From NCBI GenBank assembly GCA_025362415.1, contig JANYGM010000475.1:1-41691 (forward strand): a stretch of 41,691 nucleotides of DNA. Reading direction: 5' to 3'. Source of the stretch: a bacterium (GTDB lineage Bacteria; Bacteroidota; Bacteroidia; Cytophagales; Thermonemataceae). Within the stretch, counting starts at the first letter, position 1; each line of letters opens with the position of its first letter. A program made the translations under genes and the position numbers. This document shows positions 1-41,691 of the stretch, piece by piece. The notes under the pieces were generated by a model that was not told the origin of the DNA, did not search any database, and saw only the letters and a program-made list of their open reading frames with translations.

Positions 1-1
1 C

Positions 2-109
2 GAAAAACAAAATGATATTTTAGTCGCAAAAAGGCAAAAATATAATGGTATGTCGTGGTCTTCAAATGGCTCATTAGCAATTACTTTGGTTACTGCAAGT
101 TTTTACTAA
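2..109 (+). CDS. C-terminal end of a transposase-like ORF entering from the left edge (EKQNDILVAKRQKYNGMSWSSNGSLAITLVTASFY*)
   Basis: Frame is open from the window edge to TAA at 107-109. The basic stretch followed by GMSWS..G near the C-terminus recalls the tails of ISKra4/ISLre2-type DDE transposases (from memory, not searched). It is followed by a 40-nt sequence that recurs at 13012-13050. Confidence 0.3.
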   Translation, partial: EKQNDILVAKRQKYNGMSWSSNGSLAITLVTASFY

Positions 110-111
110 AT

Positions 112-153
112 AATTTGCAACGGAACTTTTACACCAACAAATAATTTTTTCAA
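112..153 (+). repeat. Putative IS terminal sequence (aatttgcaacggaacttttacaccaacaaataa)
   Basis: Lies directly after the transposase-like stop codon. About 34 of 39 nt are identical to 13012-13050 in the same orientation. Confidence 0.4.
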
Positions 154-168
154 ATTTATAGAAATCAT

Positions 169-205
169 AAAAGCTCCTGTTGCGTTTTAGACAACAGGAG
201 CTTTT
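169..205. terminator. Bidirectional hairpin terminator between convergent ORFs
   Basis: aaaagctcctgttg (169-182) / caacaggagctttt (192-205) form a 14-bp perfect stem with a 9-nt loop, flanked by A/T runs. Confidence 0.6.
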
Positions 206-239
206 GTTTTATTCATATCTCAAACTTTCCAGTTCCTAT

Positions 240-2189
240 TTATTCGTGTAATAATTTCACTTCATTTATATCATCAAGCACAATCATATAACGTGTATTT
301 TCCTCTCCTTGTACTGTTCCAGCAGAAAGTTTGACAAGAATTTCATCACCCATTTTGTTGCGTATGGTAACAATACTGTTCCAATATCCGCCACGTGATA
401 AGTTGATACGCATTTCTTCAAATTTAGCTTCAGAATAAAACAAGCGACTTACAGAAAGCCCCTTCATTTCCTCTTGTGAATAGCGTAAAAGTTCATAAGA
501 AGTATTATTGCCAGACGAGATAAAAAACTTGTTATCAGCATATAAAATAGATGTATTTGCATCAAAAACGCCTTCTTTTTGTGCTGCAATAGCTTGCAAA
601 CGCTCTTTTTCTTCCTGTGCCTCTTGCATTTGCTCAAAATTTTGGAGCATCTCCTCTTCTTGTGCCGCTGATTGTTCTGCAAGTGCTTTAGAATCTTCCA
701 AGAGTTTTTGTGTACGTTCGTTACTTTTTGCGGTAGCAATTGCAGAACCAATGGATTCTGCAATTTTTTCTACAAATTCTATTTCAAAAGGCTCAAAAGC
801 TGTGAAAGACGCTAGTTCTACTACACCAAAAACTTGTTCATTTACCTTCAAAGGCACAATCAATATGCAACTAGGATTAGCTTGCCCAAGCCCAGAGGTA
901 ATCATTACGTAGTCGTTTGGTACTTCTGTGAGGTAAATAGTTGCTTTTTCTTGCCACGCTTGCCCAGTCAGTCCATCACCTAAATATACTTTTTGCTCCA
1001 AATATTTCTTTTTATTCCAAGCATAACAGGCTTCTAAGCGCATATAAGGCTCTTTTTTCTTACCATCTTCTTCCTCTTCTTCCACCACAATAAAAAGCCC
1101 GCCTTGATTAGCCTCTACATATTCTACTAATTTGGAGAGTACAATATCAGAAAGCTGTGCAATTTCATTATTATTTTTACGCAAAGTTTCTGCAAAAAGT
1201 GCCAATCCGTTGGTTGCCCAGTTACGTCTTCTATCTTCTTCTGCTACTTTTGCAAGGTTGTCTCTCATGTCCATTAGGGCATTTCCTAATACATCACTTG
1301 AAGAAAGTGGCTTGTAATCAGCTTGATATTGTCCTTTACCAATATTTTCTGCAAAAAACGAAGTAGAACGCAGACCCGCAATAAGTTTATCCACAGAACC
1401 TGCAATTTGCCCAATTTCATCTTTTCTAAAACGTGTTTTCTTGTCTTCTGGAAGTTCTCCTTTGCCAAGTTGCGAAATAACACTATTGATATATGCAATA
1501 GGTTTTACAATATTTGCAGCAATAATAAGGGCTATTATTACTCCCACGACAACAAGAAATACAATAAGAAGGGCAGTTTGTAGCTGTAATCTCTCAAAAG
1601 TATCCAATAATCTTTTTTGTGAGGCTTCTTTTTCTATCCGTTTTTTGGTTTCAATATCAACAAGTTTTCTATTGAGGACAGTTGATTGTTTGGCAATATT
1701 TGTTTCAATAATAGTTTCTGCTCCTAGTTTTTTATCACTATTATCATAGTCTTCAAACTGTTTGAGCGTGTTCATTATCTCCTTTTGAGATTTTAAGATT
1801 TGCTCAAAATCTCTACTAATAGAGTCCATACGAGTTTTTTGTAGCGTATCAGACCACGAACGCACAAGCGGTTCTAGGCGTGCCTGCAACTGTGCATAAT
1901 GTATGTTATGAATATCTTGTAATGCTTGTCTGTTTTCATCTTTGATAACATTAGACGTTGGTGGCGGAGAAAAGACCCAGATATACGTTCCTTGCAAAGA
2001 ATTTGAAAGCAAAAGTTTAAAATCTTTGATAGCATCTAACGAAGGGTCAATATTTTCTTTGGCAAGTTGAATATTTTTTGTATTTTGATTAAGCGTATAA
2101 ATGCTATAAGCACCATATCCCGCAAAAGCAAGTACCAAAGAGAAGAACCCTATAAGGATTTTGTTACGAATAGTAAATCCAAAATTCAT
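240..2189 (-). CDS. Membrane sensor protein: TM - extracytoplasmic helical domain - TM - HAMP - GAF - coiled coil - PAS-like; no recognisable output domain
   Basis: 649-aa ORF. It has an N-terminal TM segment, a second TM (LLIVFLVVVGVIIALIIAANIV) followed by a HAMP-like segment, a GAF-like core (GGLFIV...LTGQAW...VPLKVNEQVFGVVELASF), a Q/E-rich coiled coil and a PAS-like C-terminus. No HisKA, HATPase or GGDEF motifs were seen. Confidence 0.65.
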   Translation of the reverse strand: MNFGFTIRNKILIGFFSLVLAFAGYGAYSIYTLNQNTKNIQLAKENIDPSLDAIKDFKLLLSNSLQGTYIWVFSPPPTSNVIKDENRQALQDIHNIHYAQLQARLEPLVRSWSDTLQKTRMDSISRDFEQILKSQKEIMNTLKQFEDYDNSDKKLGAETIIETNIAKQSTVLNRKLVDIETKKRIEKEASQKRLLDTFERLQLQTALLIVFLVVVGVIIALIIAANIVKPIAYINSVISQLGKGELPEDKKTRFRKDEIGQIAGSVDKLIAGLRSTSFFAENIGKGQYQADYKPLSSSDVLGNALMDMRDNLAKVAEEDRRRNWATNGLALFAETLRKNNNEIAQLSDIVLSKLVEYVEANQGGLFIVVEEEEEDGKKKEPYMRLEACYAWNKKKYLEQKVYLGDGLTGQAWQEKATIYLTEVPNDYVMITSGLGQANPSCILIVPLKVNEQVFGVVELASFTAFEPFEIEFVEKIAESIGSAIATAKSNERTQKLLEDSKALAEQSAAQEEEMLQNFEQMQEAQEEKERLQAIAAQKEGVFDANTSILYADNKFFISSGNNTSYELLRYSQEEMKGLSVSRLFYSEAKFEEMRINLSRGGYWNSIVTIRNKMGDEILVKLSAGTVQGEENTRYMIVLDDINEVKLLHE

Positions 2190-2207
2190 ATTTAGTTGTG
2201 AGTCTTA

Positions 2208-2240
2208 AATTGTGAATTGTAAATTGTGAATTGTGAATTA
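2208..2240. repeat. Heptamer tandem array (aattgtg aattgta aattgtg aattgtg aatta)
   Basis: 4.7 units in exact 7-nt register, 19 nt upstream of the start codon at 2189. The sense strand of that gene reads AATTCAC (G-free type). Confidence 0.85.
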
Positions 2241-2470
2241 TATATTAGGTAAATGAATATAAAATGCTTATAATTAAGGCATTAAACACTCACTTTCATA
2301 AAAATAATAACAATTAGCTATCAATAGCTACCTAAAACGGCACAATTACTTATTTTAATTCCAAATATAAGAATAGTTTAGATATATTCACATCAAAAAA
2401 AAGAAAATGTATTTTTTTCTTTTTGCTACAACATAACTTTTATACAACTATTATTTTCGTAATAATATAC

Positions 2471-2501
2471 TTGTATTACTCCCCTTTGGGGCTGGGGGCT
2501 G
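2471..2501 (-). repeat. GC-rich REP-like element (cagcccccagccccaaaggggagtaatacaa family)
   Basis: The reverse complement matches 33575-33607 almost base for base. Related arms occur at 15903-15989. It abuts the dapB stop codon. Confidence 0.7.
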
Positions 2502-2504
2502 TTT

Positions 2505-3218
2505 TTACTCCAAATCAAGCAAATCTTCCATACCTAACATACCTTTTTTGTCTTTGACAAATTCTGCGGCAAGCACTGCCCCTAGCGCAAAGCCTTTTCT
2601 GCTATGTGCCTGATGTGTTATTTGGATTAAATCTTCCTCAGAATTATAGCTAATAATATGCGTTCCTGCTACGTCTGGTTCACGTTTAGAAATAATTTCT
2701 AAGTCGTGAGGATTTTTAGTAGGCTGATTTACCCAATTTTCTTTTTGGGTTTGATGATGTAATATGCCTTGTGCAAGCGTGATAGCAGTTCCGCTTGGTG
2801 CATCTTTTTTTTCTGTGTGATGAATTTCTTCTATATTGACATCATAAACATTATATTTTGCCATTATTTTAGCTAATATTTTATTTATATGAAAGAAAAT
2901 ATTCACACCCAAACTATAATTAGAAGAGTAAAAAAAAGTGCCTTTATTGTGTTTGCAAATCTCGTGAACTTCTGCTTGTCTAGCTAGCCAGCCAGTCGTA
3001 CCACAAACAATAGGAATGCCATTTTCTAAGCAATATTTGATGTTATTAAAAGCTGCTTCAGGTTGCGAAAACTCTATGGCAACTTGCGTATTGTCAGCCG
3101 TGATAGTGCTTATAGGTGTGTCTAAGTCTATGCGTGAGATAATGTTGTGCTTGCGTTCTAGTGCAATTTGTTCAATGGTTTTACCCATTTTTCCGTAGCC
3201 AATAAGGGAAATATTCAT
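2505..3218 (-). CDS. dapB: 4-hydroxy-tetrahydrodipicolinate reductase
   Basis: 237 aa. N-terminal Rossmann motif MNISLIGYGKMGK and central EIHHTEKKDAPSGTA, the conserved DapB E-x-HH-x-K-x-D-APSGTA signature. Confidence 0.9.
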   Translation of the reverse strand: MNISLIGYGKMGKTIEQIALERKHNIISRIDLDTPISTITADNTQVAIEFSQPEAAFNNIKYCLENGIPIVCGTTGWLARQAEVHEICKHNKGTFFYSSNYSLGVNIFFHINKILAKIMAKYNVYDVNIEEIHHTEKKDAPSGTAITLAQGILHHQTQKENWVNQPTKNPHDLEIISKREPDVAGTHIISYNSEEDLIQITHQAHSRKGFALGAVLAAEFVKDKKGMLGMEDLLDLE

Positions 3219-3363
3219 ATATTTTTTGGTTTGTTTTATAGAATTTACAGAAAAACCGTTTCCAACTTCAAAATAAGGTAATACAAGTACACTTTTACGA
3301 AAATGACAAATGTATTTAACGTCCCCTTTGAGGATTTATGGGCTAAAATGAATTTTATTTTAG

Positions 3364-3472
3364 TGCGGAGAGATGGGCTTGAACCACCAAAAAAACGTAC
3401 TCTGTGTTTGTCATTTTAAAATCTGTTGTCGGAGCAGACTAAAAAACCGCTTTACCAATTTGCTATCTCCGC
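3364..3472 (-). ncRNA. tRNA-like element with intact acceptor stem and T arm but a non-canonical 58-nt insert in place of the anticodon/variable region
   Basis: Minus strand reads GCGGAGA-TA-GCAAATTGGTAAAGC-GG...(58 nt)...GGTGG-TTCAAGC-CCATC-TCTCCGC-A. The acceptor stem pairs 7/7. The T arm is 5 bp with one G.U. The D stem has only 2 Watson-Crick pairs. A 7-bp hairpin (3343-3363) follows immediately. Confidence 0.4.
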
Positions 3473-3554
3473 AAAAGTACCCCTCCCAATTCAATATCCT
3501 TCGGCAGGAGGGGTTTTATGTGGCACATCTTTTAGAAAGGTTTAAGCTGAATAC

Positions 3555-3586
3555 GCAGACACTTTAACCAATTAAGCTACCCAACC
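3555..3586 (-). pseudogene. tRNA 5'-half-like segment (acceptor 5' strand, D arm, anticodon-stem 5' strand)
   Basis: Minus strand reads GGTTGGG-TA-GCTT-AATTGGTTA-AAGT-G-TCTGC. The D stem pairs 4/4 (one G.U). It is complementary to the 3'-half-like segment at 3614-3647. Confidence 0.45.
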
Positions 3587-3613
3587 TATTGATAATCAAT
3601 ACAATAGCTTTTG

Positions 3614-3647
3614 AGGTCAGGGACGGAATTGAACCGTCATCTCCTGC
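3614..3647 (-). pseudogene. tRNA 3'-half-like segment (anticodon-stem 3' strand, 4-nt variable loop, T arm, acceptor 3' strand, discriminator)
   Basis: Minus strand reads GCAGG-AGAT-GACGG-TTCAATT-CCGTC-CCTGACC-T. The T stem is a perfect 5 bp with a TTCAATT loop. Confidence 0.5.
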
Positions 3648-3800
3648 GGAGAACTTTCTAGGTCGCAATTCTATAAAAGACTGTATAAGTTCATATAAAA
3701 GTTCTAGACTTTTTTTAGCAAAACGCTATGATTTTATACAGCGAGTTTATAAGGGTGCAACCAGCCCACTACTCCTTCCTTTTCTTTGTGTTTTGTGCTA
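3648..3800 (-). ncRNA. Candidate omega-RNA (reRNA) scaffold of the tnpB element; extent approximate
   Basis: By analogy with characterised IS200/IS605 TnpB systems, the guide RNA scaffold overlaps the 3' end of tnpB and the right end of the element. An 8-bp pairing AGAACTTT (3696-3703) / AAAGTTCT (3649-3656) closes the ~85 nt downstream of the stop codon. No covariance model was applied. Confidence 0.3.
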
Positions 3801-4993
3801 ATTTCTAAGCATAAATTTTCATAAGAAAACTGAGGGGTTTCTTTTCTAAGAATATTATAAGCACCATTTACATCTGCATTGATAAAAACACCTTTATACG
3901 TCTTATAAAGCCCACGTTTGACACGTGTACCACTAAAACTATGGTTGGTTTTACTCAAATACATCTTTGGCATAGCATCATTATCAATGAAACTAGCTTT
4001 TGATGTGTAACTCTCTTCTCTTGTAATGACTTTAATGTCGTGCTTTTCTAATTTATACTTTATCTTTTGTATAAATTGACCAAGAGAAAGATTAACAAAA
4101 TTTTGATTATTCCTCTTTCCTAAATTTATTTTATTATTACTATTTTGAACATTCCCAATAATAACTGTACTTATTTGATTATCAACACATTGTTTAGTGA
4201 TTTTAGCACTTGCTTTATGTAAATAATCATTTATTTGTCGCTCACGTTTGCGAGTAATAACTTCTAGTTTTTTGCTATGATTTTTGTCGTTACGTTTTTT
4301 AAGAACAGACTTTATTTTAGATGTTCTTTTATTGTAATGTTGATTAATAGATTTTAATGGCTTTCCATTAAGTAGGAAGGGTTTTATAATACCATTACTC
4401 ACGCAAGTAGCCAAATTATTCAAACCCAAATCAATAGCCATTTTATTATCATTGCTTATAATTTTTTCGTAAATTTCTTTACTTTCGTAAGAAAAAATGG
4501 CTTCCAAATGACCATAACGACAATAAATTTCAATTTGATTGATTTTGTGGTTTAATAATTTTTTAGGTAAATCAATAGAAAAACTTTTTTTTAAGAAAAC
4601 TTGATTATCTTTTATTATAAAACGCTGATTATCAAATGTTAAATAACAATATTTTTCCTTAATAAATTTGGGAATACGTGGTTTTCCTTTGTATTTTTGT
4701 GGATTTTTGGCATAATCTTTCAAAGATTTAAAGAAACTTTGAAAGTTGGTACAAAGATTTCTAAGTAGTTGTTGGGCTACGCCCGCTTTCCAAATAAGCC
4801 TATAATTATACTGATTTTCAAGGTTTAAAACAGTTTTCATTAACTTGTCTAATTCTCCATAAGATAAAAAAGTTTGGTGTTCTTTATAGTGCTTTTTGAT
4901 ACAATAAAGAGCCTGATTATAAAGATTTTTTGCATAAAAACACTGCGTTTTTAGTTCCTTAAATTGGGATTTATCCAACTTACGGAGCTTCAT
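3734..4993 (-). CDS. tnpB: RNA-guided endonuclease TnpB (IS200/IS605 family accessory protein, IS1341-like solo form)
   Basis: RuvC-I AIDLGLNNLATC (D), RuvC-II TREESYTSKASF (E), RuvC-III INADVNGAYNILRK (D). The segment between RuvC-II and III has no cysteines, so no CxxC zinc finger. ATG at 4993 (MKLRKLDKSQF...) is preferred over the in-frame GTG at 5023. No Y1 transposase (tnpA) lies nearby. Confidence 0.85.
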   Translation of the reverse strand: MKLRKLDKSQFKELKTQCFYAKNLYNQALYCIKKHYKEHQTFLSYGELDKLMKTVLNLENQYNYRLIWKAGVAQQLLRNLCTNFQSFFKSLKDYAKNPQKYKGKPRIPKFIKEKYCYLTFDNQRFIIKDNQVFLKKSFSIDLPKKLLNHKINQIEIYCRYGHLEAIFSYESKEIYEKIISNDNKMAIDLGLNNLATCVSNGIIKPFLLNGKPLKSINQHYNKRTSKIKSVLKKRNDKNHSKKLEVITRKRERQINDYLHKASAKITKQCVDNQISTVIIGNVQNSNNKINLGKRNNQNFVNLSLGQFIQKIKYKLEKHDIKVITREESYTSKASFIDNDAMPKMYLSKTNHSFSGTRVKRGLYKTYKGVFINADVNGAYNILRKETPQFSYENLCLEISTKHKEKEGVVGWLHPYKLAV

Positions 4994-5201
4994 TTTAACA
5001 GATTTTATATACACTTTTTCCACAAGACAAAGATACTAAAAATAATCTATAAATAAAATACTTTCTTATATGATTTTATACGCTTTTACCAACTATATAT
5101 TTAATTTTATTTTTATCATAATTTTTTTAATTTACTTGTTGTTTCCTAGTCGTTGTTTATATCTTCACAAATAATCAGTAATATTTTTTGTATTCATTAA
5201 A

Positions 5202-5229
5202 AATTCCTAATTTCTAATTCCTAATTATT
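5202..5229. repeat. Heptamer array (aattcct aatttct aattcct aattatt)
   Basis: 4 units in register, overlapping the stop codon (5228-5230) of the minus-strand M28 peptidase gene. The gene-sense strand reads AATTAGG (C-free type). Confidence 0.8.
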
Positions 5230-6601
5230 AAAGATATTTATCCAACAAAAATACCAACGAGGCTATTCCTGCAGAACCAAGTGCCAATTCTCTAATATTT
5301 ACTTTGTCAAAAGTATCTGTTGAGGTATGATGATAATCAAAATAACGCTGTGAATCTGGTCTAAAACCTATCAAAATAACATTTTGCGGTTTCAAAGGCG
5401 CAATATCTGCACCACTTCCACCTTTTTTTATTTGTTCTATGCCATATTGAGCAAGTAGAGGCTGATATTTTTTGATTTTCTCTATTTTGTCGTCATCTGC
5501 ATCAATATCAAAACCTCGTGGCGTAAAACCGCCTGCATCTGATTCTATGGCAACTAAATGCTTTTCATTGAGCTTTTTAGCAAGTTCTGCATATTTATTT
5601 CCACCACGCAAACCATTTTCTTCATTCATAAACAAAACCGCCCTGATAGTACGTTTTGGTTTAATATTATTTTTCTTAAACAAACGCAAAACCTCCATAG
5701 ATTGCACCACGCCTGCACCGTCATCATGCGAGCCATCACCCAAATCCCAAGAGTCTAAGTGTCCGCCTACCAAAATAATTTCTTCTGGTTTTTCAGAGCC
5801 TTTTATCTCTCCAATAACATTGTGAGAAAGTACATCAGGCAACATTTCACAAAAAGTTTCAAAATAAAATTCTACTTTTTTACCTGTTTTTTCACTTTCT
5901 TTGAGTTTTTTACTAAGCAAATTTGCACCAATAGTGGAAATAGCTACTGCAGGCAAAGCTTTTGAGCCTTCATCATACAAAATAGAACCTGTATGTGGAT
6001 AATCATCTAGTGCAGTAGTAAGAGAACGCACAATAACGCCAACTGCACCATATTTAATGGCTTCTGCTGCACCTTTGCGCCTATATTTACCACTCAAACC
6101 ATAAGCCGTAAAAGTGCTTACGTGTTTGTCGTCCATTGCGACATTATAAAAAACTATTTTTCCGTTTAATTTTTCCTTTGGAATAAGTGCCATTTCTTCA
6201 AAAGATTGTATTTCAATGACTTCTGCACGTACTCCTTTTGCGCCTGTCGCTACAGAATTACCCAAAGCACAAACATTCATTACTGTTTTTTCTTTGCCAA
6301 TAAGCATTTTTGCATTTTCTTTTTTGCCACGTACCCAATGTGGCACCATCACCTCTTGCAAGAAAACTCTATCAAGTCCCAAAGAATCCAACATTTTTTT
6401 AGTAAAAATAACGGCTTTTTCTGCTGCTGGCGTACCACTAAGGCGACTTCCAATGGTATTAGAAAGGTATTCTAACCATTGATAAGAGGCACGACTGGTG
6501 AGCGCATCATCATATATTTTTCTGATAATTTCCTCATCTTTTTGTTGTGCAAAAGCAAAGATAGGACAAAATAAGAGCGTTAAAATAATTTTTTTAAGCA
6601 T
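5228..6601 (-). CDS. M28 family metallo-aminopeptidase, secreted
   Basis: 457 aa. Signal peptide MLKKIILTLLFCPIFAFAQQ. Zinc-ligand region GGHLDSWDLGDGSHDDGAGV and NEENGLRG are typical of M28 peptidases. Confidence 0.8.
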   Translation of the reverse strand: MLKKIILTLLFCPIFAFAQQKDEEIIRKIYDDALTSRASYQWLEYLSNTIGSRLSGTPAAEKAVIFTKKMLDSLGLDRVFLQEVMVPHWVRGKKENAKMLIGKEKTVMNVCALGNSVATGAKGVRAEVIEIQSFEEMALIPKEKLNGKIVFYNVAMDDKHVSTFTAYGLSGKYRRKGAAEAIKYGAVGVIVRSLTTALDDYPHTGSILYDEGSKALPAVAISTIGANLLSKKLKESEKTGKKVEFYFETFCEMLPDVLSHNVIGEIKGSEKPEEIILVGGHLDSWDLGDGSHDDGAGVVQSMEVLRLFKKNNIKPKRTIRAVLFMNEENGLRGGNKYAELAKKLNEKHLVAIESDAGGFTPRGFDIDADDDKIEKIKKYQPLLAQYGIEQIKKGGSGADIAPLKPQNVILIGFRPDSQRYFDYHHTSTDTFDKVNIRELALGSAGIASLVFLLDKYL

Positions 6602-6609
6602 AAGTTTTA

Positions 6610-6644
6610 AATTGTAAATTTTAAATTGTGAATTGTGAATGAAT
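6610..6644. repeat. Heptamer array (aattgta aatttta aattgtg aattgtg aatgaat)
   Basis: 5 units in register, 9 nt upstream of the M28 start codon (6601, minus). The sense strand is the G-free type (AATTCAC). Confidence 0.85.
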
Positions 6645-6734
6645 ACAATGTATTGATAATTAGTTGATTATATTTTTTTAGCAAATTTGTATTATTCTTA
6701 TTTGTGAATATATACTGTGAACGGCTTGAATTTC

Positions 6735-6930
6735 GGAAAATGTATTAAAGTCCAGCGGACTGGCATATTTATAGCAAATAGGTAGAAAATGTATTCAGCT
6801 CCAGCGGAGCGGTACTAGCAAGAGCTAGTTTTATAAATATCTCGCTCCGCTGGAGCGAAATACAAATACAACTCTATTTCTATAAAACTAGCTCTTGCTA
6901 GTGCCGTTCCGCTGGAACTAATACAAAATT
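6735..6930. repeat. Composite nested palindromic REP/MITE-like element
   Basis: Contains four short GC-rich hairpins: gtccAGCggac 6750-6760, gctccAGCggagc 6798-6810, cgctccGCTggagcg 6843-6857 and gttccGCTggaac 6906-6918. A perfect 21-bp inverted repeat joins ctagcaagagctagttttata (6815-6835) and tataaaactagctcttgctag (6881-6901). The leader motif ggaaaatgtatt occurs at 6735 and (g)gaaaatgtatt at 6785. Confidence 0.8.
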
Positions 6931-6990
6931 TGTTTTTCCAAAATCCTTCCCGTTTGCAGTATACTATAAAACGACTTCGTATCTTGAAAT

Positions 6991-7040
6991 AACAAAGCAT
7001 AAAAAAATACGGCATTTGCCGTATTTTTTTATGCTTTGTT
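6991..7040. terminator. Long hairpin terminator downstream of the IDH-like gene
   Basis: aacaaagcataaaaaaatacggca (6991-7014) - tt - tgccgtatttttttatgctttgtt (7017-7040), a 24-bp perfect stem. Confidence 0.7.
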
Positions 7041-7059
7041 TTGCACCTAACAGTGTAAA

Positions 7060-8067
7060 CTACAAGCTATTAAAATTCTTAATTACGTTTTGTGTAAAAG
7101 TTGCTGTATTAGCAGTTCCACCCAAATCTCCTGTGCGTTCTTCTTTCGTATCTAGCGTATTATCAACCGCTTTATAGATTTTCTTTGCAAGTTCTTTTTC
7201 TCCCATATATTCTAACATCAAAATAGCACTACGCAAAATTGCAGTTGGATTAGCAATTCCTTTGCCTGCTATATCAGGTGCAGTACCGTGAACTGCCTCA
7301 AAAATAGCTACGCCATCACCAATATTTGCACCAGAAACGACACCCAAACCACCTACAAGCCCAGCACACAAATCTGACAAAATATCACCAAAAAGATTGG
7401 ACGTTACAATCACATCAAACTGCTCTGGACGTACCACAAGCTGCATACACATATTATCAATGATTTTGTCGTTCCAAGTAATTTCAGGAAAATCCTTGGC
7501 TATTTCTTTTGCAGCATCTAGCATCATAGCACCAGAACGCTTCAAAATATTAGCTTTATGCACAACCGTAACATTTTTTCTGCCATGTTTGCGGGCATAT
7601 TCAAACGCAGAAAGCACAATACGGTGGCAACCTTGCTCTGAAATGCGACTAATTGAATCTACAATTTTAAGACGTTCATCATAATAACTAAGCCCTGAGT
7701 ACATTCCCTCTGTATTTTCTCTAAAAAGTACCAAATCAACACCTGTAAAACGAGTAGGAACACCTGCCGTAGTGATACAAGGGCGTACATTTTGGTACAA
7801 ATCAAACATCTGACGTAATGTTACGTTGATGCTTTTGAAACCACCACCAACAGGTGTTTCCACAGGACCTTTGAGGGCAATTTTATTACGTTTGATAGAA
7901 GCTACCAAAGACTCAGGAATAAGCTCTCCTTTGCTTTCTAAGGCAGATTTTCCTGCAAGTTCTACTTCCCAAACAATAGGGGCTTGTGCGGCAGTAAAGA
8001 TTTGTTTTACAGATTCTACAATTTCTACGCCAATGCCATCACCAGGAATAAGTGTTACTGTTGTCAT
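7060..8067 (-). CDS. NAD-dependent isocitrate dehydrogenase-like (isocitrate/isopropylmalate dehydrogenase family)
   Basis: 335 aa. The N-terminus VTLIPGDGIGVEI, LRQMFDLYQNVRP, LVLFRENTEGMYSG and NLFGDILSD are family signatures. Length and N-terminus resemble IDH3-type enzymes. Confidence 0.75.
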   Translation of the reverse strand: MTTVTLIPGDGIGVEIVESVKQIFTAAQAPIVWEVELAGKSALESKGELIPESLVASIKRNKIALKGPVETPVGGGFKSINVTLRQMFDLYQNVRPCITTAGVPTRFTGVDLVLFRENTEGMYSGLSYYDERLKIVDSISRISEQGCHRIVLSAFEYARKHGRKNVTVVHKANILKRSGAMMLDAAKEIAKDFPEITWNDKIIDNMCMQLVVRPEQFDVIVTSNLFGDILSDLCAGLVGGLGVVSGANIGDGVAIFEAVHGTAPDIAGKGIANPTAILRSAILMLEYMGEKELAKKIYKAVDNTLDTKEERTGDLGGTANTATFTQNVIKNFNSL

Positions 8068-8217
8068 TATTTATAAGGATTTAGGTTAAATTTTCAGTTG
8101 AATTTGATACAAAAGTACATTTATTTTTTGATTGATAACCTATTTTTTTAATATCAAATATTTCTCCAATAAAAACTATAACCACACCTGCAACTAAAAA
8201 TACCACAAAAAATTGCT

Positions 8218-8225
8218 TATATTTG
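8218..8225 (+). promoter_or_regulatory. Bacteroidota-type -7 box TATATTTG
   Basis: Matches the TAnnTTTG consensus, 40 nt upstream of the ATG at 8265. Confidence 0.4.
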
Positions 8226-8264
8226 CGCTACAATGAAACAACAACCTTTCATCATTATTTTTTT

Positions 8265-9146
8265 ATGCCAATAGAACTAATTATTTTGCTTTTTCTGACT
8301 GGAATTTTGGGAGGTTTTTTGGCAGGGCTTACAGGCGTGGGTGGAAATATGATTTTTATTCCTGTCCTTGATTTTGTACTACAACAAATGGGACTAAATA
8401 CAGATAAAGAACTTCTTGTAAAAATAATTATTGCTAACTCCTTGTGTATTACGGTTTGTACAGGTTCTTTGGTAAGTTTTAGGCAATATAAAATGGGTAA
8501 TTATTTTCCAAAAGAAATTTTACTCACTGCTTTTTTGGGCATAATCACTTCTTTATCAATGAGTTATTTGATAAAAACTGGTAATTGGTATTCAAAAGAA
8601 ACTTTTAATTATGTATTTATTTGTATGCTTATTCCTTTTATTATTAAGTTGTTATCTGATATCAATAAAGAAAATAAGCAAACATTACAACTTGGTTTAA
8701 CAGATATTGCAACAGAAAAAACACAAAATAACTCACCAAAAAACGAAATTAAAGACAGTTCTTTTCTTATTACTGGTGCGTTTGTAGGTATGATAACCGC
8801 ACTTTCTGGGCTTGGAGGTGGTATTTTGATGATTCCTATGTTTACAGATATTCTCAAAATCCCTATCAAAAAAGCAAGTGCTATTTCTAGTGGCGTGATA
8901 CCACTTTTGTCGTTTCCAATTTGTATGATGTATCTTTTTTTTAGTGATATTCCTTCTAAAAATATCTTTCAAATAGGTTATGTGGATATTCGTTTGATAT
9001 TACCTATTGTTTTGGGTGCGGTTTTCTCTACACAATGGGGCGTAAAAGCAGCACAAAAAACATCTCCCAAAGTTATTAGAATAGTATTTGCCTCACTTGT
9101 AATGGTTATCTTTTTGAAAATGGCTTACGAAATTAGTCATTCATAG
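8265..9146 (+). CDS. TauE/SafE family (DUF81) anion exporter membrane protein
   Basis: Polytopic membrane protein with duplicated G-rich helices (LTGILGGFLAGLTGVGGNMIFIP and ITALSGLGGGILMIPM). ATG at 8265 is preferred over the TTG at 8223 listed in the ORF track. Confidence 0.7.
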   Translation: MPIELIILLFLTGILGGFLAGLTGVGGNMIFIPVLDFVLQQMGLNTDKELLVKIIIANSLCITVCTGSLVSFRQYKMGNYFPKEILLTAFLGIITSLSMSYLIKTGNWYSKETFNYVFICMLIPFIIKLLSDINKENKQTLQLGLTDIATEKTQNNSPKNEIKDSSFLITGAFVGMITALSGLGGGILMIPMFTDILKIPIKKASAISSGVIPLLSFPICMMYLFFSDIPSKNIFQIGYVDIRLILPIVLGAVFSTQWGVKAAQKTSPKVIRIVFASLVMVIFLKMAYEISHS

Positions 9147-9226
9147 GCAAAAAGTCCGAAATAAGAGGTACAAAATACGAATGTAAAACCTACTTAAACA
9201 ATTACAAAAAATATTAAAAAAAACCT

Positions 9227-9234
9227 TATATTTG
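9227..9234 (+). promoter_or_regulatory. -7 box TATATTTG
   Basis: The context ccttatatttgcg is identical to the box at 8218. It lies 26 nt upstream of the ATG at 9260. Confidence 0.4.
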
Positions 9235-9259
9235 CGAAATTATTTTACATAAAAATCAA

Positions 9260-9895
9260 ATGAAAAAAAATATTTTAATCCTTTTTTTGTGCTTTTTAGG
9301 CTATAATACGCAAGCACAAACAAAAGTAGAACCAAAAACTGACACAAAAACAGAGGTAAAAATTGATGCCCTTGACAAGGTTACAAAAGCTGTTTGTGAT
9401 TGTCTGAATAAAAATAAAACAGACAAAAATAGTGACGACTTGCTCAATACTTGTATGACTGAAGGCTTTATGATGAATATGGCTGATATGATGGAAAAAT
9501 ACCCAGATATGATGAGTGGTGACCCAAAAGCCTCTGAAAAAATGGGACAAGATGTTGCCCTAAAACTAATGAAAGATTGCCCTGCATTTGTGGAAGTAGC
9601 AAGCAAAAGTAGCCCAAATTCAAGCGTTACGAAACAAATAACAGACCCAATACAAACAACAGAAGGTGTTTTTGCTAAAATGGAAACAAAAAATTATACT
9701 TATTTGGTGCTAGAAGTTGGTGCTGCAAAGCAAAAATTTGTTGTTTTGGAGAGTTTTGAAGGTGAAAAAGCTATTTTAGGACAAGCAAAAGCACTAAAAA
9801 AGAAAAAATTAGCGGTTTCTTGGAAAGAACGCAAAATTTTTATGGTAAAAAGCAACACTTATGAAACTGTAAAGCAAATTACAGGCGTTAAATAA
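9260..9895 (+). CDS. Hypothetical secreted protein
   Basis: 211-aa ORF with a signal peptide (MKKNILILFLCFLGYNTQAQ). No family recognised. Confidence 0.5.
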   Translation: MKKNILILFLCFLGYNTQAQTKVEPKTDTKTEVKIDALDKVTKAVCDCLNKNKTDKNSDDLLNTCMTEGFMMNMADMMEKYPDMMSGDPKASEKMGQDVALKLMKDCPAFVEVASKSSPNSSVTKQITDPIQTTEGVFAKMETKNYTYLVLEVGAAKQKFVVLESFEGEKAILGQAKALKKKKLAVSWKERKIFMVKSNTYETVKQITGVK

Positions 9896-9927
9896 TGATG
9901 AGCTAAAATACAAAGTACAATGTATTT

Positions 9928-9962
9928 AACTCACAACTCACAACTCAAAATTCACAACTCAA
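9928..9962. repeat. Heptamer array (aactcac aactcac aactcaa aattcac aactcaa)
   Basis: 5 units in register, ending 2 nt before the ATG at 9965. The sense strand is G-free. Confidence 0.85.
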
Positions 9963-9964
9963 AA

Positions 9965-10732
9965 ATGTTTAGTACAACTGAAATCACTTCTAGCGAAATT
10001 TTATCTGATAATCCTATTCATCAAAGGCTTTTTAGTGCCTATGTACACGCAGGGGAGTTTGTGGGCGGAAATTTGTTAGAAATTGGTTGTGGTGTGGGAC
10101 GTGGGTTGTCTATTTTATTAGAGAAATCAGCACAATATACCGCTATTGACAAAAATGAGGCACTTATTACGGATTTGACTAGCAAATTCCCAAAAGGAAA
10201 ATTTATTAGTCAAAATATTCCTCCTCTGACTAATTTGCCTGATAATTTCTTTGATTTTGTGGTTACTTTCCAAGTAATTGAGCATATTGAAGATGATAAA
10301 CTTTTTTTGAAAGAAATACATAGAGTTCTCAAAAAAGGTGGGAAAGCCATTATTACAACCCCCAATATCAAACTTTCGCTTACTCGTAATCCTTGGCATA
10401 CACGAGAATATACTGCCACAGAACTCAAAAACCTTGTTTTGGAAAGTTTTGAAAGTGTAGAAACCAAAGGTATTTCTGGAAGTGAACAAGTGATGACTTA
10501 TCACGAACAAAACCGCAAGGCGGTTGCTAAATACAAAAAACTAGATATTTTTAATTTGGAAAAACATCTTCCAAGACAAATTTTGGCTATTCCTTATGAT
10601 ATTTTGAACCGTTTTAACCGCAAAAAACTAGCACAAGCAAGTGGTATTGCCGCTGAAATAACAGATAAAGATTATTTATTAGGGAATGAAGTAGAAAACT
10701 GTTTAGATTTCTTTTATATTGCAACAAAATAA
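9965..10732 (+). CDS. Class I SAM-dependent methyltransferase
   Basis: Motif I LLEIGCGVGRG and post-I/II FDFVVTFQVIEHI, LKKGGKAIITTPN. The ATG at 9965 (MFSTTEI...) is preferred because the upstream part of the track ORF is the heptamer array. Confidence 0.75.
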   Translation: MFSTTEITSSEILSDNPIHQRLFSAYVHAGEFVGGNLLEIGCGVGRGLSILLEKSAQYTAIDKNEALITDLTSKFPKGKFISQNIPPLTNLPDNFFDFVVTFQVIEHIEDDKLFLKEIHRVLKKGGKAIITTPNIKLSLTRNPWHTREYTATELKNLVLESFESVETKGISGSEQVMTYHEQNRKAVAKYKKLDIFNLEKHLPRQILAIPYDILNRFNRKKLAQASGIAAEITDKDYLLGNEVENCLDFFYIATK

Positions 10733-10822
10733 GCAAAGTAGTGAAATTCTACAATTTTTGCCTTAATATTCCTTATCAAAAAATAAAAATCTAAAATAAT
10801 TTGAGAATATAAAAAAAACTCG

Positions 10823-10830
10823 TATATTTG
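10823..10830 (+). promoter_or_regulatory. -7 box TATATTTG upstream of rpsU
   Basis: Matches TAnnTTTG; implies a ~90-nt leader. Confidence 0.4.
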
Positions 10831-10920
10831 CAGTCCAAATTCTATTTAGAATAGGTTTGAGAAAATATAAAGTACAATACAAAGAAATTCAATAAAAAAA
10901 TTCTAATAAATTCTAATTTT

Positions 10921-11115
10921 ATGATTATCATCAGCATCAAAGACAATGAGCCAATAGACAAAGCTCTTAAAAGATTTAAGAAAAAGTTTGAAAAAACAGG
11001 CGTTCTTAAACAACTTCGTGCCCGTACTTCTTTTGAGAAAAAATCTATTTCTCGTCGTCGTACAGTGCTTAGAGCTGCTTATAAGCAACATTTGCAAATT
11101 ACAGAAGTAGCTTAA
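10921..11115 (+). CDS. rpsU: 30S ribosomal protein S21
   Basis: 64 aa. ...NEPIDKALKRFKKKFEKTGVLKQLRARTSFEKKSISRRR is the S21 signature. Confidence 0.9.
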   Translation: MIIISIKDNEPIDKALKRFKKKFEKTGVLKQLRARTSFEKKSISRRRTVLRAAYKQHLQITEVA

Positions 11116-11116
11116 T

Positions 11117-11151
11117 AATTGTGAATTTTGAATTATAAATTTTGAATAAAA
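11117..11151. repeat. Heptamer array (aattgtg aattttg aattata aattttg aataaaa)
   Basis: 5 units in register, starting 2 nt after the rpsU stop codon. The sense strand is C-free. Confidence 0.85.
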
Positions 11152-11201
11152 TACAATTTTACTCAAAAAATATTTTCAAAAAACATAAAACAAACTTTAA
11201 A

Positions 11202-11240
11202 AACAACAATATTTTGAAATATTTTCAAAATATTGTTGTT
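11202..11240 (+). terminator. rpsU intrinsic terminator
   Basis: aacaacaatattttgaaa / tttcaaaatattgttgtt, an 18-bp stem with a 3-nt loop, followed by a T-run. Confidence 0.7.
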
Positions 11241-11310
11241 TTTTTTTGTTTGTTAAAAAATTGTTACTACATTGTTGGTTGAGGACTAGAAAATATCATT
11301 CTGTTGTATT

Positions 11311-11345
11311 CATTTACAATTTCTAATTCACAATTCCTAATTAAA
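11311..11345. repeat. Heptamer array (catttac aatttct aattcac aattcct aattaaa)
   Basis: 5 units in register, ending 3 nt before the ATG at 11349. The sense strand is G-free. Confidence 0.85.
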
Positions 11346-11348
11346 AAA

Positions 11349-12236
11349 ATGGTAGAAAACTTTTTGCAATATGTCGCCTTTGAAAAAAGGCATAGTCCAC
11401 ATACTATTACTTCCTATCGTAATGATTTGGAGCAGTTTTTGGCGCATATCAAAGAGAATTTTCAACTAGAAACCTTACTAGAAGCTGACCACAATACTAT
11501 TCGTTCGTGGATTGTGAGCCTATCAGAAGCTAAAATTTTGCCTATTTCTATCAACCGCAAAATAGCAACACTCAAATCTTTTTATAAATTTTTACTCGTA
11601 AAAGGGCATCTTCAAAATATCCCTACTGGACGCATCAAACCGCTGAAAGTCGCTAAAAAAACGCCTCAATTCATTGAAGAAAGCAATCTTTTGCAACTTT
11701 TTGATAATTTTGTTTTTACTGATGATTTTGAAGGAACTCGTGACCGTTTGGTGATGGAACTTTTATATGGTACAGGTATGCGTGAGGTAGAACTTTTGGG
11801 ACTTAAAGATAAAAATATTGATTTTGTTAGTACACAAATCACAGTTTTAGGTAAAGGAAATAAACAAAGAATAATTCCTGTTACACGTTCTTTAAGCCTG
11901 CTAATTGCGGAATATCAAGAGAAAAAAACAGCAACAAGTTTCCAAAATATTACGTTACACAATTCTCTGATTGTTACTGATAAAGGTGAACCAGCATATC
12001 CAATGCTGATTTATAGAATTGTCCGTAAGTATTTGGATATGATAACGACAAACGACAAACGCAGTCCGCACGTTTTGCGACATACTTTTGCCACACATTT
12101 GCTCAATAAAGGAGCAGATTTGAATGCCATTAAAGAGATTTTGGGACACAGTAGTCTTAGTGCTACACAAATATATACACATAATTCGTTGGAAAAACTC
12201 AAAGAAACTTTCCAACAAGCGCACCCAAAAGCGTAG
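11349..12236 (+). CDS. Tyrosine site-specific recombinase, XerC/XerD-like
   Basis: N-terminal SAM-like core-binding domain (FLQYVAFEKRHSPHTITSYRNDL). Catalytic R (GTGMREVELLGL), HVLRHTFATHLL and LGHSSLSATQIYTH (H-x-x-R ... Y). It sits in the rpsU-recombinase-hpf arrangement common in Bacteroidota. Confidence 0.85.
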   Translation: MVENFLQYVAFEKRHSPHTITSYRNDLEQFLAHIKENFQLETLLEADHNTIRSWIVSLSEAKILPISINRKIATLKSFYKFLLVKGHLQNIPTGRIKPLKVAKKTPQFIEESNLLQLFDNFVFTDDFEGTRDRLVMELLYGTGMREVELLGLKDKNIDFVSTQITVLGKGNKQRIIPVTRSLSLLIAEYQEKKTATSFQNITLHNSLIVTDKGEPAYPMLIYRIVRKYLDMITTNDKRSPHVLRHTFATHLLNKGADLNAIKEILGHSSLSATQIYTHNSLEKLKETFQQAHPKA

Positions 12237-12271
12237 AATACACAATTACGAATTATCAATTACAAATTACG
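12237..12271. repeat. Heptamer array (aatacac aattacg aattatc aattaca aattacg)
   Basis: 5 units in register, starting at the base after the xerC-like TAG stop. Confidence 0.85.
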
Positions 12272-12328
12272 TTTTAGTTAAGCATAATTGATAATTTAAA
12301 ATTGAAAAATAGTTAGTTAATTTAACGT

Positions 12329-12370
12329 AATTGATGATTCGTAATTCGTAATTGCCAATTCGTAATTGAA
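12329..12370. repeat. Heptamer array (aattgat gattcgt aattcgt aattgcc aattcgt aattgaa)
   Basis: 6 units in register, upstream of hpf. It is inverted relative to the 12237-12271 array (CGTAATT versus AATTACG). Confidence 0.85.
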
Positions 12371-12404
12371 ATTTTAATATTGTTTAACTTAAATTTTTAG
12401 TGTT

Positions 12405-12704
12405 ATGAAACTGCAAATTCAGTCCGTTCATTTTGATGCTGATGTCAAATTGCTAGAATTTATCCAGAAAAAATTGGATAAATTGGAAACTTTCTACGAC
12501 CATATTGTTGATGGCGAGGTATTTATGCGCCTAGAAAAAGGAGAAAGTAACCGAGATAACAAAATTGTTGAGGTAAAACTCAACGTACCAGGCAGCAAGT
12601 TATTTGCCAAGTCGCAAAAAGAATCTTTTGAGGCAGCTACAGATGATGCTGTGGATAGTTTGCGCCGACAAATCACCAAATTCAAAGAAAAGCTAGCCAG
12701 CTAA
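12405..12704 (+). CDS. hpf: Ribosome hibernation factor / RaiA family (short HPF)
   Basis: 99 aa. MKLQIQSVHFDADVKLLEFIQKKLDKLETFYDHIV...VEVKLNVPG...ESFEAATDDAVDSLRRQITKFKEK is the typical sigma-54 modulation / S30EA fold pattern. Confidence 0.85.
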   Translation: MKLQIQSVHFDADVKLLEFIQKKLDKLETFYDHIVDGEVFMRLEKGESNRDNKIVEVKLNVPGSKLFAKSQKESFEAATDDAVDSLRRQITKFKEKLAS

Positions 12705-12743
12705 TTGGCTTGTGCTGGAATAAAAGAACATAGTAGCTTTATC

Positions 12744-12804
12744 TAATTGCCACAAATACACAGATAAATAGAATTTCTATTCATCTGTGTATTTGTGGCA
12801 ATTA
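12744..12804. terminator. 61-nt near-perfect palindrome downstream of hpf (probable terminator / REP-like)
   Basis: taattgccacaaatacacagataaatagaa - t - ttctattcatctgtgtatttgtggcaatta. The arms are 30 nt with one mismatch. A related half-copy lies at 35510-35536. Confidence 0.6.
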
Positions 12805-12867
12805 AGTAAGTAATACATTGTAAATAATTTCCTATTTTGTTTTTTTCTTACCAAAACCTAGTCATAG

Positions 12868-12979
12868 GTCCCACTACGACTGGAAAATGTATTGAGCGTC
12901 CCGCTCCTGTATTTCTTACATCATTAAACACAAGCGGGACGCTTGAAATACATAATGGTCGTAGTGGGACACTACGACC
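12868..12979. repeat. Nested palindromic REP/MITE-like element
   Basis: Outer inverted repeat gtcccactacgac (12868-12880) / gtcgtagtgggac (12958-12970). Inner hairpins gagcgTCCcgctc (12894-12906) and aagcgGGAcgctt (12932-12944). The leader ggaaaatgtatt (12882-12893) is identical to 6735-6746. Confidence 0.8.
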
Positions 12980-13011
12980 AGAAATCTTATATTATCCAAA
13001 ATAATTAATAT

Positions 13012-13050
13012 AAATTTGCAACGAAACTTTTACGGCAACTAAATAACTTT
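13012..13050 (+). repeat. Solo copy of the putative IS terminal sequence seen at 112-153
   Basis: aatttgcaacgaaacttttacggcaactaaataacttta is ~34/39 identical to 112-150 in the same orientation. No transposase ORF is adjacent. Confidence 0.4.
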
Positions 13051-13096
13051 ACCTTTTGGTTTTTGCAAGAGCTTAATAATCAAAGTTTTATAACAA

Positions 13097-14428
13097 TTAA
13101 AGTTTTGCAAGTACATTCCTAATTGCTTGAGATTTTAGCAAACATTCTTCATATTCTTGTTGTGGGTCTGCATCTGCGGTTATTGCGCTCCCAACCTGAA
13201 AGCTAAGGTATTGATTTTGAGAATTATACAAAATAGACCTTATCATCACATTAAAATCAAAATCACCACTAGGCATAATGTAGCCAAGCGCACCAGAATA
13301 CAACCCTCTTCTAGTAACTTCTTCATTTTCAATGATTTGCATAGCTTTTATTTTGGGTGCGCCTGTCATACTTCCCATAGGAAAAGCATTTTGTATTATT
13401 TTTGTAAATTCTTTATTATCAGTGACTTGTGCAGAAACTGTAGAGATAAGTTGGTGTAATTGTTTGAAGGTATAAAGCCCCAAAAGCTCGTCCACGCAAA
13501 CTGTACCCACTTTTGCGCTACGTGCAAGGTCGTTGCGCACCAAATCCACAATCATAATATTTTCGGAGCGTTCTTTTGGGTTATTGAGTAGGTTTTGTTT
13601 GATGATTTCATCTTCTTGTGGCGTATTTCCACGTTTTGCTGTACCTTTTATGGGCTGTGAGATAATTTTATTGCCTATTTTCTTCAAAAAACGTTCTGGT
13701 GAGGCACAAACGACATAATTATCATTTATTTTCTGATAGGCAGAAAAAGGCATTGGAGAAAGTTCATTGAGCAGAAAATATGCTTCTAAGGGATTTAAAG
13801 CCACATTTTCTGCAAAAAATTCCATACAAAAATTTACTTCATAAATATCCCCTTTAAAAATATGTGCCTTTAATTTTTGGATAGTTTGGATATATTTTTC
13901 TTGCGTTATGCGTGCCTGAATGTTGATATTGGAAGGTTTTGGTGAGTTTTTTTGCTGAATTTCTTGATAATTTTCTTGATAAAAATCTTGATAATAGGTT
14001 TCAATTTCTTTCAAAAGATTTTCTTTGGTGATATTTTTTTCTGTAATTAGTTCAAATTCAGTATTTTTATTACTATTTTCATCAAAAATCAATAAATATT
14101 CTGGCTCATAAAAATAAATATCAGCAAAATCCAAAGCATCAACATTATTACTTTCTAATTTTTCTAATTCATTTTTCAAATCATAGGCAAAATAACCAAA
14201 AAGCCAATTTTGGTTATTGTCGTGATGTTTTTTGAGTTGTTGAAAAGAGTTTTTTGGTAGATTATTTTCTGGAATTTCACTAAAATTCACTATTTTTTTT
14301 GCGCCAACAGCAAGTAATTTTTTAAATGGTTTTTGTGGATAAATATCTCCAAAATCATTGGGATTTAGGTAGGTACAATGCGTAAAACTATTTGCCCAAA
14401 CTAATAACTTTCTTTCAAAATCAGTCAT
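13097..14428 (-). CDS. pabB: Chorismate-binding enzyme, aminodeoxychorismate synthase component I-like
   Basis: 443 aa. SPERFLKK, IKGTAKRG, KERSENIMIVDLVRNDL and AFPMGSMTGAPK are TrpE/PabB family motifs. There is no trp-operon context, so PabB is the likelier assignment. Confidence 0.7.
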   Translation of the reverse strand: MTDFERKLLVWANSFTHCTYLNPNDFGDIYPQKPFKKLLAVGAKKIVNFSEIPENNLPKNSFQQLKKHHDNNQNWLFGYFAYDLKNELEKLESNNVDALDFADIYFYEPEYLLIFDENSNKNTEFELITEKNITKENLLKEIETYYQDFYQENYQEIQQKNSPKPSNINIQARITQEKYIQTIQKLKAHIFKGDIYEVNFCMEFFAENVALNPLEAYFLLNELSPMPFSAYQKINDNYVVCASPERFLKKIGNKIISQPIKGTAKRGNTPQEDEIIKQNLLNNPKERSENIMIVDLVRNDLARSAKVGTVCVDELLGLYTFKQLHQLISTVSAQVTDNKEFTKIIQNAFPMGSMTGAPKIKAMQIIENEEVTRRGLYSGALGYIMPSGDFDFNVMIRSILYNSQNQYLSFQVGSAITADADPQQEYEECLLKSQAIRNVLAKL

Positions 14429-14435
14429 TTAATAT

Positions 14436-14960
14436 TTATCTTAAAATCACAAAAAAACATTTCAGATTTGGGTTATATTTCATTTCTCTAAACGGATATG
14501 CTACCAAATCTTCATAATCATTTATTGTAAGAAGATTATTCACAGAAAGTGCATTATTGCCATTATCAGCGTTGTAAAGCCAAAAAGGTTTGCTTGGGTG
14601 AACCATCAAAAATGTATTTCCGCCCCAATTATCTGTTCTATCTTTTGCATTGTGGGCGTGATAAAAGACTTTTGTCTTAGGCAAAATAGTAGGCACATAA
14701 TGGTATTTTTTTGCATACATATCAATCTTTATCCAGCCGTAAGTATGAAAATTACTTGCTTTTGTGGTGTCTATTTTGATACTATTATTGGTTTGGTAGG
14801 CATACGTCACAAAAATTTGTTTCCCTGTGCGGTTTTCCATACATACGCAAGTGCTATCAGGCGTTGCAGGCACGCTGAGCGTGGTTTTTAGTGTATCTTT
14901 TTGTGCAAAAGCACTAAAAGATACTAATAAAAAAGTTAATAAAAGTAATGTTTTTGACAT
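14436..14960 (-). CDS. Hypothetical secreted protein
   Basis: 174 aa with a signal peptide (MSKTLLLLTFLLVSFSAFAQ). Its stop lies 8 nt before the pabB-like start, so it is probably co-transcribed. Confidence 0.5.
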   Translation of the reverse strand: MSKTLLLLTFLLVSFSAFAQKDTLKTTLSVPATPDSTCVCMENRTGKQIFVTYAYQTNNSIKIDTTKASNFHTYGWIKIDMYAKKYHYVPTILPKTKVFYHAHNAKDRTDNWGGNTFLMVHPSKPFWLYNADNGNNALSVNNLLTINDYEDLVAYPFREMKYNPNLKCFFVILR

Positions 14961-15050
14961 AATTATAAGATGTTTTTGATTGTTGTTTATTAAGATAACA
15001 TAAATTGTTGTTAATCATCATAAAGCATTGATAATCAGTAGTGTAGGGTT

Positions 15051-15890
15051 TTATATCCTGCTGATAGAATTTCTAGCAAAAATAATAGCACCTTCCACGA
15101 CAAAATTAAAGCCGTTTTCTTTCATAATATTTTGGGCAGTTTCCATCAGAATAACATCTTCGTGGACTTCCATAAGCAATATTTTTACTTTTTCTTTGAT
15201 AAGTTGCATAGTTGCTTTGTCTTCCAAAATCCATTTTTCTCCGCCTTCAATGTCAATTTTGAGAATATCAACCTCCGAAATTTGGTTATCAGTCAATATT
15301 TGTGCCAAAGTAATGCCCTGAACTAATGCTTTATCATTTGCAATAGTAGTATTTTTTTCTGAATTATTTTGCTGATTTTTCTCTAATTGCTCTTGTAAAG
15401 GTCGTGTAGAAAATGCCCATTCACGCCCATCACGAAAGTCGCTACCTAACTCCAACATATCATTATTCACCCAAAACGCTTTATTTATAGCTTTCACATT
15501 CTCGCAACGGTTGAGAGAAATATTGCGTTCTAATGCTTCAAAATTGCTTTTAGATGCTTCTATGGCAATATATTTAGCATCAGAAAAAAAACTACGCAAA
15601 TAAAGTGTAGCACAGCCAATATTTGCACCAACATCAATAATAAAATTGGGCTGTTCGTCCCCAAAATACTGTTGGGTAAGAATAGCGTAATCATTTTTAA
15701 TAAAAACTTCTGTAAATACGTGAAAATCACTTGTGTTGTGTCTAAGCATCATTTGACAAAATGGCTCAATCATTTCTATCATTGTGCGCTCACGAGCCAC
15801 AAAAAGCTCATAATCATTATTTTTTGCAAAATCAGTTACATCTTGTTGTGCATCTGCGTCTGATTTTACTGCATTTAATTGAAAAGCCAT
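15051..15890 (-). CDS. FkbM family SAM-dependent methyltransferase
   Basis: IIDVGANIGCATLY (motif I), YIAIEASKSNFEALERN and ILKIDIEGGE are typical FkbM-family signatures. Confidence 0.7.
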   Translation of the reverse strand: MAFQLNAVKSDADAQQDVTDFAKNNDYELFVARERTMIEMIEPFCQMMLRHNTSDFHVFTEVFIKNDYAILTQQYFGDEQPNFIIDVGANIGCATLYLRSFFSDAKYIAIEASKSNFEALERNISLNRCENVKAINKAFWVNNDMLELGSDFRDGREWAFSTRPLQEQLEKNQQNNSEKNTTIANDKALVQGITLAQILTDNQISEVDILKIDIEGGEKWILEDKATMQLIKEKVKILLMEVHEDVILMETAQNIMKENGFNFVVEGAIIFARNSISRI

Positions 15891-15902
15891 TTTTTTGAAT
15901 TG

Positions 15903-15989
15903 TAGCCCCTAGCCCCGAAGGGGAACAGTGCCGTTTAGAAATTTATTTTTATTTGTCTTTAAATTCCCCCTTTGGGGGTTAGGGGGCTG
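15903..15989. repeat. Inverted pair of the GC-rich GGGGCTGGGG-family repeat
   Basis: tagcccctagccccgaaggggaa (15903-15925) and ttccccctttgggggttagggggctg (15964-15989) are inverted copies. The right arm overlaps the last codons and stop of nadC. Confidence 0.75.
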
Positions 15990-16869
15990 TTTTCACTGCT
16001 TTTAGGCTAATATCCATACTCTTAACTGCGTGAGTAAGCGCACCAACAGAAATAAAATCAACACCACACTCTGCCACATTAGCAATAGTTGCCTCTGTGA
16101 TACCACCTGATGCTTCTGTTTGGGCAATATTTCCAATCATTTTTACAGCTTCTCGCATCATTTCCAACGACATATTATCTAACATAATTACATCTATTCC
16201 GCCCACGTTTATAGCTTCTTGTACTTCTGCCAAATTACGTGTTTCTACCTCAATACGCAGGGTTTTTCCTGTTTTTTGTAGATAATCTTTAGCGTACTTT
16301 TGCGCTCCTGCTACTGCTTTTGTGATGCCACCAGCGTAGTCAATATGGTTATCTTTGAGCATAATCATATCATACAACGCAAAACGGTGGTTTTTGCCAC
16401 CTCCAATGCTTACTGCCCATTTTTCTAAGATACGAAAATTAGGGGTTGTCTTGCGTGTGTCTAAAAGGCGTGCTTTTGTGTGCGCTATCATTTGCGTAAG
16501 GTGCGCTGTATGCGTAGCAATACCGCTCATACGTTGCATACAGTTAAGTACGAGGCGTTCTGCTTTGAGAATAGATTGTGCGCTACCTTCTACTGTTAGT
16601 CCAATATCACCTTTTTTAACTGTTGCGCCATCTTCTAACAACAAATTTACCTTAAAATTGTTGTCAATTCTCTTAAAAATGATTTCTGCAAGTTCTAAAC
16701 CTGCAATAATGCCATTGTCTTTGATGATAAGTTGGGCTTTTTCTTGTGCCTGCGCAGGCACAGACGACAAAGAAGAATGGTCGCCATCTCCCACATCTTC
16801 ACGTATGGCGTTGTCTATGAGCCAAAATAGGCTTTCTTCTGTAATATAGGAAGGGTAGTTTTTCATCAC
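15979..16869 (-). CDS. nadC: Nicotinate-nucleotide diphosphorylase (carboxylating)
   Basis: 296 aa. REDVGDGDHSS, LLDTRKTTPNFR, GGGKNHRFALYDMIMLKDNH and IMLDNM are QPRTase signatures. Confidence 0.9.
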   Translation of the reverse strand: MMKNYPSYITEESLFWLIDNAIREDVGDGDHSSLSSVPAQAQEKAQLIIKDNGIIAGLELAEIIFKRIDNNFKVNLLLEDGATVKKGDIGLTVEGSAQSILKAERLVLNCMQRMSGIATHTAHLTQMIAHTKARLLDTRKTTPNFRILEKWAVSIGGGKNHRFALYDMIMLKDNHIDYAGGITKAVAGAQKYAKDYLQKTGKTLRIEVETRNLAEVQEAINVGGIDVIMLDNMSLEMMREAVKMIGNIAQTEASGGITEATIANVAECGVDFISVGALTHAVKSMDISLKAVKTAP

Positions 16870-16904
16870 TGATTTATTGGATTACACTAATTACACGGAT
16901 TTTT

Positions 16905-18251
16905 TTACTGATTATTATTGCTTTTGTCATCAATAATAATAATGATTCTTGGTTTTAGAGAAGCAAGAGGTTTCTTATCTTCAGATTGGATTGTCTTCTT
17001 TAACTTGTGATACAAATCACCATACCAATATTTATAATCAAAGAGGAAATTCTTATCAAGATGTCCAATTTCTGTTAGTCCTTCTTCTATAGCATTATAT
17101 TCTTTAAATTCTTGCAAATGACGTTTATATTGGGAATTATTCCTTTCTCCTAGTTCACGCCACATTTTTGGTAAATCAACAAACTTTTTTTCTACAGTTT
17201 CATCAAAAGTAGCTTTTAAAATTTTGTAATTACTCTTTATATTTTGCCTTGTGTAGTATGGATTTGTGGTACTTGCTTGCCAAAAAGATAGTTCTCCGTC
17301 ACTTGGTTTGTAACAAACAAGATAGTTGTGGACTTTATAAGCAATAGAAATATTAACAAAATATTGAGATTTATCAAGTATTTCATTAGTGATTTGTATT
17401 TGTGGATAAAGCAACGGATACGGCATACCATTACCAGTTTGTATTTTTGCAAAACGTCTTTTTTCTACAAAATTAAGTTCTAGTTTATTATCTTTTCCTA
17501 ATTTCCCTGCCTGCTCAATTTTACATTTATATAGATGTTGAAGTTTTGTTTTTATGTCGTAGGCGTGCAAATAAATTTCAGTTCCTATCATTCTGTATTT
17601 AGAAAATTCTCTACTACTCCCAGATAAAAGTTGAATAATTTGCTCATTTTGTAGGTTATTCATATCTTCTCCTACTATTTCTATTGTTTGGGTGATGTCG
17701 CCTACATTTTTATCTTCCTCATTTTGCAATTTAAGATAAATATTTACAAGTTGAGGGTCAAATTTGAGGCAAAAATCATTTTTTATCTCCTCCAAATAAG
17801 CGCAAGTATCTATGTATATTTTATCAGTTTTTTTGCATTTAATAGAAACGGATGCTTCCAAATTAAGCCCAGTAATAGCAAAAGTAGTTAAATTATGGCT
17901 ACCAATCCAAATTTCTGCATCTGTTCCGTTTTTACTATCAAAAACAAGTATCTTACTATGCAATAAATATCCATCTTTTAATTTATATTGATGTAAATAG
18001 ATTTCGGTTGCACCATATTCATAATACTTCTGAATATTCGTAATACTTGTAGGCAACTGCATATCAGCACAGAGAAATGAATTGTCTTTTTTCAATGCTT
18101 CTGCAAGTTTTTTTGAAGAAAAAAAATCTATGTCTATTGTCCAAAAAGCAGTACAACCTCTAAATAATTGGCAATTATCAAGCAATCCTTCAAGTGTTAG
18201 CTTTAAATTTGGGTCATTAAGTGCAGGTAAAAGTATTATTTCTTGTTGCAT
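16905..18251 (-). CDS. PLD-superfamily (single HKD motif) nuclease-like protein with an uncharacterised ~270-aa C-terminal region
   Basis: 448 aa. LHSKILVFDSKNGTDAEIWIGSHNLT matches H-x-K-x4-D...G-S-x-N, and only one copy is present. The ORF looks more AT-rich than flanking nadC and speA-like. The C-terminal two thirds were not recognised. Confidence 0.65.
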   Translation of the reverse strand: MQQEIILLPALNDPNLKLTLEGLLDNCQLFRGCTAFWTIDIDFFSSKKLAEALKKDNSFLCADMQLPTSITNIQKYYEYGATEIYLHQYKLKDGYLLHSKILVFDSKNGTDAEIWIGSHNLTTFAITGLNLEASVSIKCKKTDKIYIDTCAYLEEIKNDFCLKFDPQLVNIYLKLQNEEDKNVGDITQTIEIVGEDMNNLQNEQIIQLLSGSSREFSKYRMIGTEIYLHAYDIKTKLQHLYKCKIEQAGKLGKDNKLELNFVEKRRFAKIQTGNGMPYPLLYPQIQITNEILDKSQYFVNISIAYKVHNYLVCYKPSDGELSFWQASTTNPYYTRQNIKSNYKILKATFDETVEKKFVDLPKMWRELGERNNSQYKRHLQEFKEYNAIEEGLTEIGHLDKNFLFDYKYWYGDLYHKLKKTIQSEDKKPLASLKPRIIIIIDDKSNNNQ

Positions 18252-18309
18252 ATTTTCTTTATTTCAAAGATTGGACTATTTATTTTATTATAATCACTAA
18301 AAAACTTAC

Positions 18310-18344
18310 AAAAAATCCTTCCCAACACTTGGAAAGGATTTTTT
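18310..18344. terminator. Hairpin terminator between the speA-like and PLD-like genes
   Basis: aaaaaatccttccc / ggaaaggatttttt form a ~13-bp stem with one mismatch, with A/T runs on both sides. Confidence 0.55.
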
Positions 18345-18370
18345 ACAATAACTTAATAATCAATATTTTA

Positions 18371-18391
18371 TATTCGTATCTCGTATTTCGT
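18371..18391. repeat. Heptamer array (tattcgt atctcgt atttcgt)
   Basis: 3 units in register, 9 nt downstream of the speA-like stop (minus strand). The gene-sense strand is C-poor (ACGAAAT). Confidence 0.7.
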
Positions 18392-18399
18392 ACCTTTTT

Positions 18400-19788
18400 C
18401 TATTTATAGCCCAAAAGTTTGAGCATAGACTCACTATCTTGTTCTGGTGCAAAAAGTTCTGTTACTACTTTTCCTTTCTTATCTCTGCTGATAATCACAT
18501 GTTTAGGTGCAGGAACAAGGCAATGTTGTATGCCACCATAACCACCTAAAGACTCTTGATAAGCTCCTGTATGAAAAAAGCCAATATATTGCGTTTCTGT
18601 ACTTTCAGGGATAGGCAAAAATACTTCTGATGTGTGTGCTTCAGAGTTGTAATAATCTTGACTATCACAAGTCAGACCGCCTAAATTTACTTTATGAAAC
18701 GGATTATCCCAATTATTGACAGCAAGCATAATGTATTTTTGGTTCATTCCCCACACATCTGGTAGTTGTGTAATAAATGAACCATCTATCATATACCAAA
18801 GTTCTTTATCATTTTGGAGTTTTTGGTCAATGACTGCATAGATAGTTGCGCCACTTTCCGCTACTGTATAAGACCCAAATTCTGTAAAAATATTAGGTAC
18901 AGGAACGTGATTTTTTTGACAAATCCATTGTATGTTTTCAATGATTTGTTCAATCATATATTTATAATCATATTCAAACGCCAAAGAAGTTTGGATAGGA
19001 AAGCCACCACCAATATCCACAGTGTCCAAATCTGGGCAAATCTTCTTAAGTTCGCAATATTTATACATAAATCTGCTTAGTTCGCTCCAATAATAAGCAG
19101 TATCTTTGATGCCAGTATTGATGAAAAAATGAAGCATTTTTAGGCTAAATTTATCATTATTAGCAATTTTTTCTTTGTAAAGTATGTCAATATCACTATA
19201 ACGCACTCCCAAACGAGAAGTATAAAACGCAAAATTTGGCTCTTCATCAGCAGCAATACGAATGCCTACATTGATTTTTTCTGCAGAATTGTTTTCGTAA
19301 GCCGTAATTTCTTTAAGATTATCCAAAATTGGCATACAATTAAAGCCATCTTCCAGCAATTCATTGATATATTCTGTATAAAGTGGGCGTTTGTAGCCAT
19401 TACAGATGATAAAAGTGTTTTTGGTTATTTTACCTTTTTCATAAAGTGCCTTAATAATAGGCAAATCAAAAGCGGAAGATGTCTCCAAATGAATATCATT
19501 TTTGAGTGCTTCTTCTAATACAAAGCTAAAATGAGAAGATTTGGTACAATAACAGTAGGTATAATTTCCTTTGTATTTGTATTTTTTGATAGCATTGGCA
19601 AACATTTCCTTGCAATCTCGGATATGCTGACCTATTTTAGGTAAGTAACTGATTTTGAGCGGTGTACCATACTCTTCAATGATTTTCATCAAAGGCACGT
19701 CATTAAAAAAAAGCTCATTTTTTTTAACTTTAAACTCTGGATTAGGAAACTCAAAAGTCTGTTCTATTAGGTCAATATAACTCTTCAT
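18400..19788 (-). CDS. speA: Type III PLP-dependent decarboxylase, arginine decarboxylase-like
   Basis: 462 aa. The Orn/DAP/Arg decarboxylase family-2 layout includes YCTKSSHF (PLP lysine region), DIGGGFP and the C-terminal CDSQD motif. Confidence 0.7.
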   Translation of the reverse strand: MKSYIDLIEQTFEFPNPEFKVKKNELFFNDVPLMKIIEEYGTPLKISYLPKIGQHIRDCKEMFANAIKKYKYKGNYTYCYCTKSSHFSFVLEEALKNDIHLETSSAFDLPIIKALYEKGKITKNTFIICNGYKRPLYTEYINELLEDGFNCMPILDNLKEITAYENNSAEKINVGIRIAADEEPNFAFYTSRLGVRYSDIDILYKEKIANNDKFSLKMLHFFINTGIKDTAYYWSELSRFMYKYCELKKICPDLDTVDIGGGFPIQTSLAFEYDYKYMIEQIIENIQWICQKNHVPVPNIFTEFGSYTVAESGATIYAVIDQKLQNDKELWYMIDGSFITQLPDVWGMNQKYIMLAVNNWDNPFHKVNLGGLTCDSQDYYNSEAHTSEVFLPIPESTETQYIGFFHTGAYQESLGGYGGIQHCLVPAPKHVIISRDKKGKVVTELFAPEQDSESMLKLLGYK

Positions 19789-19882
19789 CTTTAGGGCATA
19801 AAGGGGTTTTTGGGTTGGAAATGCGAATATACTATTTTTTTGAGAAAAATAAATATTTTTTTGAAAATTAGAAAAATAATTT

Positions 19883-20617
19883 TCAATATTTTGGTTCTAT
19901 TTCTAACTCTCCGTTCCTAATTCCTGATTTTTCAATACCATAACATAATACAAAATCCTCCAAAAATATAACCTCAAGTATGTATTCTTGATAAAAATTA
20001 GGCATTTTTATTTCTGCGGATACTTTGAGATTTTTTCCGTTCTCATAAGGAAAAACAAATAAATTTTCTTTAAAATTTACTTCTCCTTTTCCATAAATTT
20101 TATATAAAACCTCTTTTGCACACCAAAAAACGGTGTTTTTTTGTAAATCTTTTTCCAAAAAAATAAGTTCTTTTTCAGAAAAAACTCGTGGTGCAACACG
20201 CAAAATTTTCTCTTTGAGTTGTTCTATATCCACACCACACGCACCCAACCTGCTTACCAGCGCACCCACAAAAGGATATGAGTGTGTGAGAGAAATATGG
20301 ATATTCTCGTTGTTATTCTCTTCATAATCAATAAGATATGGCTTTCCGTTGGTATCTTTCTTGATGCCTTTATAATCATATCCTAAGAATTTTAATGCTT
20401 TTGATAAAGCAAACCTACCAGCTAAAAATTCTTGCTTTTTTGTTTGGTGATGCAAAATCTCGTAATCTTTTTTGTCAGAATTGGGCATTTTATCTGAAAA
20501 GTCAGCTAAAGCAAGTAAATTATTTTCAGTTTTTGTGTCATTATTGATTTTTAAGATAACTAAATGTGTATTTTGGTTTGGGCTGAAAATTTCAAAAACA
20601 CTATTGATATGCTCCAT
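19883..20617 (-). CDS. 4'-phosphopantetheinyl transferase (Sfp-type)
   Basis: FLAGRFALSKAL, GKPYL, ISLTHS, GVDIE and FWCAKEVLYK are PPTase motifs. The last ~10 codons run through a heptamer array, so the true C-terminus is uncertain. Confidence 0.7.
   Translation of the reverse strand: MEHINSVFEIFSPNQNTHLVILKINNDTKTENNLLALADFSDKMPNSDKKDYEILHHQTKKQEFLAGRFALSKALKFLGYDYKGIKKDTNGKPYLIDYEENNNENIHISLTHSYPFVGALVSRLGACGVDIEQLKEKILRVAPRVFSEKELIFLEKDLQKNTVFWCAKEVLYKIYGKGEVNFKENLFVFPYENGKNLKVSAEIKMPNFYQEYILEVIFLEDFVLCYGIEKSGIRNGELEIEPKY
19905..19925. repeat. Heptamer array (aactctc cgttcct aattcct) inside the 3' end of the PPTase ORF
   Basis: 3 units in register. The gene-sense strand reads AGGAATT AGGAACG GAGAGTT. 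Confidence 0.6.
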
Positions 20618-20693
20618 TTGAGGTTTGATAAAATTATTTTCACAAATATAGAAAAAAATAATTATTTTTTGTTGCGCATATTAAAAAAATGAC

Positions 20694-20701
20694 TACCTTG
20701 C
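20694..20701 (+). promoter_or_regulatory. -7-like box TACCTTGC upstream of csp
   Basis: taccttgcactcgc (20694-20707) is nearly identical to the sequence upstream of the SRP RNA (22003-22017). Confidence 0.4.
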
Positions 20702-20756
20702 ACTCGCTAAAAAGAAGGTCTTTTTAGTTTAGTATATTTTAAAAATAATAACAAAC

Positions 20757-20948
20757 ATGGAAAAAGGTACAGTAAAATTCTTTAATGAATCAAAAGGCTT
20801 CGGATTTATCACTTCTGAAAATGGAACAGAGGTATTTGTACACTCTACAGCACTTGGTGGCAAAACTATTCGTGAGAACGACAAAGTTAGCTTCAACGTA
20901 GAAGAAGGCAAAAAAGGGCTTAATGCTACAAACATCACACTTTTATAG
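20757..20948 (+). CDS. Cold-shock protein (CspA family)
   Basis: 63 aa. [15 protein letters not shown] (RNP1) and VFVHSTAL (RNP2). Confidence 0.9.
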
Positions 20949-21010
20949 TCTGATTTTGTGAGCTTTTCTTCACGGAAAAACCTTATATCTAATTTATTTT
21001 AGGTAACGAC

Positions 21011-21045
21011 AAAAAAATCCTCAATAAATTTATTGAGGATTTTTG
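21011..21045 (+). terminator. csp intrinsic terminator
   Basis: aatcctcaata (21016-21026) / tattgaggatt (21031-21041), preceded by an A-run and followed by a T-run. Confidence 0.7.
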
Positions 21046-21145
21046 CATTAAAAAAACAGCGTTGTTTGGTGTTCTAGCGTAACGACACCAACAACCAATT
21101 AATTATCCATTCAATTCACTAAGTTAAACTTAAAAAACAAAAACT

Positions 21146-21943
21146 ATGACAAAGAAAAATCTTTTTTTTATATCCTTAATAGCTATTTCTAGCTTATTTT
21201 TGGGTTGTGGAAAATCAATTTTCACAAGCATTCCACAACAAAAACAAATGGGAATGAAAGTGCGTGACGAAATCCTTGCAAAACCTTCAGAATTTCCTGT
21301 CCTTGACGAAAAGGCACACCCGCAAGCCTACGCTTATTTGCGCAAAATAACAAGTAATGTGCTTAATTCAGGCAAATTGGCGCACCGCAACGACTTTGAC
21401 TGGGAAGTACGCATCATCAATGACGACAAAACGCTTAATGCTTTTTGCACACCAGGTGGCTATATCTTCGTTTATACGGGGCTTATCAAATATCTTGATA
21501 ATGAAGACCAACTAGCAGGCGTGATGGGGCACGAAATGGGACACGCAGACAAAGAACACAGCGCAAGAACAATGGAAAAGCAAATGGGACTTGGAATAGT
21601 GGCACAACTTGCAGGAGCAGTAGTTACAGAGCAACTTTCGCAACTTACTGCTACTTTTCTTAGTTTGAAATATAGCCGTGATTACGAAAAAGAAGCAGAT
21701 GCCGCTTCTGTTGATTATCTTTCTGCCACAAAGTATCAATGCAATGGCGCAGCAGGCTTTTTTGTTAAGTTAGAGGCTGCAGGTGGTGCAAGACAACCAG
21801 AGTTTTTGAGTACGCACCCAGCACCAGAAAACCGTATCAAAAATATCAATACAAAAGCAGAAGGGCTGAAATGTACAGCAAAACCTGCTACAATAACTGA
21901 ATATCAGGCATTTAAGAGAATGTTGCCAGGTACAGTAAAATAA
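21146..21943 (+). CDS. M48 family zinc metallopeptidase lipoprotein
   Basis: Lipobox LFLGCG. HEMGHADKEH (HExxH), EKEADAASVDY and STHPAPENR are typical of M48 / BepA-like peptidases. Confidence 0.8.
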   Translation: MTKKNLFFISLIAISSLFLGCGKSIFTSIPQQKQMGMKVRDEILAKPSEFPVLDEKAHPQAYAYLRKITSNVLNSGKLAHRNDFDWEVRIINDDKTLNAFCTPGGYIFVYTGLIKYLDNEDQLAGVMGHEMGHADKEHSARTMEKQMGLGIVAQLAGAVVTEQLSQLTATFLSLKYSRDYEKEADAASVDYLSATKYQCNGAAGFFVKLEAAGGARQPEFLSTHPAPENRIKNINTKAEGLKCTAKPATITEYQAFKRMLPGTVK

Positions 21944-22002
21944 TTTTTAAAAGTTTTTTGAAAATATAGTCTAAAAAATTTGGTAGTTATAAAACAATTT
22001 CC

Positions 22003-22010
22003 TACCTTTG
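22003..22010 (+). promoter_or_regulatory. -7 box TACCTTTG upstream of the SRP RNA
   Basis: Matches TAnnTTTG, ~7 nt before the proposed RNA 5' end. Confidence 0.45.
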
Positions 22011-22016
22011 CACTCG

Positions 22017-22098
22017 CAAGCTGCAAATTTTGCTCCTTACGAATCCCCCAGGGTCGGAAGACAGCAAGTGTAGAAAGTTGAGCAATTGTGTGGCTTGT
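22017..22098 (+). ncRNA. ffs: Signal recognition particle RNA (small bacterial type, 4.5S-like)
   Basis: The core CCCCCAGG-GTC-GGAA-GAC-AGCAAG has a GGAA tetraloop and the conserved CAGG / AGCA symmetric-loop bases of domain IV. The terminal helix is CAAGC...GCTTG, with inner TTGCTC / GAGCAA pairing. The ends are approximate. Confidence 0.6.
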
Positions 22099-22136
22099 AT
22101 TTTTTTAGGACTTAAATTAAGAGAATTTATATCAAG

Positions 22137-22169
22137 CTCCAGTCAAAAAGTTTTTTGACTGGAGTTTTT
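22137..22169 (+). terminator. Intrinsic terminator
   Basis: ctccagtcaaaaa / tttttgactggag, a 13-bp stem with a 2-nt loop, followed by ttttt. Confidence 0.7.
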
Positions 22170-22285
22170 CGTTTATAACTTCCTTATGTTAGTAGTTTTT
22201 CTTAACATACAATGAAAAATCTCTTTGATAATTTTAATTTTTTGTAATGGTTTAGGTAGGTTGTTTAGAAGGTTGAGTTTTTGTT

Positions 22286-22404
22286 GTAGAGACGTTGCTT
22301 GCAACGTCTAAACGACAAAGAATATACTAGCAAATAAAAGTATTATTTTTGAATGAAACTGAATACAATTTTCTACGCTAAGACGTTGCAAGCAACGTCT
22401 CTAC
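22286..22404. repeat. Palindromic REP/MITE-like element (pair of inverted hairpins)
   Basis: gtagagacgttgcTTgcaacgtcta (22286-22310) and taagacgttgcAAgcaacgtctctac (22379-22404). Each is a 9-bp hairpin and the two are reverse complements of each other. gaatacaattttc lies in the spacer. Confidence 0.8.
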
Positions 22405-22538
22405 AAATTACATCTATATAACATCAGTTACCTAAACTGTTGCAATTTTTTTTGTAATAAATAGGATTTTTCTCTTATAAAATTGTATTCTCTTTCAAAT
22501 TTGATAAATTGCATAAAAATATCCAAGATATACAAAAT

Positions 22539-25500
22539 ATGCAAGACCAAACTATCTATAAACCGCAAAATCATATCCGTATTGTTACGGCTGCCTCCCT
22601 TTTTGACGGACACGATGCCGCAATCAATATTATGAGGCGCATTATTCAGGCTTCTGGTGCAGAAGTCATACATTTAGGACACAACCGTAGTGTAATGGAA
22701 ATTGTAGATTGTGCCATTCAAGAAGATGCGCAGGCTATTGCGCTCACCAGCTACCAGGGCGGACACGTAGAGTATCTCAAATATATGTATGATTTGCTCA
22801 AAGAACGCAACGCAAATATCAAAATTTTTGGTGGTGGTGGCGGTACTATTTTGCCTACTGAAATAGCAGAACTCCACGCTTACGGCATCAATAAAATCTA
22901 TTCCCCTGATGATGGAAGAGCTATGGGACTTCAAGGAATGATAAATGATTTGATGAAACAAGCAGATTTTCCTACCTATAAAGACGAGAAAAACACGCTA
23001 AAACAACTATTAGAGGATACAAAAGCTAAAAATGAGTTGTCTATTGGTCGTCTGATTTCTGTTGCTGAAAATCACCCAGAAATCTATAAAACGCTTAATA
23101 TCAAAAAAGAAATAGAAAATCAACCTAAAATACCTGTTTTGGGTATCACAGGCACAGGTGGTGCAGGAAAATCTTCTTTAGTTGATGAATTAGTACGTAG
23201 ATTTTTGATTAACTTTGAAAATAAAAGTATAGCGGTCATTTCTGTTGATCCTTCTAAAAGAAAAACAGGTGGCGCATTGCTGGGCGACCGTATTCGTATG
23301 AACTCTATCTCCAATGGTCGTGTGTATATGCGTAGTTTGGCAACAAGGCAATCAAATTTGGCACTTAGTCAGTATGTTCAAGATGCTATTGATATTTGTA
23401 AACTGGCTAATTTTGACTTAATTATTGTAGAAACATCTGGAATTGGGCAATCTGATACAGAAATTGTAGAACATTCAGACGTTTGTATGTACGTGATGAC
23501 TTCTGAATATGGCGCAGCAACACAATTAGAAAAAATTGATATGTTGGATTTTGCTGATATTATTGCTATCAATAAGTTTGATAAACGTGGCTCATTAGAT
23601 GCAATGCGTGATGTCAAAAAGCAATACAGACGAAATCATAACCTTTGGGAAGCTCCTGAAGCAGATTTGCCTATCTACGGAACTATTGCCTCGCAATTCA
23701 ACGACCCAGGAATGAACACACTTTATAGAAAAGTGATGGATAAAATTGTGGAAAAAACCTCTGTAAATGCCCTTACTTCTGATTTTAGCATTTCTGAAAA
23801 AGCATCAGAAAAAATTTATATTATTCCACCAGAAAAAATCCGCTATCTCTCTGAAATTGTGGAAAGTAGTGCAGAATATGATAATTTTATCACTAAACAA
23901 AGCACCATTGCACGAAAAATGTACCAACTCAAAGGTACTATTGAAATGTTGCGAGCAAATATTGGCAAAAAAACCATTGAAATTATAGAGAAATCTGATA
24001 ATTTGGTGTATGCAGTTGAAAATATCCAAGATGAGCCTGCATATCTTACGGATTTAGTTGATATTTACAACCAATTAGAGAAAAAACTAGATTTGGAATG
24101 TAAAGAAATGCTAATGGAATGGGAAGCAACCAAAAAGCGTTATCGTGCCGACAAATACCAGTTTCAAGTAAGAGATAAAATAATTGAGCAAGATTTGTTT
24201 AGTGTTTCTTTGTCAAACACAAAAATTCCAAAAGTTGCTTTGCCAAAATACGAAGATTGGGGAGATATTTTGAGATGGCTTTTAAGTGAAAATGCACCAG
24301 GATTTTTCCCGTATGCAAGTGGAGTTTTCCCACTAAAACGTGAAGGAGAAGACCCTACACGTATGTTTGCAGGTGAGGGCGGACCAGAACGCACCAACAA
24401 ACGTTTCCATTATGTATCAAAAGGAATGCCTGCAAAACGCCTTTCTACAGCTTTTGATAGTGTTACTTTGTATGGAGAAAACCCTGACCATAGACTTGAT
24501 ATTTATGGAAAAATAGGCAATTCTGGAGTGAATGTTGCCACGCTTGATGATGCCAAAAAACTGTATTCTGGTTTTGATTTATGTAATCCAACTACTTCTG
24601 TATCAATGACAATCAACGGACCTGCGCCAATGATTTTAGCATTTTTTATGAATGTTGCTATTGACCAACAATGCGAAATTTATATCAAAAAGAATGGTTT
24701 GGAGGACGAAATCAACCAAAAAATAGCTGATATTTACAAGAAAAAAGGTGTTACTCGTCCTACTTATAACGAAGATATTCCAGAGGGAAATGATGGTTTG
24801 GGCTTGATGCTTTTGGGCGTTACGGGTGAAGATGTTTTGCCTGCTGATGTGTATCAAAAAATCAAAACTTATGCTATCTCCCAAGTGCGTGGAACTGTTC
24901 AGGCAGATATTTTGAAAGAAGACCAAGCACAAAATACGTGTATTTTCTCCACAGAATTTGCTTTGCGTATGATGGGCGACATTCAGCAGTATTTTATTGA
25001 GAAAAAAGTGCGTAATTTCTATTCTGTAAGTATTTCGGGCTATCATATTGCGGAAGCAGGTGCAAATCCTATTACACAACTTGCCCTGACGCTTTCAAAT
25101 GGCTTTACTTTTGTAGAGTATTATTTGAGTAGAGGAATGAATATTGATGATTTTGCACCAAATTTGTCGTTTTTCTTTTCTAATGGAATGGATCCTGAAT
25201 ATGCGGTTTTGGGGCGTGTGGCTAGACGTATTTGGGCAAAAGCTATGAAATACAAATATCACGGCAACGACCGTTCTCAAAAATTAAAATACCATATCCA
25301 AACTTCTGGACGTAGTTTGCACGCTCAAGAAATTGCTTTTAATGATATTAGAACTACTTTGCAGGCACTTTATGCCATTTATGATAATTGCAATTCTTTG
25401 CATACCAACGCTTATGATGAGGCTATCACCACACCCACAGAGGAGAGTGTAAGGCGTGCAATGGCTATTCAACTCGTCATTAACCACGAACTTGGTCTTG

Positions 25501-25988
25501 CAAAAAATGAAAATCCTTTGCAGGGTGCATTCATCATAGAAGAACTTACAGATTTGGTAGAGCAGGCAGTTTTGAATGAATTTAAGTCAATTTCGGAGCG
25601 TGGAGGAGTTTTGGGTGCAATGGAACGTATGTATCAGCGTAGCAAAATTCAAGAAGAAAGTATGCATTATGAAATGAAAAAGCACACAGGAGAATTGCCT
25701 TTGATTGGTGTCAATACGTTTTTAGACCCACAAGGCTCACCAACTATTATACCTTTGGAGGTTATTCGTAGCACAACAGAAGAGAAAGAGTTCCAAATTT
25801 CTATGCGTGATGCGTTCCACAAGCGCAATGAAGCGTTTTCTGCTGATATTCTCAAGAAATTGCAAGAAATTGCAATAAATAATGGTAATATTTTTGAGAT
25901 GCTGATGGAATGTGCTAAAATATGTAGTTTAGGGCAAATGTCAAACGCACTTTATGCGGTTGGTGGGCAATATAGAAGAAATATGTAA
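22539..25988 (+). CDS. icmF: Fused isobutyryl-CoA mutase (B12-binding domain - MeaB-like GTPase - mutase catalytic domain)
   Basis: N-terminal B12 motif [12 protein letters not shown]-loop [13 protein letters not shown] and NKFD (G protein). C-terminal methylmalonyl-CoA-mutase-like barrel (FPYASGVFP..., [10 protein letters not shown]). ATG at 22539 is preferred over the TTG at 22509. Confidence 0.85.
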
Positions 25989-25995
25989 GTTTTTT

Positions 25996-26030
25996 TAGTG
26001 TTGAGTGAGTAGTGAAATAGTGTTTAGTGT
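25996..26030. repeat. Degenerate heptamer array (tagtgtt gagtgag tagtgaa atagtgt ttagtgt)
   Basis: AGTG recurs at spacings of 7, 7, 8 and 7 nt, starting 8 nt after the icmF stop. The sense strand is C-free. Confidence 0.6.
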
Positions 26031-26066
26031 AATACAATAATTTATTAAAATAAATCTTTCAAATTT

Positions 26067-26387
26067 ATGACAAAGAAAATCATTATTAGTTGTGTGTTGA
26101 GCCTAGTTTTTAGCTCGCAACTCTGTGCGCAAGATAAAAATATCTTGTCTGAAAACGCTGAAAATAGCACTTTTACTGCTAAATTTCCAGCAAAACCTAT
26201 GCTTTATTTTGTTGATGGCGTGCAAGTAAAGCCCACATTTTCTCAAATGTATGGTGTTTCTCCTTTGTCTTCAATGAATCCTAATGATATTGAGAAGATT
26301 GAGGTTATCAAAGGAGAAAATGCAGTTGCTAAATATGGTGAAAATGCTATTAGTGGTGTTGTACTTGTAACAAGAAAAGTAAAATAG
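26067..26387 (+). CDS. Small secreted protein carrying only a TonB-dependent-receptor plug-like motif
   Basis: 106 aa with a signal peptide. LYFVDGVQV...MNPNDIEKIEVIKGENAVAKYGENAISGVVLVTRK resembles the conserved N-terminal plug segment of SusC-type receptors. No barrel is present. Confidence 0.5.
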   Translation: MTKKIIISCVLSLVFSSQLCAQDKNILSENAENSTFTAKFPAKPMLYFVDGVQVKPTFSQMYGVSPLSSMNPNDIEKIEVIKGENAVAKYGENAISGVVLVTRKVK

Positions 26388-26665
26388 AACGCTGATTTTT
26401 GCCAATATTGTTATAATATTATCTAAATATTAAAAAACACTAAACTTTTAAGAAAAAATTTCTAAGAAGTTTTATTTTGTACAAAAGTATTCTAAGCTAT
26501 TGAAAATCAAGTTTTTTAGTAGTTCAAGTTTTGAATATTTGGTTAGAATATGTTTTAACCAAATATTTTATTAAAAAAAAACAAAAAAAAACTTTGTAAA
26601 AAGTTTTTTTTTGGTAAAAATGTGTTTATATTGCACACTAAAACTAAACCAAAATTTAAAAAATC

Positions 26666-29600
26666 ATGACAAAAAAGCTACTTGCTAGTTTTGTCCTTAC
26701 CATTATATTTGCAATGCAAGTATATGCACAAGGCAGGACAGTAACCGGAAAAGTCACCAATAAAGAGGGCGCAATACCTGGTGCGAGTGTTCTTGTTAAA
26801 GAGAATGTCTCAATTGCCACAATAACAACTGAAAACGGGGATTATACGCTTGCAAACATACCTGACAACGCAACACTTGTGTTCTCATCTGTTGGTACCG
26901 CAACCGTAGAAGTTTTAGTTGGAAACCAAACTGTTATTAACGTAACATTGAATGATGATGAAACACTAGGTACTGTCCTTGTTGAAGGTGCCGTAGGTAT
27001 TAAACGTGAGGCTCAGTCAAATATCAGTGGGGTTGCTGTGATAAAAGGCGCTGATATTACACAAGGTAAATCTCTTAGCTTGGCGCAGGGACTTACTGGC
27101 AAAATAGCGGGTTTACAGATCAATACTACTAGTAGTGGTGTAAATGCACAATCTCGTATTACTTTGAGAGGTAGCCGTTCTATATTGGGTAATAATGAAG
27201 CCCTTGTGGTTATTGATGGCTCACAATCCACACAAGATGTATTTAACCAACTAAACTCAAACGATATTGAGAGTATGACTGTTCTAAAAGGGCAGGCAGC
27301 GGCAGCACTTTATGGCTCTGATGCATCTAATGGTGTGCTGATAGTTACAACTAAAAAAGGCTCTGTTGGTACTCGTGTTACTTTTTCTACAACACAACAA
27401 TTTGATAGAATTAGCTTTCTGCCTAAACTACAAGATAGATTTGGACTTGGTACTGGTGCTGGTTTTGGTTCAGATACGCAAGACTATTATGGTGGTGAAA
27501 ACCAATCTTTTGGACCTGCTTATGATGGAACTATCAGACCTACTGGTGGCGGTGGCTTAGACCCTATGAAACTAGAAGATGGAACAATAAACTATTTACC
27601 CTATGCCTATCAAAAGGATTCAAAATTGAATGCTTTTAATACAGGTACTCGTCTTCAAAATGAAATAAGTGTTTCTGGGGGTAATGAAACTACTAAATTT
27701 TATCTTTCTGCGGAAGATGTAGTGCAAAAAGGTATTATAGATGGTGATAAGTATAGAAGAACCAATGTCCGTTTTAATGCACAAACAACTAGTAATAGAT
27801 TAACAGCAGGCTTCAATGCTTCATATAATACTGGATTACAAGAAAATATAGCAGATAACCTAGGTAATAGTTTCTACTTTCTTGTATTAAATACAGCAGG
27901 TAACGTACCGTTGAGGTCGTATAGAAACTGGCAAGACTTTCAAAATCCTGATGGTTCACTAAATCCAGCAAATCCAAATAATTATTATAATGAATATTAT
28001 GCTAACCCTTGGTTTACTTTGGACAATAACAGACAAACTACAAGAACTAATAACTTTGTAGCTAACGTAAGCTTGGTTTATAAACTTACTGACTGGCTCA
28101 CGTTTACTTACCGTCCTGGTATTACTAACACTAATTCAGTTAGTAAAACCGCTAATGGTAAATATACCTACCGTGATTATAGTAAGAATGTATTAAAACG
28201 TCCTATTGCTAAGGATTTGCCAGGTGGTGTAACAGACAATAATGGTTATCAAACTAAAGTTACGCAAGATGTTTTGCTTACTTTTACTCCAAAATTAGTA
28301 AAATCTCTAGAAACTACTTTGATATTAGGCTCTAATATCAATGATAACTCTGCTCAAAATGTACGTGTACGTACAACTTCAATAGTTGTGCCTGGGCTCA
28401 ATAATGTTGCTAACAGACTAGGAGAAGCTAATATTGATGCAGGTTTTAACAGAATCTCTCAATCTCGTACCACAAGTGTATTTGCTGATTTATCCTTAGG
28501 GTACAAGAAAATTGTATATCTGCAATTGACTGGTCGTAATGAGTGGACATCTTTATTGGATAAAGGTAATAACTCTTATTTCTTCCCCGCAGCCAATTTA
28601 TCTGTTGTTGTAAGTAACTTAATACCAGCCCTTAAAGAGAGTAAGGTACTTACTTTCGCAAAAGTAACTGCTTCTGCTGCAAAAGTAGGACAAGTAAGCT
28701 TAACCCCCTACGCTACACAAAGCATCTTTACTTTGGGTAATGGCTTTCCTTATGGTAGTCAGCCTGGTTTTAGTGTAGGAGATAATATTGTTCAGAAAGG
28801 TATTAAGCCAGAGTTTACAACTTCGTACGAAGTGGGTACAGAACTTGGTTTTTATGATAGATTTAATTTGGAAGTTACAGCTTATCAGACACGAACTACC
28901 AATCAAACGCTTAGACTTAGCCTACCACAATCTACAGGCTATACACAACAAACTAGGAACGTGGGAGCGAGTGAAACAAAAGGAATAGAAGTTACATTAA
29001 GAGGAGATGTTATTAAGGCTGATAAGAATAATCCTGGTGGGCTTAATTGGAATGTTGGCGGTAACTATTCTTACAGAGATAACAAAGTAGTAGAATTATT
29101 TGATGAAACAAAAGAAATTCGTTTGGATAACACAAATAATGGTACTTTTGGAGATAGTAATGGTGGTATTTATGCTATAGTTGGGGAGCAATATCCCGTA
29201 CTTAAAACTACTAACTACCGTAGAGATCCACAAGGGAGAGTAATTGTAGATCCTGCAACTGGTTATCCGTTGGCTGCTGCTGGACAAACTATTGCTGGGC
29301 AGACAAGTCCAAAACATTCATTGGGTTTGAATACTACCTTGTCATATAAAGGATTTTCTTTATATGCTTTAGCAGAATACCGTTCTGGAAATGTTACTTA
29401 TCATGACCTTGGTTGGGATCTTACTTTTACTGGTAATGCTGCTGTAACAGCAACTTATGACAGAGAGCGTTTTATATTCCCTAATTCTTCTCTAGTTTCA
29501 GCTACTGCAAGTGATGGTAGTGCAGTTTCTTACGTAGCAAACACAACAGTACCTACTAGAAATGGTGGTTGGGATTACTGGGACAATAGCTACAAGAAAT

Positions 29601-29914
29601 TTGGTGAGAACTTCACTACAAGTGGAGCATTTTGGAAGTTGAGGGAGGCAAGAATCACTTACACATTGCCTACTAGTATACTAGAAGGAATGAGTAAGTA
29701 CATCAAAGGAGCAAACATTAGCTTTGTTGGTAGAAACCTATTGATATTTGTACCAAAAACTAACCAATTTACTGACCCAGAATTTGGAGATTCAGCAGAT
29801 AGAGCGCAGTTTGGACAAGCAAGTGGAACTACACCTAATGCAACTGGTGTAAGTACAAATAATCAAGCACCTACAACACGCACTTATGGTTTTAACATCA
29901 CCGTTACACTATAA
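26666..29914 (+). CDS. SusC/RagA family TonB-linked outer membrane protein
   Basis: 1082 aa. Signal peptide, carboxypeptidase-regulatory-like N domain (GRTVTGKVTNKEGAIPGASVLVK), plug motifs (ALVVIDG..., DIESMTVLKGQAAAALYGSDASNGVLIVTTKKG) and a C-terminal beta-barrel ending in ...YGFNITVTL. Confidence 0.9.
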   Translation: MTKKLLASFVLTIIFAMQVYAQGRTVTGKVTNKEGAIPGASVLVKENVSIATITTENGDYTLANIPDNATLVFSSVGTATVEVLVGNQTVINVTLNDDETLGTVLVEGAVGIKREAQSNISGVAVIKGADITQGKSLSLAQGLTGKIAGLQINTTSSGVNAQSRITLRGSRSILGNNEALVVIDGSQSTQDVFNQLNSNDIESMTVLKGQAAAALYGSDASNGVLIVTTKKGSVGTRVTFSTTQQFDRISFLPKLQDRFGLGTGAGFGSDTQDYYGGENQSFGPAYDGTIRPTGGGGLDPMKLEDGTINYLPYAYQKDSKLNAFNTGTRLQNEISVSGGNETTKFYLSAEDVVQKGIIDGDKYRRTNVRFNAQTTSNRLTAGFNASYNTGLQENIADNLGNSFYFLVLNTAGNVPLRSYRNWQDFQNPDGSLNPANPNNYYNEYYANPWFTLDNNRQTTRTNNFVANVSLVYKLTDWLTFTYRPGITNTNSVSKTANGKYTYRDYSKNVLKRPIAKDLPGGVTDNNGYQTKVTQDVLLTFTPKLVKSLETTLILGSNINDNSAQNVRVRTTSIVVPGLNNVANRLGEANIDAGFNRISQSRTTSVFADLSLGYKKIVYLQLTGRNEWTSLLDKGNNSYFFPAANLSVVVSNLIPALKESKVLTFAKVTASAAKVGQVSLTPYATQSIFTLGNGFPYGSQPGFSVGDNIVQKGIKPEFTTSYEVGTELGFYDRFNLEVTAYQTRTTNQTLRLSLPQSTGYTQQTRNVGASETKGIEVTLRGDVIKADKNNPGGLNWNVGGNYSYRDNKVVELFDETKEIRLDNTNNGTFGDSNGGIYAIVGEQYPVLKTTNYRRDPQGRVIVDPATGYPLAAAGQTIAGQTSPKHSLGLNTTLSYKGFSLYALAEYRSGNVTYHDLGWDLTFTGNAAVTATYDRERFIFPNSSLVSATASDGSAVSYVANTTVPTRNGGWDYWDNSYKKFGENFTTSGAFWKLREARITYTLPTSILEGMSKYIKGANISFVGRNLLIFVPKTNQFTDPEFGDSADRAQFGQASGTTPNATGVSTNNQAPTTRTYGFNITVTL

Positions 29915-29928
29915 TCTAAATATTAAAG

Positions 29929-31674
29929 ATGAAGAAAATAATATATTCAATAGCAATTCTAGCCATGACAATCATGGCTAGCTGCAAACGAGATTACTTA
30001 GATGTTAATCAGAATCCTAACTCAGCAGTAACCTCTACAGCAGAGTTGGTACTACCAAATGCACTTAATGTTACTGCCGCAGGTATTACTCGTAATGAAG
30101 TGGGTGCATTTTGGGCGGGTCAGTGGGCACCTCCTACTTCCGTGTCTGGCTTTGGAGATGAACGTACTTATAATACACAAGCAAGTTGGGGCACTGCAAC
30201 AACAATTTGGAGTACTTATGATAACATCACGGATTATGAGTTCATTGAAAAAGATGCGTTGGCAAAAGGTAGAAAAAGACTTGCTGGTATTGCACAAGTA
30301 ATGAAAGCATTTAATTATCAGTTGCTTGTAGATGCTTATGGCGATATTCCTTATACAGATGCTGTAAAAGGAGATATCGGTATCACAACACCTAAATATG
30401 ATAAGGCGCAAGACATTTATCTTGACCTTATAGTAAAACTGGATGCAGCAGTTGCTAATCTTAGCTCACCAACAACACTAGACAATCCTAATGTTACACC
30501 ACAAGAGGATATTTATTGTGGGGGTAATATGATAAAGTGGGTTAAGTTTGCTAATACTTTGAAACTAAGAATACTACTTAGAAAATCAGAGCTTCCAGCA
30601 GAGCAAGGTTACATAACAGCGCAAATAGCTAAAATAGCTAATCCTTTGGGTGGAGGTCTATTTTTGGGTGCTTATGAGGATGTATTCTGCAATCCTGGTT
30701 ACTTGCAAACTGCAGGTAAGCAAAATCCATTTTGGAATAGATATGGTTTTACAGAAGCGAATACGGTTGCAGCTAATGCGGAGTTCTATGCGCTTTCAGA
30801 ATACGCTATCAATGCCATTGAAAAACCTACTGGTCCACGTGATTTTCAACGTATATTGAGAATTGCTAAACCCGCCCCAGCTACAGCTTATACATTTAAA
30901 GGAATTCCTTATGGTGTTACTGGTAATACAGCTTTTTTCTACGCATTGGTATCTGGTTTTGGACCTGGTTTACTTCAAAGCTTTAAGCAAAATATGCTTA
31001 TTATGACAGCATCTGAAGCACTTATGCTGCAGGCAGAGGCAAATGTAAAAGGGTACGCTGTAGGAGCTGGTGGGGCTTACAAAAGTTACTTTAAGGATGC
31101 TGTTAGGTCTTCTTTTGTATTATTGAAAGCTGGTGCTAACCCTCTTTCTGGAGCAGCTGCCCCAGGACAGCTTCCTGGTTGGTATACTGACAAACTTGCT
31201 ATTAGTGAAACAGTAAATTTTACTGCGTTAAAAGATAACTTTGATGCAACAAAAGATGCTTCTATCAAGGCTGCTGATAATTATTTATCTTATGGTATTA
31301 CTAATACGTCTGTGGGGTCTGCATCCAATAGAAATACAATAGCTGATATAGACTCACCTGTTGCAACAGATGTAGCTCTTAAAGTTATTATGGAGCAAAA
31401 ATGGGTATGCTTGATAGGGTTTGCAGGTTTTGAAGCTTGGTGTGATGTAAGAAAATACCAAAATGTTTCTGGAGGACCATCACCTATTTTGAATACTCCA
31501 AAATCTGTATCATCAGCAGTTATTGGTACGCCAGCACAGAGACCATTGCGTATTCCTTATCCATCTTTGGAAGCACAGACTAACAATGCGAACTTAACGG
31601 AAGCTATTACAAGGCAAGGTTTAGGTTCTGTGAGTAATATTCTTTCTACTAGAATATTCTGGGACAAAGACTAA
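29929..31674 (+). CDS. SusD/RagB family nutrient-binding outer membrane lipoprotein
   Basis: 581 aa with a lipobox (MASCKRDYLDVNQNPN). It lies immediately downstream of susC-like (14-nt gap). A TPR-like helical composition is inferred. Confidence 0.8.
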   Translation: MKKIIYSIAILAMTIMASCKRDYLDVNQNPNSAVTSTAELVLPNALNVTAAGITRNEVGAFWAGQWAPPTSVSGFGDERTYNTQASWGTATTIWSTYDNITDYEFIEKDALAKGRKRLAGIAQVMKAFNYQLLVDAYGDIPYTDAVKGDIGITTPKYDKAQDIYLDLIVKLDAAVANLSSPTTLDNPNVTPQEDIYCGGNMIKWVKFANTLKLRILLRKSELPAEQGYITAQIAKIANPLGGGLFLGAYEDVFCNPGYLQTAGKQNPFWNRYGFTEANTVAANAEFYALSEYAINAIEKPTGPRDFQRILRIAKPAPATAYTFKGIPYGVTGNTAFFYALVSGFGPGLLQSFKQNMLIMTASEALMLQAEANVKGYAVGAGGAYKSYFKDAVRSSFVLLKAGANPLSGAAAPGQLPGWYTDKLAISETVNFTALKDNFDATKDASIKAADNYLSYGITNTSVGSASNRNTIADIDSPVATDVALKVIMEQKWVCLIGFAGFEAWCDVRKYQNVSGGPSPILNTPKSVSSAVIGTPAQRPLRIPYPSLEAQTNNANLTEAITRQGLGSVSNILSTRIFWDKD

Positions 31675-31744
31675 TAAATTAACTTTCTCTACATAACTAT
31701 TCTTTAGTTGTGTAGAGAAAACCAAACATCTAAATTAAAATATA

Positions 31745-32911
31745 ATGAAAAAATTTCTATACTTAGCAATTGTTGTACTAGGACTGCAATCTTGCTTAAA
31801 AGACAAAGAGCACGAGTCTGACGTGTTCAACGGAGTGGGTTATGGCTCAAAAGTAATAGCTTTTGGTAGCCCGAACAGAATACCGAATGTCAATGTGATG
31901 GATACCAAACTCAATTTACTCCCAAGAATGAAGCTTGAGGACTTGGATACAGAGCAAGTTTATGAGGTTTCTATTGAGGTGCTGACCAAGCCCTTTGATA
32001 AAGACGTGGTTGTGAAACTAAAGAACGACCTGGGCAAAATTGCAGAATACAATACTGTACGTACGAATGAATATAATGGTTTAAAAGGAGTATATGACGT
32101 AGCAAGAGCGCAATATGCGACGGATCTGGCTCTTTACATTGCGGCTGGAGGTGCTAGTCAATTGTTGATAGCTAAGCCAACGTTTCCAAAAGAGCCAAAA
32201 ATATACATCAATTTTGAGCCTTTACCTGCAGGTAAATTCATTTTCCCTGCTATGGTTACTATACCCAAGGGAAAAACATCAGTAACAGTAGAACTTATTG
32301 TACCTGATGCCTCTGAGACTGCAAATGTTTATAAGCAATTTAGCAAGTATATGTTGCCTATCACTCTGCAAACTGATGCAGATATATTGATTGCTAACCC
32401 AACACTCTTGCTAGATGTGTCTCGTAAACTGCCTAATCCATATCTTGGTATTTTTGCTTATACAGGGATACAAAGATATCAAAGCCTCGTTGCTGATCCC
32501 TCTGGTGCTTATACTACTGTTCCTATTCTTCCGAGTGTTGTAAGACATGAGTGGAGGGAAAGCCCTGATGATCCTACTATTACAGAAGTAGTATTAGGTG
32601 GTGGACTTTCTACTCCAGGAATACCTGCATCAAATCCTGGATTCAGAATGGATGTGCGTTTTGACCCAGCTGCTGCAGACCCAGAAAATAGAGTAATTAT
32701 TTTAGGGGCTACCGTAATGCGTCCTGATTTCCCCCTTACAGTATTTCCTGCAGTTATAACAAAGGTTACGAAAGGGGCTACAGATCCTCAGTTGGAGCTT
32801 GTGTTTGATTCTAAAGGAAACCTAGATGAAGTTAAAAACTTGTGGTACACTTATTCTAATGCAAATGGTGTACGTGAATTCAAACAATCTAGCATCAAAA
32901 GAATACCATAA
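31745..32911 (+). CDS. Hypothetical surface lipoprotein of the SusC/D locus
   Basis: 388 aa with a lipobox (LGLQSCLKD). It is co-oriented with and follows susD-like. No catalytic motif was recognised. Confidence 0.5.
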   Translation: MKKFLYLAIVVLGLQSCLKDKEHESDVFNGVGYGSKVIAFGSPNRIPNVNVMDTKLNLLPRMKLEDLDTEQVYEVSIEVLTKPFDKDVVVKLKNDLGKIAEYNTVRTNEYNGLKGVYDVARAQYATDLALYIAAGGASQLLIAKPTFPKEPKIYINFEPLPAGKFIFPAMVTIPKGKTSVTVELIVPDASETANVYKQFSKYMLPITLQTDADILIANPTLLLDVSRKLPNPYLGIFAYTGIQRYQSLVADPSGAYTTVPILPSVVRHEWRESPDDPTITEVVLGGGLSTPGIPASNPGFRMDVRFDPAAADPENRVIILGATVMRPDFPLTVFPAVITKVTKGATDPQLELVFDSKGNLDEVKNLWYTYSNANGVREFKQSSIKRIP

Positions 32912-32933
32912 GCTATTCTAAAAATTCAATAAC

Positions 32934-32966
32934 AAAAAACAGTACAGATAATCTGTACTGTTTTTT
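32934..32966 (+). terminator. Intrinsic terminator after the SusC/D locus
   Basis: aaaaaacagtacagat / atctgtactgtttttt, a palindromic stem with a T-run. Confidence 0.7.
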
Positions 32967-32986
32967 CATTTCATATCAATCATAAA

Positions 32987-33619
32987 ATGAAAGTCAAACA
33001 TTTATTTTTTATTGGGATTGTGCTAGTAGTTTTGTTGGTTTTCTTTCAGGATTTTATTGGAAGAAAATCCAAAGATGACTATAGTGCAGACCTCAAAAAA
33101 GCACGTGCCAAACGTGATGAGTTTTTTAAAAATGATAAAAAATCTCCCTTAAAAGATAAAACTGGTTTTGTGGCACTTAATTATTATGAGCCAAATGAGC
33201 AGTTTCGTATCAAGGCAACTGTTGAATTTTTGCCAAAATCTGCGCCTTTTGCTATTGCTACCACATCAGGAGAAGCGCAGAATTATGAAAAATTTGGTTA
33301 TGCTGTTTTTATGTATCAGAATATTCAAAGGAAACTACTTTTACTTAAAAAAACTGGTGATAAATCCTTGTTTCTACCTTTTGCAGACCTTACCAATAAT
33401 CAAACAACTTATGGTGGGGGACGTTATTTAGACGTAGAAATGCCACGTACAGACGAGGTTTTGATAGATTTTAACTTAGCTTTTAATCCTTTTTGTGTGT
33501 ATGATGATAGCTTTGTTTGTCCTATTCCACCAAAAGAAAATTATTTGGATTTTTTGGTAGAGGCAGGCGAGAAAGTAGCCCCCAGCCCCAAAAGGAGTAA
33601 TACAAAAAGTCCCCTTTAG
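32987..33619 (+). CDS. DUF1684 domain protein
   Basis: 210 aa. YGGGRYLDVE and FNLAFNPFCVYDDSFVCPIPPKENYLDFLVEAGEK match the DUF1684 C-terminal signature. The final 14 codons are encoded by a REP-like repeat. Confidence 0.7.
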   Translation: MKVKHLFFIGIVLVVLLVFFQDFIGRKSKDDYSADLKKARAKRDEFFKNDKKSPLKDKTGFVALNYYEPNEQFRIKATVEFLPKSAPFAIATTSGEAQNYEKFGYAVFMYQNIQRKLLLLKKTGDKSLFLPFADLTNNQTTYGGGRYLDVEMPRTDEVLIDFNLAFNPFCVYDDSFVCPIPPKENYLDFLVEAGEKVAPSPKRSNTKSPL

Positions 33620-33625
33620 ATTTAG
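33575..33625 (+). repeat. GC-rich REP-like element (gtagcccccagccccaaaaggagtaatacaaaaagtcccctttagattt)
   Basis: Near-identical to the reverse complement of 2471-2501. It spans the end of the DUF1684 ORF and the stop of the convergent tsaB. Confidence 0.7.
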
Positions 33626-34368
33626 AGGTTATTTTTTTTGATTGTCGTTACGAAGTCTTTTAAATAATAAGGCTCAAAATAATTTAAGTTTTCAAAAAGA
33701 TGTTTCTTAAATCTTTGATTAGCTAAAAACCCTATTTCTTTTGCACTAGGAGTGATATTTTCAATAAATAAAGCATTTTTTTGATGTGCAAAACTTGCTT
33801 TGCACTTGCTTGCTCCATCTCCAAAAAACATCATTTTATTGTTTTCTAAAATATCCGCAAAAGTATCTTTATCAATAATCTTAGCAGAAATGGGCAAAAT
33901 TTCTTTCAAAAAACCATTTGATAAACTATCAGAAACATTGTTATTTATTAGGTTGGTGTTTTTACTGAAAATACTACAATACACTTCCATACGTCTAGCA
34001 TCAAGCATAGGACAAAATAGTACATCATTTTCTAGAGATATAGTAGCAATTTGAAGAGTCATAGCTTCTAGCGTACTAACTGCAATCAGTTCACAACCAA
34101 TAGCATACGCCAGACCTTTTGCCGTAGAAACACCAATACGAAGTCCTGTATAAGAGCCAGGTCCTTTTGATACTGCTACAGCTTTTATATCAGAAAACTG
34201 ATAGCCAGTTTGCTTAACAAGATTTTCAATAAGTAGGGTAAGTTCTCCAGAGTGGCTTTGCGCCGTGAAAAGCTCAAAACAACCTAATAGTTTACTATTA
34301 GCATTTACGCTAATTTCGTGTAATGCTACAGAACAAACAGGTGTAGAAGTTTCTATACTTAAAATCAT
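33622..34368 (-). CDS. tsaB: tRNA threonylcarbamoyladenosine (t6A) biosynthesis protein TsaB
   Basis: MILSIETSTPVCSVAL... and VSKGPGSYTGLRIGVSTAKGLAYA. ATG at 34368 is preferred over the upstream start at 34422. Confidence 0.8.
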   Translation of the reverse strand: MILSIETSTPVCSVALHEISVNANSKLLGCFELFTAQSHSGELTLLIENLVKQTGYQFSDIKAVAVSKGPGSYTGLRIGVSTAKGLAYAIGCELIAVSTLEAMTLQIATISLENDVLFCPMLDARRMEVYCSIFSKNTNLINNNVSDSLSNGFLKEILPISAKIIDKDTFADILENNKMMFFGDGASKCKASFAHQKNALFIENITPSAKEIGFLANQRFKKHLFENLNYFEPYYLKDFVTTIKKNNL

Positions 34369-34408
34369 TTTTTGATGTGTGATGTATGATATATGATGTA
34401 TTTTTATA

Positions 34409-34443
34409 CATTCACAATTCACAATTTAAAATTCATAATTAAA
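34409..34443. repeat. Heptamer array (cattcac aattcac aatttaa aattcat aattaaa)
   Basis: 5 units in register, overlapping the stop codon (34439-34441) of the minus-strand ADH-like gene. The gene-sense strand is C-free. Confidence 0.85.
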
Positions 34444-35446
34444 CCATTGAGACAACTAATTTCCCAAAGATTTTCCCGTTTCTCATATCCTCAAAAGCAC
34501 TAATAATCTCACTAAAAGGGCGCACAGAATCTATAATTGGAATTATTTTGTAATTTTCTACAAATGCAAGCATTTCAGCAAATTCAGCATCATTGCCCAT
34601 TGTAGAGCCTTTTATGGTATATTGTCCAAAGAAAATACGTGGCATATCTATTTTTTGGGGACTTCCAAGCGTTGCACCATAAAATACAAGCGTTCCTGCA
34701 GGGCGCAAACTACGCAAAAGCAAATTAAAATCATCTCCTCCAGCACTATCAATAATTACATCAAAACCATTATTTTGTGCTATTTCAGGGAATTTAAGGA
34801 GTTCTTTGTGCCAATTTTGCATTTTATAATTTACGCCCAAAATACCTAAATTTTTCATAAAATCTAATTTTTTATCATCTCCAGACGTTACATACACGCT
34901 TGCGCCAACTGCTTGCGCCATTTGGGCTACCATTTGTGCTACGCCTCCACCAATACCTGTTACAAGCACTTTATCATTCTTTTTAATGTTTCCACGCCTA
35001 AAAACTGCCCTAAAAGCAGTAAGACCAGCCAAAGGAAGAGCTGCGGCTTGCTCGTGGGTGAGAAAAGAGGGTTTTAAATGTAGTCTGTCTGCATCAATAA
35101 CCATAAACTCGCTAAAAGTACCGTTTGAGGGCATTCCTAGAATATTATAAGTATTTGATTGCGCTTCTGGGTTGTCGCCCCAGTTGCGGTTTGGATTAAA
35201 AATAACTTCTTTATTTAGCCATTCCTTTTGGACATTTTCACCTATTTCTATTACTGTTCCGCAGGCATCAGCCCCCAAAACACAGCCATAAGTCATTCCT
35301 GGATACATTCCTACTCTTGCCCACTCATCTCGCCTGTTGAGTGCAGCAGCACTTATGCGCACAAGTACCTGCTCACTTGTGGGTGTGGGTGTAGGAATTT
35401 CTTGTAATTCAATATGGTTTATTTCAGTTAAAACAAGTGCTTTCAT
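34439..35446 (-). CDS. Zinc-type alcohol dehydrogenase / quinone oxidoreductase family protein
   Basis: MKALVL..., GADACGTVIEIG and the Rossmann motif VLVTGIGGGVAQMVAQMAQAVGA. ATG at 35446 is preferred over the TTG at 35452. Confidence 0.8.
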   Translation of the reverse strand: MKALVLTEINHIELQEIPTPTPTSEQVLVRISAAALNRRDEWARVGMYPGMTYGCVLGADACGTVIEIGENVQKEWLNKEVIFNPNRNWGDNPEAQSNTYNILGMPSNGTFSEFMVIDADRLHLKPSFLTHEQAAALPLAGLTAFRAVFRRGNIKKNDKVLVTGIGGGVAQMVAQMAQAVGASVYVTSGDDKKLDFMKNLGILGVNYKMQNWHKELLKFPEIAQNNGFDVIIDSAGGDDFNLLLRSLRPAGTLVFYGATLGSPQKIDMPRIFFGQYTIKGSTMGNDAEFAEMLAFVENYKIIPIIDSVRPFSEIISAFEDMRNGKIFGKLVVSMV

Positions 35447-35509
35447 TCTCAAAGTTTAGTTTAATTTTAATGACACAAATGTAGTAAAAAAGTGTGTATA
35501 ATTGAATTT

Positions 35510-35536
35510 TAATTGCCATAGATACACAGATAAATA
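35510..35536. repeat. Half-copy of the 12744-12804 palindrome family
   Basis: taattgccatagatacacagataaata matches taattgccacaaatacacagataaata at 25 of 27 positions. Confidence 0.6.
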
Positions 35537-35577
35537 CAACGTACTTCGTATTTTATTGAAAATCCTAAAAAAATCTT

Positions 35578-35585
35578 TATCTTTG
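35578..35585 (+). promoter_or_regulatory. -7 box TATCTTTG
   Basis: Matches TAnnTTTG, 39 nt upstream of the ATG at 35624. Confidence 0.35.
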
Positions 35586-35623
35586 TATTTCTCAAAATAA
35601 ACAATTTTAAAATATTCAATCAA

Positions 35624-35821
35624 ATGAAATTATATATTATCAATATTTTTGCGGGTACTGATGCAACTCCAGATGATGATGAAAATACATTTTTAGGTGT
35701 TTTTGATAGTAAAGCCGCTTATACAAAAGCTATTAAAGAATTTGGAGAAAATGCTGATGCAAAACTTACCAAAGATGATTATGAAGTTGTTGAGTGTGAG
35801 CTGAATAAGTCAGAATATTAG
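35624..35821 (+). CDS. Hypothetical small acidic protein (65 aa)
   Basis: ORF with its own -7 box, 20 nt upstream of miaB. No family recognised. Confidence 0.35.
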
Positions 35822-35840
35822 AAAAATAATTTTACAAAAA

Positions 35841-37325
35841 ATGAAACAAATCATCTCCGAAATAGACATAATAGATACAGATAAAGAAGTTTGTGAACTT
35901 CCTCGCATTTCTATAAACAAAAATACAGGAAAAGCACGCAAAATGTATATTGAAAGCTATGGTTGTCAGATGAATTTTGCAGATAGTGAAGTTGTAACAG
36001 CTATTATGCATGAAAATGGCTTTGATACTACAGATAGTCCAGAAAATGCCGACCTTATCCTTCTTAATACTTGCGCTATTCGTGATAATGCAGAACAAAA
36101 AGTGCGTTTTCGTTTGATGCACCTCAAAGGTTACAAAAAACGTAATCCGTTACTTACTATTGGCGTGCTTGGTTGTATGGCTGAACGCCTCAAAACGCAA
36201 CTTTTGGAAGAAGAAAAAATGGTTGATATTGTTGTAGGACCTGATGCTTACCGTGATTTGCCTAATCTCGTAGGAAAAGCTGATGATGGAGAAAAAGGGG
36301 TAAACGTCTTTCTTTCTAGGGAAGAAACGTATGCTGACATTGCACCTGTGCGCCTACATTCCAACGGAATAAGTGCTTTGGTGTCTATTATGCGAGGTTG
36401 TGATAATATGTGTTCGTTTTGCGTTGTGCCTTACACTCGTGGGCGTGAACGTAGCAGAAGTGTTTATTCTATTTTGAAAGAAGTACAAGAACTTATTGAT
36501 AATGGTTTTAAGGAAGTGATGTTATTGGGTCAGAACGTGGATTCCTACCTTTGGACTTCTGATGAGAATATTATTTCATCAAAACAATATGAAAAATTTT
36601 TGAAGACAAATGAAAAATTAGAGGAAGGTACGGAAGTTGTAAATTTTGCGCAACTCCTTGAAAAAGTGGCACTTATGTCCACAGATTTGCGTGTACGTTT
36701 TTCTACTTCTCACCCAAAAGATATTACTGATGAAGTGCTTTATGTGATGAAAAAACACGAAAATATTTGCAAATCCATTCATTTGCCTATTCAAAGTGGT
36801 AATTCTCGTATTTTGAAACTAATGAACCGCACTTATGATAGAGAATGGTATTTGGAGCGTGTGGCGGCTATTAGACGCATTTTGGGAGATACTTGTGCTA
36901 TTAGTTCTGATATGATTACTGGTTTTTGTACCGAAACAGAAGAAGAACACCAAGATACGCTTTCTATCATTGATTTGGTGGAATATGATTATGCTTACAC
37001 GTTTTTTTACTCTGAACGCCCTGCCACGCCTGCAGAAAAAAAACTAACTGATGATATTCCTTTAGAAACTAAAAAACGCCGTTTGGAGGAAGTTATAGCA
37101 GTTCAAAGGGCTATGTCATATAAAAGGAATTTGTTAGATGTGGGTAAAATACATAAGATTTTGATTGATGGTTTTTCTAAAAAATCAGAAGATTTCTTGC
37201 AGGGCAAAACGAGCCAAAATAAAGTAGTTATTTTTCCTAAAAAGTATCACCAAAAAGGAGAATATATTAATGTTTTGGTAACAAATTGCTCTGGTGGCAC
37301 GCTGCTTGGCGAAAGTGTGGAATAA
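35841..37325 (+). CDS. miaB: tRNA-2-methylthio-N6-dimethylallyladenosine synthase
   Basis: 494 aa. UPF0004 N domain ([15 protein letters not shown]) and a radical-SAM cluster ([20 protein letters not shown]). The C-terminal TRAM domain assignment is inferred from family architecture. Confidence 0.9.
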
Positions 37326-37332
37326 AAAAACT

Positions 37333-37962
37333 ATGAAAAAAATAATTTTCTTTGTTATTCTTTTGACAATTTCTTGTCAGAAAAATGCGGAAAAGCCTAT
37401 TTTGAAAGAAACAGGTTTTTCTAAGGAAAATTTTATCACCCCTGAATATGAAATTTATAATATTCTGATAGAAAAAATAAATACCCCAGTTTTGGTTTAT
37501 TCTCCGTTTCCTATAGAAATGGTTGGTTGTGATTTTTGTACTTTAGATACACTTTCTTATACAAACGTAGGCGTTATTTTTGACAAATACATGTATCAAG
37601 ATTTTATTAAGAAAGAAAATGCCAGTAAAAAATTTGAAACAAAGCAAATAAAAGCAGGTAATTTTATTCCTCATAATTTAGCTGATTCATTATTTAACAC
37701 AATTGAAAATATAACTGATGTTTATTTTTCATCAGTTGCGTTGAATAAAGAAAAGAATAAAGCATTTGTAAAATCACGTACCAATTATGTGAAACAGAAC
37801 ACAAAAAAAGAGTTTATAAGTTACGACACCTACAATTACTATTTTTTTGAGAAAATAAATAATAAATGGATAATTGCCATTCAACAAGAAAATTGCTCTA
37901 AAGGAGAAAAAGTAAACCTAAACCCTTATATTTGGGATTGCACGCCTGATACTAGAGAATAG
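37333..37962 (+). CDS. Hypothetical lipoprotein
   Basis: MKKIIFFVILLTISCQ lipobox at the ATG at 37333. The longer track ORF starting at 37294 overlaps the end of miaB. Confidence 0.5.
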   Translation: MKKIIFFVILLTISCQKNAEKPILKETGFSKENFITPEYEIYNILIEKINTPVLVYSPFPIEMVGCDFCTLDTLSYTNVGVIFDKYMYQDFIKKENASKKFETKQIKAGNFIPHNLADSLFNTIENITDVYFSSVALNKEKNKAFVKSRTNYVKQNTKKEFISYDTYNYYFFEKINNKWIIAIQQENCSKGEKVNLNPYIWDCTPDTRE

Positions 37963-38027
37963 AAATATATATCATATATAGCTACTTAAGATTTATTTCG
38001 TTCTTTCCAAAGTTCGTTAAAAGATTT

Positions 38028-38387
38028 TTGAGAGGTTTTGAGATTATCATGTTTTTTGCCCCAACTATTCTTGAAAAGTTGTATCAAAAGTTTGTTTTTC
38101 AGCCCTGCACCCACCAAATTCATCATTCTGCGGCTTTTCATACCATTTTAGACGAAGGCATAAAACAATGTTGTGCGCAACTTGTGGGCGCAAAAAAATA
38201 CAACGAAAAAAAAGGTATTATTACAGAAAAACTGTACGGTTGCACTACTACAGGTGATGTTTGGCAATTTATTGAGTATTCTGACAAACTTTATATTGAT
38301 GATAAAAAATACTACTTAGGCGAAATTTCGGAGCTGCTTGGCGTTTTTCAGAGTATTATTGATTATTATAAAAGTGTGTTGAAATAA
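38028..38387 (+). pseudogene. Possible decayed restriction-endonuclease-like (HsdR N-terminal / PD-(D/E)XK-like) domain ORF
   Basis: GIKQCCAQLVGAKKYNE......LYGCTTTGDVWQFIEY resembles the distal half of small HSDR_N-type proteins (from memory). The expected D...E-x-K catalytic segment upstream is absent and the start codon is non-ATG. Confidence 0.25.
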
Positions 38388-38485
38388 AAATGTTGTTCTT
38401 TATCCTTGTAGTATCAAAACGACACTTGATTAGTTCATTATGATAAAATTTACTAAAAAAATAATTTCATATTACAAATAAAAAC

Positions 38486-38516
38486 AAAAGGCACAGATTA
38501 AAAATCTGTGCCTTTT
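38486..38516. terminator. Bidirectional hairpin terminator
   Basis: aaaaggcacagatt / aatctgtgcctttt, a 14-bp stem with a 3-nt loop, between convergent ORFs. Confidence 0.7.
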
Positions 38517-38523
38517 GTGTATT

Positions 38524-38558
38524 CATTCATAATTCCTAATTAAAAATTCATAATTATT
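38524..38558. repeat. Heptamer array (cattcat aattcct aattaaa aattcat aattatt)
   Basis: 5 units in register, abutting the stop codon (38558-38560) of the minus-strand GltB-like gene. The gene-sense strand is the C-free type. Confidence 0.85.
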
Positions 38559-40102
38559 TAGTGTGTTTTTGCTACTGCAATACCTTTTCCTTGCCCTAAA
38601 CCGCCCAAATGAGGACAATTTAGCAATTCTTTGACAGAAACAAAAGGAACAGGTGTTTTCTCATAACCAAAGCTACTTTCTAATGATTGCGTTGATTTTG
38701 CCTCGCCCATACCAACCTCAATGTCGTGCATAGTCATTTGGCTTGGGTGTTCGTAGTTGCAGGCGTGAGTAAGTTCCACAATTTCTTTTCTTAGTGTTTT
38801 GATATAATTAGCAAAACGAGCTGATTTAAGTTCTGGGTCTAAGCCACTCATTAACCATTTATTTTGTGTTGCAACCCCTGCAGGGCATTTATTTGTGTGG
38901 CAAACTTGCGCCTGAATACAACCCACAGACATCATTGCCTCACGAGCTATATTGATACAATCTGCGCCCATAGAAAATGCGAGCATAGCTTTTGCAGGAA
39001 AACCAAGACGACCAGAAGCAATAAAAACAATTCTATCAGTAAGTCCTTTTGCTGCAAAAAGTTTGTAAACATTCGCAAAAGCAAACATAAACGGCAACGC
39101 TACGTGGTCTGCAAAAGCGTGTGGAGCAGCTCCTGTGCCACCTTCTCCACCATCAACAGTAATAAAATCAGGTCCTTTACCTGTTTTTAGCATAATATCT
39201 GCAAGTTCTTCCCACATTTCCATTTTGCCGACAGCCGCTTTAAAACCAACAGGCAAACCTGTCTGTTCTGCAATATTCTCAATAAAATCTACCATTTCTT
39301 GTATTGTCGTAAACGCAGAATGACAAACAGGAGAAAGCGCATCTTCACCAGATGCAAGCCCACGAATAGCAGCAATTTCAGGTGTAACTTTTGCACCAGG
39401 CAAAATACCACCTTTACCAGGTTTTGCACCTTGCGAAAGTTTTACCTCAATGGCACGTACAAACTGATTTTTTTCTACTAATGCTTTTAGTTTTTCCATA
39501 GAAAAATTGCCTTTGTCATCTCTCACACCAAAATAACCTGTTCCAAAGTGAAAAATCACGTCAGCACCGTTAGAATGATAAGGAGAAAGTCCGCCCTCAC
39601 CCGTATTGTGGTAGCTACCAATCATTTGCGCTCCCAAATTCATAGCTTGAACAGCATTTTTTGAAAGAGAACCATAACTCATAGCAGAGATATTTACAAC
39701 AGAATAGGGTCTGAAAGGTCTTCTACGCTTGTTGTAAGCTCCAAAAACTTTGGCACAAGGCACAAAATAAGGGTCTTTTTGGTTGGGGTGGTCTGCAGGC
39801 ATACGGTATGCAAATAGAGAGGGATTGATAAATACGTGTCCTGGTGCATAAACGTCTTTATCTGTCCCGAAAGCACCATAATTATTTTGTTGTTTTGAAG
39901 AGGCATACACCCAACTTCTCTCAGAACGGTTAAATGGAAGTTCTTCACGGTTGCTGGCAACAATATACTGCCTAAGTTCTGGTCCTATTGACTCCAAAAA
40001 GTAGCGTAAACGCCCTACAACAGGAAAATTATGTTTAATGGTTTGAGATTTATTAAAGAAAATATCTTTAATAGCCATATAAATAATAACAATAGGAATC
40101 AA
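38558..40102 (-). CDS. FMN-binding glutamate synthase family protein (GltB domain-2-like)
   Basis: 514 aa. HNTGEGGLSP, KLSQGAKPGKGGILPG, TVDGGEGGTGAAP and CHTNKCPAGVATQ are signatures of the GltS FMN domain. The start is uncertain (TTG at 40102; see findings). Confidence 0.8.
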   Translation of the reverse strand: MIPIVIIYMAIKDIFFNKSQTIKHNFPVVGRLRYFLESIGPELRQYIVASNREELPFNRSERSWVYASSKQQNNYGAFGTDKDVYAPGHVFINPSLFAYRMPADHPNQKDPYFVPCAKVFGAYNKRRRPFRPYSVVNISAMSYGSLSKNAVQAMNLGAQMIGSYHNTGEGGLSPYHSNGADVIFHFGTGYFGVRDDKGNFSMEKLKALVEKNQFVRAIEVKLSQGAKPGKGGILPGAKVTPEIAAIRGLASGEDALSPVCHSAFTTIQEMVDFIENIAEQTGLPVGFKAAVGKMEMWEELADIMLKTGKGPDFITVDGGEGGTGAAPHAFADHVALPFMFAFANVYKLFAAKGLTDRIVFIASGRLGFPAKAMLAFSMGADCINIAREAMMSVGCIQAQVCHTNKCPAGVATQNKWLMSGLDPELKSARFANYIKTLRKEIVELTHACNYEHPSQMTMHDIEVGMGEAKSTQSLESSFGYEKTPVPFVSVKELLNCPHLGGLGQGKGIAVAKTH

Positions 40103-40454
40103 TATCCAAAGATAATGATTCCTATCTCTTCAATTTGGATAATCTTTTCAAAGAAATTTCCAATGGATTTAAAAAACTCATTCATAATAAAGTTGATTTG
40201 GAAAGAAATAGTAAGTTTGAACTAAAAAATTTCTTAAATATAACAACTTGATTTGAAATAATCAATATTGTAAACAATATTATTGCAAAAAATTTATAAT
40301 AACTGATGTTGTGCCAATATTGAGATTTCTACATAAATATTAGTCCTTTTTTATTCATTTGTTTTTCTGATAATATTTGTAACAAAAATGCTATTTTATG
40401 CGTTTATTAAACAAATTGTACCAATTCACACTAGCAGTTGCTTTAGCAGTTACT

Positions 40455-40480
40455 AGTTCACAATTTAAAATTCATAATTA
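40455..40480. repeat. Heptamer array (agttcac aatttaa aattcat aatta)
   Basis: 3.7 units in register, ending at the base before the ATG at 40481. The sense strand is nearly G-free. Confidence 0.8.
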
Positions 40481-41056
40481 ATGAAAATTTTATTAGTTCT
40501 TTCCTTTATTCTTTCCGCTTGTGTAGGCGGAACTACCATCAAAACACGCCCAACCAATATGACAACAGAAGAAAATTCAAATAAAACAACATTTTATTCC
40601 TTCAAAATGAAAGGAATTGATGGCAAAGAAATTGATTTTAGCCAATACAAAGGCAAAAAAGTTTTACTTGTCAATGTAGCCTCTGAATGTGGTTATACAA
40701 AACAATATGAACAATTACAAGCATTACACGCTCAATATGGAGAAAAAGTAGTTGTTTTGGGTTTTCCTGCTAATAATTTTGGTGGACAAGAACCAGGCAC
40801 AAACGCAGAAGTAGCTACTTTTTGCAAAACAAAATTTGGTGTAGCCTTCCAAATGTTTGAAAAAATTTCTGTAAAAGGAAAAGATATGCACCCGCTTTAT
40901 CAGTGGCTTTCTACAAAAGCAGAAAACGGCTGGAATGAAGAAGCTCCTAACTGGAATTTTTGTAAATACCTTGTCAATGAAAAAGGAGAATTAGTTAAGT
41001 TTTTCAAATCTGGCGTTGATCCTATTGGTGAAGAAATGCTTGCAGCTATCAAATAA
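40481..41056 (+). CDS. Glutathione peroxidase (Cys-type), lipoprotein
   Basis: 191 aa. Lipobox ILSACVGG. LVNVASECGYT, LGFPANNFGGQEPG and WNFCKYLV are GPx motifs. Confidence 0.9.
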   Translation: MKILLVLSFILSACVGGTTIKTRPTNMTTEENSNKTTFYSFKMKGIDGKEIDFSQYKGKKVLLVNVASECGYTKQYEQLQALHAQYGEKVVVLGFPANNFGGQEPGTNAEVATFCKTKFGVAFQMFEKISVKGKDMHPLYQWLSTKAENGWNEEAPNWNFCKYLVNEKGELVKFFKSGVDPIGEEMLAAIK

Positions 41057-41154
41057 AGCTACTCAAAATCAAGTTGTTGCATAAAAAGCGCAAACTCCCA
41101 TAGAAAAATCTCTAAAAAAGTTGCAAAAAAGTTTTTTAGTTCAAAAAATAGTAT

Positions 41155-41162
41155 TACATTTG
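41155..41162 (+). promoter_or_regulatory. -7 box TACATTTG upstream of tRNA-His
   Basis: Matches TAnnTTTG, 20 nt before the tRNA 5' end. Confidence 0.45.
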
Positions 41163-41181
41163 CAGACTGAAATAACAGAAT

Positions 41182-41259
41182 GGAGGTTGTAGCTCAGTTG
41201 GTTAGAGCGCTGGTTTGTGGTGCCGGAGGTCGTGGGTTCGAGACCCATCATCCTCCCCA
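41182..41259 (+). tRNA. tRNA-His (GTG), with encoded G-1 and CCA
   Basis: G-GAGGTTG-TA-GCTC-AGTTGGTTA-GAGC-G-CTGGT-TTGTGGT-GCCGG-AGGTC-GTGGG-TTCGAGA-CCCAT-CATCCTC-C-CCA. G-1 pairs with C73, as is typical for tRNA-His. There is one U5.U68 mismatch in the acceptor stem. Confidence 0.9.
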
Positions 41260-41274
41260 AGATGTTTTCAAAAT

Positions 41275-41313
41275 AAAAAAGTGTTCTAAATTTAATTTTA
41301 GAACACTTTTTTT
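41275..41313 (+). terminator. tRNA-His intrinsic terminator
   Basis: gtgttctaaa (41281-41290) / tttagaacac (41297-41306) with a flanking A-run and T-run. Confidence 0.7.
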
Positions 41314-41351
41314 ATTTTTTTGAATAATCAAAAAAGTATAGAAACACATAA

Positions 41352-41502
41352 TTAGATAACGACATTATAAGTTTGTATTCGTGGGGTATAAAACCCCACG
41401 TTACTGATTTTTTGGTTAAAAACACGTTTTAAAATCAATAACGCAGGGTTTTATACCCTGCGTCTCAAAATAAAGCTACTAATTTGTAATGTCGTTATCT
41501 AA
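41352..41502. repeat. Composite palindromic REP/MITE-like element
   Basis: Outer inverted repeat ttagataacgacattataa (41352-41370) / ttgtaatgtcgttatctaa (41484-41502), 18/19. Inner hairpins cgtggggTATAAAAccccacg (41380-41400) and cgcagggTTTTATAccctgcg (41442-41462). Confidence 0.8.
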
Positions 41503-41564
41503 ATAACAACAAAAAAAGCCTATCCAAATATTTGGAAAGGCTTTTTATTATTGTCAAAAAACGT

Positions 41565-41592
41565 AATTCGTAATTGTTAATTCGTAATTGAA
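41565..41592. repeat. Heptamer array (aattcgt aattgtt aattcgt aattgaa)
   Basis: 4 units in register, 4 nt downstream of the stop codon (41596-41598) of the minus-strand partial ORF. Confidence 0.8.
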
Positions 41593-41595
41593 AAA

Positions 41596-41691
41596 CTATG
41601 GTTTTTTGTTAAGTTTTTCTTTCTTTTCCTTTTCAATCTTCTTTTTTTCCTCTTCTAAGGCTTTTTTCTCGTCAAAGGTTTTGTCTTCAAA
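41596..41691 (-). CDS. 3' end of an ORF entering from the right edge (…FEDKTFDEKKALEEEKKKIEKEKKEKLNKKP*)
   Basis: Frame is open from the window edge to TAG (41596-41598 on minus). The tail is K/E-rich. The product is unknown. Confidence 0.3.
   Translation of the reverse strand, partial: FEDKTFDEKKALEEEKKKIEKEKKEKLNKKP

What the first reader, a model, noticed from the sequence alone, without database searches (positions are those of the whole stretch)
3533..3660. Matching tRNA 3' half and 5' half in permuted order directly downstream of tnpB
The two halves, read on the minus strand:
- 3647->3614 reads GCAGG-AGAT-GACGG-TTCAATT-CCGTC-CCTGACC-T. This is an anticodon-stem 3' strand, a 4-nt variable loop, a perfect T arm, an acceptor 3' strand and a discriminator.
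- 27 nt further downstream, 3586->3555 reads GGTTGGG-TA-GCTT-AATTGGTTA-AAGT-G-TCTGC. This is an acceptor 5' strand, U8-A9, a D arm, G26 and an anticodon-stem 5' strand.

How they fit together:
- The acceptor strands pair 7/7 (two G.U) and the anticodon stem pairs 5/5 (one G.U), so together they make a standard-sized cloverleaf.
- The gene order, however, is 3' half then 5' half.
- The 27-nt linker contains the palindrome tattgataatcaata (3587-3601).
- The leader of the 3' half (TAGAAAG, plus 3654-3660) is complementary to the trailer of the 5' half (CTTTCTA, plus 3533-3539).
- No canonical 7-nt anticodon loop can be assembled from the adjoining bases (position 37 would be C).

Possible readings: (a) wreckage of tandem tRNA genes split in the anticodon region by mobile-element insertions; (b) a circularly permuted or split tRNA-like RNA, which to my knowledge is not described in bacteria; (c) tRNA-derived sequence co-opted as the guide or flank of the TnpB RNA.
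Basis: seen in the sequence. Interest (0 to 1): 0.7.

Follow-up and report, generated by a model that had tools for sequence, protein, structure and literature searches.

The report
Permuted tRNA mimic beside DUF7873 genes
The "3' half then 5' half" is a real, conserved, circularly permuted tRNA-shaped RNA that normally follows a gene of unknown function (DUF7873), mostly in large phages; here a transposon has cut off its front end, and I found no published description or database family for it.

Summary
Window 3660->3533 (minus strand) folds as: leader/trailer helix P1, anticodon-type stem, T arm, a 7-bp acceptor stem closed by a 27-nt linker, then the D arm.

It is not tRNA wreckage and not part of the tnpB element.
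- Other copies of the IS diverge exactly at 3660.
- Two related genomes carry the same RNA without tnpB, downstream of a DUF7873 gene.

A covariance model finds one such element downstream of almost every DUF7873 gene searched. The loci are metagenomic contigs, IMG/VR phage contigs, a Rhizobium phage and a Vibrio phage.
- All 28 base pairs show compensatory changes.
- 95.7% of cells are paired, against 63.5% when shuffled.
- The tertiary pairs 15:48 and 8:14 also covary.

The bases after the acceptor 3' strand follow the tRNA-gene habit of each genome: N73+C in the Bacteroidota-type loci, N73+CCA in the Rhizobium and Vibrio phages. This suggests tRNA-type end processing into a two-piece tRNA mimic.

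The closest known relative is the YrlA Y RNA. YrlA's Ro60 gene, its 5' motif and the Rfam threshold are all missing here.

In this window the DUF7873 gene and the 5' RNA region are replaced by the IS, so this copy may be a remnant. Function is unknown. I rate it a new variant of a known kind.

The parts
3654..3660 (-). P1 helix, 5' strand (TAGAAAG). This is the first base of homology to the intact module and abuts the right end of the IS.
   Evidence: Pairs with 3539-3533. Helix 1: all 7 pairs have double changes, 87.5% of cells paired. Homology to L008 starts at 3660.
3648..3653 (-). 5' side of the internal loop between P1 and the anticodon-type stem (TTCTCC)
   Evidence: Variable in length (6-12 nt or more) and sequence in relatives.
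3643..3647 (-). Anticodon-type stem, 3' strand (GCAGG)
   Evidence: Pairs with 3559-3555. Helix 2: 5/5 pairs with double changes, 98% paired.
3639..3642 (-). Variable loop (AGAT). Its last base, U48, partners A15.
   Evidence: The 15:48 pair covaries: G:C 19, A:U 5, G:U 4.
3622..3638 (-). T arm (GACGG-TTCAATT-CCGTC)
   Evidence: Helix 3: 99.4% paired. T loop GTTCRAnTC conserved.
3615..3621 (-). Acceptor stem, 3' strand (CCTGACC)
   Evidence: Helix 4: 7/7 pairs with double changes, 97.2% paired.
3613..3614 (-). U73 and C74, invariant in the Bacteroidota-type loci. Probable tRNA-type 3' end.
   Evidence: TC in all 31 distinct full-length sequences tabulated. Ordinary tRNA genes of the same loci also end N73+C. 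Rhizobium and Vibrio phage versions encode N73-CCA.
3587..3612 (-). Variable linker that closes the acceptor stem. Probably removed by RNase P and 3' processing.
   Evidence: In one search, which counts U73 and C74 with the linker, its length runs from 16 to 78 nt with no sequence conservation. L039 has about 170 nt. It always ends just before G1.
3580..3586 (-). Acceptor stem, 5' strand (GGTTGGG), starting with G1
3560..3579 (-). U8 A9, D arm (GCTT-AATTGGTTA-AAGT) and G26
   Evidence: Helix 5: 98.4% paired. G18 G19 conserved. The 8:14 pair covaries: U:A 22, C:G 4.
3555..3559 (-). Anticodon-type stem, 5' strand (TCTGC)
   Evidence: helix 2.
3540..3554 (-). 3' side of the internal loop (GTATTCAGCTTAAAC), with the semi-conserved AGC(A/U)U...AAAC motif
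3533..3539 (-). P1 helix, 3' strand (CTTTCTA)
   Evidence: helix 1.
3480..3513 (-). Conserved hairpin. A 9-bp stem covaries. The 16-nt loop CCGAAGGATATTGAAT holds the conserved GAAGGAUAUUGA motif. ACTTTT follows.
   Evidence: Perfect stems of unrelated sequence around the same loop motif in more than 20 loci. Seen only in the Bacteroidota-type loci.
3364..3472 (-). Second tRNA-like RNA in normal order. It has a class-II-type D arm and a long variable region. Its long irregular anticodon arm ends in a 9-nt loop. It ends A73-C74.
   Evidence: Rfam tRNA 34 bits. ARAGORN misses it here and calls its relatives tRNA-??? or 'Pyl'. Present in most Bacteroidota-type loci.
3661..5095 (-). IS605-family element carrying tnpB (ORF 5023-3734). 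It is not part of the RNA. It replaces the DUF7873 gene and the 5' RNA region found in relatives.
   Evidence: Pfam OrfB_IS605 plus Cas12f1-like TNB. Ends defined by comparison with copies L001-L004. About 1250 nt of L008 are missing here.

Best explanation
Window 3660-3533 (minus strand) encodes a circularly permuted tRNA-shaped RNA domain. It is a member of a conserved RNA family that lies just downstream of DUF7873 genes on the same strand.

Anatomy, 5' to 3':
1. helix P1, 5' strand;
2. internal loop;
3. anticodon-type stem, 3' strand;
4. variable loop;
5. T arm;
6. 7-bp acceptor stem whose two strands are joined by a variable linker;
7. D arm;
8. anticodon-type stem, 5' strand;
9. internal loop;
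10. helix P1, 3' strand.

There is no anticodon loop, so the RNA cannot decode.

In the Bacteroidota-type loci the module continues with a hairpin that has a conserved loop, and then a second, non-decoding tRNA-like RNA. Both are present here, at 3513-3480 and 3472-3364.

The module occurs inside tRNA gene arrays or elsewhere in large phage genomes. It also occurs as a solitary cassette of about 1.5 kb at different places in bacterial chromosomes.

Shown: the fold, its conservation, its linkage to DUF7873, and its independence from the IS.

Inferred:
- The RNA is transcribed with or just after DUF7873.
- RNase P cuts before G1, and the tRNA 3' pathway trims and completes CCA after N73. The linker is lost, and two base-paired pieces form a tRNA mimic with a free CCA end and an open, extended anticodon-side helix.
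- This mimic acts together with the DUF7873 protein as an RNA-protein unit in tRNA-related phage-host biology.

In this window an IS605-family tnpB element sits exactly at the 5' edge of P1. The DUF7873 gene and the 5' leader region are gone, so this copy is truncated and may be inactive.

My confidence by step:

| Step | Confidence |
|---|---|
| Conserved permuted tRNA-like RNA of this family | about 0.9 |
| Two-piece processing | about 0.5 |
| Works with DUF7873 | about 0.5 |
| This copy is still functional | about 0.4 |
For: Independence from the IS:
- The right ends of three other IS copies match up to ...GCGACC and then diverge.
- L008 and L012 (dapB 95% and 87% identical) carry both tRNA-like RNAs without tnpB, after a DUF7873 gene.

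Family and linkage:
- A simple stem scan found fully complementary but unrelated acceptor, T, D and AC stems downstream of DUF7873 in most metagenomic loci.
- Model R1 gave 40 hits at 39-71 bits for complete matches, none in control loci and one in the window. In the loci whose DUF7873 coordinates are on record there is one per locus, on the + strand, about 100-130 nt after the stop in most. The hits include 11 IMG/VR loci that were not among the seeds.
- It also hits Rhizobium phage RHph_TM21B (43.7 bits) and Vibrio phage K477 (36.3 bits) downstream of 27%- and about 25%-identical homologues.
- Tandem-tRNA junctions reach only about 24 bits or less.

Covariation:
- 95.7% of cells paired, against 63.5% shuffled and at most 49% when the partner is slid.
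- All 28 pairs have changes on both sides. Score 0.787 against 0.208.
- Tertiary pairs 15:48 and 8:14 covary.

tRNA-type ends:
- G1 is always present. U73-C74 is invariant where local tRNA genes end N73+C.
- N73-CCA is encoded where local tRNA genes encode CCA.
- The linker is unconserved, 16-78 nt's count (which includes U73 and C74) and about 170 nt in L039.

Precedent: M. smegmatis YrlA, with a 7-bp acceptor stem, is cut by RNase P and receives CCA (10.1101/312249).

Mobility of the cassette:
- Chromosomal contexts differ.
- L009 to L011, close relatives, lack it.
- Phage contexts are shown.

Truncation here: there is no DUF7873 in the window, and homology to L008 resumes at 3660.
Against: - There are no expression data. 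Transcription, processing and the two-piece form rest on sequence conventions and on one precedent.
- The link to the DUF7873 protein is adjacency only. Its model (pLDDT 86) has no significant structural or sequence match, and the family has no domain fusions.
- Prevotella Lak megaphages have a DUF7873 homologue (45%) but no detectable RNA downstream. A few other loci (L021, L041, L063) give weak or no hits.
- The alignment used for pair counts was fitted to the model, and the model's seeds had their variable loops trimmed. The independent scan and the slide control argue that this does not create the signal.
- In this window the partner gene and the upstream region are missing. Selection on this copy cannot be shown with three near-identical relatives.
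Confidence: 0.6

Rival explanations
1. The copy in this window is a dead remnant. The family is real, but this copy lost its promoter, its DUF7873 gene and its 5' RNA domain when the IS arrived. It persists only because the event is recent.
For: About 1250 nt present in L008 (inverted repeat, DUF7873, AGC-repeat region) are replaced by 87 nt plus the IS, and no DUF7873 lies anywhere in the window. Relatives L009 to L011 do without the module altogether.
Against: From 3660 to 3354 the sequence is 92.5% identical to L008, and every stem is intact (63 bits). The few substitutions in stems keep pairing, while the linker and the flank toward dapB have diverged strongly. Read-through from tnpB and its guide RNA could still transcribe it. 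DUF7873 could be encoded elsewhere in the genome.
Confidence: 0.4
2. It is a bona fide YrlA-type Y RNA that binds the Ro60 (Rsr) protein and tethers it to an effector.
For: The topology is the same as YrlA. Rfam YrlA gives full-length but sub-threshold hits in three relatives: 36.2, 29.7 and 29.3 bits. L022 and L023 have GGCGAAU in the 5' loop, close to the YrlA motif. Some phages do encode Ro60 with a tRNA-like partner (PMC7824862).
Against: - The window element gives no YrlA hit even at E<=10, and the curated cut-off is 69 bits.
- No TROVE-domain gene was found in the window or in two 20-kb phage contexts.
- The GNCGAAN0-1G motif is absent here.
- In the loci whose gene positions were on record, the gene just upstream is DUF7873.
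Confidence: 0.08
3. It is a true circularly permuted tRNA gene, matured into a decoding tRNA by cutting at the leader/trailer junction, circularising, and opening at the acceptor stem, as in Cyanidioschyzon and Thermofilum.
For: The gene order and the leader/trailer helix resemble those genes (PMC3978253). One phage context encodes RNA ligase, a kinase/phosphatase-like protein and Tpt1.
Against: - The junction is an asymmetric internal loop (6 and 15 nt here), not a bulge-helix-bulge.
- No 7-nt anticodon loop with U33 and a purine at 37 can be rebuilt here or consistently in relatives.
- No splicing endonuclease is known in bacteria (10.1101/312249).
Confidence: 0.04
4. It is debris of tandem tRNA genes, or a 3'-half att-site remnant, with no function of its own.
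For: Tandem copies of one tRNA would give T arm and acceptor 3' strand, a spacer, then a matching acceptor 5' strand and D arm. The model gives about 24 bits to such junctions. YrlA itself may have evolved from a tRNA dimer.
Against: - The missing halves are absent in every locus, and ARAGORN finds no flanking tRNA.
- The leader/trailer helix and the AC stem covary across the permuted junction.
- The arrangement is conserved from Bacteroidota-type loci to Rhizobium and Vibrio phages.
Confidence: 0.02
5. It is part of the TnpB guide RNA or of the IS itself.
For: It starts at the first base after the IS right end, so 3660 to about 3643 is by position the guide segment.
Against: Other IS copies carry unrelated sequence there. 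The RNA exists without the IS in L008, L012 and more than 40 other loci.
Confidence: 0.02

Closest known systems
YrlA Y RNAs (Rfam RF02553; Chen et al. 2014, PMC4201824; Wang et al. 2018, 10.1101/312249)
   Same: - A bacterial or phage non-coding RNA with a circularly permuted tRNA-like domain. The 5' and 3' ends pair to form the anticodon-side stem, followed by T arm, acceptor stem-loop and D arm.
- tRNA tertiary pairs are kept.
- No anticodon loop.
- The M. smegmatis member has a 7-bp acceptor stem, is cut by RNase P and gets CCA.
   Different: - No Ro60 gene nearby; the linked gene is DUF7873.
- The GNCGAAN0-1G motif is absent.
- Scores are below Rfam's cut-off, or there is no hit at all.
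- The acceptor stem is always 7 bp, with tRNA-type N73-C(CA) and a long variable linker.
- Extra conserved parts: the AGC-repeat region, the hairpin with the GAAGGAUAUUGA loop, and a second tRNA-like RNA.
Two-piece tmRNA from circularly permuted ssrA genes (alpha- and beta-proteobacteria, cyanobacteria)
   Same: The gene order is T arm, acceptor 3' strand (CCA), intervening segment, acceptor 5' strand. The intervening segment is excised and the two pieces stay paired. Rfam beta_tmRNA aligns to exactly this part (15 bits).
   Different: No G3.U70, no tag reading frame, no pseudoknots. A full D stem and an anticodon-type stem are present. ARAGORN finds no tmRNA.
Circularly permuted tRNA genes of Cyanidioschyzon merolae and Thermofilum pendens (PMC3978253, PMC3218864)
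   Same: The 3' half lies upstream of the 5' half. The acceptor stem is initially closed by a linker. The leader and trailer pair.
   Different: Those genes mature into decoding tRNAs through a bulge-helix-bulge cut and ligation. Here there is no such motif and no anticodon loop can be rebuilt.
Small stable tRNA-like RNAs in phage tRNA clusters (T4 species 1 and 2 RNAs; from my own knowledge, not checked here)
   Same: Non-decoding stable RNAs encoded among phage tRNA genes and processed by the tRNA machinery, with no known function.
   Different: I know of no permuted order or dedicated protein partner for them.

Membership tests
Canonical tRNA gene | Contiguous order: acceptor 5' strand, D arm, anticodon arm, variable loop, T arm, acceptor 3' strand | tested here: not met
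   The order is permuted. ARAGORN finds nothing. Rfam tRNA does not hit 3660-3533.
Canonical tRNA gene | 7-nt anticodon loop with U33 and a purine at 37 | tested here: not met
   The stem opens into a 6/15-nt internal loop and helix P1. No consistent loop can be assembled in relatives.
Canonical tRNA gene | Four cloverleaf stems plus conserved T- and D-loop bases and tertiary pairs | tested here: met
YrlA Y RNA | Permuted tRNA-like domain: AC stem formed by the two ends, then T arm, acceptor stem-loop, D arm | tested here: met
   compared with the description.
YrlA Y RNA | Encoded next to a Ro60/Rsr (TROVE domain) gene | tested here: not met
   No TROVE hit among 26 of the window's 29 ORFs of at least 150 aa or in 20-kb contexts L046 and L049. 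The rest of each genome could not be searched.
YrlA Y RNA | GNCGAAN0-1G motif near the 5' end (putative Ro60 site) | tested here: not met
   Absent from 3660-3643 and from L008 upstream sequence. A near match, GGCGAAU, occurs only in L022 and L023.
YrlA Y RNA | Score at or above Rfam RF02553's gathering cut-off (69 bits) | tested here: not met
   No hit in the window at E<=10. Relatives score 29-36 bits.
Two-piece tmRNA | Permuted tRNA-like domain with CCA, an intervening segment, then the acceptor 5' strand | tested here: met
   Partial beta_tmRNA alignment. CCA is encoded in the Rhizobium and Vibrio phage versions.
Two-piece tmRNA | G3.U70 alanine identity, tag reading frame and pseudoknots | tested here: not met
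   U3-A70. ARAGORN finds no tmRNA. The downstream hairpin covaries as RNA.
Circularly permuted tRNA gene (algal/archaeal type) | Bulge-helix-bulge at the leader/trailer junction, giving a 7-nt anticodon loop after ligation | tested here: not met
   The internal loop is asymmetric and variable in length.
TnpB guide RNA / IS605-family element | Sequence shared by other copies of the same IS, ending at the right end | tested here: not met
   Copies L001-L003 diverge from the window at 3660.
DUF7873-linked permuted tRNA-like RNA (family defined here) | Fold P1-AC-T-acceptor(7 bp)-D with G1 and N73-C | tested here: met
   63.2 bits, full-length match to model R1.
DUF7873-linked permuted tRNA-like RNA (family defined here) | Lies about 100-200 nt downstream of a DUF7873 gene, on the same strand | tested here: not met
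   The gene is missing from the window. It is present at the orthologous site in L008 and L012, so the window copy is a truncated member.

The most novel reading that the evidence does not exclude
The DUF7873 protein and its permuted, CCA-ended, two-piece tRNA mimic form a previously unrecognised RNA-protein system. In the Bacteroidota-type loci it also includes a hairpin and a second non-decoding tRNA-like RNA. The system moves between large phages and bacterial chromosomes. It acts on the tRNA or translation machinery, for example as a decoy or adaptor in conflicts over tRNA, or as a non-ribosomal aminoacyl carrier.
Probability: 0.4. Interest if true: 0.8.

Novelty: new variant of a known kind. 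Interest (0 to 1): 0.65.

Why it matters
- Only a few kinds of natural tRNA mimic are known to me, so a further covarying family with a different, dedicated protein partner would be a useful addition.
- This family is widespread. The DUF7873 family has 816 clusters at 50% identity.
- The module sits inside phage tRNA arrays and also hops between chromosomal sites. That pattern hints at a role in phage-host conflict over tRNAs or translation.
- It gives DUF7873 its first functional lead.
- It is testable in cultured systems, because Rhizobium and Vibrio phage isolates carry it.
- It is a caution for annotation. tRNA finders miss the permuted element and mislabel its neighbour as tRNA-??? or tRNA-Pyl.

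Tried and rejected
- **Split by the tnpB insertion.** I looked for the missing 5' half upstream of the IS left end and found none.
- **Part of the IS.** Rejected by comparing IS copies.
- **tmRNA.** Only a 15-bit partial match, and no G3.U70.
- **YrlA membership.** The motif, the neighbouring gene and the score all fail.
- **Function of DUF7873.**
  - Pfam gives only the DUF itself.
  - NCBIfam, PHROGs and PADLOC give nothing.
  - The AlphaFold model is good (pLDDT 86), but Foldseek finds nothing significant in PDB or BFVD. The top PDB rows are rich in Cas7-type subunits, with E about 0.02 and TM about 0.1. This is not usable as evidence.
  - A profile search against PDB sequences gives nothing.
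  - There are no domain fusions among the best 150 of the 816 clusters.
- **MAFFT alignments of the raw elements.** They misplaced the variable loop and the D loop. I therefore bootstrapped the model from seeds with trimmed loops and counted pairs only on real sequences realigned to it.
- **Loop-loop pairing between the conserved hairpin and the second tRNA-like RNA.** Strong in a few loci, absent in the window and most others.
Full report
**1. The observation**

On the minus strand the window reads as follows:
- tnpB ORF, 5023-3734;
- the end of the IS, ...TTTTATAGAATTGCGACC;
- from 3660: TAGAAAG-TTCTCC-GCAGG-AGAT-GACGG-TTCAATT-CCGTC-CCTGACC-T;
- a 27-nt linker;
- GGTTGGG-TA-GCTT-AATTGGTTA-AAGT-G-TCTGC;
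- GTATTCAGCTTAAAC-CTTTCTA, ending at 3533.

ARAGORN sees no tRNA here. Rfam gives only a 15-bit partial match to the permuted beta-proteobacterial tmRNA model over the T arm, acceptor strands and linker. Free-energy folding alone is unremarkable (z = -1.4), so the case rests on comparison with relatives.

**2. It is not part of the IS and was not split by it**

The tnpB product has the OrfB_IS605 and Cas12f1-like TNB domains. Four related IS copies were fetched: three from Raineyaceae genome bins and one from a Leptospirales bin.
- The three copies that include the right end match the window up to ...GACC and then diverge completely.
- Three of the four copies share the left end, which starts around TATAGTYGGTAAAAGCG; L001 does not align there.
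- The window's left flank holds no tRNA 5' half.

The sequence from 3660 onward is therefore flank, not element. By position it is where the TnpB guide lies, as any right flank would be.

**3. Orthologous loci**

Contigs carrying the identical dapB are identical throughout. dapB orthologues gave divergent loci.
- L008 (dapB 95%) and L012 (87%) carry both the permuted element and a second tRNA-like RNA upstream of dapB. They have no tnpB. A 265-aa DUF7873 (PF25283) gene sits upstream instead.
- L009 to L011 lack the whole block. In L009 the M28-dapB spacer is only 184 nt.
- The three substitutions inside the stems keep pairing: U68 to C opposite G5, U25 to C opposite G10, and A to G opposite U in the T stem.
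- The linker is 27, 37 or 54 nt (28, 38 and 55 nt's count, which includes U73).

BLAST of L008 against the window shows homology through the M28 gene down to 5183, and again from exactly 3660 to 3354 at 92.5% identity. No DUF7873 is found anywhere in the window. About 1250 nt of L008 are replaced here by 87 nt plus the IS. That stretch holds a long inverted repeat, DUF7873 and its 3' region.

**4. A family**

DUF7873 has about 700 close relatives in the 90% clusters and 816 clusters at 50% identity. Among the best 150, all are stand-alone proteins of up to about 290 aa, and the shorter ones match only part of the profile. I fetched 33 metagenomic loci and 13 IMG/VR viral loci from contigs of 4.8-213 kb, eleven of them 65 kb or more.

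A plain scan looked for a T loop with a 5-bp stem, a 7-bp acceptor complement within 260 nt, a D stem and an AC stem. In nearly every locus with enough downstream sequence it found a perfect or near-perfect permuted cloverleaf, with unrelated stem sequences. A leader/trailer helix of 6-7 bp also changes sequence while staying complementary.

I built covariance model R1 from 14 seeds whose variable loops were trimmed to equal length. This was only a bootstrapping device. Over 304 kb it gave 40 hits.
- Complete matches score 39-71 bits.
- Where the position of the DUF7873 gene is on record, there is one hit per DUF7873 locus, always on the gene's strand. In most loci it starts about 100-130 nt after the stop; in a few it lies up to about 450 nt downstream.
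- There are no hits in the control loci (L001-L004, L009, L010).
- There is one hit in the window, at 3533-3660 on the minus strand (63.2 bits).

**5. Covariation**

On the 32 distinct real sequences realigned to the model:

| Measure | Observed | Shuffled |
|---|---|---|
| Cells paired | 95.7% | 63.5% |
| Pairs with changes on both sides | 28 of 28 | mean 20.1 |
| Covariation score | 0.787 | 0.208 |

- With the 3' partner slid by 1-3 columns, at most 49% of cells pair.
- No shuffle out of 500 reached any observed value.
- Each of the five helices (P1, AC, T, acceptor, D) has double changes in every pair.
- Tertiary pairs covary as in tRNA. 15:48 is G:C 19, A:U 5, G:U 4. 8:14 is U:A 22, C:G 4.
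- The T loop GTTCRAnTC and G18 G19 are conserved.

The alignment is fitted to the model, which inflates the pairing somewhat. The independent scan and the slide control show that the signal is real.

**6. Ends that look like tRNA ends**

- G1 opens the acceptor 5' strand in every locus.
- The acceptor 3' strand is followed by U then C in all 31 distinct full-length sequences tabulated from the Bacteroidota-type loci.
- Ordinary tRNA genes in the same loci also end N73+C without a full CCA.
- In Rhizobium phage RHph_TM21B the DUF7873 homologue (27% identical) lies inside the tRNA array, followed by a 454-nt unannotated gap. R1 hits that gap at 43.7 bits. There the acceptor 3' strand is followed by C-CCA, and 11 of the 12 neighbouring tRNA genes encode CCA.
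- In Vibrio phage K477 the element scores 36.3 bits and reads CTCAGCC-A-CCA.
- The linker is unconserved. It is 16-78 nt's count, which includes U73 and C74, and about 170 nt in L039.

The simplest reading is that the acceptor stem is opened by RNase P and the tRNA 3'-end pathway. That would leave two paired pieces with a CCA end. M. smegmatis YrlA behaves this way. This step is inferred, not shown.

**7. What it cannot be**

The AC stem continues into an asymmetric internal loop and helix P1, not into a 7-nt loop. Taking bases from either side does not give U33 consistently (13 of 23 relatives). Maturation to a decoding tRNA is therefore unlikely.

For tmRNA, there is no G3.U70 and ARAGORN finds none.

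For YrlA:
- The topology matches.
- No TROVE gene turned up among the window's ORFs that I scanned, or in two 20-kb phage contexts.
- The GNCGAAN0-1G motif is missing.
- Rfam's YrlA model gives no hit here, and only 29-36 bits in three relatives against a cut-off of 69.

**8. The rest of the module**

In the Bacteroidota-type loci the permuted element is followed by two more conserved parts.
- An ACAAAA-type stretch and a hairpin. The 9-bp stem covaries and the loop keeps GAAGGAUAUUGA. In the window this is 3513-3480.
- A second tRNA-like RNA in normal order, at window 3472-3364. It scores 34 bits against Rfam tRNA. It has a class-II-type D arm and a long variable region. Its long irregular anticodon arm ends in a loop of the wrong size. 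ARAGORN reports its relatives as tRNA-??? or tRNA-Pyl.

Between the DUF7873 stop codon and P1 lies a region full of AGC triplets spaced exactly 6 nt apart. This region is missing from the window.

**9. Context and mobility**

Phage contexts:
- Long contigs with DUF7873 are phage genomes. They carry rIIB, DNA ligase, RNA ligase with HNH, a kinase/phosphatase-like protein, Tpt1, Macro and NADAR genes.
- GenBank phages with homologues include Prevotella Lak megaphages, Rhizobium phages, Vibrio phages and one Pseudanabaena phage.
- Lak has the protein, but no RNA hit was found downstream.

Chromosomal contexts:
- The same module also sits alone between unrelated chromosomal genes. In L023 (a 643-kb contig) it lies between GH65 and amylase genes. 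In L022 it lies between DUF2262 and a tetrapyrrole methylase gene. In L008 it lies between the M28 peptidase gene and dapB.
- It is absent from close relatives.

It therefore behaves as a mobile accessory cassette made of one protein gene plus RNA.

**10. The protein**

The AlphaFold model is confident (pLDDT 86.4). It has no significant match in PDB or BFVD, no PDB sequence relative, and no hit in NCBIfam, PHROGs or PADLOC. No paper in the held library mentions DUF7873, and searches for permuted or two-piece tRNA-like RNAs in phages found nothing relevant.

**11. Verdict**

The thing is a circularly permuted tRNA mimic of a conserved family linked to DUF7873. I found no description of this family. 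It works most like YrlA or the tRNA-like domain of two-piece tmRNA, but it fails the membership tests for both.

In this window the copy is truncated at its 5' edge by an IS605-family element, so its link to tnpB is an accident of insertion. The function of the RNA and of DUF7873 is unknown. My best guess is an RNA-protein unit that presents a processed, CCA-ended tRNA body lacking an anticodon to some tRNA-binding machinery. I hold that with moderate confidence.

Noticed in passing
window 3364-3472 (minus strand): A second tRNA-like RNA in normal order. It scores 34 bits against Rfam tRNA but ARAGORN misses it. It has a class-II-type D arm, a long variable region, and a long irregular anticodon arm with a 9-nt loop (CUCCGACAA). 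It ends A73-C74. Relatives are called tRNA-??? (2- or 4-nt anticodon) or tRNA-Pyl by ARAGORN.
   Followed up: partly
window 3480-3513 (minus strand): A hairpin with a 9-bp stem that covaries across more than 20 loci and a conserved loop motif, GAAGGAUAUUGA. A U-run often follows. It may double as a terminator or be a protein-binding site.
   Followed up: partly
L008:3460-3645, and the same region in about 25 loci (absent from the window): The stretch between the DUF7873 stop codon and P1 is full of AGC triplets spaced exactly 6 nt apart (AGCYUUAGC...). 39 of 91 successive spacings equal 6, against 0.27 in shuffles. A conserved AGUGUUG motif lies between two such blocks. Foldseek's non-significant top PDB rows for DUF7873 are rich in Cas7-type subunits, which (from my own knowledge) bind RNA with a 6-nt repeat. 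This is a hint only.
   Followed up: partly
L056, L059, L060, L052 (hairpin loop against the interior of the second tRNA-like RNA): In some lineages the hairpin loop GAAGGAUA is complementary over 6-11 nt to UAUCCUUC inside the second tRNA-like RNA, which suggests loop-loop pairing. The window and most other loci lack this.
   Followed up: yes
window 3661-5095 (minus strand); L001-L004: An IS605-family element with an intact 429-aa tnpB and no tnpA in the element. Other copies sit at different sites in related Raineyaceae bins, so it is probably active or was recently. Relative to L008, the insertion coincides with loss of about 1250 nt on the left side.
   Followed up: partly
L008:2400-2580: A long, nearly perfect inverted repeat of about 130 nt lies between the M28 peptidase gene and DUF7873 (spurious Rfam miRNA hit, 33 bits). 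It may be a terminator or a small mobile element at the cassette's edge.
   Followed up: no
L049:1-5600: The phage contig carrying the module also encodes a set of RNA-repair-type genes: Tpt1 (PTS_2-RNA), RNA ligase with HNH, and an HD plus AAA_33 kinase/phosphatase-like protein. Macro, NADAR and ADP-ribosylglycohydrolase genes are also present.
   Followed up: no
L039:3560-3740; L055:2540-2620: In two loci the acceptor linker is much longer, about 170 and 78 nt. In L039 it contains a D-arm-like stretch (GTAGCTCAGATTACAGAGCG), as if another tRNA-like piece were nested in the linker.
   Followed up: no
L021:1071-1192: A variant locus has the T arm and an acceptor-type hairpin downstream of DUF7873, but no recognisable D arm. 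It scores 19.7 bits with the model.
   Followed up: no
L067:1482-1607 (Vibrio phage K477): An annotated tRNA of 126 nt sits in the phage tRNA array. It is far too long for a normal tRNA and may hold an intron or be another odd tRNA-like RNA.
   Followed up: no
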